A stretch of 64,000 bases of DNA from Acidobacteriota bacterium (GCA_035529075.1 DATKXK010000010.1:165401-229400); one strand, 5' to 3'; counted from the first letter of the stretch, positions 1 to 64,000 are shown. Notes: generated by a model not told the origin, from the letters alone. Made by a program: numbers and translations.

Positions 1-477
1 ATCGGCGTAATCCTGCAGTTCCACACCTTTGAGACCTTGATGAGCAAGGTTGGTATCGGCACCGAAACGGTCAAATCCGGTGAGTTGAAGGACGTGGGAA
101 CCTATAGCCGGGAAATGACGGAGAAAGAACGGCTCATGCTGCATTCGGTGATCATGGACAGTTATGAGCAGTTTGTCGAGGTGGTGGCGGAAGGACGCGG
201 CAAGGAAAAGGACGAGGTGTATCGGTTGGCGGACGGTTCCGTGTTTACCGGGCTTCAGGCGTACAACCTGGGCCTGGTCGACACCCTGGGCGGTCTGCAC
301 GAGGCGGTAGAGATTGCGGCGGATCTGGCCGGTCTGGAGGGGAAACCCAAAGTGGTCAGGCCGTACAAACGGGATAAAATAGGTATCTTTGATCTCCTTC
401 CCGGTCTTTTGGGCGAGTTTGGCCAGACCGTGGACAAGGCGGTGAGTGGCCCCCGGTTACTCTATTTATACCAGTGA
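1..477 (+). CDS. sppA: signal peptide peptidase SppA (36K type), C-terminal part; 5' end lies outside the window
   Basis: The frame is open from base 1, so track ORF 37..477 is only the Met-initiated tail. The segments SREMTEKERLML..SYEQFVEVVAEGRGK and FTGLQAYNLGLVDTLGG are typical of the SppA C-terminal half. Confidence 0.75.
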   Translation: MGVILQFHTFETLMSKVGIGTETVKSGELKDVGTYSREMTEKERLMLHSVIMDSYEQFVEVVAEGRGKEKDEVYRLADGSVFTGLQAYNLGLVDTLGGLHEAVEIAADLAGLEGKPKVVRPYKRDKIGIFDLLPGLLGEFGQTVDKAVSGPRLLYLYQ

Positions 478-681
478 GTTGTGGCGTTTTTTTTGGTTCT
501 TGGGGCAAAAAACAGTAGACATCGCACGTAATTTCCTTTTCTTTCCGGTTGGGATGTATTATCTTCTGCTGTTCCAAAGGCTTATCGCTCTACACCCGAT
601 CTGTTGCGGACGGGGCGGAGCCCGTTTTAGAGAGGCAACTGCAAATGTACATACAGGAGCTAAGTCTCGAGGGAGGACGGA

Positions 682-966
682 GTGACAAAGGCTGATCTTG
701 TCGAGAAAGTCGCCGAGAAGACCGGGCTGACGCGAACCGACGTTGCGGTTGTTGTCGATTCGTTCCTGGATACTGTGAAGAAATCGGTTGAGAGTGGGCA
801 CAACATTGAGATCCGCGGCTTCGGCACATTCAAAGTCAAGTTGCGCAAGGCAAGGATGGCTCGTAATCCGCGTACCGGAGAGGTAGTGCCGGTGCCGGAT
901 CGAAAAGTGCCCGTCTTCAAACCGTCGAATGAATTTAAGAGCATGATAACAAAGTTGTCGGTCTGA
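682..966 (+). CDS. HU/IHF-family nucleoid-associated DNA-binding protein
   Basis: 94 aa with a GTG start just after GAGGGAGGA. Carries the hallmark beta-arm RGFGTF..R.ARMARNPRTGE.V.VP....PVFKPS. Confidence 0.9.
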   Translation: MTKADLVEKVAEKTGLTRTDVAVVVDSFLDTVKKSVESGHNIEIRGFGTFKVKLRKARMARNPRTGEVVPVPDRKVPVFKPSNEFKSMITKLSV

Positions 967-992
967 TCGGACGACAACCTGTCGGAGGATTG

Positions 993-1088
993 ATGCCGAG
1001 CGGAAAGAAGCGCAAGCGCGCAAAGATCAAGACTCACAAGCGGAAGAAGCGCAGGCGCGCTGACCGCCATAAGAAGAAAAAAGTCTGA
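993..1088 (+). CDS. 31-aa ultra-basic peptide, bS22-like (AURKAIP1/COX24-type) small ribosomal protein candidate
   Basis: Not in the ORF track because it is shorter than 60 aa. ATG at 993 follows GGAGGA (984-989). It encodes MPSGKKRKRAKIKTHKRKKRRRADRHKKKKV (19 of 31 residues K/R) and is followed by a long hairpin at 1115-1153. Confidence 0.5.
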   Translation: MPSGKKRKRAKIKTHKRKKRRRADRHKKKKV

Positions 1089-1114
1089 GCCTTCCACCAG
1101 GGAAAATATGTGAC

Positions 1115-1153
1115 AGCAGGCCGGGAAGATATTTCCGTTCTTCCGGGCCTGCT
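1115..1153 (+). terminator. terminator-like hairpin after the HU/small-ORF unit
   Basis: 15-bp stem (AGCAGGCCGGGAAGA / TCTTCCGGGCCTGCT, one G-G mismatch), 9-nt loop, followed by the T-rich TCTGTTCTCC. Confidence 0.5.
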
Positions 1154-1239
1154 TCTGTTCTCCGTAGCGCCGTCGCCGTGTGAGCGGTGCGGAATCGTTT
1201 GCAGCCACAACGGGTTGCTAATCTGAAACAGGCTCTGAT

Positions 1240-1268
1240 GCCCACCGGGTGCGGTGGGCACTTTTGTT
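1240..1268 (+). terminator. Rho-independent terminator-like hairpin
   Basis: GCCCACCG-GGTG-CGGTGGGC (8-bp perfect GC-rich stem) followed by ACTTTTGTT. It overlaps the GTG start (1249) proposed by the ORF track. Confidence 0.55.
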
Positions 1269-1275
1269 GCATAGT

Positions 1276-4152
1276 ATGACTGCGGTGAAAACTGCGGTTT
1301 TACATATGCTCCTGCCGGGGGTGCTCCTTGCCGTCGCTGTCAGCATGCCGGTGCGAAGCGATGTGACTGATTTTCTGGTCAACGACGACGGCGGCTCGGC
1401 CCAGCAAAGCAGCCCGCGCATAGCGGTGGCCGGCGACGGCACCTTTGTCGTCGCATGGGCAGACAGGCGGGAAGGCAACAGCGACATATACTTGCAGCGC
1501 TATGACGCCTTCGGTAATCCCCTCGGCGGCAATTTCAGGATCAACGACGACAGCACCGGGGCACACCAGTCTGAACCGTCCATTGCGGTCGATCTGTCCG
1601 GATTGTTCTCACTTGTCTGGAAGGACTTTCGTCAGGGAGAGTATCCCTTTGGCCCGGACATCTACTTTCAGCGATTCGACACCGCCGTCTCCGTGATTGG
1701 CGAGAATCTGTGCTTGACAGCAGGATGGCCTGATTCTCTGAAGGAGTCTCCCGACATTGCTCTCGCCCACTGGGGCAGTGGTGTAGTGGTGTGGGCTGAC
1801 TACCGCGACCACAACTGGGATATCTACGGTCAGCGATTCTCTTCAGACGGCGGGCTGATCGGATCCAAGTTCAAAATCAATGACGACGTCAACTTCGCCC
1901 AGCAGCACGCCCCCCGAATCTCGGTGGCTCCGGAAGGGTGGTTTGTTGTCACGTGGTATGACAATCGCTGGGGAAACGATGACATCTTCGTACAGCACTT
2001 TGATTCGCTGGGAAGCGCGCTGGGCCCGAATGTCAGGGTGAACTCTGACGGGGCCGAGGTACGGCAGGCTTTCCCGGACGTAGCGGCCGACGGGGCCGGT
2101 CACTTTACGGTGGTGTGGGTCGACTGGCGCAACGGGACGTATCCGTCCAACCCCGACCTTTACGCTCGAAAGTATGACACGTCTATGGTGCCTCGTGCCG
2201 CCGAGGAGCGAGTCAACAGGGACGGCACCAGGAGGGCACAGCGGGAACCGACCATTGCTGCCGATCGCATGGGTAATGTCGCCATCATCTGGTCCGACTC
2301 GACCGGCAGTTCCTGGGACATCACGGGACAGATGATTGACGTCGAGGGAGTAATCCGTGAGACCAATTTTCAGGCCAACTCTTTCGGAGACAGTGCCCAG
2401 TTGCAGCCGGATGTGGCCCTGGACGGCCGGTATCGTTATGTCACGTGGGCTGACCGCCGGCAGGGTAACTGGGACGTCTTTGCCTCGATCACCCGGTACA
2501 ATGACCCGACGCTGGTGCCGGTACCTTCGGCGCTCAAGTTCGAGATGGAGCTGGGCGGACCGCTGCCCGAGGTCCAGGAACTGAGAATCGAGCATACCGG
2601 GTATAATGCCCTGCATTTCGTCGTGCACAGTTCGGTTCAGTGGTGTCTGGTCACGCCGGACTCCGGCCTGACCCCGGCCGGTGTCACGGTATCCGTTTCC
2701 GGCAGCTCTTTTGACTACGGCACCCATTTCGGCACACTCACGCTCGTGGACCTTCACAACCAGGATTCAACCTCGGTTGTGTCCGTTCGCCTTGACGTTA
2801 CCGTGGCCGAGTTGGCGCTTTCCACGGACACCGTCCGCCTCAGGGCTATGACCGGCCTGACCGACAGCGTTGTCGGCTATGTTGAGGTTTCGAATTCGGG
2901 AGCGGGATCGTTCACGTGGACGGCTGCCGAATCAGCCCCCTGGCTGTCGCTCTCGGACGCTTCCGGGGCGCCGCCAAGCACCGTCGAGCTGATCGCCACG
3001 GCAGCCAGTCTGGCAGAAGGGCTTTACGCGGAACCGGTGGTGTTCAGGGCGGAAGGAGCCCTTGGCTCTCCCGATACCGTGTGGGTTACGCTCGAGGTTA
3101 CAGCTGAACGGCCCTACCTGGCCGTTTCTCCGGAGAGCTTCTACGTTCAGACCGCGTATCCGGGCGCTGTAGCTGAAACGCTCGTGGTGGAAAACAAGGG
3201 CTCCGGCACGCTTAACTGGAACGCCACGGTGGCTGATTCGTGGCTTCAAGCCGATCGGTTGGCTGGCGGGTCAGGAGACACTATCCATCTCGCCGTCGAT
3301 ACCCTTGGCCTCACACCCGGGAGCCATGAGACGTCCATAGAGATCACGGATACTTCCTCCATCATAGTTTCGCTGACCGTTCCCTTCGTTCTGGAAGTGC
3401 TGGAGCTAAGCGAGACGGACACGCTCAGGCTGGGTTCGGCGCAAATGGAGACCGGCGGTTCGGCTGCAATTCCAGTGGAACTGCACCTGCTGAACCGGGC
3501 ACGTGAAATACAGGTGCCAATCATGCTTGATCCGGTGTTTGTTTCCATCCAGTCCGTAGAATTCGACCCCGTCATCGTCAGCCAGGCTTCGGTCGCCCAC
3601 CAGATAGACAGCAGCCTCGGCCTGGTGCTGCTTTCGATCACGGCCGTGTCTGTCGATGATTTCGTCGAGACCGGCGAGTATCAGCTCGCCCGCCTGCGAG
3701 TAACGGCGCGCGACCGACCAGGTGTCTTCCCGGTGGACACAGCGCGATTCGACTCGCTCTCGGTGTGCGTCGTGACCGACCGAGATGGCAGCGTAACGCC
3801 CGTCGTGATTCCCGGGCAGGTGACTGTTGACACACCTACCGAATTGCCGCCGGAGCTCCGGGATGAACTGCCGCGCGCGACCGCCCTGTCCCAGAACTTT
3901 CCCAACCCCTTCAATCTCTCGACCGGGATTGAATTCGAACTGCCCGCCACTGCCGAGGTCAGGCTCGAAGTGTACAACATACTCGGCCAGAAGGTCCGGG
4001 TGCTGGCCGGCGGGTTGTATAGCGTCGGCGGACATGTTGTCCAGTGGGACGGTATGTACGAAAACGGACAGGTAGCGCCGTCGGGGATATACTTCTACCG
4101 CCTGCGGTCCGGGCCGATTTCCCTGGTCAGGAAAATGGTGCTGGTCAAATAA
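1276..4152 (+). CDS. large secreted T9SS cargo protein: 7 propeller-like repeats, 3 BACON-like Ig modules, a cohesin-like module and a T9SS C-terminal sorting domain
   Basis: Track ORF 1249..4152. I prefer the ATG at 1276 (MTAVKTAVLHMLLPGVLLAVAVS signal peptide) because 1249 lies inside a terminator hairpin. The C-terminus FPNPFNLSTGIEFELP...VYNILGQKV...GIYFYRL is the type A T9SS sorting domain. Confidence 0.85.
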   Translation: MTAVKTAVLHMLLPGVLLAVAVSMPVRSDVTDFLVNDDGGSAQQSSPRIAVAGDGTFVVAWADRREGNSDIYLQRYDAFGNPLGGNFRINDDSTGAHQSEPSIAVDLSGLFSLVWKDFRQGEYPFGPDIYFQRFDTAVSVIGENLCLTAGWPDSLKESPDIALAHWGSGVVVWADYRDHNWDIYGQRFSSDGGLIGSKFKINDDVNFAQQHAPRISVAPEGWFVVTWYDNRWGNDDIFVQHFDSLGSALGPNVRVNSDGAEVRQAFPDVAADGAGHFTVVWVDWRNGTYPSNPDLYARKYDTSMVPRAAEERVNRDGTRRAQREPTIAADRMGNVAIIWSDSTGSSWDITGQMIDVEGVIRETNFQANSFGDSAQLQPDVALDGRYRYVTWADRRQGNWDVFASITRYNDPTLVPVPSALKFEMELGGPLPEVQELRIEHTGYNALHFVVHSSVQWCLVTPDSGLTPAGVTVSVSGSSFDYGTHFGTLTLVDLHNQDSTSVVSVRLDVTVAELALSTDTVRLRAMTGLTDSVVGYVEVSNSGAGSFTWTAAESAPWLSLSDASGAPPSTVELIATAASLAEGLYAEPVVFRAEGALGSPDTVWVTLEVTAERPYLAVSPESFYVQTAYPGAVAETLVVENKGSGTLNWNATVADSWLQADRLAGGSGDTIHLAVDTLGLTPGSHETSIEITDTSSIIVSLTVPFVLEVLELSETDTLRLGSAQMETGGSAAIPVELHLLNRAREIQVPIMLDPVFVSIQSVEFDPVIVSQASVAHQIDSSLGLVLLSITAVSVDDFVETGEYQLARLRVTARDRPGVFPVDTARFDSLSVCVVTDRDGSVTPVVIPGQVTVDTPTELPPELRDELPRATALSQNFPNPFNLSTGIEFELPATAEVRLEVYNILGQKVRVLAGGLYSVGGHVVQWDGMYENGQVAPSGIYFYRLRSGPISLVRKMVLVK

Positions 4153-4275
4153 CCGCGCCGCAGTCCAGGTGCGGTCGGCACGATTTCAGACGACAATTGC
4201 AGATTCGGAACAACTTCCCGTCCCGGCACTCGTATATGTAAGACAGCAGGGATAGTGTATCTGTCTGGAGGCTTT

Positions 4276-5532
4276 ATGAGAGTAACTGCATTCCTTATGA
4301 CCGCCGCAGCCGCCATACTGTTGTCCGCGATGGCTCTTGCGGCTGACAACAGCGGACGTATTTACGGGGAGATTACCACCGTCGACGGCGACGTTCTCAA
4401 AGGGCTCATACGCTGGGACAAGAACGAAGGTTCGTGGGTCGATCTGCTCAACGGATCGAAGGATCTGCGGGACGACCGTGATCGGGATCGCTCGCTATCC
4501 AAGCGAAAGAGGTACAGCGATCGCAGGAGGTCGATTGAACTTTTCGGGATCAAGATCATCGACGACGACGGGCTCGTGCACGTGATGACGGGTGTGGCCC
4601 AGTCCGGAATTCGATTCGGACACATCAAGACCATGAAGATCCTTGACGATGACATGGTGCGGCTGGATTTGAAATCCGGTCGCGAAGCTGAACTGTTCGA
4701 TGGCTCCACGGACATCGGGACGAGCATTCGGGAGATCGTGATCGAGGATGAGAGCGAAGGTGAACTGGAGCTTGCGTGGGATGATATCGAACGCATCGAT
4801 TTCATGGCGGCCGGAACCTCCGAGCCGTCCAGCTTCGGAGATCGCCTCTACGGGACGGTTACCACGCGCCGCGGCGAGGATTACAGCGGCTTCATTTGCT
4901 GGGACGTTGACGAGATATTCACCGGCGATGTTCTCGACGGTGTTGAGAACAGCCGCAAACGTAAGATACGGTTCGACAAGATCGCCTCGATAGAACGGTA
5001 CAGTTCCAAGGGTGCGACCGTCGTGACCAGGACGGGAGACGAGTACGTGCTCCGAGGCACCAATGACGTCAACAGCAGCAACCGGGGTATTGGGGTCTCG
5101 GATCCGGGTCTCGGTCAGGTAACGGTCGGCTGGGATGAGTTTGAACGGGTCGTCTTCAGTGACCCCCCATCCATGGTGCGATACGATGATTTCGACGGCG
5201 GACGTCCGCTGCAGGGAACGGTCTTTACGGAGGACGGCAACCAGTACACCGGGACGATCTGCTGGGATGACGACGAGGAGTATACGTGGGAGATTCTTGA
5301 CGGTGAATACCGCGACCTCGAGTTCGACGTCGAGTTCGGTCTGATCAAGCAGATCGAGAAGAAATCCTACCGGGCGGCCATCGTGACCGTGTGGGACGGC
5401 CGCAGTTTCCAGTTGCGGGGGTCGAACGACGTGGACGAGGACAACAAGGGCATAATCGTGGTCATGGACGACGGTGAGGAAGCGATCATCGACTGGGAGG
5501 AATTCACGCGGGTCGAGTTTGTGAAGCCCTGA
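4276..5532 (+). CDS. secreted hypothetical protein with three ~115-150-aa internal repeats
   Basis: Track ORF 4255..5532. ATG at 4276 follows GGAGG. Signal peptide MRVTAFLMTAAAAILLSAMALA. Repeat starts are GRIYGEITTVDGDVLKGLIRWD, DRLYGTVTTRRGEDYSGFICWD and RPLQGTVFTEDGNQYTGTICWD. Confidence 0.8.
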   Translation: MRVTAFLMTAAAAILLSAMALAADNSGRIYGEITTVDGDVLKGLIRWDKNEGSWVDLLNGSKDLRDDRDRDRSLSKRKRYSDRRRSIELFGIKIIDDDGLVHVMTGVAQSGIRFGHIKTMKILDDDMVRLDLKSGREAELFDGSTDIGTSIREIVIEDESEGELELAWDDIERIDFMAAGTSEPSSFGDRLYGTVTTRRGEDYSGFICWDVDEIFTGDVLDGVENSRKRKIRFDKIASIERYSSKGATVVTRTGDEYVLRGTNDVNSSNRGIGVSDPGLGQVTVGWDEFERVVFSDPPSMVRYDDFDGGRPLQGTVFTEDGNQYTGTICWDDDEEYTWEILDGEYRDLEFDVEFGLIKQIEKKSYRAAIVTVWDGRSFQLRGSNDVDEDNKGIIVVMDDGEEAIIDWEEFTRVEFVKP

Positions 5533-5557
5533 ACGACGTGGCCAACCGCACTTGCTC

Positions 5558-5640
5558 CACATGGGACCGCCTGCACGCGGTCCCATGTGCTGTTGAGACT
5601 ACAAAAACGGACCCCGGCCGCCGAGCCGGGGTCCGTTTTT
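5558..5640. terminator. two tandem hairpins between convergent genes; the second is a bidirectional terminator
   Basis: Hairpin 1 (5558-5589) has a 13-bp perfect stem, CACATGGGACCGC/GCGGTCCCATGTG. Hairpin 2 (5603-5640) is AAAAACGGACCCCGGC-loop-GCCGGGGTCCGTTTTT, with an A-tract and a T-tract on either side. Confidence 0.65.
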
Positions 5641-5659
5641 CTCCGTCCTCGGATCAAGT

Positions 5660-6574
5660 CTATTGCAGCGCTTCGGCTTTCTTTTTCTCCTTGAGCTCCT
5701 TGACGTGTCCTTCGGCGGTCCCTACTTCGCCCTTGGCCTTGGGGTTCTTCTTGGCCAGCGCGATGAAGCGCTCCCAGTTGGCTATGTTGGTGTCGACGTC
5801 GTCAGGGTTGTATGATTCCATCGCCACGGCGAAGTTGTACGCGGCACGGTACCCGGTCTTTGGTTTCGCCTTTAAGGCAGCTTCAAACTCTCCCGCGGCT
5901 TTCAGGTACTTCTCCTGGCTGAGGTATATCTGACCGAGCGCCGAATGCGCGTTGTAGTTCGAGTTCTCCAGAGCCACAGACTTTTCCAGGGCCGCTATGG
6001 CCTCATTAATCTTGTTCTCCTTCTGGTAGCTTTTCCCCAGGTAGAGGTACGTGAGCTGGTCGCCTGCGCCCAGCGTGTGGCACCGCTCCAGGGTGGCAAT
6101 AGCCTCGGTATAGTTCTTTCGTCCGTAGTATGACTTGCCGAGCTCCTTTATGACCTCGGCGTTGTTCTCATCGATGGATATGGCGGTCTTGAAAGCCGTT
6201 TCTGCCTCGGCGTATTGTCTCAGCACCATCAAAACCCTGCCCAGATTGGCGAAGCCATCGACGTTCTGGTTGTTCTTTTCCGTCGCGGTCCGGAACATCT
6301 CCAGCGCCTTGTCATAATCCTTCTGCCGGTAGTAGATAACGCCCAGATTCAGGTATGCGTCCGAGTAATCCCCGTCCTCGGCAATGGCCGCCTCAAACGC
6401 GGTGACGGCGGCGGCGTCATCGCCCTCCTGCATGGCGCTTACGCCCGCGTTGTAATGCTCTTTGGCTTTCTCGGCGTCCGCGATAGCCTGCGGGGCGAGG
6501 CCAAGGAAAGCCAGGAGGACGATCACGAGAATGAGTCGCTCGGACATTCTGGTTCGATCTGCAAATGCCATCAA
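5660..6574 (-). CDS. TPR-repeat protein, exported
   Basis: 304 aa with an N-terminal hydrophobic signal (LILVIVLLAFLGLAPQAIA). Repeated A..Y.N.G......G.Y..A...F..A 34-aa TPR units run throughout. The start could instead be the Met at 6547. Confidence 0.85.
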   Translation of the reverse strand: MMAFADRTRMSERLILVIVLLAFLGLAPQAIADAEKAKEHYNAGVSAMQEGDDAAAVTAFEAAIAEDGDYSDAYLNLGVIYYRQKDYDKALEMFRTATEKNNQNVDGFANLGRVLMVLRQYAEAETAFKTAISIDENNAEVIKELGKSYYGRKNYTEAIATLERCHTLGAGDQLTYLYLGKSYQKENKINEAIAALEKSVALENSNYNAHSALGQIYLSQEKYLKAAGEFEAALKAKPKTGYRAAYNFAVAMESYNPDDVDTNIANWERFIALAKKNPKAKGEVGTAEGHVKELKEKKKAEALQ

Positions 6575-6645
6575 GGCTCCTTTCAGTTTGACAATACTGT
6601 CGCCTACACTTAATACAATTTTTTAACCTGATTTGATCCAGCCGT

Positions 6646-7092
6646 TCACAGCGCCTGGCGGTGTTGCGCCACGGCCGCCCGAACGTCGGGGTACTTCAGG
6701 GCCAGAATTCTGGCGGCCAGAATCGCTGCATTCTTCGCTCCCGGCGCGCCGATTGCCACCGCCGCCACCGGTATCCCCGGCGGCATTTGCACGACCGACA
6801 ACAGCGCATCGAGTCCGTCGAGCGCCGCAGGAAGGGGTACGCCGATTACCGGAAGTATCGAATGGGCCGCAGCCACTCCCGGCAGCGCCGCCGAGAGACC
6901 GGCCATGGCAACGATCACTTCGTACCCGGTCTCCTCGGCCTTACCGGCCAGTTCGGCGGTTTTCTGAGGCTGTCGATGCGCCGAGCAGACTTCTATATCA
7001 CCGTCGATACGGAATTCCTTCAGCAGCGACCGGCATTGTTCGGCGTATTCCAGGTCCGATTTCGACCCGACCAGTATGAGTACTCTGGGCAT
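6646..7092 (-). CDS. purE: 5-(carboxyamino)imidazole ribonucleotide mutase
   Basis: 148 aa. VLILVGSKSD...SAHR.P......A...G..VIVAMAG.SAALPGV.AA....PVIGVP is the PurE signature. Confidence 0.9.
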   Translation of the reverse strand: MPRVLILVGSKSDLEYAEQCRSLLKEFRIDGDIEVCSAHRQPQKTAELAGKAEETGYEVIVAMAGLSAALPGVAAAHSILPVIGVPLPAALDGLDALLSVVQMPPGIPVAAVAIGAPGAKNAAILAARILALKYPDVRAAVAQHRQAL

Positions 7093-7097
7093 ATGTT

Positions 7098-8384
7098 TCA
7101 GTTCTGCCTGTTTCCTTTTTTGAAGGCCCGAAAGCCTATGTCACGACGGAAGAAGGCTCCCTCGAACCTAATCCTCTTGATCTGCTCGTAGGCGCGGCCA
7201 AGGGCGCCTTTGAGATCCTTGTCCAGACCGATAACGCTGAGCACCCGGCCGCCCGCCGTCAGCCACTTGTTCCCCTCTTTCGTTGTCCCGGAATGGAAAG
7301 CAAAGCTCGAGTTGTTCCAGTAGTTCTGGAGACCGGATATTCGTAAACCCGTCTTGTATTTGCCGGGATACCCCTTGGAGGCCATGACTACGCAGGCGGC
7401 CGCGCCGCTGCGCCACTCCAGCCGGTCGAGGCTGCCCAGTTTCCTGTCAACTGCCTTGGCCAGCACCTCGGCGAGATCCGTCTTGAGCAGGGGCAGCACC
7501 GCCTGGGTCTCGGGGTCGCCGAACCGGCAGTTGAACTCGAGCACTCTCGGCCCCGAGGCCGTTATCATCAGTCCGGCATAGAGGACCCCTTGATACGTGA
7601 TATTCTCATTGCGCAGTCCGGTGATGGTGGGGGACAGAATGTGGTCGTACACATCCTGCATCAGCGCACTGTCAAGGAAGCTCGTGGGGCAGTACGCACC
7701 CATCCCGCCCGTATTCGGGCCTTTGTCACCTTCGTATGCCTGCTTGTGATCCTGGCTGGGCAGAAGCGGGAGAATTGTCTTACCGTCCGTAATTGCCATC
7801 ACGGACACCTCCTGGCCGTTCAGGAACGATTCCACCACCACCCGGGCCCCCGCCTTGCCGAACCGCTGGTCTACCATTATGGCCTCGACCGTCCGGGCAG
7901 CTTCCTCGAAACTGCCGACCACGAACACTCCCTTTCCGGCAGTAAGGCCGTCAGCTTTTATCACCGCCGGGTACTCAAGCGATTTGCAGAATCCAACCGC
8001 CTCGGTCGACGTCTCGAAGACCTTGAACGGAGCCGTGGGGATGTGGTATTTCTGCATGAACTGCTTGGCGAACACCTTGCTGGCCTCGATCTGTGCGGCT
8101 CGTTTTTCGGGTCCGAAGATCTTCAGCTTGCGGCGGTGGAACTCGTCGACTATACCCATCGCCAGCGGCTGCTCCGGGCCGACCACTGTCAGCTCGATTT
8201 TCTTGCGCTGTGCGAAGTCGGCCAGATCGCGAACGTTATCGGCGGGGATATTCAGGCATCTCCCGGCCAGGGACATGCCGCCGTTGCCCGGCGCACAGAA
8301 AATGGCCCTGACCTTCTTGGATTGCTTGAGCTTCCACGCGAGAGCGTGCTCGCGCCCTCCTGAACCGACTATTAGTACTTTCAT
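7098..8384 (-). CDS. purD: phosphoribosylamine--glycine ligase
   Basis: 428 aa. MKVLIVGSGGREHALAWKL, the ATP-grasp core and NCRFGDPETQ are all typical of PurD. Confidence 0.95.
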   Translation of the reverse strand: MKVLIVGSGGREHALAWKLKQSKKVRAIFCAPGNGGMSLAGRCLNIPADNVRDLADFAQRKKIELTVVGPEQPLAMGIVDEFHRRKLKIFGPEKRAAQIEASKVFAKQFMQKYHIPTAPFKVFETSTEAVGFCKSLEYPAVIKADGLTAGKGVFVVGSFEEAARTVEAIMVDQRFGKAGARVVVESFLNGQEVSVMAITDGKTILPLLPSQDHKQAYEGDKGPNTGGMGAYCPTSFLDSALMQDVYDHILSPTITGLRNENITYQGVLYAGLMITASGPRVLEFNCRFGDPETQAVLPLLKTDLAEVLAKAVDRKLGSLDRLEWRSGAAACVVMASKGYPGKYKTGLRISGLQNYWNNSSFAFHSGTTKEGNKWLTAGGRVLSVIGLDKDLKGALGRAYEQIKRIRFEGAFFRRDIGFRAFKKGNRQN

Positions 8385-8420
8385 CCTTTTTTCAACCGGA
8401 CTTTCGTCATGGAATAGCGA

Positions 8421-8448
8421 ATTATACGAGAAGAAGGCTAAAATTCAA
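8421..8448 (-). promoter_or_regulatory. sigma-70-type promoter for purD-purE
   Basis: The minus strand reads TTGAAT-N16-TATAAT, about 35 nt upstream of the purD ATG. Confidence 0.5.
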
Positions 8449-8659
8449 CAGTTTTTTGGAGGCGTGGTCACGCTATCCGGCCGCGCCGGCCGGCAGTCGA
8501 CCCCGGCTAAGTCGATTCTAATGAACATAACCTGTTGACAACGCGTCTGCGGATTGATTATCTTTGCAGCCTGTTTTGGCTGGTCGGCCGATTGGCCCTG
8601 CATCTGTCTAGTACCGGTTGGGAGAAAGGTCATCTGTACAATATCGCGAGGAAGCGGAG

Positions 8660-9334
8660 ATGAAGAAGCTTGTACTGGTTTTGCCGTTGGTCTTTATGCT
8701 TGCAGTGAACACTTCCGTTCTGGGTCAGGTGGAAGAAGAGGAAGAACGGGACGTCCTTGAAGTCGTCGGCTTTTTCGGGGCCGCCATCCCGACGGCCGGT
8801 GTTGCAGAGTGGATGAGCCCGGGCGGCCCGGAGATCGGAGCCAAACCGGGCATCGGTTTCGGCGGGGGAATCGGATATTTCGTCACCGGCAATCTGGTGC
8901 TTGGGGTTAACTTTACCTATTCTCAGCACAGCCTGGACACTCAGGCCGGAACAGGCAATCTGGAGCACCGCTTCTACAATCCCAGCCTGTATCTCAAGCG
9001 CTATTTCTACGGCGAATCGGACCTGGTTCCCTACGTGAAAGTGCACGTCGGACTGGATAATCCAAAGTTTACAACCTGGGTCTGGGATGAGGCCCTTCAG
9101 CAATTCAAGTTCCGGGAACTGTCCTATGATCCGGCGCTGGCATTTGGCGCCGGGGTCGGCCTGTTCTACTATACCTCTGACTACAGCGGACTGCTTTTGG
9201 AGGCAAACCTTCATTACGGCTTGAGCGAGGATGCCGAAGGGACTTTCCAGGATCGGACGTACAGATTCGGCGAGAGCAATGTCATGATCGACGTGCATGC
9301 CGGTGTGAAAGTGTTCTTCGGCTCCGGCGAGTGA
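8660..9334 (+). CDS. outer-membrane beta-barrel protein (OmpA-beta/porin-like), function unknown
   Basis: Track ORF 8618..9334. ATG at 8660 gives the signal peptide MKKLVLVLPLVFMLAVNTSVLG. The remainder has an alternating amphipathic beta-strand pattern rich in aromatic/Gly residues. Confidence 0.7.
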   Translation: MKKLVLVLPLVFMLAVNTSVLGQVEEEEERDVLEVVGFFGAAIPTAGVAEWMSPGGPEIGAKPGIGFGGGIGYFVTGNLVLGVNFTYSQHSLDTQAGTGNLEHRFYNPSLYLKRYFYGESDLVPYVKVHVGLDNPKFTTWVWDEALQQFKFRELSYDPALAFGAGVGLFYYTSDYSGLLLEANLHYGLSEDAEGTFQDRTYRFGESNVMIDVHAGVKVFFGSGE

Positions 9335-9358
9335 TACCAGGCAATCATGGAACCCCCG

Positions 9359-9386
9359 GGCCCGCTTCTGCAAGCGGGCCTTTTTT
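9359..9386 (+). terminator. Rho-independent terminator
   Basis: GGCCCGCTT-CTGC-AAGCGGGCC followed by TTTTTT. Confidence 0.75.
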
Positions 9387-9426
9387 GTCGTTGCGAGCCG
9401 GGTGAAGACACCGTAGCTTTTGCAGC

Positions 9427-10776
9427 ATGAAACGCCCGAAACTGCTGATTGTTGATGACGAACCTAAGCAACGGGAACTGTTATCCGGTTATCTGGGAAA
9501 TGAAGGTTTCCGGGTCACTGAAGCTGAGAGCGGAGAGAGAGCGCTTGAAATCTACCACACGGTGTTTGCTCCGCTGGCTCTCGTGGACATGAAGATGCCT
9601 GGAATCGACGGTGTGGAACTGTTGATTCGCCTGAAAGAGATCAACCCGTTTATCCAGGTGATAGTCCTGACCGCCTTCGGGTCCGTGGAATCAGCGGTTC
9701 GTGCCATGAAGGCGGGGGCCTTTGATTATTTGACCAAGCCGGTCGAAGACCTGGACGAATTGCTGTTAAAACTGGAGAAAGCCGCCGCCCAGAACCGCCT
9801 CGTTGTCGACAACCAGGCAATGGCCGAGCGCCTGGCCGAGATTTTCCCCAGCGCCGAGATCATCGGCGAATCGCCCGCCATCACCCGGGTCAAGGAACTC
9901 ATCTCGCTGGTCGGCCCCAGGGATGCCACGATACTGATCACCGGACCGTCAGGAACGGGCAAGGAGCTGGTGGTGCGAGCCATCCATTCGCTCTCGCCTC
10001 GTTCGCAGAATCGCCTGGTGGCGATAAACTGCGCGGCTTTCCCGGAGACGCTGCTTGAGGCCGAGTTGTTCGGTTATGAGCGCGGCGCCTTCACCGGCGC
10101 CGATCGGGCCAAGCAGGGACGGTTCGAACTTGCCGACGGCGGGACGCTGTTCCTTGACGAGATCGGCGAAATGCCGCCGGCGATGCAGGCTAAACTGCTG
10201 CGGGTCCTCGAAGAACGGTCCATTCAGCGTCTGGGCTCGGTTCGGGATATCCCCATTGACATCAGGATACTGGCCGCCACCAACCGGGAGTTGGAGCAGT
10301 TGATCGAGCGCGGGAAGTTCAGGGAGGATCTGTACTACCGCTTGAATGTCATCCGCGTGCACCTGCCTCCGCTCTCGGAAAGATCAGGTGATATCCTGCT
10401 GTTGGCCGAGCGGTTCATCAAGAAGTACGCGCGCAAGATCGGCAAAGAGGTCAAGGGACTGGACAGCGAAGCGGCCTCGGCACTGGCGGCGTATCACTGG
10501 CCCGGCAACGTTCGGGAACTGGAAAACGTCATCGAGCGCGCCATCGTCCTGACCCGGAACGAGTATCTCACGAAACAAGATCTCCCCGGGCTGACGGCGG
10601 GCGGGGCTATGGTTGCCGAAGCCGTCGTGCGGACCCTCTCCGAGGTCGAAAAAGAGCATATCAAAGCCTGCCTTGACAGTCTCGGCTGGAACATCGGCCT
10701 CTCGGCCGAGAAGCTCGGCATACACCGCAATACCCTGCGGGTGAAGATAAAGGAATACGGGCTGGCAAAGGATTGA
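9427..10776 (+). CDS. sigma-54-dependent response regulator (NtrC/AtoC family bEBP)
   Basis: REC domain ([11 protein letters not shown]). AAA+ domain with Walker A GPSGTGKE and an intact sigma-54 contact loop GAFTGA. C-terminal Fis-type HTH ([17 protein letters not shown]). Confidence 0.9.
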
Positions 10777-10815
10777 GTCCGGGTCGCCCTGTTCCTGTGC
10801 CGCCTTCTTTGCATC

Positions 10816-10832
10816 TGCACAGAAAATGTGCA
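10816..10832. promoter_or_regulatory. perfect inverted repeat TGCACA-N5-TGTGCA, candidate enhancer (UAS) for the adjacent bEBP
   Basis: Read directly from the sequence. It lies in a cluster of TGCA tetramers 66-82 nt upstream of the sigma-54-like promoter. Confidence 0.35.
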
Positions 10833-10897
10833 CGAAAACCTCCCCGAAATACACCCCGCCAGCGCTATCCTGCTTTACAATAACGCGTTACGGAAAT

Positions 10898-10913
10898 TGG
10901 CACGATTCTTGAT
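10898..10913 (+). promoter_or_regulatory. sigma-54 (-24/-12) promoter candidate
   Basis: TGGCACG-ATTC-TTGAT versus the consensus TGGCACG-N4-TTGCW. The only mismatch is C(-12) to A. It ends 44 nt before the ATG at 10957. Confidence 0.5.
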
Positions 10914-10956
10914 ACTCTCCTGACTGGAGACTTTAAAGCAGACACTGGAGTGAAAC

Positions 10957-11856
10957 ATGAAAAAGATAATAGTCTTGGTCCTGATCCCGCTTATCGCCCT
11001 TGTGACAGGCGGTTGTGATAACGACGATGAAATTGTCTACGTGTCCGACCCGCCGCCGCAGTCGCCTCAGGGCGTGTTCTCGGTCACCGGTGACGGGCAG
11101 GTCACGATCGGGTGGCTCGGTCTGTGGGAGGATGACATTGTAGAATACGTGGTCGGGTGGAACGACGCCCTGCTTGGGGAATACGAGGAAGTCGGCCGCG
11201 TCCCTGCCGATCCGCGCGATACCGAGACGAACCTGTACTGGTTCGTGGATACCGACGTGGACAACGGGACGACGTACTTTTACTCGGTCTGGGCCGTCGA
11301 TGAAGCGGGCCAGGTTTCCCGTCCGTCATATGAGGCCGTCTTTGATACTCCCCGGCCGCAGGGCCAGGTGGAGTTGTACTCGCGGTTTGCCAGCCCCGTT
11401 CAAGCCGGCTTTGACCTGAGTCAATCTGCCGTCGTGCCCTGGGATGCCACTACGGCCGATGTCTTCATCGATCACATAGAGATAGCGGACGGGGATAGCA
11501 CGTTGGTGGTGCTCTACCTGAACACGGCTAACCCGGCTACGGACATTCAGGACAAGGGATATACCGATGACTTTGACGATGTAGACTGGGCGCCGGTGGA
11601 AGGCTGGTCGGACTTGCAGTACTACGAAGTAATCCCCGGCCACACGTACGTCATCTGGACGGCTGACTACCATTATGCCAAGATGCGGGTCAGCTATGTG
11701 AGCCGCGACACCCGGCTGGTGGCATTTGAATGGGCGTACCAGGTTGCGGATACGACCAACGAGTTGGGCAATCGCGAATTGATGCCCCCGCCGCCCGAGT
11801 CGGAGGTTGACCCCGAACACGTTACGGCCGAGCAGGTCGACCGGACGTCACGCTAA
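10957..11856 (+). CDS. lipoprotein with a fibronectin type III-like domain
   Basis: The signal MKKIIVLVLIPLIALVTGGC ends in Cys. The FN3-like stretch is PQGVFSVTGDGQVTIGW...VEYVV......Y..VG........Y.F.DTDV.NGTTYFYSVWAVDEAGQVS. Confidence 0.75.
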   Translation: MKKIIVLVLIPLIALVTGGCDNDDEIVYVSDPPPQSPQGVFSVTGDGQVTIGWLGLWEDDIVEYVVGWNDALLGEYEEVGRVPADPRDTETNLYWFVDTDVDNGTTYFYSVWAVDEAGQVSRPSYEAVFDTPRPQGQVELYSRFASPVQAGFDLSQSAVVPWDATTADVFIDHIEIADGDSTLVVLYLNTANPATDIQDKGYTDDFDDVDWAPVEGWSDLQYYEVIPGHTYVIWTADYHYAKMRVSYVSRDTRLVAFEWAYQVADTTNELGNRELMPPPPESEVDPEHVTAEQVDRTSR

Positions 11857-11888
11857 AGAGCATGAGACGCGAAAGGATTGGTGATGCC

Positions 11889-13493
11889 ATGTTACGTAAT
11901 ACCAAAAAGACGGCGCTGGCGGCCCTGCTGGCGGCAATCGTCAGTGTGACGACGGCGGCGGCCCAGCCGGCGGAGCAGGAGTACGGCGACTATGAGCGCG
12001 TGGCGCGAGTAGACCGGTACCTGGATGCCGAGGTCTGGACCAATCACTACGACGGTGAGTACTACGAAGGTGACAACATTGTCATCCATTTTCGCGTGAG
12101 CCGGGATGCGTTCGTCGTCATCTACTCCATTGATACTCGCGGTCGGGTGAATCTCCTGTTTCCCGCAGATCCGACTCAGGACAACTTTGTCTATGGCGGA
12201 ATAACGAACAGTCTGCCGGGTGAAGACGACGGGTACGACCTGATGGTCAACGGCCCCGAAGGCCTCGAGCACTTGCAGATTATCGCCTCTCGCGAACGTT
12301 TTTCGGTGCCGAACTGGTACCACAATTCGGGCCTGGTTTTCACGGGCGATGACCGGTACGACTACATGGACTACCTGAACGACCAGTACTTCGTTCGCTA
12401 CGACGGCCAGCGGTTTGCCTATGATCGTGCCGTGATTTTCGTTGATGAATGGGAGCCGTACTACTACCGGCCGGTTTACTATCCCGGGTATCCGGCCTGG
12501 TCCGTTTGCGGTAACGCCTACATCGACTACCCCTGGGGCGCCACGGTATACGTCAATGGATACTACTGGGGTGTCGCGCCGCTGTATATCCCGCGCCTGG
12601 TGGTCGGCTGGCACACCGTGACGATCTACGACCACTACGGTTACTGCTGGGAAAGCGACTTCCACGTCAGCCGGTACAACACCGTAGTCTTCAGCCGGAC
12701 GGTGGTCAAGACGAGCGCCACGGTGACTTCCAAGTACGCCGCCGTAAGGAAGGTCGGATACCGGGATCCCGTGATGCACGGCTACCCGAACTTCTCGGCC
12801 AAACCGGCCGGCAAGAACGTTACGAAGCTGCAGGCCGGCAGCGTTACCGGGACAAAGACGCTCAAAGAGTCCGGGGCGTTCAACGACTACGTGCTGGACA
12901 AGAAGTACGTGCGTGGTTCGACCAAGCTCGTCAAGACGAAGCGCGGCTATGAAACCGACGTAGCCGGTTCAGGTTACACGGGCAAGGCCAAGAGCGTGGA
13001 GTCGTCCAAGTCAGAAGCCGCCGGAGAGCGCCGAGTGACCTCGTATTCAGAAAAGACGACTGACCGCGGCACGTCCGGCAAGTCCACGATTGGTGCGAAA
13101 GATTACTCCCCTGACAAGAGCGTGTCGGGCGAATCTTCGGGCTACTACGAGAAAAAGAGCGGGACCTCCGGAAAGGTCCGCTCGGGCTCCGGGAAGGCAC
13201 AAAGCGACCCGAAGGTGCGGGTCGGCTCCAAGTCAGGTGCCGCTACGTCGAAGCCCAAAGGCGACGCCGGTAAAACACCAAGCGTGAAAAGCTCTAAGGA
13301 AGAGAAGTCAGCCGATAAACCGTCCGGGAGCGTCAAGAGTCGTACGACGTCAAAACCATCCGGCGGTAAGTCCGGCGGCTCGGTCGGGTCTGGCAGCACA
13401 TCTTCGAGCGGAAGCAGCTCCTCGGGCAAAACGGGCAAATCCAGCGGCGGGTCCTCAGGCAAGAAGTCCGGCTCGGGCGGCAAGGGGAAGTAA
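11889..13493 (+). CDS. secreted protein with a DUF4384-like region, a PEGA-like region and a ~240-aa Ser/Gly/Lys-rich tail
   Basis: Track ORF 11862..13493. The ATG at 11889 gives MLRNTKKTALAALLAAIVSVTTAAA. GLEHLQIIASRERF resembles DUF4384. VYVNGYYWGVAPLYIPRLVVGWHTVTIY resembles a PEGA domain. The C-terminus is low complexity (SGKS repeats). Confidence 0.75.
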   Translation: MLRNTKKTALAALLAAIVSVTTAAAQPAEQEYGDYERVARVDRYLDAEVWTNHYDGEYYEGDNIVIHFRVSRDAFVVIYSIDTRGRVNLLFPADPTQDNFVYGGITNSLPGEDDGYDLMVNGPEGLEHLQIIASRERFSVPNWYHNSGLVFTGDDRYDYMDYLNDQYFVRYDGQRFAYDRAVIFVDEWEPYYYRPVYYPGYPAWSVCGNAYIDYPWGATVYVNGYYWGVAPLYIPRLVVGWHTVTIYDHYGYCWESDFHVSRYNTVVFSRTVVKTSATVTSKYAAVRKVGYRDPVMHGYPNFSAKPAGKNVTKLQAGSVTGTKTLKESGAFNDYVLDKKYVRGSTKLVKTKRGYETDVAGSGYTGKAKSVESSKSEAAGERRVTSYSEKTTDRGTSGKSTIGAKDYSPDKSVSGESSGYYEKKSGTSGKVRSGSGKAQSDPKVRVGSKSGAATSKPKGDAGKTPSVKSSKEEKSADKPSGSVKSRTTSKPSGGKSGGSVGSGSTSSSGSSSSGKTGKSSGGSSGKKSGSGGKGK

Positions 13494-13556
13494 GGGTGTC
13501 GTGTTTTCTGTCAACGGGTGAGGTGAAGTCAAGCTCATGAAAGCCGGGTGTGAATC

Positions 13557-13904
13557 ATGAAACGTTTACTGACATATCTGTTGTGTGCCGCCTTTCTGTT
13601 CTCTCTGAGCGGCGTAGCATCGGCGGTTGAGAAAAAGAAGAAAGAGGACACGCCTAAAGCTAAGGTGCAAAAGCGCGATACATCTTCGAAGACTGTCACC
13701 AAAACGACAGCGAAGAAAACAATCCTGGTGCCGAAGCGGCCGGCTGCAACTAAGAAGAAGTACGATAACTTCGTCGACCGTAATAAGAACGGTGTCGATG
13801 ACCGCCGGGAAAACCTGAAACAAAAGGTGCAAAAAAAGCCCGCCGCCGAGGTTCAGAAGAAGCCGAGCAAGGACTCCGGCTCCAAGAAAGAGCCGAAAAA
13901 GTAA
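13557..13904 (+). CDS. small secreted lysine-rich protein
   Basis: Clean signal peptide MKRLLTYLLCAAFLFSLSGVASA. The mature part is about 30% Lys. It has an EF-hand-like loop, DRNKNGVDDRRE, which fails the canonical hydrophobic position 8. A terminator follows on the same strand. Confidence 0.6.
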   Translation: MKRLLTYLLCAAFLFSLSGVASAVEKKKKEDTPKAKVQKRDTSSKTVTKTTAKKTILVPKRPAATKKKYDNFVDRNKNGVDDRRENLKQKVQKKPAAEVQKKPSKDSGSKKEPKK

Positions 13905-13930
13905 AGGCTTACCGGCACGTATAGACATTC

Positions 13931-13958
13931 AAGCCGCCACCGTCAGGTGGCGGCTTTT
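13931..13958 (+). terminator. Rho-independent terminator
   Basis: AAGCCGCCACC-GTCA-GGTGGCGGCTT followed by TTCGTCTT. Confidence 0.7.
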
Positions 13959-13993
13959 CGTCTTCAGGGGGCATTTTTCTGAACCGTTCTGAC

Positions 13994-14022
13994 TTGACTA
14001 TCGTTAGAGAATGTGTTAATTA
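13994..14022 (+). promoter_or_regulatory. sigma-70-type promoter candidate for the hrcA operon
   Basis: TTGACT-N17-TAATTA, about 60 nt upstream of the hrcA start. Confidence 0.4.
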
Positions 14023-14049
14023 GCAATGGGTGTCAGGGTGGACTGCCAA
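14020..14049 (+). promoter_or_regulatory. degenerate CIRCE-like element (candidate HrcA operator)
   Basis: TTAGCAATG-N12-GACTGCCAA versus TTAGCACTC-N9-GAGTGCTAA. Each half matches 7/9, but the spacer is 12 rather than 9 and the arms complement each other poorly. Confidence 0.25.
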
Positions 14050-14080
14050 AATGGCAGTTGCTCGATAAGCGCAGAGGAGC

Positions 14081-15130
14081 GTGATGGCTTTTGAGAATCT
14101 GTCGGACCGCGAAAAGTTGGTCCTGTTTAACCTGATCAGCCACTATATCGAGTCGGCCGATCCGGTGGGCTCGCGCGTTATTGCCGACAGGTTCAGGATG
14201 GGTATATCCTCGGCGACGATTCGCAATACCCTTCAGGATCTGGAGGACCTCGGCCTAGTCGAGCAGCCGCACACCTCAGCCGGCCGCGTCCCCACCGACA
14301 AGGGGTACCGTGTCTACGTCGACTACCTTCTCAAACCGGACACGCTCAGCGAGACGGAGAAGGAGACCATCAAGCAATCCATTCTCCGTGAAGGGCGGGG
14401 GATCAGCGAAATCCTGGGCCAGACGGCCAGGGTTCTCAGCGACATTACCGACCAGCTTGGACTGACCGTGGCGCCCCGATTCGAAGAGGGGGTTCTCGGG
14501 AGCCTGAGGTTAATTCCCGTTTCCGAGGGGCGGTTGATGGTCGTGGTGATCGTCAAATCCGGTCTGGCTCGCTCGCTCATTCTGGAAGTGGAGGCATCGG
14601 TATCGGACTCGGCGTTGCGGGAGGTGGAGCAGGGTCTCACCGAGCGCCTGACCGGGCTGACGCTCTCGGAAATCCGTCGCACCATAACTGAGCGCATGGC
14701 CGGTGTGTCCGGGCAAGGCCGGCTGATCAAGCTGGTCATGGACGCCAAGGACAGGATCTGGACGGAAGACCGCGCCGGTGATCTGCACTATGCGGGGACC
14801 AACACGCTGTTGTCCAAGCCGGAGTTTGCAGACCGCGGGCGATTGTCGAAGCTGATGAAGGTGCTCGAGGACGGCAAGGTGCTGCTGGAGTTCCTCGGTG
14901 AAGCCGAGCGTGAAGGCCTTATCATAACGATCGGCGAAGAGAACAAGATGGATGAGATCATAAACTGCTCACTGGTCAAATCGACTTACCGGGTCGGCAA
15001 TATCACCGGCACTATCGGCATCATCGGTCCCACCCGGATGCCGTATGCAAAAGCAGTGTCCATTGTCGAGTACACGGCGCGATCGATCACCGAGCTGCTT
15101 GCCGGGATGAAGCCTGCGAAGGAGCTATGA
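14081..15130 (+). CDS. hrcA: heat-inducible transcription repressor HrcA
   Basis: 349 aa. Has the N-terminal winged helix (PVGSR.IA......SSATIRN.L.DLE..GL..QPHTSAGR.PT..GYR.YVD) and sits upstream of grpE-dnaK-dnaJ. Confidence 0.9.
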   Translation: MMAFENLSDREKLVLFNLISHYIESADPVGSRVIADRFRMGISSATIRNTLQDLEDLGLVEQPHTSAGRVPTDKGYRVYVDYLLKPDTLSETEKETIKQSILREGRGISEILGQTARVLSDITDQLGLTVAPRFEEGVLGSLRLIPVSEGRLMVVVIVKSGLARSLILEVEASVSDSALREVEQGLTERLTGLTLSEIRRTITERMAGVSGQGRLIKLVMDAKDRIWTEDRAGDLHYAGTNTLLSKPEFADRGRLSKLMKVLEDGKVLLEFLGEAEREGLIITIGEENKMDEIINCSLVKSTYRVGNITGTIGIIGPTRMPYAKAVSIVEYTARSITELLAGMKPAKEL

Positions 15131-15134
15131 GTAA

Positions 15135-15803
15135 ATGTCCAGGAAAAGACACATAAAGGTAGAAGGACCATCCGATTCCGGCGAGGCCGATCAGCGTGCC
15201 GCTCCCGGCCCGGCGGAGTCTCCCAGCTCGTCAGACGAGACCGTGGCAAAGTCGCCTCGTGAGGGCAACGGCGGGGAAGCGGAGCAGGCCGAAGCGGCGG
15301 TGGAGTTGTCTGAAGAGGAGAAGCTGCGTGCCCGGGTTGAAGAGTTGGAGGATCAATTGCTTCGCGCCATGGCGGATCTCGACAATTTCAGAAAGCGTTC
15401 CGCGCGGCGGATCCAGGACGTGGCGGCATCGGCTAACGACCGCCTGATCGGTGAATTGCTCGAAGTAGTGGATAATTTCGAACGGTCCTTCGAGCACGCC
15501 GAGGAGGCTGCCAACGCTGAAGCGATACGTCAGGGTACCCGGATGGTTTACGCTCAGATGAAAGACCTGCTCGGCAAGTATGAGGTCCGGCCGATTGAGG
15601 CGCTGGGCAGAACCTTCGACCCGCGCTACCACGAGGCCCTCATGCAGGTGGACTCTGACGAGTATGATGAAGGGCTGGTCGCGATGGAGGTCAGCAGGGG
15701 GTACATGATCGGGGATCGCGTGCTCCGGCATGCCAAGGTCGGGGTCAGCCGAGGCGCCCCGACGGACCGAGCCGGAACGCGAACCGAGGTGGAGGAAGAC
15801 TGA
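15135..15803 (+). CDS. grpE: nucleotide exchange factor GrpE
   Basis: LLRAMADLDNFRKR and the C-terminal FDP..HEA.......EY..G.V.....GY..GDRVLR.A.V are GrpE signatures. Confidence 0.9.
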   Translation: MSRKRHIKVEGPSDSGEADQRAAPGPAESPSSSDETVAKSPREGNGGEAEQAEAAVELSEEEKLRARVEELEDQLLRAMADLDNFRKRSARRIQDVAASANDRLIGELLEVVDNFERSFEHAEEAANAEAIRQGTRMVYAQMKDLLGKYEVRPIEALGRTFDPRYHEALMQVDSDEYDEGLVAMEVSRGYMIGDRVLRHAKVGVSRGAPTDRAGTRTEVEED

Positions 15804-15901
15804 GTTGTCTCCGCAGATGCCGTCCGTGCACCATGAGGTCGCGGTCGGAACACCAAACGAACGGAACAAGAAAGTGATGACGTATAGAGGAGGAAGGAAA
15901 C

Positions 15902-17860
15902 ATGGGGAAAGCAATCGGCATTGACCTGGGCACCACCAACTCATGCGTGGCTGTACTGGAGGGGAAGGACGCGGTCGTCATTCCCAACCAGGAGGGTTCG
16001 CGCACGACGCCGTCGGTGGTGGCTTTTGCCAGGGACGGTGAGCGTCTCACGGGCGCTGCGGCTAAACGCCAGGCGGTTACAAACCCGGAGAATACGGTTT
16101 TCTCCGTCAAGCGATTCATGGGACGGCGGCACGAGGAGGTGTCCTCGGAGGAGAAAATCGTCCCGTACAAGGTAAGCGCCGACGCCGAGGGGAACGTCCA
16201 GATCGAGGTTGCCGGCAAGAAGCTGAAGCCGCCGGAGGTGTCGGCGATGATTCTCCAGCACCTCAAGAGCGCCGCCGAGAACTACCTCGGCGAGGAAGTC
16301 AAGCAGGCGGTGGTCACCGTCCCGGCGTACTTCAACGATTCGCAGCGACAGGCCACCAAAGACGCCGGTCGCATCGCAGGTCTCGAGGTGCTCCGTATCA
16401 TCAACGAGCCGACTGCGGCTTCGCTCGCATACGGTCTGCAGAAGAAGGGCAACGAGAAGATCGCCGTCTACGACCTTGGGGGCGGCACCTTCGATATCTC
16501 CATCCTCGAGATCGGTGACGGTGTTTTCGAGGTCCGTTCCACCAACGGTGACACGCACCTGGGCGGTGACGACTTCGATCACGTGGTCATCGACTGGATG
16601 GCTGAAGAGTTTCTCAAGTCGCAGGGGATTGACCTGCGCAAGGATCGCATGGCCTTGCAGCGGCTCAAAGAGGCGGCCGAGAAGGCCAAGATCGAGCTTT
16701 CTTCGACGATGCAGACCAACATCAACCTGCCGTTCATCACGGCGGACCAGTCCGGTCCCAAGCATCTCGATTTGACGCTCACGCGGGCCAAGTTCGAGCA
16801 ACTGGTTGATCATCTGGTTCAGCGCACGGTGGAGCCGTGCAGAGCAGCCCTGGCCGACGCCAAGCTGTCGATGGGCGACATTGACGAGGTCGTGCTCGTC
16901 GGCGGTATGACGCGTATGCCCAAAGTGGTTGAAACGGTCAAGCAACTGTTCGGCAGAGATCCCCATAAGGGCGTCAACCCGGACGAAGTGGTCGCCATCG
17001 GCGCCGCGATACAGGCGGGCGTACTGACCGGAGAGATGCGCGACATCGTGCTGCTCGACGTTACGCCGCTCTCGCTTGGCATTGAAACGCTGGGCGGCAT
17101 CATGACCAGGCTTATCGAGCGGAACACGACCATTCCCACCAAGAAGTCGCAGATCTTTTCGACGGCGACCGATAGCCAGCCCGCGGTGTCGATCCACGTG
17201 CTGCAGGGAGAACGTCGCATGGCCGTGGATAACCGCACCCTGGGCAAGTTCGACCTGGTAGGTATTCCGCCGGCTCCCCGGGGCGTGCCGCAGATCGAAG
17301 TGACGTTCGATATCGACGCCAACGGTATTGTGCACGTCAGTGCCAAGGACCTTGCCACGGGCAAAGAGCAGTCGATAAAGATCGAGGTCTCCTCGGGCCT
17401 GTCGGAGGAGGAGATCAAGCGCATGGTCGATGACTCTGAGAAGTTCGCCGACGAGGACAAGAAGAAGACCGACCTTATCCAGGCTCGCAACGAGGCGGAC
17501 CAGTTGATCTACAGCACCGAGAAGACTCTCAAGGAGCAGGGGGAGAAGATCTCCGAGGGTGAGAAGAAGAGCATTAAAGAGGCCGTCGAGGAGCTTCGCA
17601 AGACCATGAGCGGTGAATCGGTCGAGGCCATCAATGCCGCCAAAGAGAAGCTCACTCAGGTGTCCCACAAGCTTGCCGAAGAGATGTACAGGCAGGCTCA
17701 GCAGGCGGCCGGTGCGCAGGCCGGGGCCGGCCAGGGGCCGGCGGCCGGAGGAGCCGAGGCCGGTCCGGACGCTGCGGCCGAGAGTTCCACGGGAGAGAAA
17801 AAGGACGGCGCGGTGGATGCCGACTTCGAAGTCGTCGATGATGACAAGAACCAGACCTGA
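15902..17860 (+). CDS. dnaK: molecular chaperone DnaK (Hsp70)
   Basis: [25 protein letters not shown] and [12 protein letters not shown] are canonical Hsp70 motifs. Confidence 0.98.
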
Positions 17861-19023
17861 TGGCTAAACAGGATTACTACGAGGTCCTCGGCGTTGATCG
17901 GAGTGCCGGATCCGACGAGATCAAGTCGGCGTACCGGAAAAAGGCGATGCAGTACCATCCGGATCGCAACCCGGGCAGCAAGGACGCCGAAGATAAGTTC
18001 AAGGAGGCCACCGAGGCCTACGAGGTTCTCAAGGACCCGGACAAGCGTCGCCTGTTTGACCAGTACGGGCACGCCGGCCTGGCCCAGGGGGCGGGCTTCG
18101 GCGGTTTCGGCGGATTCGAGCACTTTGATCTCGGGGATGCCCTGCGGGCATTCATGCGTGACTTTGGCGGGGGCGGGTCGATCTTCGACGAGTTCTTCGG
18201 CATGGGTATGTCCGGGGGATCTCGTCGCCGCGTCAACCGCGGTGAGGACCTGCGGGTGCGGATCACCCTGACCCTCGAGGAGATCGCCGGTGGGGTTGAG
18301 CGCAAGATCAAAGTCAAGCGCCAGGTTCGCTGCGACACCTGCGGCGGCACCGGCTCGGCCGCCGGATCGTCAAGAAAAACATGTCCCCAGTGCCGGGGGT
18401 CCGGTCAGATGCGAAGGCTTTCACGGACCTTCCTCGGCACCGTCCAGCAGGTGAGCACGTGCGACATGTGCCGCGGCGACGGTGAGATCATCGGGGACCC
18501 GTGCAGGACCTGCAGCGGAGCCGGCCGGCACCAGGGCTCCACGATGGTCAATATCAAGATTCCGCCCGGTGTCTCCAGCGGCAACTACATGACCATCGAG
18601 AACATGGGCAACGCGGCGCCCCGCAACGGTGAGCCGGGCGATCTTATTGCCGTGTTCGAAGAAAAAGAACATCCCCAATTCACCCGCCACGGCGACCACG
18701 TCGTGTACGAGTTGCCCGTTTCGTTCACGACCGCCGCCCTCGGCGGTGAGTTGACCGTCCCTACGTTAGCCGGCGAGACAACGCTGAAAGTACCTGCGGG
18801 CACGCAATCCGGCAAGGTGATCAAGATGCGCGGCAGGGGCATTCCGCGCCTTCATGGCACCGGTCGGGGGGACCACCTGGTCCAGATTACGGTGTGGGTG
18901 CCGACCAGGCTCTCCGCCGAGGACAAGCGGCACCTGGAAAAACTGGCCGGTTCCGAATCGTTTCAGCCGCCGTCGGCCGACCGATCGTTCTTCCAGAAGT
19001 TGCGCGAGACGCTGGGAGTGTGA
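17860..19023 (+). CDS. dnaJ: molecular chaperone DnaJ
   Basis: J domain (DYYEVLGV...[13 protein letters not shown]), G/F region and four CxxCxGxG zinc-finger motifs. The ATG overlaps the dnaK stop (TGATG). Confidence 0.95.
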
Positions 19024-19025
19024 CG

Positions 19026-19910
19026 ATGGCCGCGCTCAAGCCGCAAGGATACATCGAGGTGCAGGTTGACGTCCCGTCGCAGGTAGCCGACGCGGTTTGC
19101 AGTTTCATCACCGACAACCTCTGCCCCGGTCTGGTCCTTGAAGAAGAAGAAGGCAGCCCGTCCGTTGGCATAATCTTCTACGTGCCCCAGGCGCAGAAGC
19201 GAACTTTTCGGAAGCCGCTGACTGCCTACCTCTCGCAACTCGTGGGTGAGGCGATGCCGTCCGTGCCGCCGATTCGCGAGCATACGATTGAAGCCGCCGA
19301 TTGGGAAGAAGAGTACAGGATGTCCGTCAAGCCCGTTCTCGTGGCTCCGGACGTCCTGGTGCGCCCGGTCTGGCGCGAACCTGAGACGGCGGTCGCGTAC
19401 GATATCGTCATCGAGCCGAAAATGGCCTTTGGAACCGGCGCGCACGAGACGACGCAGAGCTGCCTGCGGGCAGTCCGCGAGCATTTCCAACCTGGTATGC
19501 GATTCCTGGACATGGGTTGCGGCTCCGGCATTCTCTCCATACTGGCCGACAAGATGGGAGCTTCGTACATCAGGGCCGTCGACTACGACCTGACGGCGGT
19601 GGAGAACTGCCGGGAGAACCTCGCGGTGAACCGCGTGGTGACTCGCCATGACGTTCTGTTCGGGTCCATTGACAAGTGCGACCGCGATGAACCGTATCAG
19701 TTCGTCTGCGCCAACATCATCAAAAGCACCATTCTCTCCATGCTGGACCGGCTGCTGAGCCTGACCGCCCCGGGCGGCTTTCTCGTGCTCTCCGGCTTGC
19801 TGGAACCCGACCGGGACGAGGTGGTCGAGGCGCTTCGGCGGCGCGGACAGAACGGCTACTCGACCGAAGTCGCCGACAAGTGGATCACGTATACGATTCG
19901 CAAGGTATAG
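19026..19910 (+). CDS. prmA: ribosomal protein L11 methyltransferase
   Basis: Track ORF 18894..19910. The ATG at 19026 lies 2 nt after the dnaJ stop. Motifs FGTGAHETT and DMGCGSGILSI are PrmA-type SAM-methyltransferase signatures. Confidence 0.85.
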   Translation: MAALKPQGYIEVQVDVPSQVADAVCSFITDNLCPGLVLEEEEGSPSVGIIFYVPQAQKRTFRKPLTAYLSQLVGEAMPSVPPIREHTIEAADWEEEYRMSVKPVLVAPDVLVRPVWREPETAVAYDIVIEPKMAFGTGAHETTQSCLRAVREHFQPGMRFLDMGCGSGILSILADKMGASYIRAVDYDLTAVENCRENLAVNRVVTRHDVLFGSIDKCDRDEPYQFVCANIIKSTILSMLDRLLSLTAPGGFLVLSGLLEPDRDEVVEALRRRGQNGYSTEVADKWITYTIRKV

Positions 19911-19913
19911 CCA

Positions 19914-20660
19914 GTGCAGCCGCCCGTGTTTTATGCGCCGCCGGAGTGTCGGGTCGAGGGAATGATCCACCTGCCCGAAAGCGAGGCTCGCCACGCCGCC
20001 GCCGTGCTGCGGTTGGTGCCGGCATCGACCGTAATCGTCATCGACGGGCTCGGTACGGCCTGCCGTGGCGAACTCGTCGAGGTATCCCGTCGCAAAGCCA
20101 CCGTGCGCGTGCACGCGGAACATCGTAACTTCGGGGAGCCGGGCGTTCGCCTGACGCTTGCTGCCGGGATGTCCACGGGCGACAAGTTCGATTCCGTAGT
20201 GCAGAAAGGGACGGAACTGGGCGTGAAGCGATTCGTCCCTATCCTGGCGGAGAAGTCGAAGGTGACAGTGACTGACCCGGGACGTGCCCGTACGCGCGTC
20301 AGGCGGCTGGAAAAGGTTGCCCTGGCGGCGGCCAAGCAGTGTCGCCGGGCATACCGGCCGGAAATCGCCCTGCCCACCGATTTCTTGAAGTTTCTCGGCG
20401 AGCAGGACGAAGAGAGCCTCAAGCTGCTGTTTCATACCGGTAGCGATGCCGTTCCTTTCCAGAGTGTCGACTTAGCGGCGGATACCCGCCGCGTGACCCT
20501 CCTGGTGGGGCCGGAATCGGGCTTTTCCGATGACGAGGCGCGGCAGGCCCGGCAGGCCGGTTTCCGGCAGGTGGCGCTCGGGGCCAGGATACTGCGCACC
20601 GAAACGGCCGGACCGGTGGCGGTAGCGCTTGTCATGCAGCGTCTGGGCGAGTTCAGTTAG
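19914..20660 (+). CDS. rsmE: 16S rRNA (uracil1498-N3)-methyltransferase RsmE
   Basis: 248 aa. LLVGPESGFS..E........G......LG.RILRTETA is the RsmE/SPOUT C-terminal signature. Position after prmA matches Bacillus-type operons. Confidence 0.85.
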   Translation: MQPPVFYAPPECRVEGMIHLPESEARHAAAVLRLVPASTVIVIDGLGTACRGELVEVSRRKATVRVHAEHRNFGEPGVRLTLAAGMSTGDKFDSVVQKGTELGVKRFVPILAEKSKVTVTDPGRARTRVRRLEKVALAAAKQCRRAYRPEIALPTDFLKFLGEQDEESLKLLFHTGSDAVPFQSVDLAADTRRVTLLVGPESGFSDDEARQARQAGFRQVALGARILRTETAGPVAVALVMQRLGEFS

Positions 20661-20665
20661 GCGCG

Positions 20666-21472
20666 TTGCTGCCGATAATCCATTTGGTGGAAGCAATTCT
20701 CAACTATCTGATCGCGGGTCTTCTCGGGCTGGCCGTCGGCTCGTTTCTGAACGTTGTCATTTACCGGCTGCCCCGCAGGGAGCGAATCCGCACCGGCCGG
20801 TCTGCCTGTGTCCACTGCCGGCACCCGCTGAAGTGGTACCACAACATACCCGTTGTGAGTTACGCCTGTCTTCGGGGACGGTGCGCGTTCTGCGGCGGAC
20901 GCATTTCTCCTCGGTACCCGGCCGTCGAACTGATCACCGCAGGCTTGTACCTGTACCTGCTGTGGCAATTCGGCCTTGCCCTGGAGTCCTTTATCTTCGC
21001 GTACATATTCTCTGCCCTGGTGGCGATATTCTTCATTGATCTGGAGCATCAAATCATTCCTGACGTCATCACGCTGCCGGGTATCGTTCTGGGCGTGGCG
21101 GTCTCTCTGCTGCCGGGCGGGATGAGCATCCTGTCGTCCCTGCTGGGCCTGGTCGTCGGCGGCGGTTCCCTGTACCTGATCGCTCTTCTCGGTGACTGGC
21201 TGTTCAAGAAGGATTCCATGGGCGGCGGCGACATCAAGCTGGCCGCGATGCTTGGCGCCTTCCTTGGCTGGCAAAAGGTCCTTTTCGTATTCGTGGCGTC
21301 GGCGGCCATAGGGCTGGCAGTCGCGCTGGTCTTGATGGCGTTCTCGCGCGGATTGCGGCGGCACCGCGTGATACCGTTCGGTCCTTTCCTGGCCGTTGCC
21401 GCCATGCTGGCGGCGGTGTGGGGCGACCGGATAGTAGGTTTCTACGTAGATCACTTCCTGGGCCTTCCATAG
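20666..21472 (+). CDS. pilD: prepilin peptidase (A24 family)
   Basis: GSFLNVVIYRLP, the four-Cys cluster CVHCRHPL...CLRGRCAFCG and the catalytic GGGDIKL motif. The start codon is uncertain (TTG at 20666). Confidence 0.85.
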   Translation: MLPIIHLVEAILNYLIAGLLGLAVGSFLNVVIYRLPRRERIRTGRSACVHCRHPLKWYHNIPVVSYACLRGRCAFCGGRISPRYPAVELITAGLYLYLLWQFGLALESFIFAYIFSALVAIFFIDLEHQIIPDVITLPGIVLGVAVSLLPGGMSILSSLLGLVVGGGSLYLIALLGDWLFKKDSMGGGDIKLAAMLGAFLGWQKVLFVFVASAAIGLAVALVLMAFSRGLRRHRVIPFGPFLAVAAMLAAVWGDRIVGFYVDHFLGLP

Positions 21473-21526
21473 GGCCGAGCCGATTCTTAATTCTGCCGCC
21501 GAAATTCCGATTGATCAGGCGTAACC

Positions 21527-23371
21527 ATGGCCAGACCGCGAAACAAGTTCGAAGCCGAAGTACATCTCGGTTTTCTCGTCATCGTCAGTCTGCTGTTGCT
21601 GCTGAACTTCGTCTCCAATTTCGTCGTGTACAGGGCACGTTCGGCGGACCAGACGGGACTGTCCGGGCATCTTCGGCAGACTTCCCTGGCGATCAGCCGC
21701 GCGGTTCAGCAGAAGCTGCCGCAGCCGCTGTCGGACGCCGAAGTGCGTGACCTTGCGGTCCGGCACGACCTGAGCGATTTGATCGTGATTCCCTCGCAGC
21801 CGGCCGAAGATACGCGCGATGCCAGGCGGCAGTGGTTTGCCACCATGGCCCACAACTTCCCGCCCGGGGAACTCCCCCGGATGGCCGAGAAACTCGTGCG
21901 GGCGGAATACCAGCAGTTGACGCGAGGCGACGGCGACGAGTACTTCTACGTCTATCCGATGCCGGTGAAAGCCGGGCGAAGTCTGCTGGTGCTTACGGTC
22001 GAGCGTGCCAACCTTGCGTATCTTGACGATTCCAGAAAGGTGCTCACTTTCATCCTGCCGTGGTCAGTGGTCATTGTTCTGGTTACCTATCTCATCCTTT
22101 CGCGGTTCATCTTCAGCCCGTTTCGCAAGCTCAAGGAACAGGCCACTCGGGCCGGTCGCCGAGTCGAAGAGGGGGGTAACGAGGCCGAGGCGCTGGTCGA
22201 CGAGTACAGGCAGGTTATAGAGCGCCTCAGGCAGAAGGAGGCCGAGCTTCTCAAGCTCAACGCCTCAATCCAGAGCCGCGTGGACTCACTCGAGCAGTTC
22301 AACCGGTACCTCCTGTCCTCCAGCGATTCCGGCATTGTCACGATGGACGAGCAGGGTCTTGTGCTGTCGCTCAACGACGCCGCGCGGCGGATTCTGCAAC
22401 TTGACGACGAACGCGACATCGGCACGCGCTGCGAGGAACTGATTGCCAGCTATCCCGAGCTCGGCCGACGGGTGTTTCGGGCGCTAAGGGGCGGCGACTA
22501 CGAGGGCTACCGGGAACTTTCCCTCAAGCGCCGGGACGCCGACGATCTGGTCGTCGGGGTCACCATATCGCCCATTAAAGATTACGACGAACAGACAGTG
22601 GGCGTATCCGTGCTGCTGAACGACCTGACCGAGCTGGCCCGCCTTCGCCGTGAACTCGAACAGAAAAACCGGCTGGTCGCGCTGGGCGAGATGGCCGGGG
22701 GGCTGGCGCACCAGTTGCGCAACGCCCTTGGCACAATCGCCGGTTACGGGCGGCTGGTGTGTCGGCGGCTGGTCAACTGCGGTCAGCCCACGGACAACAT
22801 CGACGCCCTGCTTCAGGAGACGACTGAGGCGGAAACCCTGATCGGGCGCTTTCTCAATTTCGCGCGACCGCTGTATTTCATCCCCTCGCCCGTCGACGTG
22901 CGTTCCCTGATCGAAGAAACGGTCGGATCTTTTCGCGTGCGCGAAGAATCCCGGTCGGCCGAATTCTCAATTTCGTTTGAGGGCAACCAGACGGTTCAGG
23001 GCGACGCCGCCCTGCTGAGGCAGGCACTGGTCAACATCCTGGACAACGCCGTCCTGGCCTACCCCGAGGGCCGGGGGACGGTGGCAATCTCATCGGTCGA
23101 GGTCGGTGGCGGCGTACGGATAGAAATAAAGGATTTCGGTACGGGAATCGCAGAGACCGAGCTGGACAGCATCTTTACTCCGTTTTTCTCCAATCGTCCT
23201 TCGGGCACCGGGCTGGGGCTGTCCCTGGCGCGGAAAATTCTCGATCTGCACGGCGGGCGAGTCACGGTCACCTCCAGAGTCGGGCAGGGAAGTGTCTTTA
23301 CGTTGTTCCTGCCCTGCCGGCCGTGCGCGAAGTCAGTGCCGGCGGATCAGGCGCCTGCCGGGTCAGTGTAG
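21527..23371 (+). CDS. membrane sensor histidine kinase (NtrB/PilS-like HisKA plus HATPase_c)
   Basis: Two TM segments flank a periplasmic region, followed by a PAS-like segment. H-box LAHQLRNALGTI. N/G boxes NILDNAV..., DFGTGI and GTGLGLS. Confidence 0.85.
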   Translation: MARPRNKFEAEVHLGFLVIVSLLLLLNFVSNFVVYRARSADQTGLSGHLRQTSLAISRAVQQKLPQPLSDAEVRDLAVRHDLSDLIVIPSQPAEDTRDARRQWFATMAHNFPPGELPRMAEKLVRAEYQQLTRGDGDEYFYVYPMPVKAGRSLLVLTVERANLAYLDDSRKVLTFILPWSVVIVLVTYLILSRFIFSPFRKLKEQATRAGRRVEEGGNEAEALVDEYRQVIERLRQKEAELLKLNASIQSRVDSLEQFNRYLLSSSDSGIVTMDEQGLVLSLNDAARRILQLDDERDIGTRCEELIASYPELGRRVFRALRGGDYEGYRELSLKRRDADDLVVGVTISPIKDYDEQTVGVSVLLNDLTELARLRRELEQKNRLVALGEMAGGLAHQLRNALGTIAGYGRLVCRRLVNCGQPTDNIDALLQETTEAETLIGRFLNFARPLYFIPSPVDVRSLIEETVGSFRVREESRSAEFSISFEGNQTVQGDAALLRQALVNILDNAVLAYPEGRGTVAISSVEVGGGVRIEIKDFGTGIAETELDSIFTPFFSNRPSGTGLGLSLARKILDLHGGRVTVTSRVGQGSVFTLFLPCRPCAKSVPADQAPAGSV

Positions 23372-23431
23372 AAAAGTGCTTGGGGAATCGCCCCGTTTTG
23401 CTATATTTGAGACTGGTTTTCAGGAGGACGT

Positions 23432-23992
23432 ATGTATTCAGTCTCAGATTTTCGGCGGGGTTTGCCGGTTGTGGTTGATGATCAGCCGTACTACGTGGTT
23501 GAGTTTCAGCACTTCAAGATGGGCCGTGGCAAGGCCAACGTTCGGACCAAACTAAAGCACATCAAGACCGGCGCGGTGATCGAGAAGGTCTTTTCCTCTA
23601 ACGACACTTTCAAGCCCCCCGACCTCGAGAATCGCAAAATGCAGTACCTTTACGAGGATGGCGGCGAATTCGCATTCATGGATTCGACGACGTTTGAGCA
23701 GCTTCAGGTTCTCGCCGGCAACCTCGGCGAGGCCCGCTGGTACCTCCTGGAAAACCAGGAATACACTGTTCTGTTTCTTGATAACGAGGCTATCGCCGTC
23801 GACCTGTCGGCCTCGGTCATTCTGGAAGTTGTCAAAACCGAACCGGCCGTCCGGGGGGACACGGTCAGCAACGTCACGAAGCCGGCTACGCTGCAAACCG
23901 GGCTCGTGGTCAAGGTTCCGCCATTCGTCAAAGAGGGCGACAAGGTCAAGGTGGACACCCGCACCGGCCGTTACCTGGAACGAGCAAACTGA
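23432..23992 (+). CDS. efp: elongation factor P
   Basis: 186 aa. The sequence (MYSVSDFRRGLPVVVDDQPYYVVEFQHFKMGRGKANVRTKLK...) is collinear with EF-P. Confidence 0.95.
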   Translation: MYSVSDFRRGLPVVVDDQPYYVVEFQHFKMGRGKANVRTKLKHIKTGAVIEKVFSSNDTFKPPDLENRKMQYLYEDGGEFAFMDSTTFEQLQVLAGNLGEARWYLLENQEYTVLFLDNEAIAVDLSASVILEVVKTEPAVRGDTVSNVTKPATLQTGLVVKVPPFVKEGDKVKVDTRTGRYLERAN

Positions 23993-23995
23993 CGG

Positions 23996-24649
23996 GTGAG
24001 CGCATCCCGGCGGATCATAGGCGTTGACGAATCCGGCAAGGGTGACTTCTTCGGCCCGCTGGTCGTGGCTGCCCTGCTGGCGGACGATGCTCAGACGACC
24101 GAACTGACTAAGATCGGGGCCAGGGATTCCAAGAAAATAGCCAACGGGCGGCTGCTCGAGATCGATACTGAACTCCGTCGTATCTTTCCCCACGCCGTGG
24201 TCGTCATCTCACCCGAAGAATACAACGATCGCTACGAACAGATACGAAACCTCAACAAACTGCTGGCCGCAGGTCACGTCCGCGCTATCGAACTGGTGCT
24301 GCTAAAATCGGAGGCGGAGATTGCGATCTCCGACAAATTCGGCAAGACCGAGCTGATTGAGACGGCCATGCGAGAGCGCGGTCATACGCTGCCGTTGCAG
24401 CAGTTGGTTCGCGGCGAGGCAATCCCACAGGTGGCGGCTGCCTCGGTCCTGGCCCGTGCCGCTTTCATTCGGCAAATGCAGGAGCTGTCCCGCCTGATCG
24501 GTGTCCGGCTTCCGCTGGGAGCGGCCAGGCAGGTGGACGAGGCAGGACGTCGCGTCGTGGCGACCCACGGCGTCGGTATACTGCGCAAAATCGCCAAAAT
24601 GCACTTCAAGAACTACAGTCGAGTCGTCAATCCCCGGCTGGATCTCTGA
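23996..24649 (+). CDS. type 2 RNase H, RNase HIII-like catalytic domain without the usual N-terminal domain
   Basis: 217 aa. The motif GVDESGKGDFFGPLVVAA matches the RNase HIII DESGKGD(Y/F)FGPL signature rather than the RNase HII D(E)xGRGPLAGP. The ORF cannot extend upstream, because an in-frame TGA lies two codons before the GTG. Confidence 0.7.
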   Translation: MSASRRIIGVDESGKGDFFGPLVVAALLADDAQTTELTKIGARDSKKIANGRLLEIDTELRRIFPHAVVVISPEEYNDRYEQIRNLNKLLAAGHVRAIELVLLKSEAEIAISDKFGKTELIETAMRERGHTLPLQQLVRGEAIPQVAAASVLARAAFIRQMQELSRLIGVRLPLGAARQVDEAGRRVVATHGVGILRKIAKMHFKNYSRVVNPRLDL

Positions 24650-24659
24650 ACTTTACGGG

Positions 24660-24692
24660 CAAAAAAAGCCGGACCCGGTCCGGCTTTTTTTC
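24660..24692. terminator. bidirectional Rho-independent terminator
   Basis: AAAAAAA-GCCGGAC-CCG-GTCCGGC-TTTTTTT between convergent genes. Confidence 0.75.
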
Positions 24693-24731
24693 AGGTCGGC
24701 GGCAGTAACCCTCTACGCCGTTCGATTTGTA

Positions 24732-25046
24732 TCAGCTTCCTTCGTTCGGGTTTTTCCAGTCGTCCGGATTGTAGATATCCTGATCTTCATCCTTGTCGAT
24801 CCTGATTTCACCGATGATGTCGTCGTCCGCGTCCTGTTCCTCGTTGTCGAATTCGTACCCGTAGGTAAGCAAATCGTCCATGGTGAAGCCGTCGGAATCG
24901 ATGTCGTCCTCGGACGTGATGCCAAGGCTCAAGTCGGTAATGGTCGGGCTGGTGGGCGGATCGGATTCCTGAGAACAGCCAACGCATAACAGGCAGCCTG
25001 CCAGGATCAGTCCCAGCAACAGAGTAGACATAGATCTAGCTTGCAT
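24732..25046 (-). CDS. small acidic lipoprotein with dockerin/EF-hand-like Asp-rich segments
   Basis: Strong SD (GGAGGGAGG) before the ATG. Lipobox LILAGC. The mature part is Asp/Glu rich with DIDSDGFTMDDL and IDKDEDQDIYNPDD. Confidence 0.6.
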   Translation of the reverse strand: MQARSMSTLLLGLILAGCLLCVGCSQESDPPTSPTITDLSLGITSEDDIDSDGFTMDDLLTYGYEFDNEEQDADDDIIGEIRIDKDEDQDIYNPDDWKNPNEGS

Positions 25047-25337
25047 GATTTCCTCCCTCCGCCGACGTGACGGCAGTCAGTTGAACTTATCCCTCTGGTA
25101 CTGCGAAACACCGCAATCCGGATGCCGGACCGGGAGAGTCCGACGAACCCGTTGATTTACAACGGGTTACGCAACCCGGAAGGCCGTGCTCCGGAGCGAA
25201 CGACGGGAAATGGATAGGCCTGCGTCCGCAGTCAGTGGGCGGAGGGCTATCGATGCCGGCTAACCTCGGTCCGGTAAGTGCCGATAACTGTAGTGATTAC
25301 AGTAGAATCCACCGTATCTCGGCGCGAGGGAGGTGCC

Positions 25338-27389
25338 ATGACTCCAGAGATTGCCGATTGGCTTGTCTCGCTGTTCTTTCTGCTTGCGCTCCTGCTGGTT
25401 CTGAGGTTCAAGAAACAGGTCGGAGTCGAAAGCAGGCGAAGTTATAACCAGATTGCCGTCGGGCTGGCGATCCTGGCCCTGGTAGCAGTCTCCCGCGTGC
25501 ACAGCAACGCCGGCCTGTTCAACTCGGTTCCGTTTCTATCCGAGCCGGTCTTCTATGAACTGGTCATCTGGATTGCCGCCATCTTCGGGGCCGCCATGCT
25601 GGTAGGCGGAGTATCTCACTGGCTGCCGGCCATTCGTGCATACCGCAGGTACAACGAAACGAAAGTACATCACCTGGAGTTTCTCAAACGTCTGGAACAA
25701 CTGGTCAGCGTGGAAGGTCGCCTGGACACGGTACTCGCTACGACCGTGGATTACATGATGGAACATTTCGGCTTTAAAGACGGCGCCGCGGTAAAGCTCT
25801 CCCGCGGCGGGACGCTTCACCTCACTGCCAAGAGCCGGAATCTCGGGCTTGACCGGGGACGCATGTACCGTCTGTCATTCAGCAAGACCGGCTGGCAGAA
25901 GTACCTCGACGGCACACCGGCGCAATCGGCCGGTATCATCACCGGCCTGGCGGACTTGGGTGGGCATCCGCAGGTGGTCCTGCCGGTTTCCGTGGCCAAT
26001 CGTCCGGTGGCGTTCTTCCTCCTCTGGCGTTCGCGAGACACGAACTGTGATCATGACGACGAACTGAACCTGCGAATAGCGGGCGACATCATTGCCCGGA
26101 AGATACAGCTGGATCAGGTCAAGCTTCACCGACAGTGGCTGCGCGGTCGTGATCGGCAGCGGCTGAATCTGGAGCGGGCCTTCGACAGCGCGCCGGATCT
26201 GAAATCACAAATGACCGCCCTGGCCAACGGCGTCACGGACCTGTCGACGGCCGACGTCCTGTCGCTGCTGCTCGTCGATGAACGTCAGCCGAAGGCGACA
26301 CGGGTTACCGTGGGCGACAGTGGCACCGTGCTGGTCGAGCATCTTGACGAACGACCTGGTCCGAACACGCTTGCGGGCCGGCTGCTTGACTCGGACAGGG
26401 TCCGGATCATCGAGGATATTGGTCAGGCAGGTGACGTCACCGTTGATGAATTCCTCCGCGTGCATAACTTGAAATCGCTCGTGGCCCTACCGCACCGAGT
26501 TTCCGGCACGCGGGCCCTGTTTGTCGCCGGCTCACGACGATTACGCCAGTTTGATGACTCCACGGCCGCAGCCGTCGAGACCATTCGCCCCTTCCTGGCC
26601 CGAATCCTGCTGGGTTACCAGGCGCAGGCAGTCGCAGCGGCCTATCAACGCCGGGCTGCCCGGCTGAACGGGCTTACCACCCACGTGACCGCCTCGGCCG
26701 GAGTGAAACCGGCGTGCGATTATGCCGCCCGCCTGCTGGCCGACGAACTCGATCTCGACTTCGTGCGCATCTCACTGTTAGACGGGGAAGCAGCCTTTCT
26801 TGAATCGCGCGCCCTGGTTGTGCGCGGATTTACGACGGGCATGGTGCCGGAGAACGGTACGATGGTGCTATCACTGATGCCCCAGCACGAAAGAGTGATC
26901 CAGCGCGGTGAGGTCGTCCTGATTCAGAGCGGACGGGAGCCTGCCGCCCTGTCGGAAATAGAGGCTTCTCAGGTATTCGCGCCCGTGCTCGGCCCGGTTT
27001 GCCTGATGCCGATTACCGGCGCCGGCCGGGTCGTGGGCGTCCTGAGCCTGGCAGCCGCCGGCGCGGCGGCACGCAGCGGATTCGAAGCTGAAGAAATGCA
27101 GTTTGTCGCTTCCGTTGCGGAACTGCTCGCCCTTGCCGCTCGCCTCTCGGTTCGCACGCCGGATCTGCGGCCCGGGGTTATGCCGGCGGGACCGGAGCCG
27201 GTCGGCGAACAGATGGAGACAGCGCTGAAAAGCCGTGTCAGATCTCCTCTGACGGGTATTCTGGGCTCGGTGGAAATGCTCAGGTCCCGGCCGCAGGCGG
27301 ATCAGGAGCAGGTAAACCGCTACCTGTCGATAATCGACCGCTCGGCTCGCAGGATCAGCGCATACCTGCATGAGGAGGCCGGAAGCTGA
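25338..27389 (+). CDS. membrane protein with tandem GAF-like domains and a C-terminal DHp-like helix pair lacking the phospho-accepting His and any ATPase domain
   Basis: Track ORF 25278..27389. The ATG at 25338 follows GAGGGAGG. About three N-terminal TM helices. The C-terminus KSRVRSPLTGILGSVEMLRS...YLSIIDRSARRIS aligns with the HisKA H-box (SHELRTPL) with Ser in place of His. The ORF stops 53 aa later. Confidence 0.75.
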   Translation: MTPEIADWLVSLFFLLALLLVLRFKKQVGVESRRSYNQIAVGLAILALVAVSRVHSNAGLFNSVPFLSEPVFYELVIWIAAIFGAAMLVGGVSHWLPAIRAYRRYNETKVHHLEFLKRLEQLVSVEGRLDTVLATTVDYMMEHFGFKDGAAVKLSRGGTLHLTAKSRNLGLDRGRMYRLSFSKTGWQKYLDGTPAQSAGIITGLADLGGHPQVVLPVSVANRPVAFFLLWRSRDTNCDHDDELNLRIAGDIIARKIQLDQVKLHRQWLRGRDRQRLNLERAFDSAPDLKSQMTALANGVTDLSTADVLSLLLVDERQPKATRVTVGDSGTVLVEHLDERPGPNTLAGRLLDSDRVRIIEDIGQAGDVTVDEFLRVHNLKSLVALPHRVSGTRALFVAGSRRLRQFDDSTAAAVETIRPFLARILLGYQAQAVAAAYQRRAARLNGLTTHVTASAGVKPACDYAARLLADELDLDFVRISLLDGEAAFLESRALVVRGFTTGMVPENGTMVLSLMPQHERVIQRGEVVLIQSGREPAALSEIEASQVFAPVLGPVCLMPITGAGRVVGVLSLAAAGAAARSGFEAEEMQFVASVAELLALAARLSVRTPDLRPGVMPAGPEPVGEQMETALKSRVRSPLTGILGSVEMLRSRPQADQEQVNRYLSIIDRSARRISAYLHEEAGS

Positions 27390-27534
27390 GCGCGTCCACG
27401 ACGTAACCTGCCCGCGAGCCACGCAACGGTCCGGTCCGGGCCGCCACGAGATACCGCTTTACGGTCGTAAGGGGGACTCCCTGCCGTTTAAGAAACCGGT
27501 TGCCTTTTCCGGCTAATCAAGTATATTGGCCGGT

Positions 27535-27655
27535 GAGTCTTCGGGGTGAGGTGCAAATCCTCAACCGGCGGTCATAGCCCGCGAGCCGGATCGAGGTCCG
27601 GTTGAACCTGTGAAATTCAGGTGCCGACGGTTACAGTCCGGATGGGAGAAGATGG
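27535..27655 (+). promoter_or_regulatory. FMN riboswitch (RFN element)
   Basis: GTCTTCGGGGTGAGGTGCAAATCCTCAACCGGCGGT..AGCCCGCGAGCC...GTGCCGACGGTTACAGTCCGGATGGGAGAAGA matches the conserved RFN core. It sits 80 nt upstream of ribD. A candidate promoter, TTGCCT-N16-TATATT, lies at 27500-27527. Confidence 0.88.
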
Positions 27656-27733
27656 CGGTTGCTACATAGCTCGCCGTACCGAGCGCGAGCCCGGTCTGAC
27701 CGTTACCCCGATGATTGTCGCGGGTAATTTTTT

Positions 27734-28837
27734 ATGGGCGCGAAAGCGGACGAAGGATTCATGCGGCGGGCGCTCGAACTGGCGGTTCGAGGACGGGGGA
27801 AGACATCACCCAACCCGATGGTGGGGGCCGTTATCGTCAAGAACGGGCGGGTTGTCGGCGAAGGCTATCACCGCCGGGCGGGTGCTGATCACGCCGAGGT
27901 AGTCGCTCTCAGAGAGGCCGGCCGCCGCGCCCGGGGGGCTTGCATGTACGTGACGCTGGAACCCTGCTGTCACACCGGCAACACCGGGCCGTGCACCATC
28001 GCTCTTATCGACCATCGTATCGAGCGCGTGGTTTACGCGGTCAGGGACCCGGACCCCCGTGTCAGGGGCCGGGGAGCGCGCGAACTGAGACGAGCCGGTG
28101 TCACGGTCGAGCACGGCGTGCTGGGGAAAGATGCGGCACGCCTCAACGAGCAGTATTTTGGATTTCATCAGAACCGCCGACCGTTCATCATATTGAAAGC
28201 GGCGCAAACGCTTGATGGCCGGATCGCCACGGCAACGGGTGACTCCCGGTGGATTTCCGGTCGGCCGGCGCGCGTTTTTGCACACCGGCTGCGTTCCGAA
28301 GTCGACGGCGTGGTGGTTGGCATGGGAACGGTGAAGACCGACAACCCGGCGCTGACGGTCCGACTGGTGAAAGGCCGCAACCCCTATCGCATTGTTCTCT
28401 CCCGATCCCTCGATTTCCCGCGTACCTGCGAACTGCTCGACGACAACGAGGACTTCAAGACCGTCGTCGCCTCCACGGAAGCGGCCATCGAGCGGTTTGT
28501 CCGGCGTCGCCGGAACAGCGGGATCACTTTCTGGGTTATCAAGTCTGATCGACAACGGCTGCTTGACCTGAATGACTTTGTGGCCAAGGCCGCACGTTTC
28601 GGCATCCGGTCCCTGCTGGTAGAGGGTGGAAGCCGGCTGGCGACCTCGTTCGTGAAAGCCGGGCTGGTGGACAAGCTGGTGGTGGTCACGGCGCCGATGT
28701 TGATCGGGGAGGGGCGAAGTCTCGTGGGTGACCTGAAGATCCGGAAGCTGTCCCGGGCGATTGAACTGACCGACAGCTCATTTGAACGCTGCGGGAATGA
28801 TGTCATCGTCACGGGATATCCAAAGAGGAGACGCTGA
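27734..28837 (+). CDS. ribD: bifunctional diaminohydroxyphosphoribosylaminopyrimidine deaminase / 5-amino-6-(5-phosphoribosylamino)uracil reductase
   Basis: Deaminase zinc motifs HAE and PCxxxxxxxPC (TLEPCCHTGNTGPC), plus a C-terminal reductase domain. Confidence 0.95.
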   Translation: MGAKADEGFMRRALELAVRGRGKTSPNPMVGAVIVKNGRVVGEGYHRRAGADHAEVVALREAGRRARGACMYVTLEPCCHTGNTGPCTIALIDHRIERVVYAVRDPDPRVRGRGARELRRAGVTVEHGVLGKDAARLNEQYFGFHQNRRPFIILKAAQTLDGRIATATGDSRWISGRPARVFAHRLRSEVDGVVVGMGTVKTDNPALTVRLVKGRNPYRIVLSRSLDFPRTCELLDDNEDFKTVVASTEAAIERFVRRRRNSGITFWVIKSDRQRLLDLNDFVAKAARFGIRSLLVEGGSRLATSFVKAGLVDKLVVVTAPMLIGEGRSLVGDLKIRKLSRAIELTDSSFERCGNDVIVTGYPKRRR

Positions 28838-28839
28838 AC

Positions 28840-29475
28840 GTGTTTACCGGGTTGATCGAAACAGTGGGAACGATCGCGGAGATCGGGTCGCGAGGCAACT
28901 ACCGGATCATGACGCTCCGTTCGTCGATCGATTCCGCCGGTATCGTGATCGGTGAGTCCATTGCCTGTGACGGTGCCTGTTTAACGGTCGTGGCCACCCA
29001 GCCCGGTGTTTTCAGGGTCGAAGCGTCCCGAGAGACGCTTGCCAGGACGGTCCTGGGGCACTACCGGGTCGGCCGGGCGGTCAATATCGAGCGAGCCCTG
29101 ACCGTGGGCAGCAGGCTCGGCGGGCATTTCGTCAGCGGTCACGTGGACGACACGGGGACGGTCGAATATCTCAAGCCGGTCGGAGAATCGTTTGAGCTGG
29201 GCGTCCGGTTCAACAAAGCGTATGATCGGCTTGTCGTCGAGAAGGGTTCGATTGCCATCAACGGCGTTTCCCTGACCGTTAACAGTTGCCGGTCTGGGCG
29301 AAGTGCCGTCAATCTGATCCCCTATACGCTTGAGCATACCAGCCTGAGCGGTCTTAGAACCGGGCACGGCGTCAACATTGAATTCGATATGATCGGCAAG
29401 TACGTTGTAAAACTGATGGCTGGTGACAAACAACCAGGGTTAACAATAGATAAACTCATCGAAAGTGGATGGTAG
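28840..29475 (+). CDS. ribE: riboflavin synthase
   Basis: GTG start. MFTGLIE.VG.I N-terminus and a duplicated lumazine-binding barrel ([15 protein letters not shown]). Confidence 0.9.
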
Positions 29476-29476
29476 C

Positions 29477-30697
29477 ATGACTGAAGATATCCGATTCAAC
29501 GGTATTTCCGAGGCCGTAGAAGACGTGAGGAAGGGTAAGTTCGTGATCGTGGTCGATGACGAGGACCGTGAGAACGAGGGTGACCTGATCATGGCCGCCG
29601 AGGAAATAACCCCTGAGGCGGTCAATTTCCTTGCCACGCGCGGGCGCGGGTTGGTCTGCGTGCCCATGACTGAGGCGCGGATGGAAGCTCTTGGTTTGCG
29701 TCCGATGGTGGATCGCAACACGGCCAAGCACGGCACCCGTTTCGCGGTCTCGGTGGACGCGCTTGACGGCACGACGACCGGCATCTCGGCGCACGATCGG
29801 GCGGCGACTATCCGTAAGCTGGTCGATACGGATACGCGTCCCGAGGAGCTCGGCCGGCCGGGGCATGTTTTTCCGTTGCAGGCGGTGGCCGGGGGGGTGC
29901 TCTCCCGGGCCGGTCATACTGAAGCGGCCGTCGACCTGGCCCGTCTGGCCGGTTTTCAGCCGATCGGCGTGCTGTGCGAAATTATGGACGATGACGGCAC
30001 GATGGCGCGAGTGCCTCGCCTGCATGAGATAGCCCGCAAGTACGATCTCAAAATGATAACCGTTCGCGACCTGATTGCCTACCGGCACCACACCGAGAAG
30101 CTGGTGCACCGGCTTTCGGTGGTCGGTTTCCCGACCGCGTACGGTGATTTCAAGCTGCACCTGTACGGCTCCGATATCGACGATCACCATCACCTGGCGC
30201 TGGTCAAGGGCGACGTTGCGGGCAAGCCCGACGTTCTGGTCCGCGTTCACAGCCAGTGCCTGACCGGTGACGTGTTCGGGTCGCATCGCTGTGATTGCGG
30301 CCCGCAGCTTCACAAGGCCATGCAGCGGGTCGAAAAAGAAGGCACCGGTGTCATTTTGTATATGCGCCAGGAAGGACGCGGGATCGGCCTGGCCAACAAG
30401 CTCTTTGCCTACGAGTTGCAGGACGCCGGCCGTGACACCGTGGAGGCCAATGAGGACCTCGGTTTCAAGGCGGACCTCCGCGATTACGGAGTCGGGGCGC
30501 AGATACTGGTCGACCTGGGGCTTAATTCCATCCGGCTTCTGACCAACAATCCCCGGAAAGTGATCGGCCTCAAAGGGTACGGGCTGGAGATTACTGAACG
30601 CGTGCCGTTGCAGACCGAACCGACACGGCACAATCATCGGTATCTGGAAACAAAACGGGATAAACTGGGACATTTGCTTGTACTAAAGAAATCGTGA
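29477..30697 (+). CDS. ribBA: bifunctional 3,4-dihydroxy-2-butanone-4-phosphate synthase / GTP cyclohydrolase II
   Basis: [11 protein letters not shown] (DHBP synthase) and [19 protein letters not shown] (GTP cyclohydrolase II zinc site). The ATG at 29477 lies 1 nt after the ribE stop. Confidence 0.95.
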
Positions 30698-30704
30698 GGC
30701 TGCT

Positions 30705-31175
30705 ATGGCGTACACAACTTACGAGGGAAACCTCGATGCCAAGGGACTGATCGTTGGTCTCGTGGTCAGTCGTTTCAATAATCTGTTGACGGACAAACTT
30801 CGCGACGGGGCGCTTGACTGCCTGCGCCGCCACGGTGGGGCCGAGAAGGACGTCTCCGTCGCCTATGTTCCGGGCGCGTTTGAAATCTCTTACGCTGCGT
30901 CCCGGATGCTCAAAACCGGCAAGTTCGACGCAATCGTCTGTCTGGGCGCGGTCATTCGCGGCGACACTCCCCATTTTGACTATATAGCTACTGAAGCCTC
31001 CAGGAGTATTGCCCGGCTGGCTCTTGATTCGGGAGTGCCGGTGGTGTACGGCCTGGTCACGGCCGACACGCTTGATCAGGCCATCGAACGCGCCGGGACC
31101 AAAGCGGGCAACAAGGGCTGGGATGCCGCTGAGTCTGCGATTGAGCTGGTGAATCTCTATCGCTCGATAGGGTAG
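30705..31175 (+). CDS. ribH: 6,7-dimethyl-8-ribityllumazine synthase
   Basis: 156 aa. SRFN......L..GA, VPGAFE, LG.VIRG.T.HFDY. Confidence 0.95.
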   Translation: MAYTTYEGNLDAKGLIVGLVVSRFNNLLTDKLRDGALDCLRRHGGAEKDVSVAYVPGAFEISYAASRMLKTGKFDAIVCLGAVIRGDTPHFDYIATEASRSIARLALDSGVPVVYGLVTADTLDQAIERAGTKAGNKGWDAAESAIELVNLYRSIG

Positions 31176-31178
31176 GGT

Positions 31179-31604
31179 ATGGCCGACACTGCCCGCCGGC
31201 GTGCCCGGGAACTGGTGCTCAAAGCCCTCTATGCCGAGAGCGTGGGCGGGCGCGATCCCGACGAGATCGTGAGCGCCATCATTGCCGCCGGCTCACTGAG
31301 CAAGAGGGCGTATGAGTTCGCTCGCGCTCTGTTTCTGCTTGTATGTCAGCACCGTCAGTGGGCGGATGAAGTTATCTCGTCGCTGGCGGAAAACTGGGAT
31401 ATCGAGCGGATTGCCCTGGTGGACCGCAGTATCATGCAAATGGCCCTGGTGGAACTGCGAGAGATGCCGGATGTACCGGTAAAGGTGACTCTGAATGAGG
31501 CAATTGAACTGGCCAAGGAGTACTCAACCGGGGAATCAGCCGCTTTTATAAACGGCATTCTCGACAGCTTCGTGAAGAGCAGCCCGCAAGGCCCCGCGGG
31601 GTAG
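31179..31604 (+). CDS. nusB: transcription antitermination factor NusB
   Basis: 141 aa. RRRARE.VL.ALY, DR.I...A..EL and INGILD motifs. This is the usual position after ribH. Confidence 0.9.
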   Translation: MADTARRRARELVLKALYAESVGGRDPDEIVSAIIAAGSLSKRAYEFARALFLLVCQHRQWADEVISSLAENWDIERIALVDRSIMQMALVELREMPDVPVKVTLNEAIELAKEYSTGESAAFINGILDSFVKSSPQGPAG

Positions 31605-31648
31605 GGCCGTTGCGTTCTTTTCGGCTGTCCCGCCTGTCTAAAACAAAC

Positions 31649-31676
31649 TGGACAGCACCGCCAAAACGGTTATATT
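31649..31676 (+). promoter_or_regulatory. sigma-70-type promoter candidate
   Basis: TGGACA-N16-TATATT, about 75 nt upstream of the ATG at 31751. Confidence 0.35.
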
Positions 31677-31750
31677 ACCGGCTTTTGGTAATGTACGTCC
31701 GGCAATAAGGGCAGCCTCCGGGGTGTTCCGGGGTCACCGCACTGATCGGC

Positions 31751-34720
31751 ATGCAGCATACTTCGACCTACAAGTTTGACCGCACCAATGCCCTGATTGC
31801 AACCGCCGTCTGGCTGGCCACCCTGTCAGTCTATATGCTGACAAAAGCTCCCACGCTTTCCCTGTGGGACTGCGGCGAGTTCATCGCCACCAGCTGTATT
31901 CTCGGCATTCCGCATCCCCCGGGAACGCCGCTGTACATTATGTTTGGTCGCATCTTTTCGATTATCCCGCTTTTCGCCGACGTGGCCACCCGGGTGAACT
32001 TTTTGTCGTCCCTGACTGCTTCCATCGCCGCACTTTTCGGCTACCTGTGCGGCGTGAGACTTCTGCGCATCTGGTTTCGCGGGGACGGCAGCCGTTACGG
32101 GAGAATTCTGCTGTATGCGGGGTCCGCATGCGGTGCCCTTTTCCTGGCCCTGGGCAGGACCGAGTGGACCAACGCCACGGAGGCCGAGGTATACGGGATG
32201 GCCATGATGTTGATGATGGCGATTCTCTGGTTGACGCTGCTTTACTTCGATAAACGCGGGACCCCCGCCGCCGGCCGGATCCTGCTGGCCATCGTCTATC
32301 TTGCCTTTCTCGGTATCGGCGTTCACATGACGACCCTGCTCGTCCTGCCGGCCTGCGCATTCGTGTTCGTTCTGAAGGACGGAACGCCCGTCAGGTACTG
32401 GTTCATCCTCGCTGCGCTGTACCTGATGGAGCTTTACCTCGTTTTCGCGCTTTCGTCGCCGCCGGTGTCGGTGCCGTTTTACGTGCCCATCGTGATCGTC
32501 TTCATCTTTCATCTCTTCTATACGCTTTCGTTCGAGCGCGTCCCCCGCCCGGCGCTGGTGATGGCCCTGGGGTTCGCGTTCTCCTGCGCGCCGCTGCTCG
32601 GTCTTGTCAGCCCGGCGCTGGCCGGACCGGCCACGGTCTTCGGTGTGGTTTGTTTTGTCCTGACGCTGCTGTACGCGGTCTATATCACGCGACAGTACTT
32701 GCGACAGCGCGGTCCCGGCGAGCCGGTTTTCAGGGACGTGATGCCCGGAGCCCTGCTGGTATTTGCCGCCGCCTTCATGACCCTGCTGCTGCTGTCCGGC
32801 CTGAAGGGTTACGGGGCCTTTCTCGTTCTCTCTTTTGTTTTGCTGGTCGCGACGGCGGCCGTTATCTGGCGTTACGTGAACCTGCCCATCCTCCTGGCGC
32901 TGGTGGCGGCGTTAATGATCATCCTGGGGGTGCTGCCGTTTTTCTATGGTATCGGTATCGCCGTGCTGGTGATTCTCGTTCTCGGTCTGGGGTACAGGGT
33001 GCGGGGCGCCGCGACGGCGTTGCTGGTCATTCTGGCCGCCGTGCTCGGATTCTCGGTGCACTTGTACGTTCCCATACGTTCCGCGCAGGACCCGTACATC
33101 AACGAGAACAACCCCTCGCAGGATTTGACGTCGACGATAAACTTCCTCGAACGCAAGCAGTACGGCCTGGAGTCGATGTTCGAGCGGATGTTCACTCGCC
33201 GGGGCGAGTGGGGGAACCAGTTCGGCATGCATCGCCGCATGGGATTCTGGTCGTTCTTCCAGGAACAGTACGGTTTGTCGGGGCGCAAGTTCTTCCTGCT
33301 GTTCGTGATCGGCCTCTTCGGTATCTGGGAGGTGGTGCGGCGGCGATCGGAGACCGGCCTGCTGTTCATGATCCTGCTGCTGGTGACGTCGGTCGGCCTG
33401 ATACTGTATATGAATTTCGCTGACGGTACCCGGCAGGTCGGTCTGCGCGACTACCTTGAGGTGCGTGACCGGGACTATTTCTTCAGCCCCGCCTACATGT
33501 TGTTCGGCCTGGCGATCGGTCTGGGCTGGGCCGCCGTGGTGCAGTTCCTTCGGGAACTGGTGGCCAGGTATACGCCGTCGGTCCGCAGGACGGTCCTGGC
33601 GGCCGGCCTGGTCGTGTTCCTGACGCCGGCGTACGCCCTGGCCGTCAACTGGCACGTGTGCGACCGGTCCAACGACTTCATTCCCTACGACTACGCCTGG
33701 AACCTGCTGTCGTCGGCGGATGAAAACGCGGTGCTGTTCACCAACGCGGATAACGATACGTTTCCCCTGTGGTGTCTGCAGGAGGCATACGGGGTGCGCA
33801 AAGACGTCAAGGTCGTGAACCTGGCCCTGGCCAACTCCAAGTGGTACATCAAGCAGTTGCGCGACTATATGCACCTCGAACTCGGGTGGACGGAGCGCGA
33901 GATCGATGCCCTCATTCCGTACCGCCTGCGCGACGGGCGATCCTTCCGCGTTCAGGACCTGGTGATAGACGCGGTCATAGATCATAACCCGGATATCCCC
34001 GTTAACTTCTGTATTACGCTGGTCGGTTCGGCTCGCACCTATCATGGGCAGCAGGCGGATTCACTCCTGACCCTGAGCGGTATGAAGTTTCGCCTGGATC
34101 GCGACAAGACCCGGTTCACCGTAGACAGAGAGGAAACACTGGCCTATTTCAGGGATTCGACGCGATTCCGGTACAAGAGCTTCGCCGATCCGACGATCTA
34201 CAAGAATGAGACCACCCTGCGGACCGTAAGCAACGTCGCAAACAGCCTGATCATGTCCGCTGAGAGTTTTCGCCTGGGTGAGATGTATGTGGAGGCGGAA
34301 GAGCTGGCCCGGCTGGCCCTGCAGATCAGGCCGGGTTCCGGCAGGCTGGTCAATGCCCTTGGCCAGGTGTTTGCCGCCCGGGGAGAGATCGACTCCATTG
34401 TCGCGCTGCTGGGGAGGTATCCCGACGGGGACCTGCGCGAGCTTCGACTCTCCCTGGCCAGGGCATATCGCCAGATTGAGAGGCCGCAAGAGGCGTGGCT
34501 GATCCTTGACAGGCTCCTGAGCACGTCGCCGTCGTACCATCCGGCGCTCGATGAAATCATACGGCTGCTTCTGCGGGAGCAGGATGCCGGGAAAATGGTC
34601 TCGGTCCTCGAGCGGTGGCTGTACTACAACCCCGACGACACGGAGATCAGGGCGGCCCTGGACGGGCTGCTCTTGCAGCTGGAATCGCTGTCCGGCGGCG
34701 GGCAGAGGGACTCCCAGTGA
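31751..34720 (+). CDS. DUF2723/TMEM260-like polytopic GT-C type glycosyltransferase with C-terminal TPR region
   Basis: 989 aa. N-terminal LSLWDCGEFIATSCILGIPHPPGTPLYIMFGRIF is the DUF2723 signature. More than 12 predicted TM helices. The C-terminal ~150 aa is TPR-like. Confidence 0.8.
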   Translation: MQHTSTYKFDRTNALIATAVWLATLSVYMLTKAPTLSLWDCGEFIATSCILGIPHPPGTPLYIMFGRIFSIIPLFADVATRVNFLSSLTASIAALFGYLCGVRLLRIWFRGDGSRYGRILLYAGSACGALFLALGRTEWTNATEAEVYGMAMMLMMAILWLTLLYFDKRGTPAAGRILLAIVYLAFLGIGVHMTTLLVLPACAFVFVLKDGTPVRYWFILAALYLMELYLVFALSSPPVSVPFYVPIVIVFIFHLFYTLSFERVPRPALVMALGFAFSCAPLLGLVSPALAGPATVFGVVCFVLTLLYAVYITRQYLRQRGPGEPVFRDVMPGALLVFAAAFMTLLLLSGLKGYGAFLVLSFVLLVATAAVIWRYVNLPILLALVAALMIILGVLPFFYGIGIAVLVILVLGLGYRVRGAATALLVILAAVLGFSVHLYVPIRSAQDPYINENNPSQDLTSTINFLERKQYGLESMFERMFTRRGEWGNQFGMHRRMGFWSFFQEQYGLSGRKFFLLFVIGLFGIWEVVRRRSETGLLFMILLLVTSVGLILYMNFADGTRQVGLRDYLEVRDRDYFFSPAYMLFGLAIGLGWAAVVQFLRELVARYTPSVRRTVLAAGLVVFLTPAYALAVNWHVCDRSNDFIPYDYAWNLLSSADENAVLFTNADNDTFPLWCLQEAYGVRKDVKVVNLALANSKWYIKQLRDYMHLELGWTEREIDALIPYRLRDGRSFRVQDLVIDAVIDHNPDIPVNFCITLVGSARTYHGQQADSLLTLSGMKFRLDRDKTRFTVDREETLAYFRDSTRFRYKSFADPTIYKNETTLRTVSNVANSLIMSAESFRLGEMYVEAEELARLALQIRPGSGRLVNALGQVFAARGEIDSIVALLGRYPDGDLRELRLSLARAYRQIERPQEAWLILDRLLSTSPSYHPALDEIIRLLLREQDAGKMVSVLERWLYYNPDDTEIRAALDGLLLQLESLSGGGQRDSQ

Positions 34721-35832
34721 ACATCCTCGCGCTCAACTGGAACGACCTGAAGAACCCGTTTGGAGGCGGGGCGGAAGTCCACCTCGAGGAGTTGTTGCGC
34801 CGGCTGGTTTCCTACGGTCACGAAGTCACCCTGTTTTGCTCGGGCTGGCCGGGCTGTGCGGCGGAGGAGACGATCCAGGGGATCAGAATCATCCGCCGCG
34901 GCAGGCGTATCAGTTTCAATCTCGTGGCGCCGTTTCACCTCAGGCAGCTCGTGCAGCAGAACAGGTTCGACATACTGATCGAGGATATCAACAAGATACC
35001 GTTTTACACCCCGCTCTATCTCGACCTCAAAACCCTGGTTGTCATTCCGCACCTGTTTGCGACGACGGTCTTCCAGGAGATAAACTTCCTCCTGGGGACC
35101 TACATATACCTGGCCGAGAAACCCCTCGTGCCGGTGTACCGGGGCAGGCGGTTCAACGTTATTTCGGAGTCGACGGCACAGGACATCGTCGCCCGCGGGG
35201 TTCCCCGTGAGGACATATCGATAATCCACTGTGGCATCGATCGTGACGTTTACTCGCACGATGCGTCGGTGACCAAGTATGACCAGCCGACCGTTTTATA
35301 TCTCGGACGAATAAAAAAGTACAAGTCGATTCAGCATCTCATCATCGCCTTTAAGCGGGTGAAAGCCAGGCTGCCCGAGGCCCGGCTGATGATTGTGGGT
35401 GCGGGAGACTATCTGGCTGCCCTCAAGTCGCTTGCCGGATTACTCGATCTCGGCGATGCCGTCGAGTTCCCGGGGTACGTGTCGCTTCAGGACAAGGTAG
35501 AGCGCATGCGGCGCGCCCATGTGTCAGTCCTGCCCTCGCTCAAGGAGGGCTGGGGGCTGACCAACATCGAGGCCAACTCAGTCGGTACGACCGTCGTCGC
35601 GGCCGATTCCCCGGGCCTCCGCGACTCGGTTCAGGATGGCAAGACCGGCTTCCTGTACCGGTTCGGTGACACGGACGAGCTGGCCGAAAAGCTCCTGCGT
35701 ATTCTGGAGGACCATCAACTGCGCCGGCGTCTTGAACAGGGAGCCCTGGAGTGGGCCGAGAGGTTTAACTGGGATACAGCGGCCCGGCAGTTCGAGGCAC
35801 TCCTTCTGGAAATCACTGGAGGGAAGCAATGA
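34717..35832 (+). CDS. GT4-family glycosyltransferase
   Basis: Track ORF 34615..35832. The GTG at 34717 overlaps the upstream stop (GTGA). N-terminal GGAEVH, and a C-terminal E(x7)E-type region PSLKEGWGLTNIEANSVGTTVVA. Confidence 0.85.
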   Translation: MNILALNWNDLKNPFGGGAEVHLEELLRRLVSYGHEVTLFCSGWPGCAAEETIQGIRIIRRGRRISFNLVAPFHLRQLVQQNRFDILIEDINKIPFYTPLYLDLKTLVVIPHLFATTVFQEINFLLGTYIYLAEKPLVPVYRGRRFNVISESTAQDIVARGVPREDISIIHCGIDRDVYSHDASVTKYDQPTVLYLGRIKKYKSIQHLIIAFKRVKARLPEARLMIVGAGDYLAALKSLAGLLDLGDAVEFPGYVSLQDKVERMRRAHVSVLPSLKEGWGLTNIEANSVGTTVVAADSPGLRDSVQDGKTGFLYRFGDTDELAEKLLRILEDHQLRRRLEQGALEWAERFNWDTAARQFEALLLEITGGKQ

Positions 35833-36839
35833 CCGGACGGTGGCGCCGAGTGATTTTCCTGCTGATCGGGTTTACGGTCTCGGTGGTCTCGCTGTGGCAG
35901 ATCTTTCGTGACACGCCTGCAGACGAGCTCTGGCAGGCCCTGGAGAAGCCGAATTACTGGTGGCTGGTGCCGAACATCTTCTTTGTCGTTCTGGCCATGT
36001 ACCAGCGCGCGTACCGCTGGCGGTTCATGATAGCGCCTATCAAGATGGTCAGCTTCTCAAGGCTGCTGGCCGCCACCTGCATAGGCTTCATGGCAAACAA
36101 CATCCTGCCGCTCAGGCTGGGGGAGTACGTGCGGGCCTACTCGCTGTCACGCCAGGACGGCGACGTGTCCAAGTCGTCGTCGCTGGCCACCATCTTCGTC
36201 GAACGAATGGTGTTCGATCTGGTGGCCCTGCTGCTTATCTTCGGGGTAGTCCTCTTCATATCGCCGCTGCACTTCGATGAGCAGTTGCGCGTCGGCACTT
36301 ATGCGGCCGTGCTGGCCGCCCTGCTGGGGTTGATTTTCATTGTCATCCTGGCCCTCAAGCCCAGCCAGTCCGGCGAGGTCCTCACCCGCTACCTCTTTTT
36401 TGCACCCGAGAGCGTCAAGGAGAAAGTCAGGGGAATCGTACTGCGGTTTTCCCGCGGCCTCGACTTCATGAAGGACGGTAAGAAACTGCTTTCCGTGTCC
36501 GTTCAGACCATAATCCTCTGGCTGTTCATGGGGCTGTCCAACTATTTTGTTTTTCTTTCGTTCGGGTTTGACCTCACTCTTGAGGCTTCCTACGTGCTGC
36601 TCGTGGTCGTATCCATCATGATTCTGATTCCGTCGTCGCCCGGGTTTTTCGGCGTATACCACCTGGGGACGGTGCTGACGATGTCGCTTTACCAGGTCGC
36701 CGACGTTGATGCGCGTGCTTTCTCAATCGTCCTGCATCTGGCCCAGTACATCCCGATCACGCTGATGGGTTTCTACTTTCTCAGAAGGGCGCACCTGTCG
36801 CTCAAGTCTCTGGAGAAAGAAGCCGTGGGCGGGATGTAG
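35829..36839 (+). CDS. UPF0104 / lysylphosphatidylglycerol-synthase-TM-like (flippase-like) membrane protein
   Basis: 336 aa with about 8 TM helices. Has the YQRAYRWRF and NNILPLRLGEYVRAY motifs of this family. The ATG overlaps the upstream stop (ATGA). Confidence 0.7.
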   Translation: MTGRWRRVIFLLIGFTVSVVSLWQIFRDTPADELWQALEKPNYWWLVPNIFFVVLAMYQRAYRWRFMIAPIKMVSFSRLLAATCIGFMANNILPLRLGEYVRAYSLSRQDGDVSKSSSLATIFVERMVFDLVALLLIFGVVLFISPLHFDEQLRVGTYAAVLAALLGLIFIVILALKPSQSGEVLTRYLFFAPESVKEKVRGIVLRFSRGLDFMKDGKKLLSVSVQTIILWLFMGLSNYFVFLSFGFDLTLEASYVLLVVVSIMILIPSSPGFFGVYHLGTVLTMSLYQVADVDARAFSIVLHLAQYIPITLMGFYFLRRAHLSLKSLEKEAVGGM

Positions 36840-37093
36840 CGGCCGGTCGATTCTGCAATTTCCGCCAGGCTGTTCTAAAGACCGGCGGTTGAACCTTTGC
36901 GGGTGCCTCAGTCCTTTTTATCCTCACACGGCTCTCTATCGGCCAGGGGCGGCAACCGGTTGTCCGGCAAAAGGTTGGCAAACCAGACTGGATCGATCCA
37001 AGTTGTCCCGACATTGATCGACTACCGCCGGAAGTTCAAACTTGACTGCCCCCATCCGCCGGTGCATGATAAAAATTGAGGGAGATATAGGTA

Positions 37094-37633
37094 ATGAAGA
37101 AGGTACTGCTGGCTGTCCTGCTGATCTGCCTGATCTTTGCGGTAAGCTATTTGAAAACAGTCCGGGACGACAAGGAGCGGTCTGAGGCTCTGGACGAGAT
37201 CTCCGCCACGGCCGAGCGCGAAGAGGGCAGACTGCGCGATTCGGTCGATTCACTCGAGGGCCGACTGAAGGGAGTGAAGGCCTCGTACCAGGATTCCTTG
37301 CGGCAACTCGACGATGCCCGCCGACAGGAAACGGACTCCCTCAGCCAGATGTTGCAGGCCAGCGAGGAAACAATCCGGGGCCTCTCGGCAGGTGCCCGGA
37401 GCGAGGCGGCCCCCACCGGGCAGGCGTCGCAGGCGGCCAAGGTCGACAGTCTCGATTTTCACCGTCGTGTGCTGACGTATTACAGGAAGAGGTTTAACGA
37501 CTTACCGGGTGATCTCTCACGTTATGAACGTCGTGTAGCGCTCTCTGAGATTCGCCAGGAAACCGCCCGGCGGTTCTCGATCAGTGTGGACAGCCTCAAC
37601 CGGATCAGGACAAAGAACAAGCTTGACTTTTGA
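37094..37633 (+). CDS. membrane-anchored coiled-coil protein, function unknown
   Basis: SD GAGGGAG. N-terminal anchor MKKVLLAVLLICLIFAV followed by heptad-rich charged sequence. Confidence 0.55.
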   Translation: MKKVLLAVLLICLIFAVSYLKTVRDDKERSEALDEISATAEREEGRLRDSVDSLEGRLKGVKASYQDSLRQLDDARRQETDSLSQMLQASEETIRGLSAGARSEAAPTGQASQAAKVDSLDFHRRVLTYYRKRFNDLPGDLSRYERRVALSEIRQETARRFSISVDSLNRIRTKNKLDF

Positions 37634-37644
37634 CGTTCGGTGCG

Positions 37645-37965
37645 ATGATGGCAAAGCGGGACGAATCGGCATTCGCAGAAGTGCTGGTAGATCGGCTGCT
37701 TCTTGAGTCATTTGCCAACGAACGATCTGCCTATTACAAGACGACCGGAGAGATTTCGAAGAGTGCGGCCCTGGACAGGTTTCGCAATCGCCTGAAATGG
37801 CACGTCAATAACTCGCTTTCGCGGCGGCAAAAACAGGTGATCCGGTTTTACCTGCTGGGTAGAAAAGAGAGAGATATAGCCCACGATCTGGGGATCACCC
37901 AGCAGGTGGTGAACATTTATAAGCATAGGGCTATCAGGAAGTTACGGCAGCTTCTCGGCTCGTAG
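37645..37965 (+). CDS. small protein consisting essentially of a sigma-70 region-4-like HTH
   Basis: Track ORF 37630..37965. ATGs at 37645 and 37648. The C-terminus LSRRQKQVIRFYLLGRKERDIAHDLGITQQVVNIYKHRAIRKLRQLL matches the region 4.2 / LuxR-type HTH pattern. No region 2 is present. Confidence 0.55.
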   Translation: MMAKRDESAFAEVLVDRLLLESFANERSAYYKTTGEISKSAALDRFRNRLKWHVNNSLSRRQKQVIRFYLLGRKERDIAHDLGITQQVVNIYKHRAIRKLRQLLGS

Positions 37966-38172
37966 GTGTATGTCAGGCGGCTATTTTATAGAAGGGAATA
38001 TATACATATCCGGGTCCGTAAGCACCTTCGTGAAAAGTCACGTCGGCACGAAACGACCGGTGAGGAGGTGATAGCCTAACTAACCACTGGGCACCCCTAT
38101 TTCATTGCTAACTGTGGTATATGATTGGTAACTAACTGTGTTCACACAGTAGATGACAATAGGGAGTTTGCC

Positions 38173-38355
38173 ATGCCGAAAAGAAAAGAGGCCGAGGAAT
38201 TTGCAGTCGTAGGAGAGAAGGATTGCTGGCACCTATACGGCTTGCAGGTCCTGTCGCCGAATAAGTTTGTAACAGTTGTTGGGAGAATCCTTCAGGGAAG
38301 ATATTGGTTGATCAATCCTGGAATCCCCGACAAGACCGGCGCAAGGCTGTCATAG
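38173..38355 (+). CDS. orphan 60-aa hypothetical protein in a low-GC islet
   Basis: The ATG follows GGGAG. MPKRKEAEEFAVVGEKDCWHLYGLQVLSPNKFVTVVGRILQGRYWLINPGIPDKTGARLS. A good terminator follows. No recognisable family. Confidence 0.35.
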   Translation: MPKRKEAEEFAVVGEKDCWHLYGLQVLSPNKFVTVVGRILQGRYWLINPGIPDKTGARLS

Positions 38356-38412
38356 GGGCAAAGTTCGGAGCTTCGTCAGCACGGTCCTATTCTTGGACTA
38401 CGACCAAATTCG

Positions 38413-38447
38413 AGGACCTGTCGATCGCGGCAGGTCCTTTATTTTTT
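38413..38447 (+). terminator. Rho-independent terminator
   Basis: AGGACCTG-10-nt loop-CAGGTCCT followed by TTATTTTTT. Confidence 0.65.
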
Positions 38448-38511
38448 GCCTCGCCGGGCGGGCCGGATTTATGTTGACAGTCACCGGCGATTGGTCCTTT
38501 TTCCCGCTCGT

Positions 38512-39252
38512 ATGAGCAATAGCCTGCTGCCGTACTGCCTGATCCTGTTTCTGGCCGCGTTTGCATCCGGTATGGTTATACTGGTGCGGCGCTGGTCGGA
38601 CGAGTTGCTCCACATGTTCCTGGCGTTCGGTGCAGGTGTGTTTCTCGGGATTGTGTTCATCCACCTGATCCCCGAGTCCTTTCCCGATGACCAGACTGCC
38701 ACGGTGGGTTTTTTCGTCCTTGGGGGCTACCTGCTCTTGTTTTTCCTGGAGCGCATTCTGTTCAGCCGCGGCGATCGCGGGTACGAGCACAGCCACGAGG
38801 TACTGGGTATAACGGCCCTGGTGGGCCTGTCCGTACATTCTCTTATCGACGGTTTAGGGCTGGCGGTGACGGCTGCCGATCCGCATCTGGGCCGCCTCTT
38901 ATTCGTTTCGATCCTGGCCCACAAGGTGCCGGCGGCTTTTGCGCTAGCCTCGCTGCTTATCCTAGCCAAGCAGTCGATGCGGCGGATTACCCTCTACCTG
39001 CTGTTGTTTGCATCCATGACGCCGGTCGGGGCGCTCCTGCTGGCCCAGGTATTCGTAAACGGCAAGCAGGACGTACTGGTCCTTATGACGGGACTGGTAA
39101 CGGGATCTTTTCTATACATTGCCACCGGTGAGTTGCTGCCCGAGGCGTTCCACAGCCGCAGGCGGCGATGGGTAAATCTGGTGCTGGTGCTGCTGGGGAT
39201 AGTGGCGATCGGATGGCTGGGGCTGGGGACGTTTCACGGGCATTCCCACTGA
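38512..39252 (+). CDS. ZIP-family divalent metal (zinc) transporter
   Basis: Track ORF 38446..39252, whose 5' part overlaps the terminator. The ATG at 38512 gives an immediate TM helix. Motifs HSLIDGLGLAV and ILAHKVPAAFAL are ZupT/ZIP-like. Confidence 0.85.
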   Translation: MSNSLLPYCLILFLAAFASGMVILVRRWSDELLHMFLAFGAGVFLGIVFIHLIPESFPDDQTATVGFFVLGGYLLLFFLERILFSRGDRGYEHSHEVLGITALVGLSVHSLIDGLGLAVTAADPHLGRLLFVSILAHKVPAAFALASLLILAKQSMRRITLYLLLFASMTPVGALLLAQVFVNGKQDVLVLMTGLVTGSFLYIATGELLPEAFHSRRRRWVNLVLVLLGIVAIGWLGLGTFHGHSH

Positions 39253-39326
39253 CTAATTCCTGCAAACCGGTTCGGCCGTGACGAGTATAACCTGTAACAC
39301 AAACTTGAATCAGTAACCTGGAAGCT

Positions 39327-39842
39327 ATGGTCATCAAACAGACAATCGTTCTGCTGGCGGCCGCGGTAGTGACGGGCCTCGTGGCCAACCTGCTGTCGCC
39401 CCAGCGCATTGATTTCATCGGCAAGTACCGGGACCTGTCCGACGGAGAGGGGCCGCTTGTCCCGCCTGCCGCCGAAGAGGGCGATCCGCCCTTTATCGAC
39501 GTCAACGTCGCACAGCTTGAGTTCTACGCGGGCGACGCCCTGTTTGTCGACGCGCGCTCCGCCGAGGAATTCGAATGCGGCACCATCCCGGGATCGATCA
39601 ACATCCCGTTCGAGTATCTCCCGGAGGATCTTCCCGCGTACTACGACTCCGTCTTTGAGGGTGTCAGCCGCGACCGGTCGATAGTCGTGTTTTGCTCGGG
39701 CGAGGAGTGCGACCTTTCGTTATATCTCGGCCGTAATCTCCAGGATTTCAACTACACGCGTGTTTTCATCTTTTTCGGCGGAGCGCGGGAATGGGGGAAG
39801 TACGGGCTGGACGTGGAGCGGAGGAAGCCATGCGGTCAATAG
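39327..39842 (+). CDS. membrane-anchored rhodanese-domain protein
   Basis: N-terminal TM helix. FVDARS.EEF..G.IPGS.NIP and the active-site loop VVFCSGEECDLS. Confidence 0.8.
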   Translation: MVIKQTIVLLAAAVVTGLVANLLSPQRIDFIGKYRDLSDGEGPLVPPAAEEGDPPFIDVNVAQLEFYAGDALFVDARSAEEFECGTIPGSINIPFEYLPEDLPAYYDSVFEGVSRDRSIVVFCSGEECDLSLYLGRNLQDFNYTRVFIFFGGAREWGKYGLDVERRKPCGQ

Positions 39843-40279
39843 TGGATAACGATTACCTGACCATGTTTTCCCGGGTACTTATCGCCGTGCTCTTCATTTA
39901 CGCGTCGTTCTACAAGATTGTGGAGCCCGCCCTGTTTGCCAAGTCGATATGGTACTACCACCTCGTCCCGGGAAAGCTCATCAACCTGGCGGCCCTGATA
40001 TTGCCCTGGCTGGAGCTTTTCTGCGGCCTGGCCTTGATTCTGGGGATCGTTTACCGGGGAGCGGTAGTCTGGGTCAACGTGATGACGGCGGCGTTCATCA
40101 TAGCTCTGGCTTACACAATTGCGCTGGGGATCGATATCGACTGCGGCTGCTTCAAGGCCGCCGGATCGGCCACCGGGCCGGCGTGGAACTCCCTTTTGCT
40201 GGACCTGGGCATGATCGTGTTCACGCTGCAGTTGCTGTTCAGCCGGTCGCGGCGCTGGCGTTTGCAGCCTCGCTCTTAA
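39830..40279 (+). CDS. DoxX/MauE-like four-helix membrane protein
   Basis: Track ORF 39791..40279. The ATG at 39830 overlaps the rhodanese gene by 13 nt. Four TM helices and a DCGCF motif, as in MauE-type proteins. Confidence 0.65.
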   Translation: MRSIVDNDYLTMFSRVLIAVLFIYASFYKIVEPALFAKSIWYYHLVPGKLINLAALILPWLELFCGLALILGIVYRGAVVWVNVMTAAFIIALAYTIALGIDIDCGCFKAAGSATGPAWNSLLLDLGMIVFTLQLLFSRSRRWRLQPRS

Positions 40280-41559
40280 TCCAGGATGTGCGGCGTGATC
40301 AGGATGAGCAGGTCCGTGGTGGTCTTCTCGACAGAGTGGTGAGAAAACAGCAGGCTGCCCAGCAGCGGGATAGAGCCGAGCACGGGGACCTTCTTCACGG
40401 TCTTGATCTCGTCTTCCTTCAGCAGGCCTCCCAGAGCCACAGTTTCGCCGTCCTGAACGTTGATGCGCGTTCTGATCGAACGTGATGCCGTGATCGGTTT
40501 CTGGTTTCCCGGCGGGCCGTTGAAGCCGATGATATCCTCCACCGTGGGTTCAACATCCAGGGTGACCCGGCCGGCCTCGTTTATGCGCGGCGTCACCTTC
40601 AGCGAGATACCGACCTCCACGTCCTCAAACGTGACGATATCTGAGGTGGCGGCCCCCTCGGTGAAGCGGTTGATGGTTTGAATCGGGATCACCGTTTCGA
40701 ATCTGAACTCCGCCTCGTGGTTCTCGACCGTGGTGATACGGGGGTCCGAGATGAGCTGGCTGTTGCCCTTCTGCTGCAGCAGATCCAGCACCATGCGCAG
40801 TTCGGCCACTGAAAGCTTACCCCAGATCCAACGGCCGCCGTCGACTTCAAGAACCCCGGCGTTTCTGCTGGAGGTGGCGGTCGTGTACGCCGTGCCGGCG
40901 GTGCCGTCGTCGGCGCCGCTCAGTTTGGCGTCGATGGCCGACGGCCAGTTCAGGCCGAGCTGGAGCTGATCGTCAACCTTGGTTTCGATGATCCGTGCTT
41001 CGATCAGGATGGTCCGTTCGCGGACGTCAAGCCGGACCACGAGGTCAACCAGGTCGTCAATGATTCTCGGGTAGTCGGTGATGATTATCCTGTTTGCGGC
41101 GTACGTGTCGGTCGACGTTCCTTCCTTCGCTTTCCGGTCGAGTATGACCGCATGTCCCTTGTCCGAGAGACGGGGTTCAACGGCTTTCCGGGCGGTGACC
41201 GGGTCGAGGTATTTCAGGGTGATTGTCCGGGATTCCAGGTCGCCGGCCTCGGCGGCATCGATGGCCTTTACGACGATGACGTTATTGCGGTGGAAGTACG
41301 TGTAGCCGTTGGCGGCCAGCACGGCGTCGAGCGCCGTGGCCACGTCGACGTTGTCGAGCTTGACGGTGACGTTACCTTCGACGGCCCCGGAGACAACGAG
41401 GTTCAAGCCGTTCTGCTGCGCAATCATGTTCAGGACGGCCACCAGCGGCGTGGACTGAAACTCCAGGGTCAGTTTTCCCTCGGTTAGATTGGCCTGGGCC
41501 GACAGAGAACCTGCCGTCAGGAGTATTGCCATGCTGATGCGAATTATTGCGCGTATCAT
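40276..41559 (-). CDS. pilQ: type IV pilus secretin PilQ
   Basis: Track ORF extends to 41631. The ATG at 41559 gives the signal MIRAIIRISMAILLTAGSLSAQA. Secretin N-domains, and the C-terminal secretin signature VPVLGSIPLLGSLF......TDLLILITPHIL. Confidence 0.85.
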   Translation of the reverse strand: MIRAIIRISMAILLTAGSLSAQANLTEGKLTLEFQSTPLVAVLNMIAQQNGLNLVVSGAVEGNVTVKLDNVDVATALDAVLAANGYTYFHRNNVIVVKAIDAAEAGDLESRTITLKYLDPVTARKAVEPRLSDKGHAVILDRKAKEGTSTDTYAANRIIITDYPRIIDDLVDLVVRLDVRERTILIEARIIETKVDDQLQLGLNWPSAIDAKLSGADDGTAGTAYTTATSSRNAGVLEVDGGRWIWGKLSVAELRMVLDLLQQKGNSQLISDPRITTVENHEAEFRFETVIPIQTINRFTEGAATSDIVTFEDVEVGISLKVTPRINEAGRVTLDVEPTVEDIIGFNGPPGNQKPITASRSIRTRINVQDGETVALGGLLKEDEIKTVKKVPVLGSIPLLGSLLFSHHSVEKTTTDLLILITPHILD

Positions 41560-41563
41560 AGTG

Positions 41564-42013
41564 CTACCCTTTGCTGACGCGAATGGTGAAACGGTCGCCT
41601 CTGTGCTCGAGCGTGACCGTGCCCTGTTCAATGGAGATTACCCTGGCGCCGTTGACGGTATCGCCCACGCTGACCGTGCGCCCGTTCAGGTAGGCCAGAG
41701 GGAATCCCTGGCTATACAGGGTGCCGGAGAGTCTCCAGCCGGGTGACCGGGGCTGTCGTGCAACAACAGGTGATCCCTTCGAGAATTCCGGACTGGCCCT
41801 GAAAGGGTCATTACCCCAGGGTTTGGCCCGGTGCTGCTGCACGTCCAGCGGGGCTCTGATCGTGCCCGAAGCCGTACTTGCCTGAATGACACCACGAGCC
41901 GGCGCCGGGTAAGAGACGGGTTTATCGCTGCGGCCCGGGAACGTGAAGGCTGCCCAGATAACCGCGGCGATGAAAAGCAGGGACACCAGTCTCTTGCGTG
42001 TTTTGTCGTTCAT
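41564..42013 (-). CDS. PilP-like pilus assembly protein (assignment by position and architecture)
   Basis: 149 aa. N-terminal TM anchor, Pro-rich linker and a C-terminal beta domain (VGDTVNGARVISIEQGTVTLEHRGDRFTIRV). Located between pilO and pilQ. Confidence 0.45.
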   Translation of the reverse strand: MNDKTRKRLVSLLFIAAVIWAAFTFPGRSDKPVSYPAPARGVIQASTASGTIRAPLDVQQHRAKPWGNDPFRASPEFSKGSPVVARQPRSPGWRLSGTLYSQGFPLAYLNGRTVSVGDTVNGARVISIEQGTVTLEHRGDRFTIRVSKG

Positions 42014-42573
42014 GTCGTTGCCTCGACGTTGCCCAGCAAGGCCCTGAAACCCACTGAAAACGTAACCTTCCGGTTCACATCACGTGAACTGACGATCTGG
42101 CAACTGTTAATACCGCGAAAGTACGGGGCGCTTTCCAGACCGCCGACGAACCGTCCAAAACCGCGGTAACTGCCGTTGAGTCGGAGCACGAGATTCAGAA
42201 ACTGCGGCTCATCGGGCTGGGCGACTATCCTGTTAAGCTCGAGCAGTTCATTGACCGGCGGGATGATTTCCGTGAGAGTCAGTCCGTGCTCCTCGGCCTG
42301 ATCGGTTATCCTCTCGAGGAGCTTGAGGATGTCCCGCTTCGCGTACAGTGACGACTGAAGGTGCAGTCTGGATTCCTCAAGCTGGCTGCTCACGGCGAGG
42401 AATTCGGGCAGTCTGGCCAGCGTGCGGTTAATGTCGGTCAACTGTGCTTCGACATCCGCCACCTGCTGCAGTACCTGGCCGTGTTCACGATCCAGCGGGC
42501 GATAGACCAGGATTGCCCAGAGGCACAGCAACACCATGCCCACGCAGACATATGCCGCCACGCGTGCTCTCAT
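42010..42573 (-). CDS. pilO: type IV pilus assembly protein PilO
   Basis: 187 aa. TM helix, coiled coil and a ferredoxin-like C-terminal domain. The position after pilMN is typical. Confidence 0.65.
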   Translation of the reverse strand: MRARVAAYVCVGMVLLCLWAILVYRPLDREHGQVLQQVADVEAQLTDINRTLARLPEFLAVSSQLEESRLHLQSSLYAKRDILKLLERITDQAEEHGLTLTEIIPPVNELLELNRIVAQPDEPQFLNLVLRLNGSYRGFGRFVGGLESAPYFRGINSCQIVSSRDVNRKVTFSVGFRALLGNVEATT

Positions 42574-44192
42574 ACTCTTCCCCTTGCGGCGACCTGAAAC
42601 TCGAGCTCGAAAATCCCGTCGACCTGCCGCTTGGTGTGACTCATGACAGCCACGTCGTCGTAGTACGGGGAAGCAGACAGGCTCTCCACGAACTCCGCCA
42701 GGATGATTTCGGGGGGTATGCCTGGATGTACCGCGACACCCTGGATCTGCAGGTTCTGTCCCGGCTGAGTGACGTCATAGCGCAGGGTGTACAGCCGGAT
42801 CGACGACGGTGTCAGGTGCGAGAGTTCCTTGAGGCTAAGGCTGAGATAGCTTGGTGCCGCCTTGATCTTGTCCAGGTAAGACTGGTCGACGGCGATGCGC
42901 TCGTTAAGCAAGTTGTAGGTGTCGAACACCGGGGAATTACGAAAGTTCTTTACCTGCTGAGTCAACTCGTCCCGGTGGCCTTTCACGCGGCCCAGTTGGG
43001 ACCGCTGGAAGAGCGTGACACCCGATACGATGAAGAAAAGCGCGGCCAGGCAGACTACGGCGATCTTGTTCGCCCGGCGGAGGCGCTGCTGGTACTGTCG
43101 CTCCTGCGGGAGCAGGTTGGTCAGCCTTGCCGGACAGACGACCGACGCGAGCACCGGCAGGCACACCGGCAGGGAGACTTCGAAGCCGAGGTTCCTGCCC
43201 CTGACGAACTTGAGTTGATCGGCCGGGAATCGTCGAAACACGAAACCGAAACGATCGGTCAGTTGCTCGACCAACTCATCGGAGTACGACAGGTCACCGT
43301 GGATGAATATCTGGTTGGCGAAGTGAGCCGAGAACTGGCCCGTGTAGTAATCCAGCGAGTTCTGTATCTCGGTGGCCAGGGACTCGCTGAAATACTCGAA
43401 CATTGTCGGATCGGACCGGTTGGCCAGAAAGGCCGACCCGAGTGCGCTGATGTGGAAAAACTCGAGGTTTGATCCGTGATAGTAGGCGATCTCCGTATGG
43501 TTGCGCTCAATGCTGACCAGGGCGTAGTTGGCATCCTCGCGGAATCGCGGCAGCCAGCGCAGCAACTGTCCGATTGCTTCCTGGGCGTGGAACACGTGAG
43601 ACACGCTGCGGTCGATGCGGTCGAACAGCCTGAGATTCTCGTGCAGCATGCGGCGGGTAGCGGCCAGGATGGCGATCCGGGCTCGCTTTATGTCGCCGTC
43701 GGTGGCGGTCTCTACCGTTCGGTAGTCGTACTCGCAGTCGTTAACGGGAAACGGCACCTGCCGCTTGGCTTCAAAGGCGATGGCCGACGCCAGCTCCCGT
43801 TTCGAGACGTAGGGCATGCTGAAGGTTCTGAAGGCCGTGTCCGGGCCGCCCACGGTCACCGACAGCATGGGGCGACGGCCGCCAAACTCTCGTATGTAGT
43901 CGTCTATGCTGTCGGCGATGAAGTCGGTCTTTTCCTCTGGCGAGGCGATGGAGGGAAGCACGTACACCTTGCGGACGTCCAGCAGTTTCCTGCCGTACCC
44001 ATAGTGCATTGCGGCGGCCAGTTGAAGGGAGTCCGCGTCGATGCTGCACGTAACGTGGCGGCCGAAAAGGTGCCACTTTCGCGGGCGGACAGGACGCCAT
44101 GAATAGGATGCCGGAGGTGCCTCGTGCGCCTCGGCGCCCGACGGCTGCGGTGGTTGTGATTTCTTCAGGTCAAGCATCCCTGCTTTTCCCAC
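42570..44192 (-). CDS. pilM: fused PilM (actin-like ATPase fold) and PilN type IV pilus alignment protein
   Basis: 540 aa. The N-terminal ~370 aa is PilM-like. A TM helix (IAVVCLAALFFIVSGVTLF) follows, then a PilN-like periplasmic region. GTG start at 44192, with an alternative ATG at 44177. Confidence 0.8.
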   Translation of the reverse strand: MGKAGMLDLKKSQPPQPSGAEAHEAPPASYSWRPVRPRKWHLFGRHVTCSIDADSLQLAAAMHYGYGRKLLDVRKVYVLPSIASPEEKTDFIADSIDDYIREFGGRRPMLSVTVGGPDTAFRTFSMPYVSKRELASAIAFEAKRQVPFPVNDCEYDYRTVETATDGDIKRARIAILAATRRMLHENLRLFDRIDRSVSHVFHAQEAIGQLLRWLPRFREDANYALVSIERNHTEIAYYHGSNLEFFHISALGSAFLANRSDPTMFEYFSESLATEIQNSLDYYTGQFSAHFANQIFIHGDLSYSDELVEQLTDRFGFVFRRFPADQLKFVRGRNLGFEVSLPVCLPVLASVVCPARLTNLLPQERQYQQRLRRANKIAVVCLAALFFIVSGVTLFQRSQLGRVKGHRDELTQQVKNFRNSPVFDTYNLLNERIAVDQSYLDKIKAAPSYLSLSLKELSHLTPSSIRLYTLRYDVTQPGQNLQIQGVAVHPGIPPEIILAEFVESLSASPYYDDVAVMSHTKRQVDGIFELEFQVAARGRV

Positions 44193-44672
44193 CTAAAACG
44201 TGACGATGATACTGTCGCTTCCGCCCCCGGTGGAAATGATCCGGCGGCTGTCCGGGTCGTACCCGTACGGGTTTCCCCAAGCGTCTGCGAGATACTCGCC
44301 GCCGGCGCCGTCCATATACGGTCCATTCCAGCCCAGGCGGGCCAGGTGATCGTAGGCTTCTATCGAGTCGGGCTTGACCGCCAGGTCGGCCAGAGCTGAA
44401 GGGGCGAATCCGACGTCCCCTTCGAACCCACGGTCGATGTACTCACCGCCTGAGACGGCCGCAGGATTTCCGGTAATGGCTTTCTTCAGGGCCGCTATCT
44501 CCGCCTTGGTAGCGTTGATCTTGGCGCTCTGAGCCATTTCCGTGAATTTCGGGACCGCTACTGCGGCCAGAATTCCCAGGGTAACGATAACGATAACAAG
44601 CTCGATCAGAGTGAAACCGCCCCGACCGAGCTTGGGGTTTTTCCGCACGTTCCCGGGGAACGTGCGGCTCAT
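44193..44672 (-). CDS. type IV pilin-like protein (second, paralogous pilin)
   Basis: The prepilin motif GRGG/FTLIELVIVIVTLGILAAVAVP with Glu+5 follows an 18-19-aa leader when started at the ATG at 44672. Confidence 0.8.
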   Translation of the reverse strand: MSRTFPGNVRKNPKLGRGGFTLIELVIVIVTLGILAAVAVPKFTEMAQSAKINATKAEIAALKKAITGNPAAVSGGEYIDRGFEGDVGFAPSALADLAVKPDSIEAYDHLARLGWNGPYMDGAGGEYLADAWGNPYGYDPDSRRIISTGGGSDSIIVTF

Positions 44673-44676
44673 CTTC

Positions 44677-45105
44677 TTACCACTGATTCTCACCCACAAC
44701 ATTTGTATTGGGCCAGATTTCGCCGGTGGCGGAGTTATATGTCCAGCCGTGAGCTGTTCCGTCGGGCAGCCTGCCGACTCCCGCTACGATCAGATTGGTG
44801 GAATCGGGGTCGGGCTGATACGGATTACCCGGAATCGCCTGTGCCATCACTGTTCCCACCGCCTGAACCTCGACCAGGGTCGGCCAGGTTGCGGTTCCGG
44901 TTTTCACGGCCTCGTTGGCGTAGAAGATCGTGATCCCGGAGCGAAGGCTTCCCAGCGCTGCCCGGCAGGCGGCCTCCCGTGCTTCCCCGGTGATGTTCTG
45001 ATACCGGGGGATGGCCACCGCGGCCAGGATTCCCAGCACTACGATGATAATGACCAACTCGATCAGTGTAAATCCGCCCCGATTTGACAGACGCCTGAGA
45101 TTCAT
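44677..45105 (-). CDS. pilA: type IV major pilin
   Basis: MNLRRLSNRG/GFTLIELVIIIVVLGILAAVAIPRY class III signal peptide. SD AGGAGG upstream. Confidence 0.85.
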   Translation of the reverse strand: MNLRRLSNRGGFTLIELVIIIVVLGILAAVAIPRYQNITGEAREAACRAALGSLRSGITIFYANEAVKTGTATWPTLVEVQAVGTVMAQAIPGNPYQPDPDSTNLIVAGVGRLPDGTAHGWTYNSATGEIWPNTNVVGENQW

Positions 45106-45175
45106 TCGTACCTCCTGGGAAGTATGCGTTCTCTCTATCTTATTGTCGGAAAAGGAGAGGTCATTCTTTACACAC

Positions 45176-46399
45176 CTAGCCGCTGAACACCGTGATCAGG
45201 TTCCACATCGGCAGGAAGATTGCCAGGGCCAGGATCAGGACGAAGACGGCCATTACCAGTGTAAGGGCCGGCTCGATAATGGACGTCAGGTGCCGCGAAG
45301 TGTAGAGCACCTGTCGAGAGTAGTGATTAGCCAGCTCCCTGAGCATCCGTTCCAGGTTGCCTGATTCCAGGCCGACCGCCAGCATCTGCAGTGCCTCGGC
45401 GGGAAAGTACTCAAAGTCGCCGCGAAGTGATTCGATGTCTCTCCCGCGGCGGAACAACTCCTCGAGCCGCGTAATCTCCTGCCCGATGATCGTATTCTTG
45501 ACCGTGCCTGAAAGAATGGAGAGCGATTGCACCAGCGGCAGCCCGGACTTGAAGAGTATCCGGAACATCAGGCAAAAGCGAGCGACGTTTCCTTTGATGG
45601 TCAGGTCGCCCAGGACCGGAAGTCGGAGGAGTAACCGGTCGTACTGCCTGCGGCCGTTGGGTGTATCGATGAATTTCTTGAAACCGACAGCCAGAACGGC
45701 TGCGCCGGCCAGGATCAGCGGCCAGTAGCCGGAAACAAAGTTGCTGATCGCTATGATAACCTTTGTCGCCCAGGGCAACTCGGCGTCAAACGAAGAGTAG
45801 AAACTGACAAACCGGGGGATGACGAAGTTCATCAGCACGAAGAAGGCTGCGAAAATCACGCCGACGACGATGAGCGGGTACCTGACGGCCGTCTTGATAT
45901 GCCGGTTAAGCTCCAGTTGTCGCTCGAGCATTTCCGCAAGCTCGTCGAGGGTATGTTCCAGCCGCCCCGATTCTTCTCCTGCTGCCACGCTGGCCGTATA
46001 TACCGGCGAGAACACGTCACTGTAGTTGGCCATCGCCTCGGAGATGAGCCGTCCCGAACGCACTTGCTCCTGAATGCGATCGACGATGTACTGAAGGCGG
46101 CTGCCCGGTTTGCCCACGTGGATGACCGAGAGAGCCCGAAGGATCGGGATGCCCGCCCGGTGCATGGTGGACAGGCTGGTGGTGAACATGATAAGCCGCT
46201 CGTAATCGGCATCGCGCTGAAGGCCGAAAAGGGGGAAGGGTTTCTTTTCTCCGAGGGCCTTGATCCGGACGGGCAGGAGGCGTCTCTTGCGCAGGTGCTC
46301 TTCGACCTGCTCGATTCCGGGAGCGCTGATGATTCCGCTGGTGTGCTCGCCGGTCTCGGAAACGGCTTTGTACTTATACCGGTCTGGCATTGGGCTCAC
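45176..46399 (-). CDS. pilC: type IV pilus platform protein PilC (GspF family)
   Basis: 407 aa with two GspF repeats and three TM helices. The start may be the Met at 46390. Confidence 0.9.
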   Translation of the reverse strand: MSPMPDRYKYKAVSETGEHTSGIISAPGIEQVEEHLRKRRLLPVRIKALGEKKPFPLFGLQRDADYERLIMFTTSLSTMHRAGIPILRALSVIHVGKPGSRLQYIVDRIQEQVRSGRLISEAMANYSDVFSPVYTASVAAGEESGRLEHTLDELAEMLERQLELNRHIKTAVRYPLIVVGVIFAAFFVLMNFVIPRFVSFYSSFDAELPWATKVIIAISNFVSGYWPLILAGAAVLAVGFKKFIDTPNGRRQYDRLLLRLPVLGDLTIKGNVARFCLMFRILFKSGLPLVQSLSILSGTVKNTIIGQEITRLEELFRRGRDIESLRGDFEYFPAEALQMLAVGLESGNLERMLRELANHYSRQVLYTSRHLTSIIEPALTLVMAVFVLILALAIFLPMWNLITVFSG

Positions 46400-48113
46400 C
46401 CGCGGCTATCCGGCGCTGGGAGTGGAAGTAGTCCTCGATATTCGACGTTTCCTTGAGCAGTTCTTCTAGGCACAGCGTGCCGTCGCGCAGCTTCTCGAGG
46501 CCCGCCTCGAACAGGGGTGTGTATCCCTGGAGGCGGGCGGTCTCTCGGATTCGGGCGGGGGACGCGTTGTCCAGAATCATCTCGGTAATCTGGGCGGTGA
46601 TATTCACGAACTCGAAAATACCCGTCAGGCCCGTGAATCCGGTCCCCTTACAGTGCGTACAGCCGTTGGTCCGGCGAAAGTCGACTGTGCCGGAGATCTC
46701 GCCTATCCCGGCGCGATTGAGCAGGGTGTCCGACGGCTGGTAGCTGACCAGGCACTGCGGGCAGTTTACACGCACCAGACGCTGGGCCAGCACTCCCTTG
46801 AGCGCCGAGGCCAGCAGATAGTTTTCGATGCCCATGTCGATTAGGCGCGTAATTGCCGACGGAGCGTCGTTGGTGTGGATGGTGGAGAATACCAGGTGGC
46901 CGGTCAGCGCCGAGCGGATGGCCATCTGGGCCGTCTCGGCGTCGCGAATCTCTCCAATCATGATAATGTCCGGATTCTGTCGCAGGATTGACCGCAAAGT
47001 CGACGGGAACGTCAGGCCGGCCTTTTCATTTATCTGCATCTGATTGATAAGGGGCAGGGAATACTCCACCGGATCTTCGACCGTGATGATGTTCTTCTCG
47101 ATGCTGTTGATAACCCGCAACGTCGCATACAGCGTTGACGTTTTGCCGCTCGAGGTCGGGCCCGATATGAGAATGAGACCCTCCGGCTTGTGGATGACGT
47201 TCTGCCAGGCATTGGTGATGGCGGTGTTGAAGCCGAGATCGCCGAACGTCAGGCTCAGGTTCCGTCGGTCCAGTATTCGTATCACGATCTTTTCGCCGTG
47301 GATGGTCGGCAGGGTGGACACGCGCAGGTCTATGGGCAGGTTGTCCACGGTCGTCATCAGGCGTCCGTCTTGGGGGAGTCGTTGCTCGGACACGTCCATA
47401 TTGGCAGCGACCTTTATGCGCGAGATAATTTCCCTCTGGACCGACTTGGGAGGTGACGCTTCCTCGCGCATGACGCCGTTGATGCGGAAACGGATGCGCA
47501 CCGTGTTTTCGTCCGGTTCAACGTGGATATCGCTGGCCCGCGCCCTGACCGCCTTGGCGATTATCAGGCTGACCAGCTTCATGACCGGCGTTTCCACTTC
47601 GGTCGACCCGTCGCGGTCGGCCGCCTTGGCGCCGATCAGGTTCTGGTTCTCACTTTCGGTCTCCATGATTTCGCCCAGAGAATCGGCCACCGAGTAATAC
47701 TGGTTGATAGCTTCTTTGATTTCGGTGGTGGTGGCGATGGCGCGCTTGATTTCGGCGCCGGTGAGGTAGCGGATTTCCTCGAGGGCCAGGATGTTAAGCG
47801 GGTCAGCCATGGCGAGCGTGAGGGTGTTGCCGATGGCGAAAATCGGGATGAGCGTGTACCGGCGGGCCACCTCGACGGGCAGGCGCTGGATAACGTTCGG
47901 GTCGATAACCATCATTTTGAGCGAGACGCGGGGAATTGACAGGCGTTCCGAGGCGCACTCAGTCACCTGCTCCTCGGTTACGTACTGCTTTTCGACGAGG
48001 ATTTCTCCCAGGCGTTTGTCGGTGGTTTGTTGTGCCTGGAGACTCTCTTTGAGCTGTTGCGGCGTGATATAGCCGCGTTCTACGAGCAGGTCACCGATTT
48101 TCTTTCTTGCCAT
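46374..48113 (-). CDS. pilB: type IV pilus assembly ATPase PilB (GspE family)
   Basis: N-terminal MshEN-type domain, Walker A GPTSSGKTST, Asp/His boxes and a tetracysteine CPQC...CTHC motif. A perfect TATAAT (minus strand, 48144-48149) lies upstream. Confidence 0.95.
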   Translation of the reverse strand: MARKKIGDLLVERGYITPQQLKESLQAQQTTDKRLGEILVEKQYVTEEQVTECASERLSIPRVSLKMMVIDPNVIQRLPVEVARRYTLIPIFAIGNTLTLAMADPLNILALEEIRYLTGAEIKRAIATTTEIKEAINQYYSVADSLGEIMETESENQNLIGAKAADRDGSTEVETPVMKLVSLIIAKAVRARASDIHVEPDENTVRIRFRINGVMREEASPPKSVQREIISRIKVAANMDVSEQRLPQDGRLMTTVDNLPIDLRVSTLPTIHGEKIVIRILDRRNLSLTFGDLGFNTAITNAWQNVIHKPEGLILISGPTSSGKTSTLYATLRVINSIEKNIITVEDPVEYSLPLINQMQINEKAGLTFPSTLRSILRQNPDIIMIGEIRDAETAQMAIRSALTGHLVFSTIHTNDAPSAITRLIDMGIENYLLASALKGVLAQRLVRVNCPQCLVSYQPSDTLLNRAGIGEISGTVDFRRTNGCTHCKGTGFTGLTGIFEFVNITAQITEMILDNASPARIRETARLQGYTPLFEAGLEKLRDGTLCLEELLKETSNIEDYFHSQRRIAAGEPNARPV

Positions 48114-48275
48114 GGCGCGAGTTTCTACGGTTTATTCGGAGTCATTATATTGTCGGCGTTTTCAGATTTTTCCTTGAGACGGGCGCGTCCATGCCGGCCA
48201 ACCGAGAGGATACAGACGCTGGGCCATTTGACGGGCGAGTTGGCAGATGCCGGAAGTATACACCCCTTGTTCCTC

Positions 48276-49901
48276 ATGAGGGCGGCGGCCGGGGCGGCAG
48301 TCCTTCTGGCGCTTGCCCTTTTCGGGCCCGCCGGGGCGTCGGGTGGAACCAGTGACGGCGGCACCTGGACCGGCTGGGGCGATCCTGCGGCCCAGGGGAA
48401 AATCATCGACAGCATCATCATTGACAACCGGAACATCAATGACTATTCCGGCTCCGGTCTGAACGGTTTCCTGTCCAGCACCGCCAACCGCCTGCATTAC
48501 GTTACCCGGGCCAGTGTGATAAGGAGGGAACTGCTCTTTGCGGTCGGAGAGCCGTATTCTCTGGAGGCAGCCAAGGAGACGGCCCGCAATCTCCGGACGC
48601 GGCTGGCCTTCAACGACGCCCGGATAGAAACCAGGCCGACCCGGCCCGGACACATCGCTGTGAGGGTCGTCACGCGTGATCAATGGAGCCTGCTGGGCAG
48701 CTTCCGGATTGAACGGGAGGGCAACGAGACCGACTACGAAATGGGTCTGGAAGAGCGGAATTTCCTCGGCTACAACCAGTTCCTGGCGTTCGACTACTTT
48801 TTCCAGGAAAACGACGAGGACTACCTGAGGGTGCGGTTTGCCAACACGAGGTTCTGGGGCAAACCGCTGCAAATCAGCGCCGTCTACGACGACGACCCCA
48901 GGAACGAAATTCGCAGCGTCTCGATAGGGCGGCCGTTCTATGACCTCCGGCAGCACTTTTCCCTGATGTTCGGCGTGGCTGACAACGGGGGCAGGAGTGA
49001 CGTGTACCGGGACACCCTTAGAATAGCCGAGTGGCAGCGACAGGTTGACGTCGCGTCGACGCAGATGTACTATCGATGGGGTGGCTATCACCAGAAAGCG
49101 GAGCTGGGGCTGGACTACGATTACGTTTATCAAACGACGTCCGACCGGGTCCTTCTGGCTCCTGCCTACGCCTCCGACGTGGTGTTTCCGGACGATTCAG
49201 TTTACCACAGGATTCAGCTTTCGGCGGGTCTGATGGATCGCGACTTCATCGTCGTCAACCGCATCAACGGCTTTTACTATCCTGAAGACATCACCGTCGA
49301 ACAGTCGGTCAGGCTGAGCTACGCCCGGGCGTTTGCTCCTGGCTTCAGCGGCTACTTGTACGACGGGTTCACCCTGGACGGTCTATTTGTGCGGAGATTT
49401 GGATCCAGTATTGTAAGGCTGGGTTACATTCGCTCGTTCTGGTTCAAGGGTGACCGCAATATCCGGCAGACATCCAGTTTTGTGGCGGCGGCGTACAACA
49501 CGCATTTCCCCTTTGTTACGGGCGTTTTTCGTGGCCTTTATCGCTCGGACTGGCGCGATGATCCGGCCGCCGGCGTGGTCCTGGGCGGCAAGAGCGGTCT
49601 GCGCGGTTTCGATACCTATTTCTCAACCGGAGATCGGCTGCTGCTGTTCAACTTCGCGGGACGATTCTACCCTGGAGTGGAGATCCTTTCGGTACTGATC
49701 GGGGGAGTGGTCTTTCTTGACCTCGGGCGGACCTGGGACGTCGGCGAGCCGTTCAGGTTCAGGGACTTCCACCGCAGTGCCGGTCTCGGCCTGCGGGTAT
49801 CCATGGAGCGATATACGAAAACGGAGTTGATCAGGATAGATTTTGCCTATGGACAGGACAATCGCTGGCAACTGGCTTTCGGGACCGGTCAGTATTTTTA
49901 G
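48276..49901 (+). CDS. Omp85/BamA-family outer-membrane protein with a POTRA-like N-terminal domain
   Basis: Track ORF 48027..49901 begins inside pilB on the other strand. The ATG at 48276 gives the signal MRAAAGAAVLLALALFGPAGA. POTRA-like IIDSIIIDN...V.RASVIRRELLF..GEPYS. A GGKSGLRGF motif lies in the barrel. Confidence 0.7.
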   Translation: MRAAAGAAVLLALALFGPAGASGGTSDGGTWTGWGDPAAQGKIIDSIIIDNRNINDYSGSGLNGFLSSTANRLHYVTRASVIRRELLFAVGEPYSLEAAKETARNLRTRLAFNDARIETRPTRPGHIAVRVVTRDQWSLLGSFRIEREGNETDYEMGLEERNFLGYNQFLAFDYFFQENDEDYLRVRFANTRFWGKPLQISAVYDDDPRNEIRSVSIGRPFYDLRQHFSLMFGVADNGGRSDVYRDTLRIAEWQRQVDVASTQMYYRWGGYHQKAELGLDYDYVYQTTSDRVLLAPAYASDVVFPDDSVYHRIQLSAGLMDRDFIVVNRINGFYYPEDITVEQSVRLSYARAFAPGFSGYLYDGFTLDGLFVRRFGSSIVRLGYIRSFWFKGDRNIRQTSSFVAAAYNTHFPFVTGVFRGLYRSDWRDDPAAGVVLGGKSGLRGFDTYFSTGDRLLLFNFAGRFYPGVEILSVLIGGVVFLDLGRTWDVGEPFRFRDFHRSAGLGLRVSMERYTKTELIRIDFAYGQDNRWQLAFGTGQYF

Positions 49902-49930
49902 CAAGCGGGGCCGTTGGGCCGCAATTTTGC

Positions 49931-49958
49931 TTGACAACCTGTTGGCGTGCAATATATT
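49931..49958 (+). promoter_or_regulatory. near-consensus sigma-70 promoter
   Basis: TTGACA-N16-TATATT, about 245 nt upstream of the next start codon (50204). Confidence 0.5.
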
Positions 49959-50047
49959 AGAAGTGTACTTGCAGGTTTCGCCCGGCTGCTTGAAGGCCAT
50001 TCGTAAAATCCACGCCCCCGGGTATTGCGGGCAACGCTCAAGCAATG

Positions 50048-50070
50048 GGCCGGAGGCCGGTCTTATTTTT
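50048..50070 (+). terminator. short terminator/attenuator-like hairpin inside the long leader
   Basis: GGCCGG-AGG-CCGGTC (6 bp including one G-U) followed by TTATTTTT. Confidence 0.3.
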
Positions 50071-50203
50071 GGTACTTGCACGTTTAGCGCGGAACCGCGG
50101 AACTGCTCGTGTATGTTAGAGTATCAGTGAGCAGATCATTGGTTCGAGATCTGTTCGGAGGGGCCGATACACAGGGTAGCGGCAAAACACAACCGGAGTT
50201 GGA

Positions 50204-52225
50204 ATGACACTGAGACATCTTTTTTGCGCCATTGCTTTGAGCACGGCCCTCGCGGCACCAGTGACACCGGTGCAAGCCGGGGAGGGCGGGCCCGCCGATC
50301 GCCTCGCGGCTATTGCGGCCGACTACGAGAAGGGAACTATCAGCCTGGACGAGAAGGCGATATTGCAGATCACCGCCATCACCGATCCGTCGCAACTCCC
50401 GCCGGAATACAGGGACCTGGACGTCACCGGCGGCAGGCCGGACCTGCGCGGCGCGACCCTGGTCATTCTCGAAATCCGGCGCAACTGGGATCAGCTTTCA
50501 CCAGCGGCGCAGTCGATTGTCTCGGCAGCCCTCGACCGGCCGATCAGAGCGTTTACGTTCGATTCTCCCTCCGGCTTCTTCAAACTGCACTACGATACGG
50601 AGGGTGCACAGGCCGTGCCCACGGCGGACAATGACGGTGACGGGGTCCCGGACTACATCGAGCGGTGCGCGTCGTACTGCGATACGACGCTTCAGAAGCA
50701 CGTGGAGCTTGGCTATCTTCTGCCTCCGGCGGACACCGAAGGTGGTGATGACAAATACGACGTGTACTTTAAAGAGATGGGTTACTACGGGTACACGGTC
50801 GGCGAGGCCGACGGTCCGGAGCCGTGGGACGACCTTGTCAGCTATATCGTCGTGCATCGGAATTTCATCGGTTTTCCTCCCAACACCGACCCCGAGGGCA
50901 ACCAGGCGGGCGCCGCGAAGGTGACCGTGGCGCACGAATTCCACCATGCCGTTCAGTATGCTTACAACGGCTGGGCGTCGGGATGGTTCATGGAGGTGGA
51001 CGCGACGTACATGGAAGACATCGTGTTCGACAACACCAACGACAACCTCAACTATCTCCCGGAATTCTTCGATTACCCGGGATCGTCACTGATGGAATTC
51101 TCCATGCACTCGTACGCGTCCTTCATATGGGGGCTGTACGTAGCGCAGCGATTTGACACGTCACTGATGGTCTCGACATGGGAGGGTGCCCGGTACGATG
51201 ATGTTTTCCAGGCTCTCTCCGATTCCCTCCAGGCCAACTATGGCTGGACGGCGGACTCGGCGTTCGGGGAATTCGCCACCTGGAATTACATCACCGGCTA
51301 TCGGGACGACGGGCTGCACCACGAAGAGGCGTCCACGTATCCGCTGATGGCCATCGGGGCTACCCACAGTTCGTATCCCATGTACATGCAAACCTCGCCG
51401 ACGCCTTCGGAAGGCTACAGCGCGTGCTATATTCGGTTCCTTCCCGGTACGTTCGAGGGTAATCTGCGCATCGAGTTCGACGGTGCCAACAGTCGGGACT
51501 GGGCGGCGTACATCATCAAGTCACTGGCCGACGACCAGCACGAGGTCGAGAAAATGGTCCTGGATCCGTCCACCGAGGCCGGGACAATCGACGTGTATGA
51601 TTTCGATTCGTATCAGACCGTGACCCTCGTCGGCGTGAACGTGTCGGAGTACTCATTGCAGGAATCGTTCCTTTACAGGGCGGAGCTGTTCGGCGACTTT
51701 GCCTGTTCCTCGGTGGTGCTGACCACCGACGGCGCGGTGTATTCAGGCGCCGCCCGCGATTTTGAGTACCAGGTATACAACACTGCTCCCGTGAACGACG
51801 TATTCGACATCATATCCTGGGACGAGGCCGGCTGGATCACGCCCGATACCGTCGACCGGTTCGTGTCGGCTGGAGACAGCGTAGTCGTGCCGATTCCCGT
51901 TCATCCGCCGATGGGTACACCGCTGGGCCAGAGTTCCACTCTGCACTTCAAAGTCGTGTCGAAAAACGACCCTAACGTGTTCCACCAGCAGGATCTCCTG
52001 GCCATCACCAGCCTTCAGCGCGGCGACGTGAATTTCGACGGCTTGGTGGACGTGGGCGACCTGACGTATCTCATCAGATACCTGTTCATATCCGGCCCGG
52101 ATCCCGTGCCGGTCGCCCAGGCGGGCGACTTCGACTGCCTGGGTGACGTGGACGTGGGGGATCTCACGGCCATGATTCGGTACTTGTTCGTGGACGGCAC
52201 GCCGTGCCCGTGTAACCCCTTCTGA
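50204..52225 (+). CDS. secreted HExxH metalloprotease-like protein with a C-terminal dockerin-type double repeat
   Basis: Signal MTLRHLFCAIALSTALAAPVTPVQA. Zinc motif VAHEFHHAVQ (nt 50933-50947). The C-terminus GDVNFDGLVDVGDLTYLIRYLF ... GDFDCLGDVDVGDLTAMIRYLF (nt ~52013-52222) is a two-segment dockerin pattern. Confidence 0.8.
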   Translation: MTLRHLFCAIALSTALAAPVTPVQAGEGGPADRLAAIAADYEKGTISLDEKAILQITAITDPSQLPPEYRDLDVTGGRPDLRGATLVILEIRRNWDQLSPAAQSIVSAALDRPIRAFTFDSPSGFFKLHYDTEGAQAVPTADNDGDGVPDYIERCASYCDTTLQKHVELGYLLPPADTEGGDDKYDVYFKEMGYYGYTVGEADGPEPWDDLVSYIVVHRNFIGFPPNTDPEGNQAGAAKVTVAHEFHHAVQYAYNGWASGWFMEVDATYMEDIVFDNTNDNLNYLPEFFDYPGSSLMEFSMHSYASFIWGLYVAQRFDTSLMVSTWEGARYDDVFQALSDSLQANYGWTADSAFGEFATWNYITGYRDDGLHHEEASTYPLMAIGATHSSYPMYMQTSPTPSEGYSACYIRFLPGTFEGNLRIEFDGANSRDWAAYIIKSLADDQHEVEKMVLDPSTEAGTIDVYDFDSYQTVTLVGVNVSEYSLQESFLYRAELFGDFACSSVVLTTDGAVYSGAARDFEYQVYNTAPVNDVFDIISWDEAGWITPDTVDRFVSAGDSVVVPIPVHPPMGTPLGQSSTLHFKVVSKNDPNVFHQQDLLAITSLQRGDVNFDGLVDVGDLTYLIRYLFISGPDPVPVAQAGDFDCLGDVDVGDLTAMIRYLFVDGTPCPCNPF

Positions 52226-52252
52226 CTCCGCAAGTACGCGCAGTTTTTTTAC

Positions 52253-52281
52253 TTGACAGGCTCTGCCGTCGGGCCTATTTA
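52253..52281 (+). promoter_or_regulatory. sigma-70-type promoter candidate
   Basis: TTGACA-N17-TATTTA, about 75 nt upstream of the ATG at 52357. Confidence 0.45.
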
Positions 52282-52356
52282 TAGCAGAATAATCTACAGA
52301 GTATCGTTGGCGGAAACATCAAGGACGATGTTTCCCGGCGGTAGAGAGGGGATGCA

Positions 52357-52563
52357 ATGCAGAGCGGATTTGAACCGCGTGTTCTTATCTGTAGTGAGTG
52401 CAAGGAAGAGTTCGTATTCACTGCGGCCGCCCAAGAGTACTTTGCCGAACGGGGGTACACCGAGGATCCCAAGCGCTGTAAGTCCTGTCACATGAAGTAT
52501 AAGAAGCTGCAGCGCAGCCAGCAGAACCACAGCAGCTTCTCGCCCTTAGACGCAAAGTACTAA
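52357..52563 (+). CDS. small zinc-ribbon protein (CxxC...CxxC, zf-trcl-like)
   Basis: 68 aa. ICSECKEEFVFTAAAQEYFAERGYTEDPKRCKSCH matches the widespread probable zinc-ribbon family pattern C..C...F.F.....F....G...P.RC..C. Confidence 0.7.
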   Translation: MQSGFEPRVLICSECKEEFVFTAAAQEYFAERGYTEDPKRCKSCHMKYKKLQRSQQNHSSFSPLDAKY

Positions 52564-52583
52564 CACAGTTACTCTATTCTCGG

Positions 52584-52613
52584 AAAAAGCCCGGACTTCC
52601 GACCGGGCCTTTT
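52584..52613. terminator. terminator-like hairpin between convergent genes
   Basis: AAAAAGCCCGG-ACTTCCGA-CCGGGCCTTTT. Confidence 0.5.
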
Positions 52614-52670
52614 CCGTCGGGGTGGGTCCTCACGAGGAGTCACTCTGATTCCGAGGGTAAGGAGTGATGG

Positions 52671-54425
52671 CTACCTGACCAGCACCATCTTCTTGGTCCT
52701 GGTTGTTTCTCCGACTGTCAGCTTATAGAAGTAGATGCCGGACGAAAATTCGCTACCCTGTGCGTCGGTTGCGTCCCACTGAACGGTCGTGATCCCGGGT
52801 TCCGTGTCCCCGTCATAGAGCGTCATGATCTTCTGTCCCAGGACGTTGTATACGTTCAACTGCGCCCTGGTCCCGGGATCGGTGGAGAACTCAATTGTCG
52901 TCGTCGGGTTGAACGGGTTCGGGTAGTTCTGCGCAAGCTCGACGGAAATGGGGATCTGGTCTTCCTCCTCGCCGCCTATGCCGGCTGTGGAGCTGACGAT
53001 CAAGTCGGCAAACATCGTGGCGCCCGAGGGGGAAATGTTGTTCACGGCAGTGATGGAACTGCCCCCGGTATACGAATCCGTGTTCGGGAGCGTCCCGGCG
53101 TTGAACGAGGTACGGTTGGACGAGCCGGGGAAGGGATCACCGTTGTCGCCCGCATCGCCGTAGAGGTCCGACTGTTCCAGTTCGTACAGGCCGTCGGCCT
53201 GCTCAAGTGCCACAAGGTAATGCTCGGACGGCAGTTGCCCGGGCCACCATTCCTGGGTGTTCCCGGGTTTGGTCGAATCGACGTGCCAGATCAGCAGACC
53301 GTCCGACGGCAGGTAGGTGTCGTAGCCCACGCGCTGCCGGTTCTCGACCAGGAAATACTCGCCGGGACGACTGTCGACAATCTTTAGCCGGTATATGGTG
53401 CCCCCGTTCTCGACGGCAGTCATGGCTTCACCAACCCGGTTGGACGTTAGGTCCACGGTGGTGGCGAGCCCCATCCTGACGCGGCTGTAGGCCGACGGAT
53501 GGGCGGGCGAGCCGCCCAGTCCGAGGGGGCCGTTCCAGCTTCCAAAGGACATCAGGCCCCAGTTGCCGATGCCGTTCGAGGAGTAATCCGTATCGTACAG
53601 GTCGGGCAGGCCGAACCCGTGACACAACTCGTGGGCGTAGACGCCGATGGTCATGTCTCCCGGGGAAAGCCAGAACTCCGGCTGGACCGTGTACGTGTAC
53701 ACGTATACACCGTCCTTCGGGCGTGGGCTGGGTAAGGACCACTTGTGCGAGTGCATGTCGTCATTGGAGTCGGAAATTTCAGCTCCCGTGCCGGCGTGAA
53801 TCACCAGCAGCACATCCACGTAGCCGTCGCCGTCGTTGTCGTACGGGCTGAAATCAACCATCGGGTCAACCAGGTTGATCAGATCGTCGACCAGTCCCTG
53901 CGAGTTGTTCGGGTAGCTGGTCGGGCCAACGCCTCTCTCGCCGTTCACGTAGTAAGCATACGTCTGCGGTGCGCGGCTCCAGCCGACCGTCGACGGCAGA
54001 TTGACGGTCACGAGGTCAATCTGACCGTACGAGATCTCGTCGAAGTAATCTCGAACGGTGTTGGCGACGGAGTCGTAGACGAGCGAGTCGAAGAAGGTTG
54101 TTGCCACGGAGGCCGCGTTGTCGGAGAAATCGACCAGGAGCGCCAGCACTCTGAAACTCGCGGCGTCCGGGGAGAGGCCGGCCCGGCCGGGATTTCTCAG
54201 GAATTTCAGGAAAAAGTCATCGGGAGCACAGACGCCCGCGGCCCGCGCGTCCTTCATGATGGAAAGGCCGGCCTGGAATGCATCTGCGCGCTCACCCGCC
54301 TTTTCCACGATGCTGGGGTGGGGGGGCATGGCGGCCAGGGTACCGGCGAGCACAGCTGTGGCGGCAAGCACCGTGATCCACAGGTATCTCCTTCCGGCAT
54401 ATTTATAGCGGTGTGCGGTCGTCAT
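52671..54425 (-). CDS. M6-family (immune inhibitor A-like) metalloprotease with a T9SS C-terminal sorting domain
   Basis: HELCHGFGLPDLYD zinc motif, VLLVIHAGTGAE, and the C-terminal YPNPFNPTTTIEF...VYNVLGQKI...GIYFYKL. Confidence 0.9.
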   Translation of the reverse strand: MTTAHRYKYAGRRYLWITVLAATAVLAGTLAAMPPHPSIVEKAGERADAFQAGLSIMKDARAAGVCAPDDFFLKFLRNPGRAGLSPDAASFRVLALLVDFSDNAASVATTFFDSLVYDSVANTVRDYFDEISYGQIDLVTVNLPSTVGWSRAPQTYAYYVNGERGVGPTSYPNNSQGLVDDLINLVDPMVDFSPYDNDGDGYVDVLLVIHAGTGAEISDSNDDMHSHKWSLPSPRPKDGVYVYTYTVQPEFWLSPGDMTIGVYAHELCHGFGLPDLYDTDYSSNGIGNWGLMSFGSWNGPLGLGGSPAHPSAYSRVRMGLATTVDLTSNRVGEAMTAVENGGTIYRLKIVDSRPGEYFLVENRQRVGYDTYLPSDGLLIWHVDSTKPGNTQEWWPGQLPSEHYLVALEQADGLYELEQSDLYGDAGDNGDPFPGSSNRTSFNAGTLPNTDSYTGGSSITAVNNISPSGATMFADLIVSSTAGIGGEEEDQIPISVELAQNYPNPFNPTTTIEFSTDPGTRAQLNVYNVLGQKIMTLYDGDTEPGITTVQWDATDAQGSEFSSGIYFYKLTVGETTRTKKMVLVR

Positions 54426-54438
54426 GATCGGTCCCCTC

Positions 54439-55677
54439 CTAAAATTGGATGCCGGTTGAGATGGCGAGGTTCAGCCCCTTGGCGGAATACCCCGAGAAGG
54501 CGGTGCCGCTGACGAGGGCGTAGTCAAAATAGAAGGATGCCAGACGGACGCCGGAGCCGAACGAAAAAGCCAGGCTTTTTCCGCCGCCGGCGCTGCAGCC
54601 GGTCCGGACCGGTATAGCCGTGATCGGCCACCATTCGGCCCCCAGGCACAGCCGCGGCCTGGTTGACGCACCGGCGCCCCTGCTCAGGCCCTGTTCCCAG
54701 TCGACCGCCCAGTTCACCGAACGAGATCGCTTAGCCACCCCGACCGTCATGACGGCCGGAAGAGCCGTGGAGAAACTCTCGACGGGTCTGGAGTACTCGT
54801 CCGACACCACGTAGTCTTCATCCACGTTGTCGATGGTCATGGTGTCGAAGGCGAACAGGTACCCGTGCTCCTGGGCGTCCTTGTTCCAACTGATGTGACT
54901 GAGGATGTTCGTGACGGCGATACCGACCGTGTAGCTGTCGTTCAGCTTCAGCGAGGCGCCGACGTCAAAGGCGTACCCGGTGCCGCCCGACGCGGTTCGG
55001 GCGGTCATTCGTCCCTCGCCCTCGAAGCCGGTGGCCTCAGTCGAGATAAGGCCTTCCAGGTCGGTTACTTCTTCGATCGCGATCCCCCGCAAGTACTTGA
55101 CACCGGCGCCGAGCGCCAACTGGCGCGTCCCGGCACTGTACACGGGGGTTCCATAGGAAAAGCCGATCGACACGTAGCTCACGGCTTCCGAGTAGGAGCC
55201 GATGACGTCGATGGTGTCGGCGAAGGCATTGCCGTTCAGGACCAGCTCAAATATGTCCCTGCTCAGGTTGACGTCCGCGGCCCCCACCCCGGTCACGACA
55301 AAGCCGAAATTGCGGTACGTTGCCGAAAGAACCGAGGCCTCGACTTTGCCCGACAACTTCAGCCCCTCGTCCGGAATGCACGAGAGGATGTCATTCTTGT
55401 CGCTGCCGGTGAGAAGGGCGCCCGTGTACTTGTTGTAATCGCCGAGCGTGAAGGCGTTGTTGACGATGCTGGCCCCGAGTCCGAACAGTTCCACGCCGGT
55501 GCGGCGGTAGTCGTTCAGGCCCAGGTTGGCCGGGTTGTGCCGGGAAGCATCGACACCTTCCGCCAGCGCCGAATACGCTCCGGCCATGGCGACGCTTCTT
55601 GCCGAGGACTGTCCGCCGGCGGCAACCGACGCCGTCGCGGTTATCGTCACAAGGACCGCTAGTATCATGTGTTTCAC
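54439..55677 (-). CDS. PorV/PorQ-like outer-membrane beta-barrel protein
   Basis: Track ORF extends to 55758. The GTG at 55677, preceded by AAGGTGG, gives the signal (M)KHMILAVLVTITATASVAAG. The N-terminal SARSVAMAGAYSALAEGVDASRHNPANLGL matches the PorV/PorQ (FadL-like) family opening motif. Confidence 0.65.
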   Translation of the reverse strand: MKHMILAVLVTITATASVAAGGQSSARSVAMAGAYSALAEGVDASRHNPANLGLNDYRRTGVELFGLGASIVNNAFTLGDYNKYTGALLTGSDKNDILSCIPDEGLKLSGKVEASVLSATYRNFGFVVTGVGAADVNLSRDIFELVLNGNAFADTIDVIGSYSEAVSYVSIGFSYGTPVYSAGTRQLALGAGVKYLRGIAIEEVTDLEGLISTEATGFEGEGRMTARTASGGTGYAFDVGASLKLNDSYTVGIAVTNILSHISWNKDAQEHGYLFAFDTMTIDNVDEDYVVSDEYSRPVESFSTALPAVMTVGVAKRSRSVNWAVDWEQGLSRGAGASTRPRLCLGAEWWPITAIPVRTGCSAGGGKSLAFSFGSGVRLASFYFDYALVSGTAFSGYSAKGLNLAISTGIQF

Positions 55678-55741
55678 GGCTGCCACCTTTGTTCTGACAG
55701 TTATCCTGCTGCTTTTCGTGAGCTTTCTCATGACCGCCGCC

Positions 55742-57793
55742 CTAGAAACTTCCGTCAAAGAGGTATTCCACCTCGACGCGTCCCATGATCGTGATGGCGT
55801 TGTCCGGAGTCAGCTTCACTACCTGGCCGCCCGAATCCTCGAGCACCAGCTGCGTGAGAATGTACAGGGAATCGGTGTTCAGAATCTGGACGTCCTCGTC
55901 GGTCAGCACGACCGTGTCGACAATCTCCGAACTGCCGATCGACACGCCGCCCAGGTGGGGTGCCGCCCCGACCGAGAGGTCGGATATGTCCAGATCGTAG
56001 CCGGCCGGCGAAACGTCCGAGGTCCGGCTGAGGTAGACGTTGGCGGTAACGCCCAGCGGAAGTGAGTTCGTGATCTGGTAGACGAATGTCGCCCGCTCGA
56101 CGTGCTCGGTAACCAGGTCGATGTTGTCAACGTCGATTTGCTCATCCTGAATGTCCGTTTCGATAGTCGAGCCGGTGACCACCATCTCCAGTGGCGCGTA
56201 AAAGCTCAGCGTGGCGTGAACGAAATCACCGACTTGCAAGGTGCCCGTCGATACGCCGTCCGCGAACTGCGCCGTGCCCGTTACGGTTACCTGGCTCGGG
56301 ATAGGGCTCAGGAATGAGGACGCCGAGTCATTGATAATGAAGCTCGTGACGGACGAGTCGGCGGTGCCCGCCGCGACCGGGCCGTTGATAATGAGGACTC
56401 TGCCGTTATCGCCCGTCAGCTGGACGTCGAGGGTGCCGGGCAGTTGAACGGCGTTTTCGATCCGGACCGTCAGCACCACCGTAGCCAGTTCGAAACCGTC
56501 AAAGCCGCTGGGAACGTCGATGTCCTGCTGCGTGGAGCCGACGTCGACCTGCTTCGGCGAGAAAATACCTGTCACCGAGGCGAAGGAGACGGACGAAAGG
56601 GTGGTGGAGACACCGAAAGCCTGGTTCTGGTTGATGTCCACGCGCCCACCGGCCGTCACGGCCGAGAATATCAGGTCAACCTCCTGTGGCGCCGAAAGGT
56701 CCGAGGGAACCAGTTCGTACGACGAGATATCGAGGATTGCGACCTGCGTACCAACGGCTTGCACCAACCTCTGGACCTGCAGCGGCTGGCCGCCGGAGAC
56801 GAGGTCCGGGAGTTCGCATGTCACGGTCGCCGCCAGGGGCGTGTTGTTGGTCAGGATGATCTGCAGGCTTCCACTCTGAATCGCGGCATGGTGGATCTCA
56901 ACGGTGGTACCGTCCGCTCCGAGCTGGACTTTCGTGGTGTCGCTGAGTGAAAGCGACGGCACCTCGGCGTCGGTGGCCGAATTCAGCCCCAGTTGGCCGT
57001 CGAAGCTTACGGCGGTGGTGATATCCTTGTCCGCTGTCGTGAGTACGGTGCCGCCGGGCGTGTGGCACGTCGAAGAGATGCGCAGCGTGTTGGAAATCGT
57101 CTGACCGTCGAGAATGAACAGGACGGAGTCGGTGACGCCGTCGGCGATGCCCGAGGGAAACGCCTCCGAGCCCACCAGGGCCGGCGAACTCGGAACGGCC
57201 ATGTCGTACAGGTCGACCCTGACGGTGTCGAGATCCACTCCCAGGTTGTTGTCAACCACGACGTACATCCGGCCGCCGGCGATGGTCGCCGTTGAAAAGC
57301 TTGTGATCGCCGCCATGTCGTTGACGACCGTGAAGCTCGATGGCGGCACGATGCCGAGCGGGAGCGAGGCGATCTGGTCAAATCCGATCGTCACCGGGGC
57401 CAGCGATGGCGCGTCGATATCGATAATCCCCAGTGACCGTGACGTTGTGGTATCGATGTCGGCGATGGAAAGCTCCGCCTCGTCGAGACGAATCGTGTCA
57501 ACTTCCTCCGTGATCGTGTAGGTCACGTTGCTGTCACCTTCGATCTGTACGCCGTCGTCGCCGATACGCTGGACAATCTCGTCCATCGGATAAGTCCGAT
57601 TTATGAGCGGCACCGTCAGAACCGTGGTCCACTGCGGTGACTCGGGTTTCTTGATCGTGCACTGGGCCAGGGTGAGAAAGACGACAACTACGCCCAGCGC
57701 GAGAGCCAATCTGGTTCCGAGTCTGAACAGACGGGAATCGAGGAATTCCTGGGAGTCGGCGGTTCTGGATCGCTTCTTCTTCCGTGCCATCAT
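55742..57793 (-). CDS. 683-aa membrane-anchored/exported protein of unknown function with four repeated beta-rich modules
   Basis: N-terminal basic stretch plus one hydrophobic helix (LALALGVVVVFLTLAQC). A recurring motif appears four times: GRMYVVVDNNLGVDLDTVRVDLYD, GSLQIILTNNTPLAATVTCELPD, VVLTVRIENAVQLPGTLDVQLTGD and TFVYQITNSLPLGVTANVYLS. Confidence 0.7.
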   Translation of the reverse strand: MMARKKKRSRTADSQEFLDSRLFRLGTRLALALGVVVVFLTLAQCTIKKPESPQWTTVLTVPLINRTYPMDEIVQRIGDDGVQIEGDSNVTYTITEEVDTIRLDEAELSIADIDTTTSRSLGIIDIDAPSLAPVTIGFDQIASLPLGIVPPSSFTVVNDMAAITSFSTATIAGGRMYVVVDNNLGVDLDTVRVDLYDMAVPSSPALVGSEAFPSGIADGVTDSVLFILDGQTISNTLRISSTCHTPGGTVLTTADKDITTAVSFDGQLGLNSATDAEVPSLSLSDTTKVQLGADGTTVEIHHAAIQSGSLQIILTNNTPLAATVTCELPDLVSGGQPLQVQRLVQAVGTQVAILDISSYELVPSDLSAPQEVDLIFSAVTAGGRVDINQNQAFGVSTTLSSVSFASVTGIFSPKQVDVGSTQQDIDVPSGFDGFELATVVLTVRIENAVQLPGTLDVQLTGDNGRVLIINGPVAAGTADSSVTSFIINDSASSFLSPIPSQVTVTGTAQFADGVSTGTLQVGDFVHATLSFYAPLEMVVTGSTIETDIQDEQIDVDNIDLVTEHVERATFVYQITNSLPLGVTANVYLSRTSDVSPAGYDLDISDLSVGAAPHLGGVSIGSSEIVDTVVLTDEDVQILNTDSLYILTQLVLEDSGGQVVKLTPDNAITIMGRVEVEYLFDGSF

Positions 57794-57967
57794 GTACTCC
57801 TTGGCGGCGTTGTTCCTTCCTTACCGGTCAGTTCCTGATGCAAAGGGGGTGCCCGGCGGCCGCAGACTGGTATCTCGTTGGTTGACTGTAGGTTGCGAAC
57901 CTCGAGCGAGGTCGGTCCGGGCGAACCGGGGGGCTGCCGGCGGCAAACCTATTGGAACAACCCCATA

Positions 57968-57997
57968 TTGACCGAGGAATCACTCAAGCCGTATATT
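57968..57997 (+). promoter_or_regulatory. sigma-70-type promoter candidate for the WYL regulator
   Basis: TTGACC-N18-TATATT, ending 21 nt before the ATG at 58018. Confidence 0.45.
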
Positions 57998-58017
57998 GGT
58001 CTCAGGGAGCAAACTCT

Positions 58018-58989
58018 ATGGGTATGCCGAAGTACGATCGACTCCTGCACATTCTCAACCTGCTGCGGTCTCGCAGAAACCTGAATGCCGCCCGCCTTGC
58101 GCAGGAATGCGGCGTTACCGAACGGTCCATCTATCGTGACATTCTGAGCCTGTCGGAAGCCAACGTTCCGATCTACTTCGACCGGGGCTACAAACTGGCC
58201 AGCGATAATTTCCTGCCCCCGCTGAACTTCGATTTCGAGGAATACACGTCTCTGAAACTGGCTCTGGAGTCATCCCCGCTGGCCAGGGCTGATCGTTACA
58301 CGAACGTTCTCAAACGGATCAGGGGGAAGGTCGACGCGGGTCTCTCCCAGTCTGTCAGGCAGCAGCGACAAACCGCCGTCCAAACGACTCATATCGAGAT
58401 TCCGGTATCCCAGTCGGAGCAGAACGCCCAGAGATATTATCGTCTTATCGAGATGGCCATCGTGGATAGTCGGTGTATAGAGTTGCACTATCAATCCATC
58501 ACGTCCGGCGAGACCGAACGCCGGGTGGAACCGTACTTTATCGTCTTTCGCGCTCGCGCGTTTTATTTCGTGGCCTACTGTCGCCTGCGAAAGGAGTTCC
58601 GGACGTTTCGCATTGACCGCATCCTGGGCATGACGCTCTCCGAGGAACGCTTCAGTCCCCGGCGCGACGTGAACCCCAGGGACTACTTCGAGGGGAGTTG
58701 GGAAGTGTATAGCGGGGAGCCGGTTGAGGTCGTGATCGAGTTCACCGGCTCGGCGGCGCGGGTGGTGCAATCAGGGAGGCATCATCTCAGTGAGGTGGTA
58801 GAGACGCTTGGCCCCGATCACGTGCGATACCGCGTGACGGTCAACGGGCTCGAGGAGATCAAGCGCTGGATTCTCGGGTTCGGTGACGAGGCCCGAGTGG
58901 TCTCTCCCGAGGAGTTGCGGGGAGAATTGTTGACCATCGGCGAGTATCTCGCGGCAACCTACCGGCCCGCCGAAGGCCGGAAACCGTAG
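58018..58989 (+). CDS. WYL-domain transcriptional regulator (HTH, WYL and WCX domains; YafY-like)
   Basis: Track ORF 57952..58989. The ATG at 58018 follows AGGGAG. HTH RLLHILNLLRSRRNLNAARLAQECGVTERSIYRDI. WYL core ELHYQS.....ERRVEPYFIVFRARAFYFVAYCRLRKEFRTFRIDRI. Confidence 0.85.
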   Translation: MGMPKYDRLLHILNLLRSRRNLNAARLAQECGVTERSIYRDILSLSEANVPIYFDRGYKLASDNFLPPLNFDFEEYTSLKLALESSPLARADRYTNVLKRIRGKVDAGLSQSVRQQRQTAVQTTHIEIPVSQSEQNAQRYYRLIEMAIVDSRCIELHYQSITSGETERRVEPYFIVFRARAFYFVAYCRLRKEFRTFRIDRILGMTLSEERFSPRRDVNPRDYFEGSWEVYSGEPVEVVIEFTGSAARVVQSGRHHLSEVVETLGPDHVRYRVTVNGLEEIKRWILGFGDEARVVSPEELRGELLTIGEYLAATYRPAEGRKP

Positions 58990-59260
58990 TCCTGTCCGTC
59001 GCATTTGGAGAGCAGGCAGGGTTGTCCGGCTATAGTGTGTTACTTGCAGAAATCGTTGTAACGTATTATTTGACAGCGCTGTAGCGCGACCGCGCCATCT
59101 GCGCGCATTCTCCCCGATAACAGTGCCGCAACCGGACGGTCCTGAAAGAAGACCGGCAGGTTTTCACTTGTTTCGGGATTTGAGGATCGTTATATGGGTA
59201 CGTAATTACGGTTGGCCGCCCGTGGCGGTGGCCGAGGCTGATTCACAAGGAGGTCCCGGC

Positions 59261-59449
59261 TTGGACGTGATACTTGAAACACTCGGCACACCCGGAGCGA
59301 TTGGCCTCGTTCTCGGACTGTTGGGGATAGTTTTGCTCGCCGCGATTGCCGCTCGCCTTTCGCGGGTAATTGATCTGTTGGATGAACTTGCAGAGCTCAT
59401 AACATCCGGTACCCGGCATCAGGAAGACGAGGTTGGCCAGCCGAGGTAA
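59261..59449 (+). CDS. 62-aa single-pass membrane peptide (candidate)
   Basis: Consensus SD AAGGAGG (59247-59253) lies 7 nt before an in-frame TTG. The product is (M)DVILETLGTPGAIGLVLGLLGIVLLAAIAARLSRVIDLLDELAELITSGTRHQEDEVGQPR. The longer track ORF (from 59123) has no SD. Confidence 0.4.
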   Translation: MDVILETLGTPGAIGLVLGLLGIVLLAAIAARLSRVIDLLDELAELITSGTRHQEDEVGQPR

Positions 59450-59639
59450 CATCTCGCTACCGGATCTCGCTTGGAAAACGGCGGTTTGCCCGGTGTGCGG
59501 CAAAACGTTTGAATACGTTTCCCGGCGATGTCCTCATACCTGTACCGGGGCCGAGTGCCGGTACAAGTTTCGCTACGGCATTGACAAAGCCTCATGGGTT
59601 GACCGCCAGTTGGGCCTCTTTGACCGGACCGGACGATGA
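59433..59639 (+). CDS. 68-aa zinc-ribbon-like peptide (candidate)
   Basis: CPVCG...CPHTC...C arrangement. Only a TTG start is available, and it overlaps the previous ORF by 17 nt. A small hairpin plus TTTT follows at 59638-59655. Confidence 0.4.
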   Translation: MASRGNISLPDLAWKTAVCPVCGKTFEYVSRRCPHTCTGAECRYKFRYGIDKASWVDRQLGLFDRTGR

Positions 59640-59714
59640 CCGTGAGCGGTCTTTTCGGTCGTTCGCGCCGCAAATCCCGAGATCGCTGTTTAGAGCCAAA
59701 CGAAAGGGTAAACG

Positions 59715-60278
59715 ATGACCAGAGTGCTGATAGTGTACTGGTCGGATTACGGCAACACCAAAAAAATGGCCGAGGCCGCTGCCAAGGGTGTCGGCACCAT
59801 AGCTGACGCCGAGGCCGTGATCAAGACCACCGAGGAGGCCACTGCGATCGACGTGACCGCCGCCGATGCTCTCGTAATTGGTTCGCCGACGCATATGGGT
59901 TCGATGGACTGGCACGTGAAGAAGTTCATAGACGAGGTGTGCGGCGGCCTGTGGATGAAAGACGCGCTGTCCGGCCGGGTCGGCGGTGTGTTTGCCACCG
60001 GCAGCGGGTACGGCAGTGCCGGGGGCGGCTGCGAGATGGCTATGCTCTCCATGATAAGCAACCTGGCCGAACTGGGCCTTGTCGTCGTGCCGCTGCCCAA
60101 GCATACTCCCGGATATCCCCAGGGCGGTCTGCAATGGGGTCCCTACGGACGGTCCGCCGGGCCGAATCTGGAGCAGAAAGAACTGGCCGAGGAGCCGCTG
60201 GTGGCCGCGCGGCATCATGGCGCCAACATCGCCCGGCTGGCCGTGAAACTCGGCGAACCGGTCACCTTTGCCAGATAG
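59715..60278 (+). CDS. flavodoxin-fold NAD(P)H-dependent oxidoreductase (WrbA-like)
   Basis: VLIVYWSDYGNTKKMAEA FMN-binding N-terminus, and GSPTHMGSM. Confidence 0.85.
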   Translation: MTRVLIVYWSDYGNTKKMAEAAAKGVGTIADAEAVIKTTEEATAIDVTAADALVIGSPTHMGSMDWHVKKFIDEVCGGLWMKDALSGRVGGVFATGSGYGSAGGGCEMAMLSMISNLAELGLVVVPLPKHTPGYPQGGLQWGPYGRSAGPNLEQKELAEEPLVAARHHGANIARLAVKLGEPVTFAR

Positions 60279-60317
60279 GGTGGCGCGGTTTGCGAATATT
60301 CTGAAGAAAGGACAGCG

Positions 60318-60878
60318 GTGGCAAAACGAGTTCTCGTGATAGTGGCAAACGGTTATGAGGACATGGAAACCGTGGTGCCGGTCGACGTGCTTACGCGGGC
60401 CGATGTGGAAGTCACCATCGCCGGCCTGGAAAAAGGGCCGGTCAAGGGGGCGTACGGCAGCACGATTGTACCTGATACAACGCTGGACCGCATCGACGGC
60501 CTGTACGATGCCCTGGTACTTCCGGGCGGGGTGGACAACGCCGAGCGTCTTGCCGCCCATCCCGGGGTCGTCAAGCAGGTGCATGCTCATAACGACGCGG
60601 GCAAGCTCGTATGTGCCATATGCGCCTCACCGGCTCTTGTTCTGGCCGAGGCGGCCGGGATCCTGGACGGCCGAAAAGCCACCGGTTACCCCGACTTCAG
60701 CAACAAGCTGGCCGCATACGGAGCGGTGGTCACTGATCAGGTAGTGACGGTCGACGGCAACATCATAACCGGCATGGGTCCGGGTGCGGCCCTGCCCTTC
60801 GCCCTGGCTGTGGCCGGGTACCTGGTCGGTGCTGAAATCCCTGATGGAATGGCGCAGCGGTGGCGGATCACCTACTGA
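60318..60878 (+). CDS. DJ-1/PfpI-family protein
   Basis: GTG start. VLVIVANGYEDME, LPGG and the nucleophile elbow AICASP. Confidence 0.9.
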   Translation: MAKRVLVIVANGYEDMETVVPVDVLTRADVEVTIAGLEKGPVKGAYGSTIVPDTTLDRIDGLYDALVLPGGVDNAERLAAHPGVVKQVHAHNDAGKLVCAICASPALVLAEAAGILDGRKATGYPDFSNKLAAYGAVVTDQVVTVDGNIITGMGPGAALPFALAVAGYLVGAEIPDGMAQRWRITY

Positions 60879-61003
60879 CGCGGAATGATGACGACCGGGC
60901 GGGAGTTGCGGGAAGCGGCGGTACGGGACGCGCCAGGTAAAAGTCCCGACCGTTTGACCGATAAGGTCGCAGTAAACAACTTTGACGGGAATCAACAGGA
61001 GTC

Positions 61004-62272
61004 ATGCCTCTGAAGGTCTGTATTTACGAGGACGACAGGTTTGCACAGTTCTACCCGCTTACCTTTCTGCGACCTGTGTACCTGCTGCGCGCCGGCATCG
61101 TACCGTTGTTCGAGCGCGCTCACCGGCATTTTGACGGCGCGGAGTTTTGTCTCATCGCGCGCAATTCGCTGGCCCCGCTGGTAGCGGGCCGGGTGCGCGA
61201 CCTCCCGGTCAACATCGTCAAGCGGGGAGAAGGGGACGTGCTGTTTCTCAACGGCCGGGTCCGCGACTTCGGCAACCTTGCGGCGCTCATTCCGGGAACG
61301 CGGCTGTCCACCGTGTTCATCAACCGGGGTGAAACGATCGCGGTTCTGTTCAAGTCTGAATCCGTAGAGGTGTTGCCGCCGATCGTCACGCAGAAGGAGT
61401 TTGTTGACCTGTATCGAGCGCAGCGTTCCAACATGGCCGATTTTGAAACTACGGCTACCCTGTACCAGTATCCATGGAACCTGGTCGAGGACATTGAAGC
61501 CCGGCTGGAACAGGATTTCGACTTTCTCTCGTCCTCGTTCCCGCCGTCGTCGGCCGTTGTGCACGAAGGGGCGTGGCTGGTCAACAGGACGCGCATTTTC
61601 ATCGGCGACCAGGCCCGGGTGATGCCGGGGGCGGTGATCGACGCCTCCAAGGGTCCCGTGTATATCGGTATGAACACGCGGGTCGAATCTCACGCCGCCG
61701 TCTACGGGCCGTGCTATATCGGTCCCAACTCGGTAGTACTGCCGGGCCGGATTACCGCCTCCTCGATCGGTCACACCTGCCGGGTCGGAGGGGAAATCGA
61801 AGAAACGGTCTTCCAGTCGTACGTGAACAAGTACCACGCCGGGTTTATCGGTCACAGCTACGTCGGTTCATGGGTGAACTTCGGTGCTATGACAACCAAC
61901 TCCGACCTGAAGAACAATTACTCCAACATCACTGTCACGGTGGCGGGCGAGGCGGTCGACACCGGCTCCATCAAGGTGGGGTCGTTTATCGGTGACCACA
62001 CCAAGTTCGGAATCGGTACACTGCTTAACACCGGCATCAGCATAGGGATATGCTGTAATGTTTACGGCGGCTCGCTGGTTGCGGACAGGGAGGTACCGTC
62101 CTTCTCGTGGGGCGGTCCTGACCGCTGGCGCAGGTACCGCTTTGACAAGGCCGTTGAAACGGCGCGGCGAACATGCGCGCGGCGCGATCACACCCTGGCC
62201 GAGGCTGAAATCAAGCAGTTGAAGTCCGTGTCGGACGAGGCGGTGGACACGGAGGGAATCGTGGTCTTTTGA
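61004..62272 (+). CDS. sugar-nucleotidyltransferase-like protein with a left-handed beta-helix C-terminal domain; the canonical Gly-rich NTP loop is absent
   Basis: The N-terminus VCIYEDDRFAQFYPLTFLRPVYLLRAGIVPL aligns with the ILAGGxGTRLxPLTxxxPK..L pattern, but EDDRFA replaces GGxGTR. The C-terminal half is hexapeptide repeats (IGPNSVV, IGHTCRV, IGHSYVG). Confidence 0.75.
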   Translation: MPLKVCIYEDDRFAQFYPLTFLRPVYLLRAGIVPLFERAHRHFDGAEFCLIARNSLAPLVAGRVRDLPVNIVKRGEGDVLFLNGRVRDFGNLAALIPGTRLSTVFINRGETIAVLFKSESVEVLPPIVTQKEFVDLYRAQRSNMADFETTATLYQYPWNLVEDIEARLEQDFDFLSSSFPPSSAVVHEGAWLVNRTRIFIGDQARVMPGAVIDASKGPVYIGMNTRVESHAAVYGPCYIGPNSVVLPGRITASSIGHTCRVGGEIEETVFQSYVNKYHAGFIGHSYVGSWVNFGAMTTNSDLKNNYSNITVTVAGEAVDTGSIKVGSFIGDHTKFGIGTLLNTGISIGICCNVYGGSLVADREVPSFSWGGPDRWRRYRFDKAVETARRTCARRDHTLAEAEIKQLKSVSDEAVDTEGIVVF

Positions 62273-62332
62273 GCGGCGAGGCGATGTCGGCCCGGGGTGC
62301 GGCCGCGCCCCGCCGGGAAGTGAAGGCCGGTG

Positions 62333-62361
62333 TTGACAAGCGATATCACGGTTGCTATTAT
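62333..62361 (+). promoter_or_regulatory. near-consensus sigma-70 promoter
   Basis: TTGACA-N17-TATTAT, 24 nt upstream of the ATG at 62385. Confidence 0.55.
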
Positions 62362-62384
62362 CTGTCACTACCGGAGAGGCACAG

Positions 62385-63431
62385 ATGCCTGAGTTGAGAA
62401 AAGATCCCGTCATCGGCCGCTGGGTCATCATTTCGACCGAACGCGGCCGCCGGCCCTCGTCATTCGCTTCGGTGACCAGGACGAACAACGCCGTGATGTG
62501 TCCGTTCTGCCCGGGCAATGAGAACGCCACGCCCCCGGAGGTCATGGCGTACCGCCAGCCGCACTCGGAGCCGAACGGACCGGGGTGGCGCCTGCGTGTA
62601 ACCTCGAACAAGTACCCGGCCCTGGTGGTGGAGGGTGAGCTCAACCGTGAGCCGGCCGGAATGTACGACCGCATGAACGGGATCGGCGCTCACGAGGTCA
62701 TCATTGAAACGCCCGTGCACGCGCGTGACATGGACGAGATGACGCCCGAAGAGGTGCGGGACGTGCTGTGGGCCTACCGGGAGCGCATGACCGATCTGGA
62801 GCGCGATATCCGCTTCAAGTACATTCTTGTTTTCAAGAACCACGGCGAAGTTGCCGGCGCCTCGCTGGAGCACTCGCACAGCCAGCTCATTGCCACGCCG
62901 ATCGTGCCCAAGCGGGTGGCCGAGAAGATTGAAGGGGCCAAGTGGTATTACGGTTTCAAGGAGCGCTGTATATTCTGTGATATTATCCGCCAGGAAATCA
63001 ACGACCAGGAGCGTATTGTCAAAGATTACGACGCCTTCATCACGTTTGAGCCGTTTGCGTCGCGCTTCCCGTTTGAAACCTGTATCATTCCCAAGACGCA
63101 TCAGTCCAGCTACCTGGAGATGTCCGATGCTGAGTACCTGACGCTGGCCGAGTGTCTGCGCGACACGCTGCGGCGGCTCAAGCTGGCCCTGCACAACCCG
63201 CCGTTTAATTTCATTCTGCATACGCGCCCGACGTCGCAAGAATATCACGAGTTCTTTCACTGGCATTTCGAACTGATTCCAAAGCTGACCAAGGTAGCCG
63301 GTTTTGAATGGGGATCCGGTTTCTACATCAATCCCACGCTTCCCGAGGAGGCCGCCGAGTTCCTGCGCAATATCGACACCAGCGGGCAGGCCCGGCTACA
63401 GCGGTCGAAGTTGTCAGGTGATGGCGGCTAA
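62385..63431 (+). CDS. GalT-family (HIT superfamily) hexose-1-phosphate nucleotidyltransferase / nucleoside-diphosphate-sugar phosphorylase
   Basis: Track ORF 62352..63431, with the ATG at 62385 after GGAGAGG. Zinc knuckle CPFCPGNE. Active-site HSHSQL (HxHxQ). Confidence 0.85.
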   Translation: MPELRKDPVIGRWVIISTERGRRPSSFASVTRTNNAVMCPFCPGNENATPPEVMAYRQPHSEPNGPGWRLRVTSNKYPALVVEGELNREPAGMYDRMNGIGAHEVIIETPVHARDMDEMTPEEVRDVLWAYRERMTDLERDIRFKYILVFKNHGEVAGASLEHSHSQLIATPIVPKRVAEKIEGAKWYYGFKERCIFCDIIRQEINDQERIVKDYDAFITFEPFASRFPFETCIIPKTHQSSYLEMSDAEYLTLAECLRDTLRRLKLALHNPPFNFILHTRPTSQEYHEFFHWHFELIPKLTKVAGFEWGSGFYINPTLPEEAAEFLRNIDTSGQARLQRSKLSGDGG

Positions 63432-64000
63432 ACGCAGGATCCTTCTTGTCTCGTCGGAAGTCGCGCCGTTCGCGCGAACCGGCGGGCTGGGTGACGTGCT
63501 CGGGGCGCTGCCCCAGGCGCTTGCCAGACTGGGCCACGAGGTCAAAGTCTGCCTGCCGCGGTACGGCACGATGGATCCCGGCACGCGGCAGCTCCGGCCG
63601 CTTGACTGGACAACCACGATTTCCTTCGAGGGACGCCAGGTCAGGGCAGGCGCCGAGAGCTATCGCGATGCCCGGACCGGTCCGGAATACTTCTTCATCC
63701 GCGACGATCACTACTTCAACCGATCGGAACTCTACCGTAATCCTCGGACGGGCAAGGACTACGCCGACAACGACGAACGGTTTGCGTACTTCAACCGAGC
63801 CACGCTCGAACTGGTCAGACATCTGGAATTCAGACCGGATATCATTCACGTGCATGACTGGCAGGCGGCCCTGATACCTGCTTATCTGAAGACAGTCTAT
63901 GCCCGTGACCCGATCCTCGGCGGCGTACGGACCGTACTCACCGTTCATAACCTCGGTTACCAGGGGACGTTTGCCAGCGAGCGGTTCCCGTTGCTGGGTT
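63421..64000 (+). CDS. glgA: glycogen/starch synthase, N-terminal part (3' end outside the window)
   Basis: Not in the ORF track because no stop codon falls in the window. The ATG at 63421 overlaps the upstream stop by 11 nt. The product [49 protein letters not shown] is the canonical GlgA N-terminus (KTGGL variant RTGGL). Confidence 0.9.
   Translation, partial: [193 protein letters not shown]

Follow-up and report, generated by a model that had tools for sequence, protein, structure and literature searches.

A proposed sigma-54-dependent control region between an orphan NtrC-family response regulator and a conserved operon of secreted proteins

One of the closest described relatives of the control region analysed here is the enteric NtrC-glnAp2 system, in which a response-regulator activator (bEBP) of the REC-AAA+-Fis-type helix-turn-helix architecture acts on a -24/-12 promoter from a pair of dyads located roughly 100-140 bp upstream of it and separated by about three helical turns. 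The sites of NtrC follow the consensus TGCACCA-N3-TGGTGCA, the corresponding protein helix reads GRNTLTRKLKE, and glnAp2 is not known to need IHF. Weak sigma-54 promoters rely on IHF for looping and polymerase recruitment, and in systems of the XylR/IHF-Pu type a bending-protein site lies between the enhancer and the promoter. The core consensus of IHF is CAA-N4-TTR, and the canonical IHF site (WATCAANNNNTTR) is asymmetric. Three-domain regulators are also found in ZraR-zraP, AtoC and the NtrC1 and NtrC4 proteins of Aquifex, and ZraR drives a small secreted envelope protein. In the psp systems of E. coli and Salmonella, the activator PspF has no receiver domain, is controlled by the binding of PspA and targets cell-envelope proteins; the reference titles in PMC5095919 indicate that PspF and IHF bind cooperatively between enhancer and promoter. 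Dyad enhancers are typically located some 70-150 bp upstream of their promoters (PMC3844500), and the GC/TGC element at -12, normally conserved, sets the place of the fork junction by which the closed complex is kept silent (PMC3844500; PMC5095919).

The DNA analysed here is a stretch of 64,000 nucleotides (the window), in which the interval 10786-10926 is proposed to be the control region of a sigma-54-dependent operon. Its architecture is that of a standard enhancer-dependent promoter, comparable to glnAp2, psp and Pu, with no new mechanism. The reading developed below, a sigma-54 promoter activated from the upstream sites by the adjacent bEBP, is regarded as very probable. The features on which it is built are the following:

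682-966, plus strand: gene for a protein of the HU/IHF family, 94 aa
Upstream of the OMP gene, minus strand: purD and purE
8618-9334, plus strand: OMP beta-barrel gene
9358-9381, plus strand: rho-independent terminator of the OMP gene, 10-bp stem and T6 tail
9391-9396 and 9414-9419, plus strand: putative sigma-70-like promoter of the bEBP gene, -35 TTGCGA and -10 TAGCTT, read from the sequence
9427-10776, plus strand: bEBP gene (REC, Sigma54_activat and HTH_8 by Pfam), stop codon 10774-10776
10786-10800: UAS2, distal weaker site GCCCTGTTCCTGTGC, centred 31 bp upstream of the UAS1 centre
10816-10832: UAS1, perfect palindrome TGCACA-GAAAA-TGTGCA, centre 10824, about -100 from the predicted start
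10866-10890: A/T-rich palindrome TAA-N4-TTG-N5-CAA-N4-TTA between the UAS and the promoter, proposed DNA-bending site
10898-10913, plus strand: putative sigma-54 -24/-12 promoter TGGCACG-ATTC-TTGAT
10922-10926, plus strand: predicted transcription start, +1 near 10924
10957-11856, plus strand: gene A, ATG at 10957, preceded by GGAG at 10946-10949
11889-13493, plus strand: gene B (DUF4384 and PEGA), alternative start 11862
13557-13904, plus strand: gene C
13931-13956, plus strand: rho-independent terminator of the A-B-C operon, 11-bp stem with 8 GC pairs, T-rich tail
3' of the operon terminator: hrcA-grpE-dnaK-dnaJ

The open reading frames given in a preliminary description of this DNA (9427-10776, 10957-11856, 11862-13493 and 13557-13904) were all found in the window, and so was the terminator said to close the operon, with its stem at 13931-13956 followed by a T-rich tail. 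A search with a 15-sequence alignment of gene A retrieved 80 orthologous loci, one per GTDB species, from Zixibacteria and from MAGs labelled Ignavibacteriales; counts out of 81 sequences include the window. Relatives of gene A are encoded by 586 stretches in species-representative genomes, and 105 homologues are present in the protein database, mostly from Zixibacteria and other MAGs of the FCB group. As judged by tblastn, the order purD (minus strand) / OMP-bEBP-A-B-C-hrcA is kept in most loci. The stop codon of the bEBP lies less than 600 nt from the start codon of gene A in 58 of the 81 sequences (mostly 138-250 nt), and most of the remaining ones have the bEBP within about 5 kb upstream of the operon. 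To our knowledge, Zixibacteria is a phylum without any cultured representative, and a literature search recovered no paper joining Zixibacteria with sigma-54. The present comparison would provide a well-supported cis-regulatory map and a first regulon for this phylum.

The -24/-12 element TGGCACG-ATTC-TTGAT was recovered at 10898-10913, where it had been described, ending 43 nt before the ATG of gene A. Taken within the window alone, its significance is weak: TGGCACG-N4-TTGCW with at most one mismatch was found once versus 0.53 expected, and 43 of 100 shuffled windows contained at least one such match. The comparison of loci gives a very different picture. All but one of the 81 sequences have a single element of the form GGCAY-N6-TTG before gene A, in which GG, CA, TTG and their spacing do not vary. 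The looser NGG[CT]A[CT]-N5-NTGN, looked for within 110 nt upstream of the start codon of gene A, likewise gives exactly one match in 80 of 81 sequences, with a chance expectation that we estimate at about 0.02 per locus. The exception is L036, with one extra base in the spacer. The motif ends 28-61 nt before the start codon in the orthologues, always on the coding strand, and the position, spacing and orientation of the element are kept upstream of the orthologous operon. When the 80 loci are aligned on the motif, G, G, A, T and G are invariant and the flanking columns are information-poor. A position weight matrix built from the 79 orthologous sites, with the window left out, ranked 10898 first in a scan of the window (20.7 bits versus 15.3 for the next site), and no other window site scored near it. 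As far as conservation between genomes can tell, the comparative evidence for both the promoter and the upstream palindrome is overwhelming.

The start of transcription by sigma-54 usually lies 12 nt downstream of the -12 position. A purine-rich block, yRGAA, is conserved at the predicted positions +2 to +6 (alignment columns +27 to +31), which places the putative +1 near 10924. The operon is predicted to depend on sigma-54 (RpoN). A signature-motif search of the window and of about 880 kb of related loci detected no RpoN box, so that rpoN is presumed to be present in this lineage only on the grounds of the promoter motif and of a bEBP with a conserved GAFTGA.

Further sigma-54-like matches amounted to 21 in 879 kb versus about 13 expected. 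One match with two mismatches in the window (GGGCACTTTTGTTGCA, 1256-1271) overlaps the annotated start of 1249-4152 (plus strand), which encodes a protein of about 965 aa with FlgD_ig and BACON_2 hits and a C-terminal tail that by eye looks like a T9SS sorting domain; this match is probably due to chance or to a mis-called start. In L078, an extra sigma-54-like sequence, TGGCACGGTGGTTGCC (5151-5166, plus strand), is found just after the bEBP gene and before an extra small lipoprotein gene, which is inserted before gene A; gene A keeps its own promoter in this locus.

Upstream of the promoter, the perfect palindrome TGCACA-GAAAA-TGTGCA (UAS1) was also confirmed at 10816-10832. It is unique in the 64-kb window, where looser matches occur at chance level. 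In 832 kb of sequence, GCACA-N5-TGTGC with at most one mismatch has 90 matches, 82 of which lie within 140 nt upstream of a -24 element, and the conserved form of the site is (T)GCACAA-N3-TTGTGC(R). Its centre is 73 or 74 bp upstream of the T at -24 in 54 loci (74 bp in the window) and 63 or 64 bp in 5 others, two classes that differ by one helical turn. The divergent loci L059, L060, L065, L072 and L076 have no palindrome at a fixed distance. Across orthologous loci the palindrome is conserved both in its sequence and in its phased distance to the promoter, and in loci where the bEBP and gene A have been moved apart by 0.5-4.9 kb of unrelated genes, the palindromes are found with the promoter. 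The description of a single NtrC-type palindrome is refined by a second site at 10786-10800 (UAS2). Sites with up to three mismatches centred 30-32 bp upstream of UAS1 are present in 42 of 71 loci versus 1-2 of 71 in control windows, and their right half, TGTGC, is the better conserved one. The spacing of UAS1 and UAS2 to the promoter falls in the range typical of NtrC-type enhancers, and the pair of dyads, about three helical turns apart and roughly 100-140 bp upstream of the promoter, reproduces the arrangement of glnAp2, with half-sites (GCACA/TGTGC) that differ by about one base from the NtrC consensus.

The natural candidate to bind these sites is the product of the gene directly upstream, which had been described as a response regulator with a GAFTGA motif. 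Pfam assigns to it REC, Sigma54_activat and HTH_8 domains, and the domain order is that of NtrC, ZraR, AtoC and Aquifex NtrC1 and NtrC4; in the PDB, it is closest to Aquifex NtrC4 (4l4u, 1e-111) and NtrC1 (1ny5, 1e-105). D11, D54, K104, the Walker A motif GxSGTGKE, the Walker B residues DE and the 15-letter recognition helix are kept in all 63 full-length orthologues, which show only conservative substitutions at D10, at T82 and in GAFTGA. This residue conservation identifies the bEBP as an intact response regulator of the NtrC family, whose helix HRNTLRxKIKE resembles that of NtrC. The best NCBIfam hits of the bEBP are AtoC, ZraR and NtrC, of which it is not an equivalog, with all three scores below their cut-offs (AtoC, 442 bits versus 714; ZraR, 426 versus 760; NtrC model TIGR01818, 416 versus 558.6).

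With the terminator at 9358-9381, the bEBP gene is set apart from the OMP gene as a separate transcription unit, and a hairpin with a T-run is found at the same position after the OMP gene in about 55 orthologous loci, with differing stem sequences. The sigma-70-like hexamers that follow recur as TTGC and TAnnnT separated by 17-19 nt upstream of the bEBP in orthologous loci, and would constitute a probably constitutive promoter. With only 7 nt between the end of the -10 element and the ATG, and no Shine-Dalgarno sequence, the bEBP mRNA is probably leaderless.

As the preliminary description remarked, no kinase gene is adjacent to the bEBP, the nearest ones in the window starting at 21527 and 25278, and none was adjacent in any locus inspected. 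The genes inserted between bEBP and gene A in some loci were considered as a source of a partner and discarded, since they are unrelated and resemble, by eye, a membrane pump and a transposase. Two histidine kinases are encoded 10-14 kb downstream of the operon: a PAS-HisKA-HATPase_c protein (21527-23371, plus strand), preceded by genes for dnaJ, a PrmA-like methyltransferase, an RNA methyltransferase and a Peptidase_A24 prepilin peptidase, and a GAF-HisKA protein (25278-27389, plus strand). Either of them could be the partner of the bEBP. The absence of an ntrB-like kinase gene and of nitrogen genes, the secreted nature of the targets and the TTGAT at -12 set this locus apart from NtrC-glnAp2, whereas the differences from ZraR and AtoC are found in the lack of an adjacent ZraS- or AtoS-like kinase, in the DNA site and in the targets. 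With respect to PspF, the difference is the presence of a REC domain.

We infer from the conservation of both partners that UAS1 and UAS2 are bound by this adjacent bEBP. An explanation that we consider improbable, and that nevertheless survives better than the other alternatives, accepts the sigma-54 promoter but leaves the palindromes to a different bEBP or to a repressor, the adjacent bEBP having other targets. In its favour, GCACA-N5-TGTGC is still present in about ten loci without an adjacent bEBP (L051, L066, L074, L075 and others), and helix-turn-helix sequences are alike across bEBP paralogues. Against it, 58 of 81 sequences have the bEBP gene directly upstream and most of the others have it within 5 kb, and the near-invariant recognition helix of the bEBP is paralleled by the near-invariant TGTGC half-site. 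Moreover, GKSAxVL replaces GL[STC]AEKL in the first helix of the HTH in the clade whose left half-site has degenerated to GAACA or GACCA, a covariation confounded by phylogeny, and the signature-motif search of the window and of the related loci (about 880 kb) detected no second GAFTGA protein.

A second promoter architecture of gene A was observed in L051, L066, L074, L075, L059, L060, L065, L072 and L076, with a canonical TTGC and no IHF-like palindrome. In the first four of these loci GCACA-N5-TGTGC is found farther upstream, there is no adjacent bEBP and purD abuts the operon.

A further question is the base at -12, where the window has A instead of the consensus C, as already pointed out in the preliminary description. 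Among the 80 loci this position is occupied by A in 34, by T in 31 and by C in 15, so that about 80% of them (65 of 80, with TTGAT or TTGTW) depart from the consensus. In the sequences compared, the missing C is the rule in the clade and not an oddity of the window. A compensation between T at -15 and C at -12 was also considered and set aside, the trend being weak and phylogenetically confounded. Among the intergenic promoters bound by sigma-54 in Salmonella, STM0649.S (TGGCACGCCTTTTGATTA) has TTGAT, pspA has ...TTGTATT, pspG has ...TTGTAAG, and hydN is listed with ...GTGTATA (PMC3844500). Such promoters without C at -12 give the variant a functional precedent and place it within the known range, and those of pspA and pspG (TGGCACGCAAATTGTATT and TGGCATGATTTTTGTAAG; PMC3844500) resemble the present locus in this respect. 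In all, the footprint of 80 species can be regarded as a natural mutagenesis experiment in which change is tolerated at the C of -12, but not in GG, in TTG or in the helical phase of the enhancer.

The loss of this C leaves room for another explanation, in which TTGAT/TTGTW and its A/T-rich flank would be part of a promoter of the sigma-70 family, and GGCAC an operator or a sequence conserved for some other reason. Indeed, TTGATA and TTTAAA, 17 nt apart in the window, could pass for a weak -35/-10 pair. In the other loci, however, no conserved -10-like hexamer follows 16-19 nt downstream of TTG, and what is conserved downstream is yRGAA, placed where a sigma-54 start would be expected. Recognition by sigma-70 would also leave unexplained the fixed -24/-12 register of the GG and TG dinucleotides, with one exception in 81 sequences, and the -24/-12 element is accompanied by enhancer sites and by an intact GAFTGA bEBP. 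We therefore consider this explanation very unlikely, and keep the sigma-54 promoter.

The idea that the palindrome at 10816-10832 acts as an RNA hairpin, either a terminator or a 3'-UTR stabiliser of the bEBP transcript, takes support from its location 40 nt after the stop codon and its possible 6-bp stem and is hardly credible, as no T-run follows, its distance is fixed and helically phased to the promoter, with which it moves, rather than to the bEBP stop, and the sequence conservation of the arms with non-compensatory changes (for example, GAACA...TGTGC), an intergenic RNA fold no better than shuffles (z = -0.72) and the lack of any Rfam match in the intergenic region point to DNA sites.

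Between these DNA sites and the promoter, the alignment revealed a third conserved element, with TAA at columns -32 to -30, TTG at -25 to -23, CAR at -17 to -15 and TTA at -10 to -8, forming a dyad centred at -20. Of the 80 loci, 61 match the palindrome at 9 or more of its 12 positions, versus about 0.2 of 80 in shuffled sequences; the copy of the window is weak, with 8 of the 12 specified positions. Each half of the palindrome has the spacing of the IHF core, and IHF-core-like CAAnnnnTTR is present on both strands. Set against the canonical IHF site (WATCAANNNNTTR), the loci keep a core CAR-N4-TTA on each strand, arranged as a palindrome of which the window has the weak copy just mentioned. 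The A/T-rich palindrome would then be a bending site, perhaps for a homodimer. Its position between enhancer and promoter is the one found in systems of the XylR/IHF-Pu type, from which it differs as a symmetric double core abutting the -24 element instead of an asymmetric site, and its presence is also a difference with respect to glnAp2. A candidate for a homodimeric IHF is the product of 682-966, which scores higher with the models of IHF-alpha and IHF-beta (96 and 93 bits) than with those of HU (60 and 56 bits), all of them below the cut-offs.

The IHF-like palindrome is present in 64 of the 65 loci without C at -12, and absent from 10 of the 15 loci with the canonical C. This co-occurrence fits a promoter with a weak -12 element that would rely on a bending protein, and it is confounded by phylogeny, because the loci containing C are mostly divergent and without an adjacent bEBP. 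The near-invariant geometry, the tolerated loss of C at -12 and the symmetric IHF-like element add a modest interest to an otherwise standard promoter.

The most likely pathway of activation would start with the synthesis of the bEBP from its own promoter, probably constitutive and giving a probably leaderless mRNA. An unlinked histidine kinase would phosphorylate the bEBP at D54; both this kinase and its signal are inferred parts of the scheme. The phosphorylated bEBP would bind through its Fis-type helix-turn-helix to the two dyads, three helical turns apart and centred at about -100 (UAS1) and -131 (UAS2) from the start site, and would assemble as an AAA+ ring. An IHF-like protein would bend the DNA at 10866-10890, bringing the ring to the promoter, where the GAFTGA loops and ATP hydrolysis would open the closed complex of the sigma-54 holoenzyme at 10898-10913. 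Finally, transcription would begin at about 10924, cover genes A, B and C and end at the terminator at 13931-13956.

Regarding the target genes, the preliminary description of gene A as an FN3 lipoprotein is supported by the AlphaFold model (pLDDT 87), which shows an N-terminal FN3 domain, matched by FN3 domains in the PDB, and a second beta-sandwich domain; the lipobox Cys is invariant, as part of an invariant G19-C20, and no Pfam match was obtained for gene A. In gene B, Pfam agrees with the DUF4384 and PEGA domains that had been proposed. Gene callers and the alignment of homologues make a start at 11889 more likely than one at 11862. Its product has a signal peptide and a disordered tail of about 200 aa rich in Ser, Gly and Lys, and the only matches of the mediocre model (pLDDT 67) are generic folds of the Ig-like, S-layer and macroglobulin kinds. 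No functional data on DUF4384 were found in the literature search. Gene C, already described as Lys-rich, encodes a small secreted protein with 24% Lys. A loop of the form D-x-N-x-N-G-[IV]-D-D-R-x-E (nt 13776-13811, aa 74-85) is kept in 58 of 62 tblastn matches of gene C. This loop resembles a Ca2+-binding loop, with the hydrophobic residue one position off that of the canonical EF-hand.

Sigma-54 regulons are enriched for functions of the cell exterior, lipoproteins included (PMC3162934). Our guess that the A-B-C operon serves the cell exterior agrees with this theme, and cell-envelope proteins are also the targets of the psp systems, the proteins themselves being unrelated. The comparison would connect three conserved secreted proteins with an orphan response regulator as their activator, a link that is open to testing. 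A bolder and rather doubtful extension is that the products of genes A, B and C and of the syntenic OMP gene form an undescribed surface structure found throughout the phylum, under a weak TTGW promoter that needs a homodimeric IHF-like protein at the double-core site. The parts would be the FN3 lipoprotein, the Ig-like DUF4384/PEGA protein with its basic tail and the Lys-rich protein with its Ca-loop-like motif, and one possibility is that they build a Ca2+-dependent polycationic matrix or adhesion layer. If this were true, the promoter would represent a variant form of enhancer-dependent transcription specific to the lineage.

A last observation concerns the hrcA gene that follows the operon. 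The canonical CIRCE (TTAGCACTC-N9-GAGTGCTAA) is absent upstream of hrcA, and the region 14020-14060 of the window contains the palindrome ACTGCCAAAATGGCAGT at 14044-14060. Most loci carry a palindrome CTGCCA-N3/4-TGGCAG upstream of hrcA, many of them with a preceding TTAGCACTC half-site, and this palindrome may be a lineage-specific variant of the HrcA operator.
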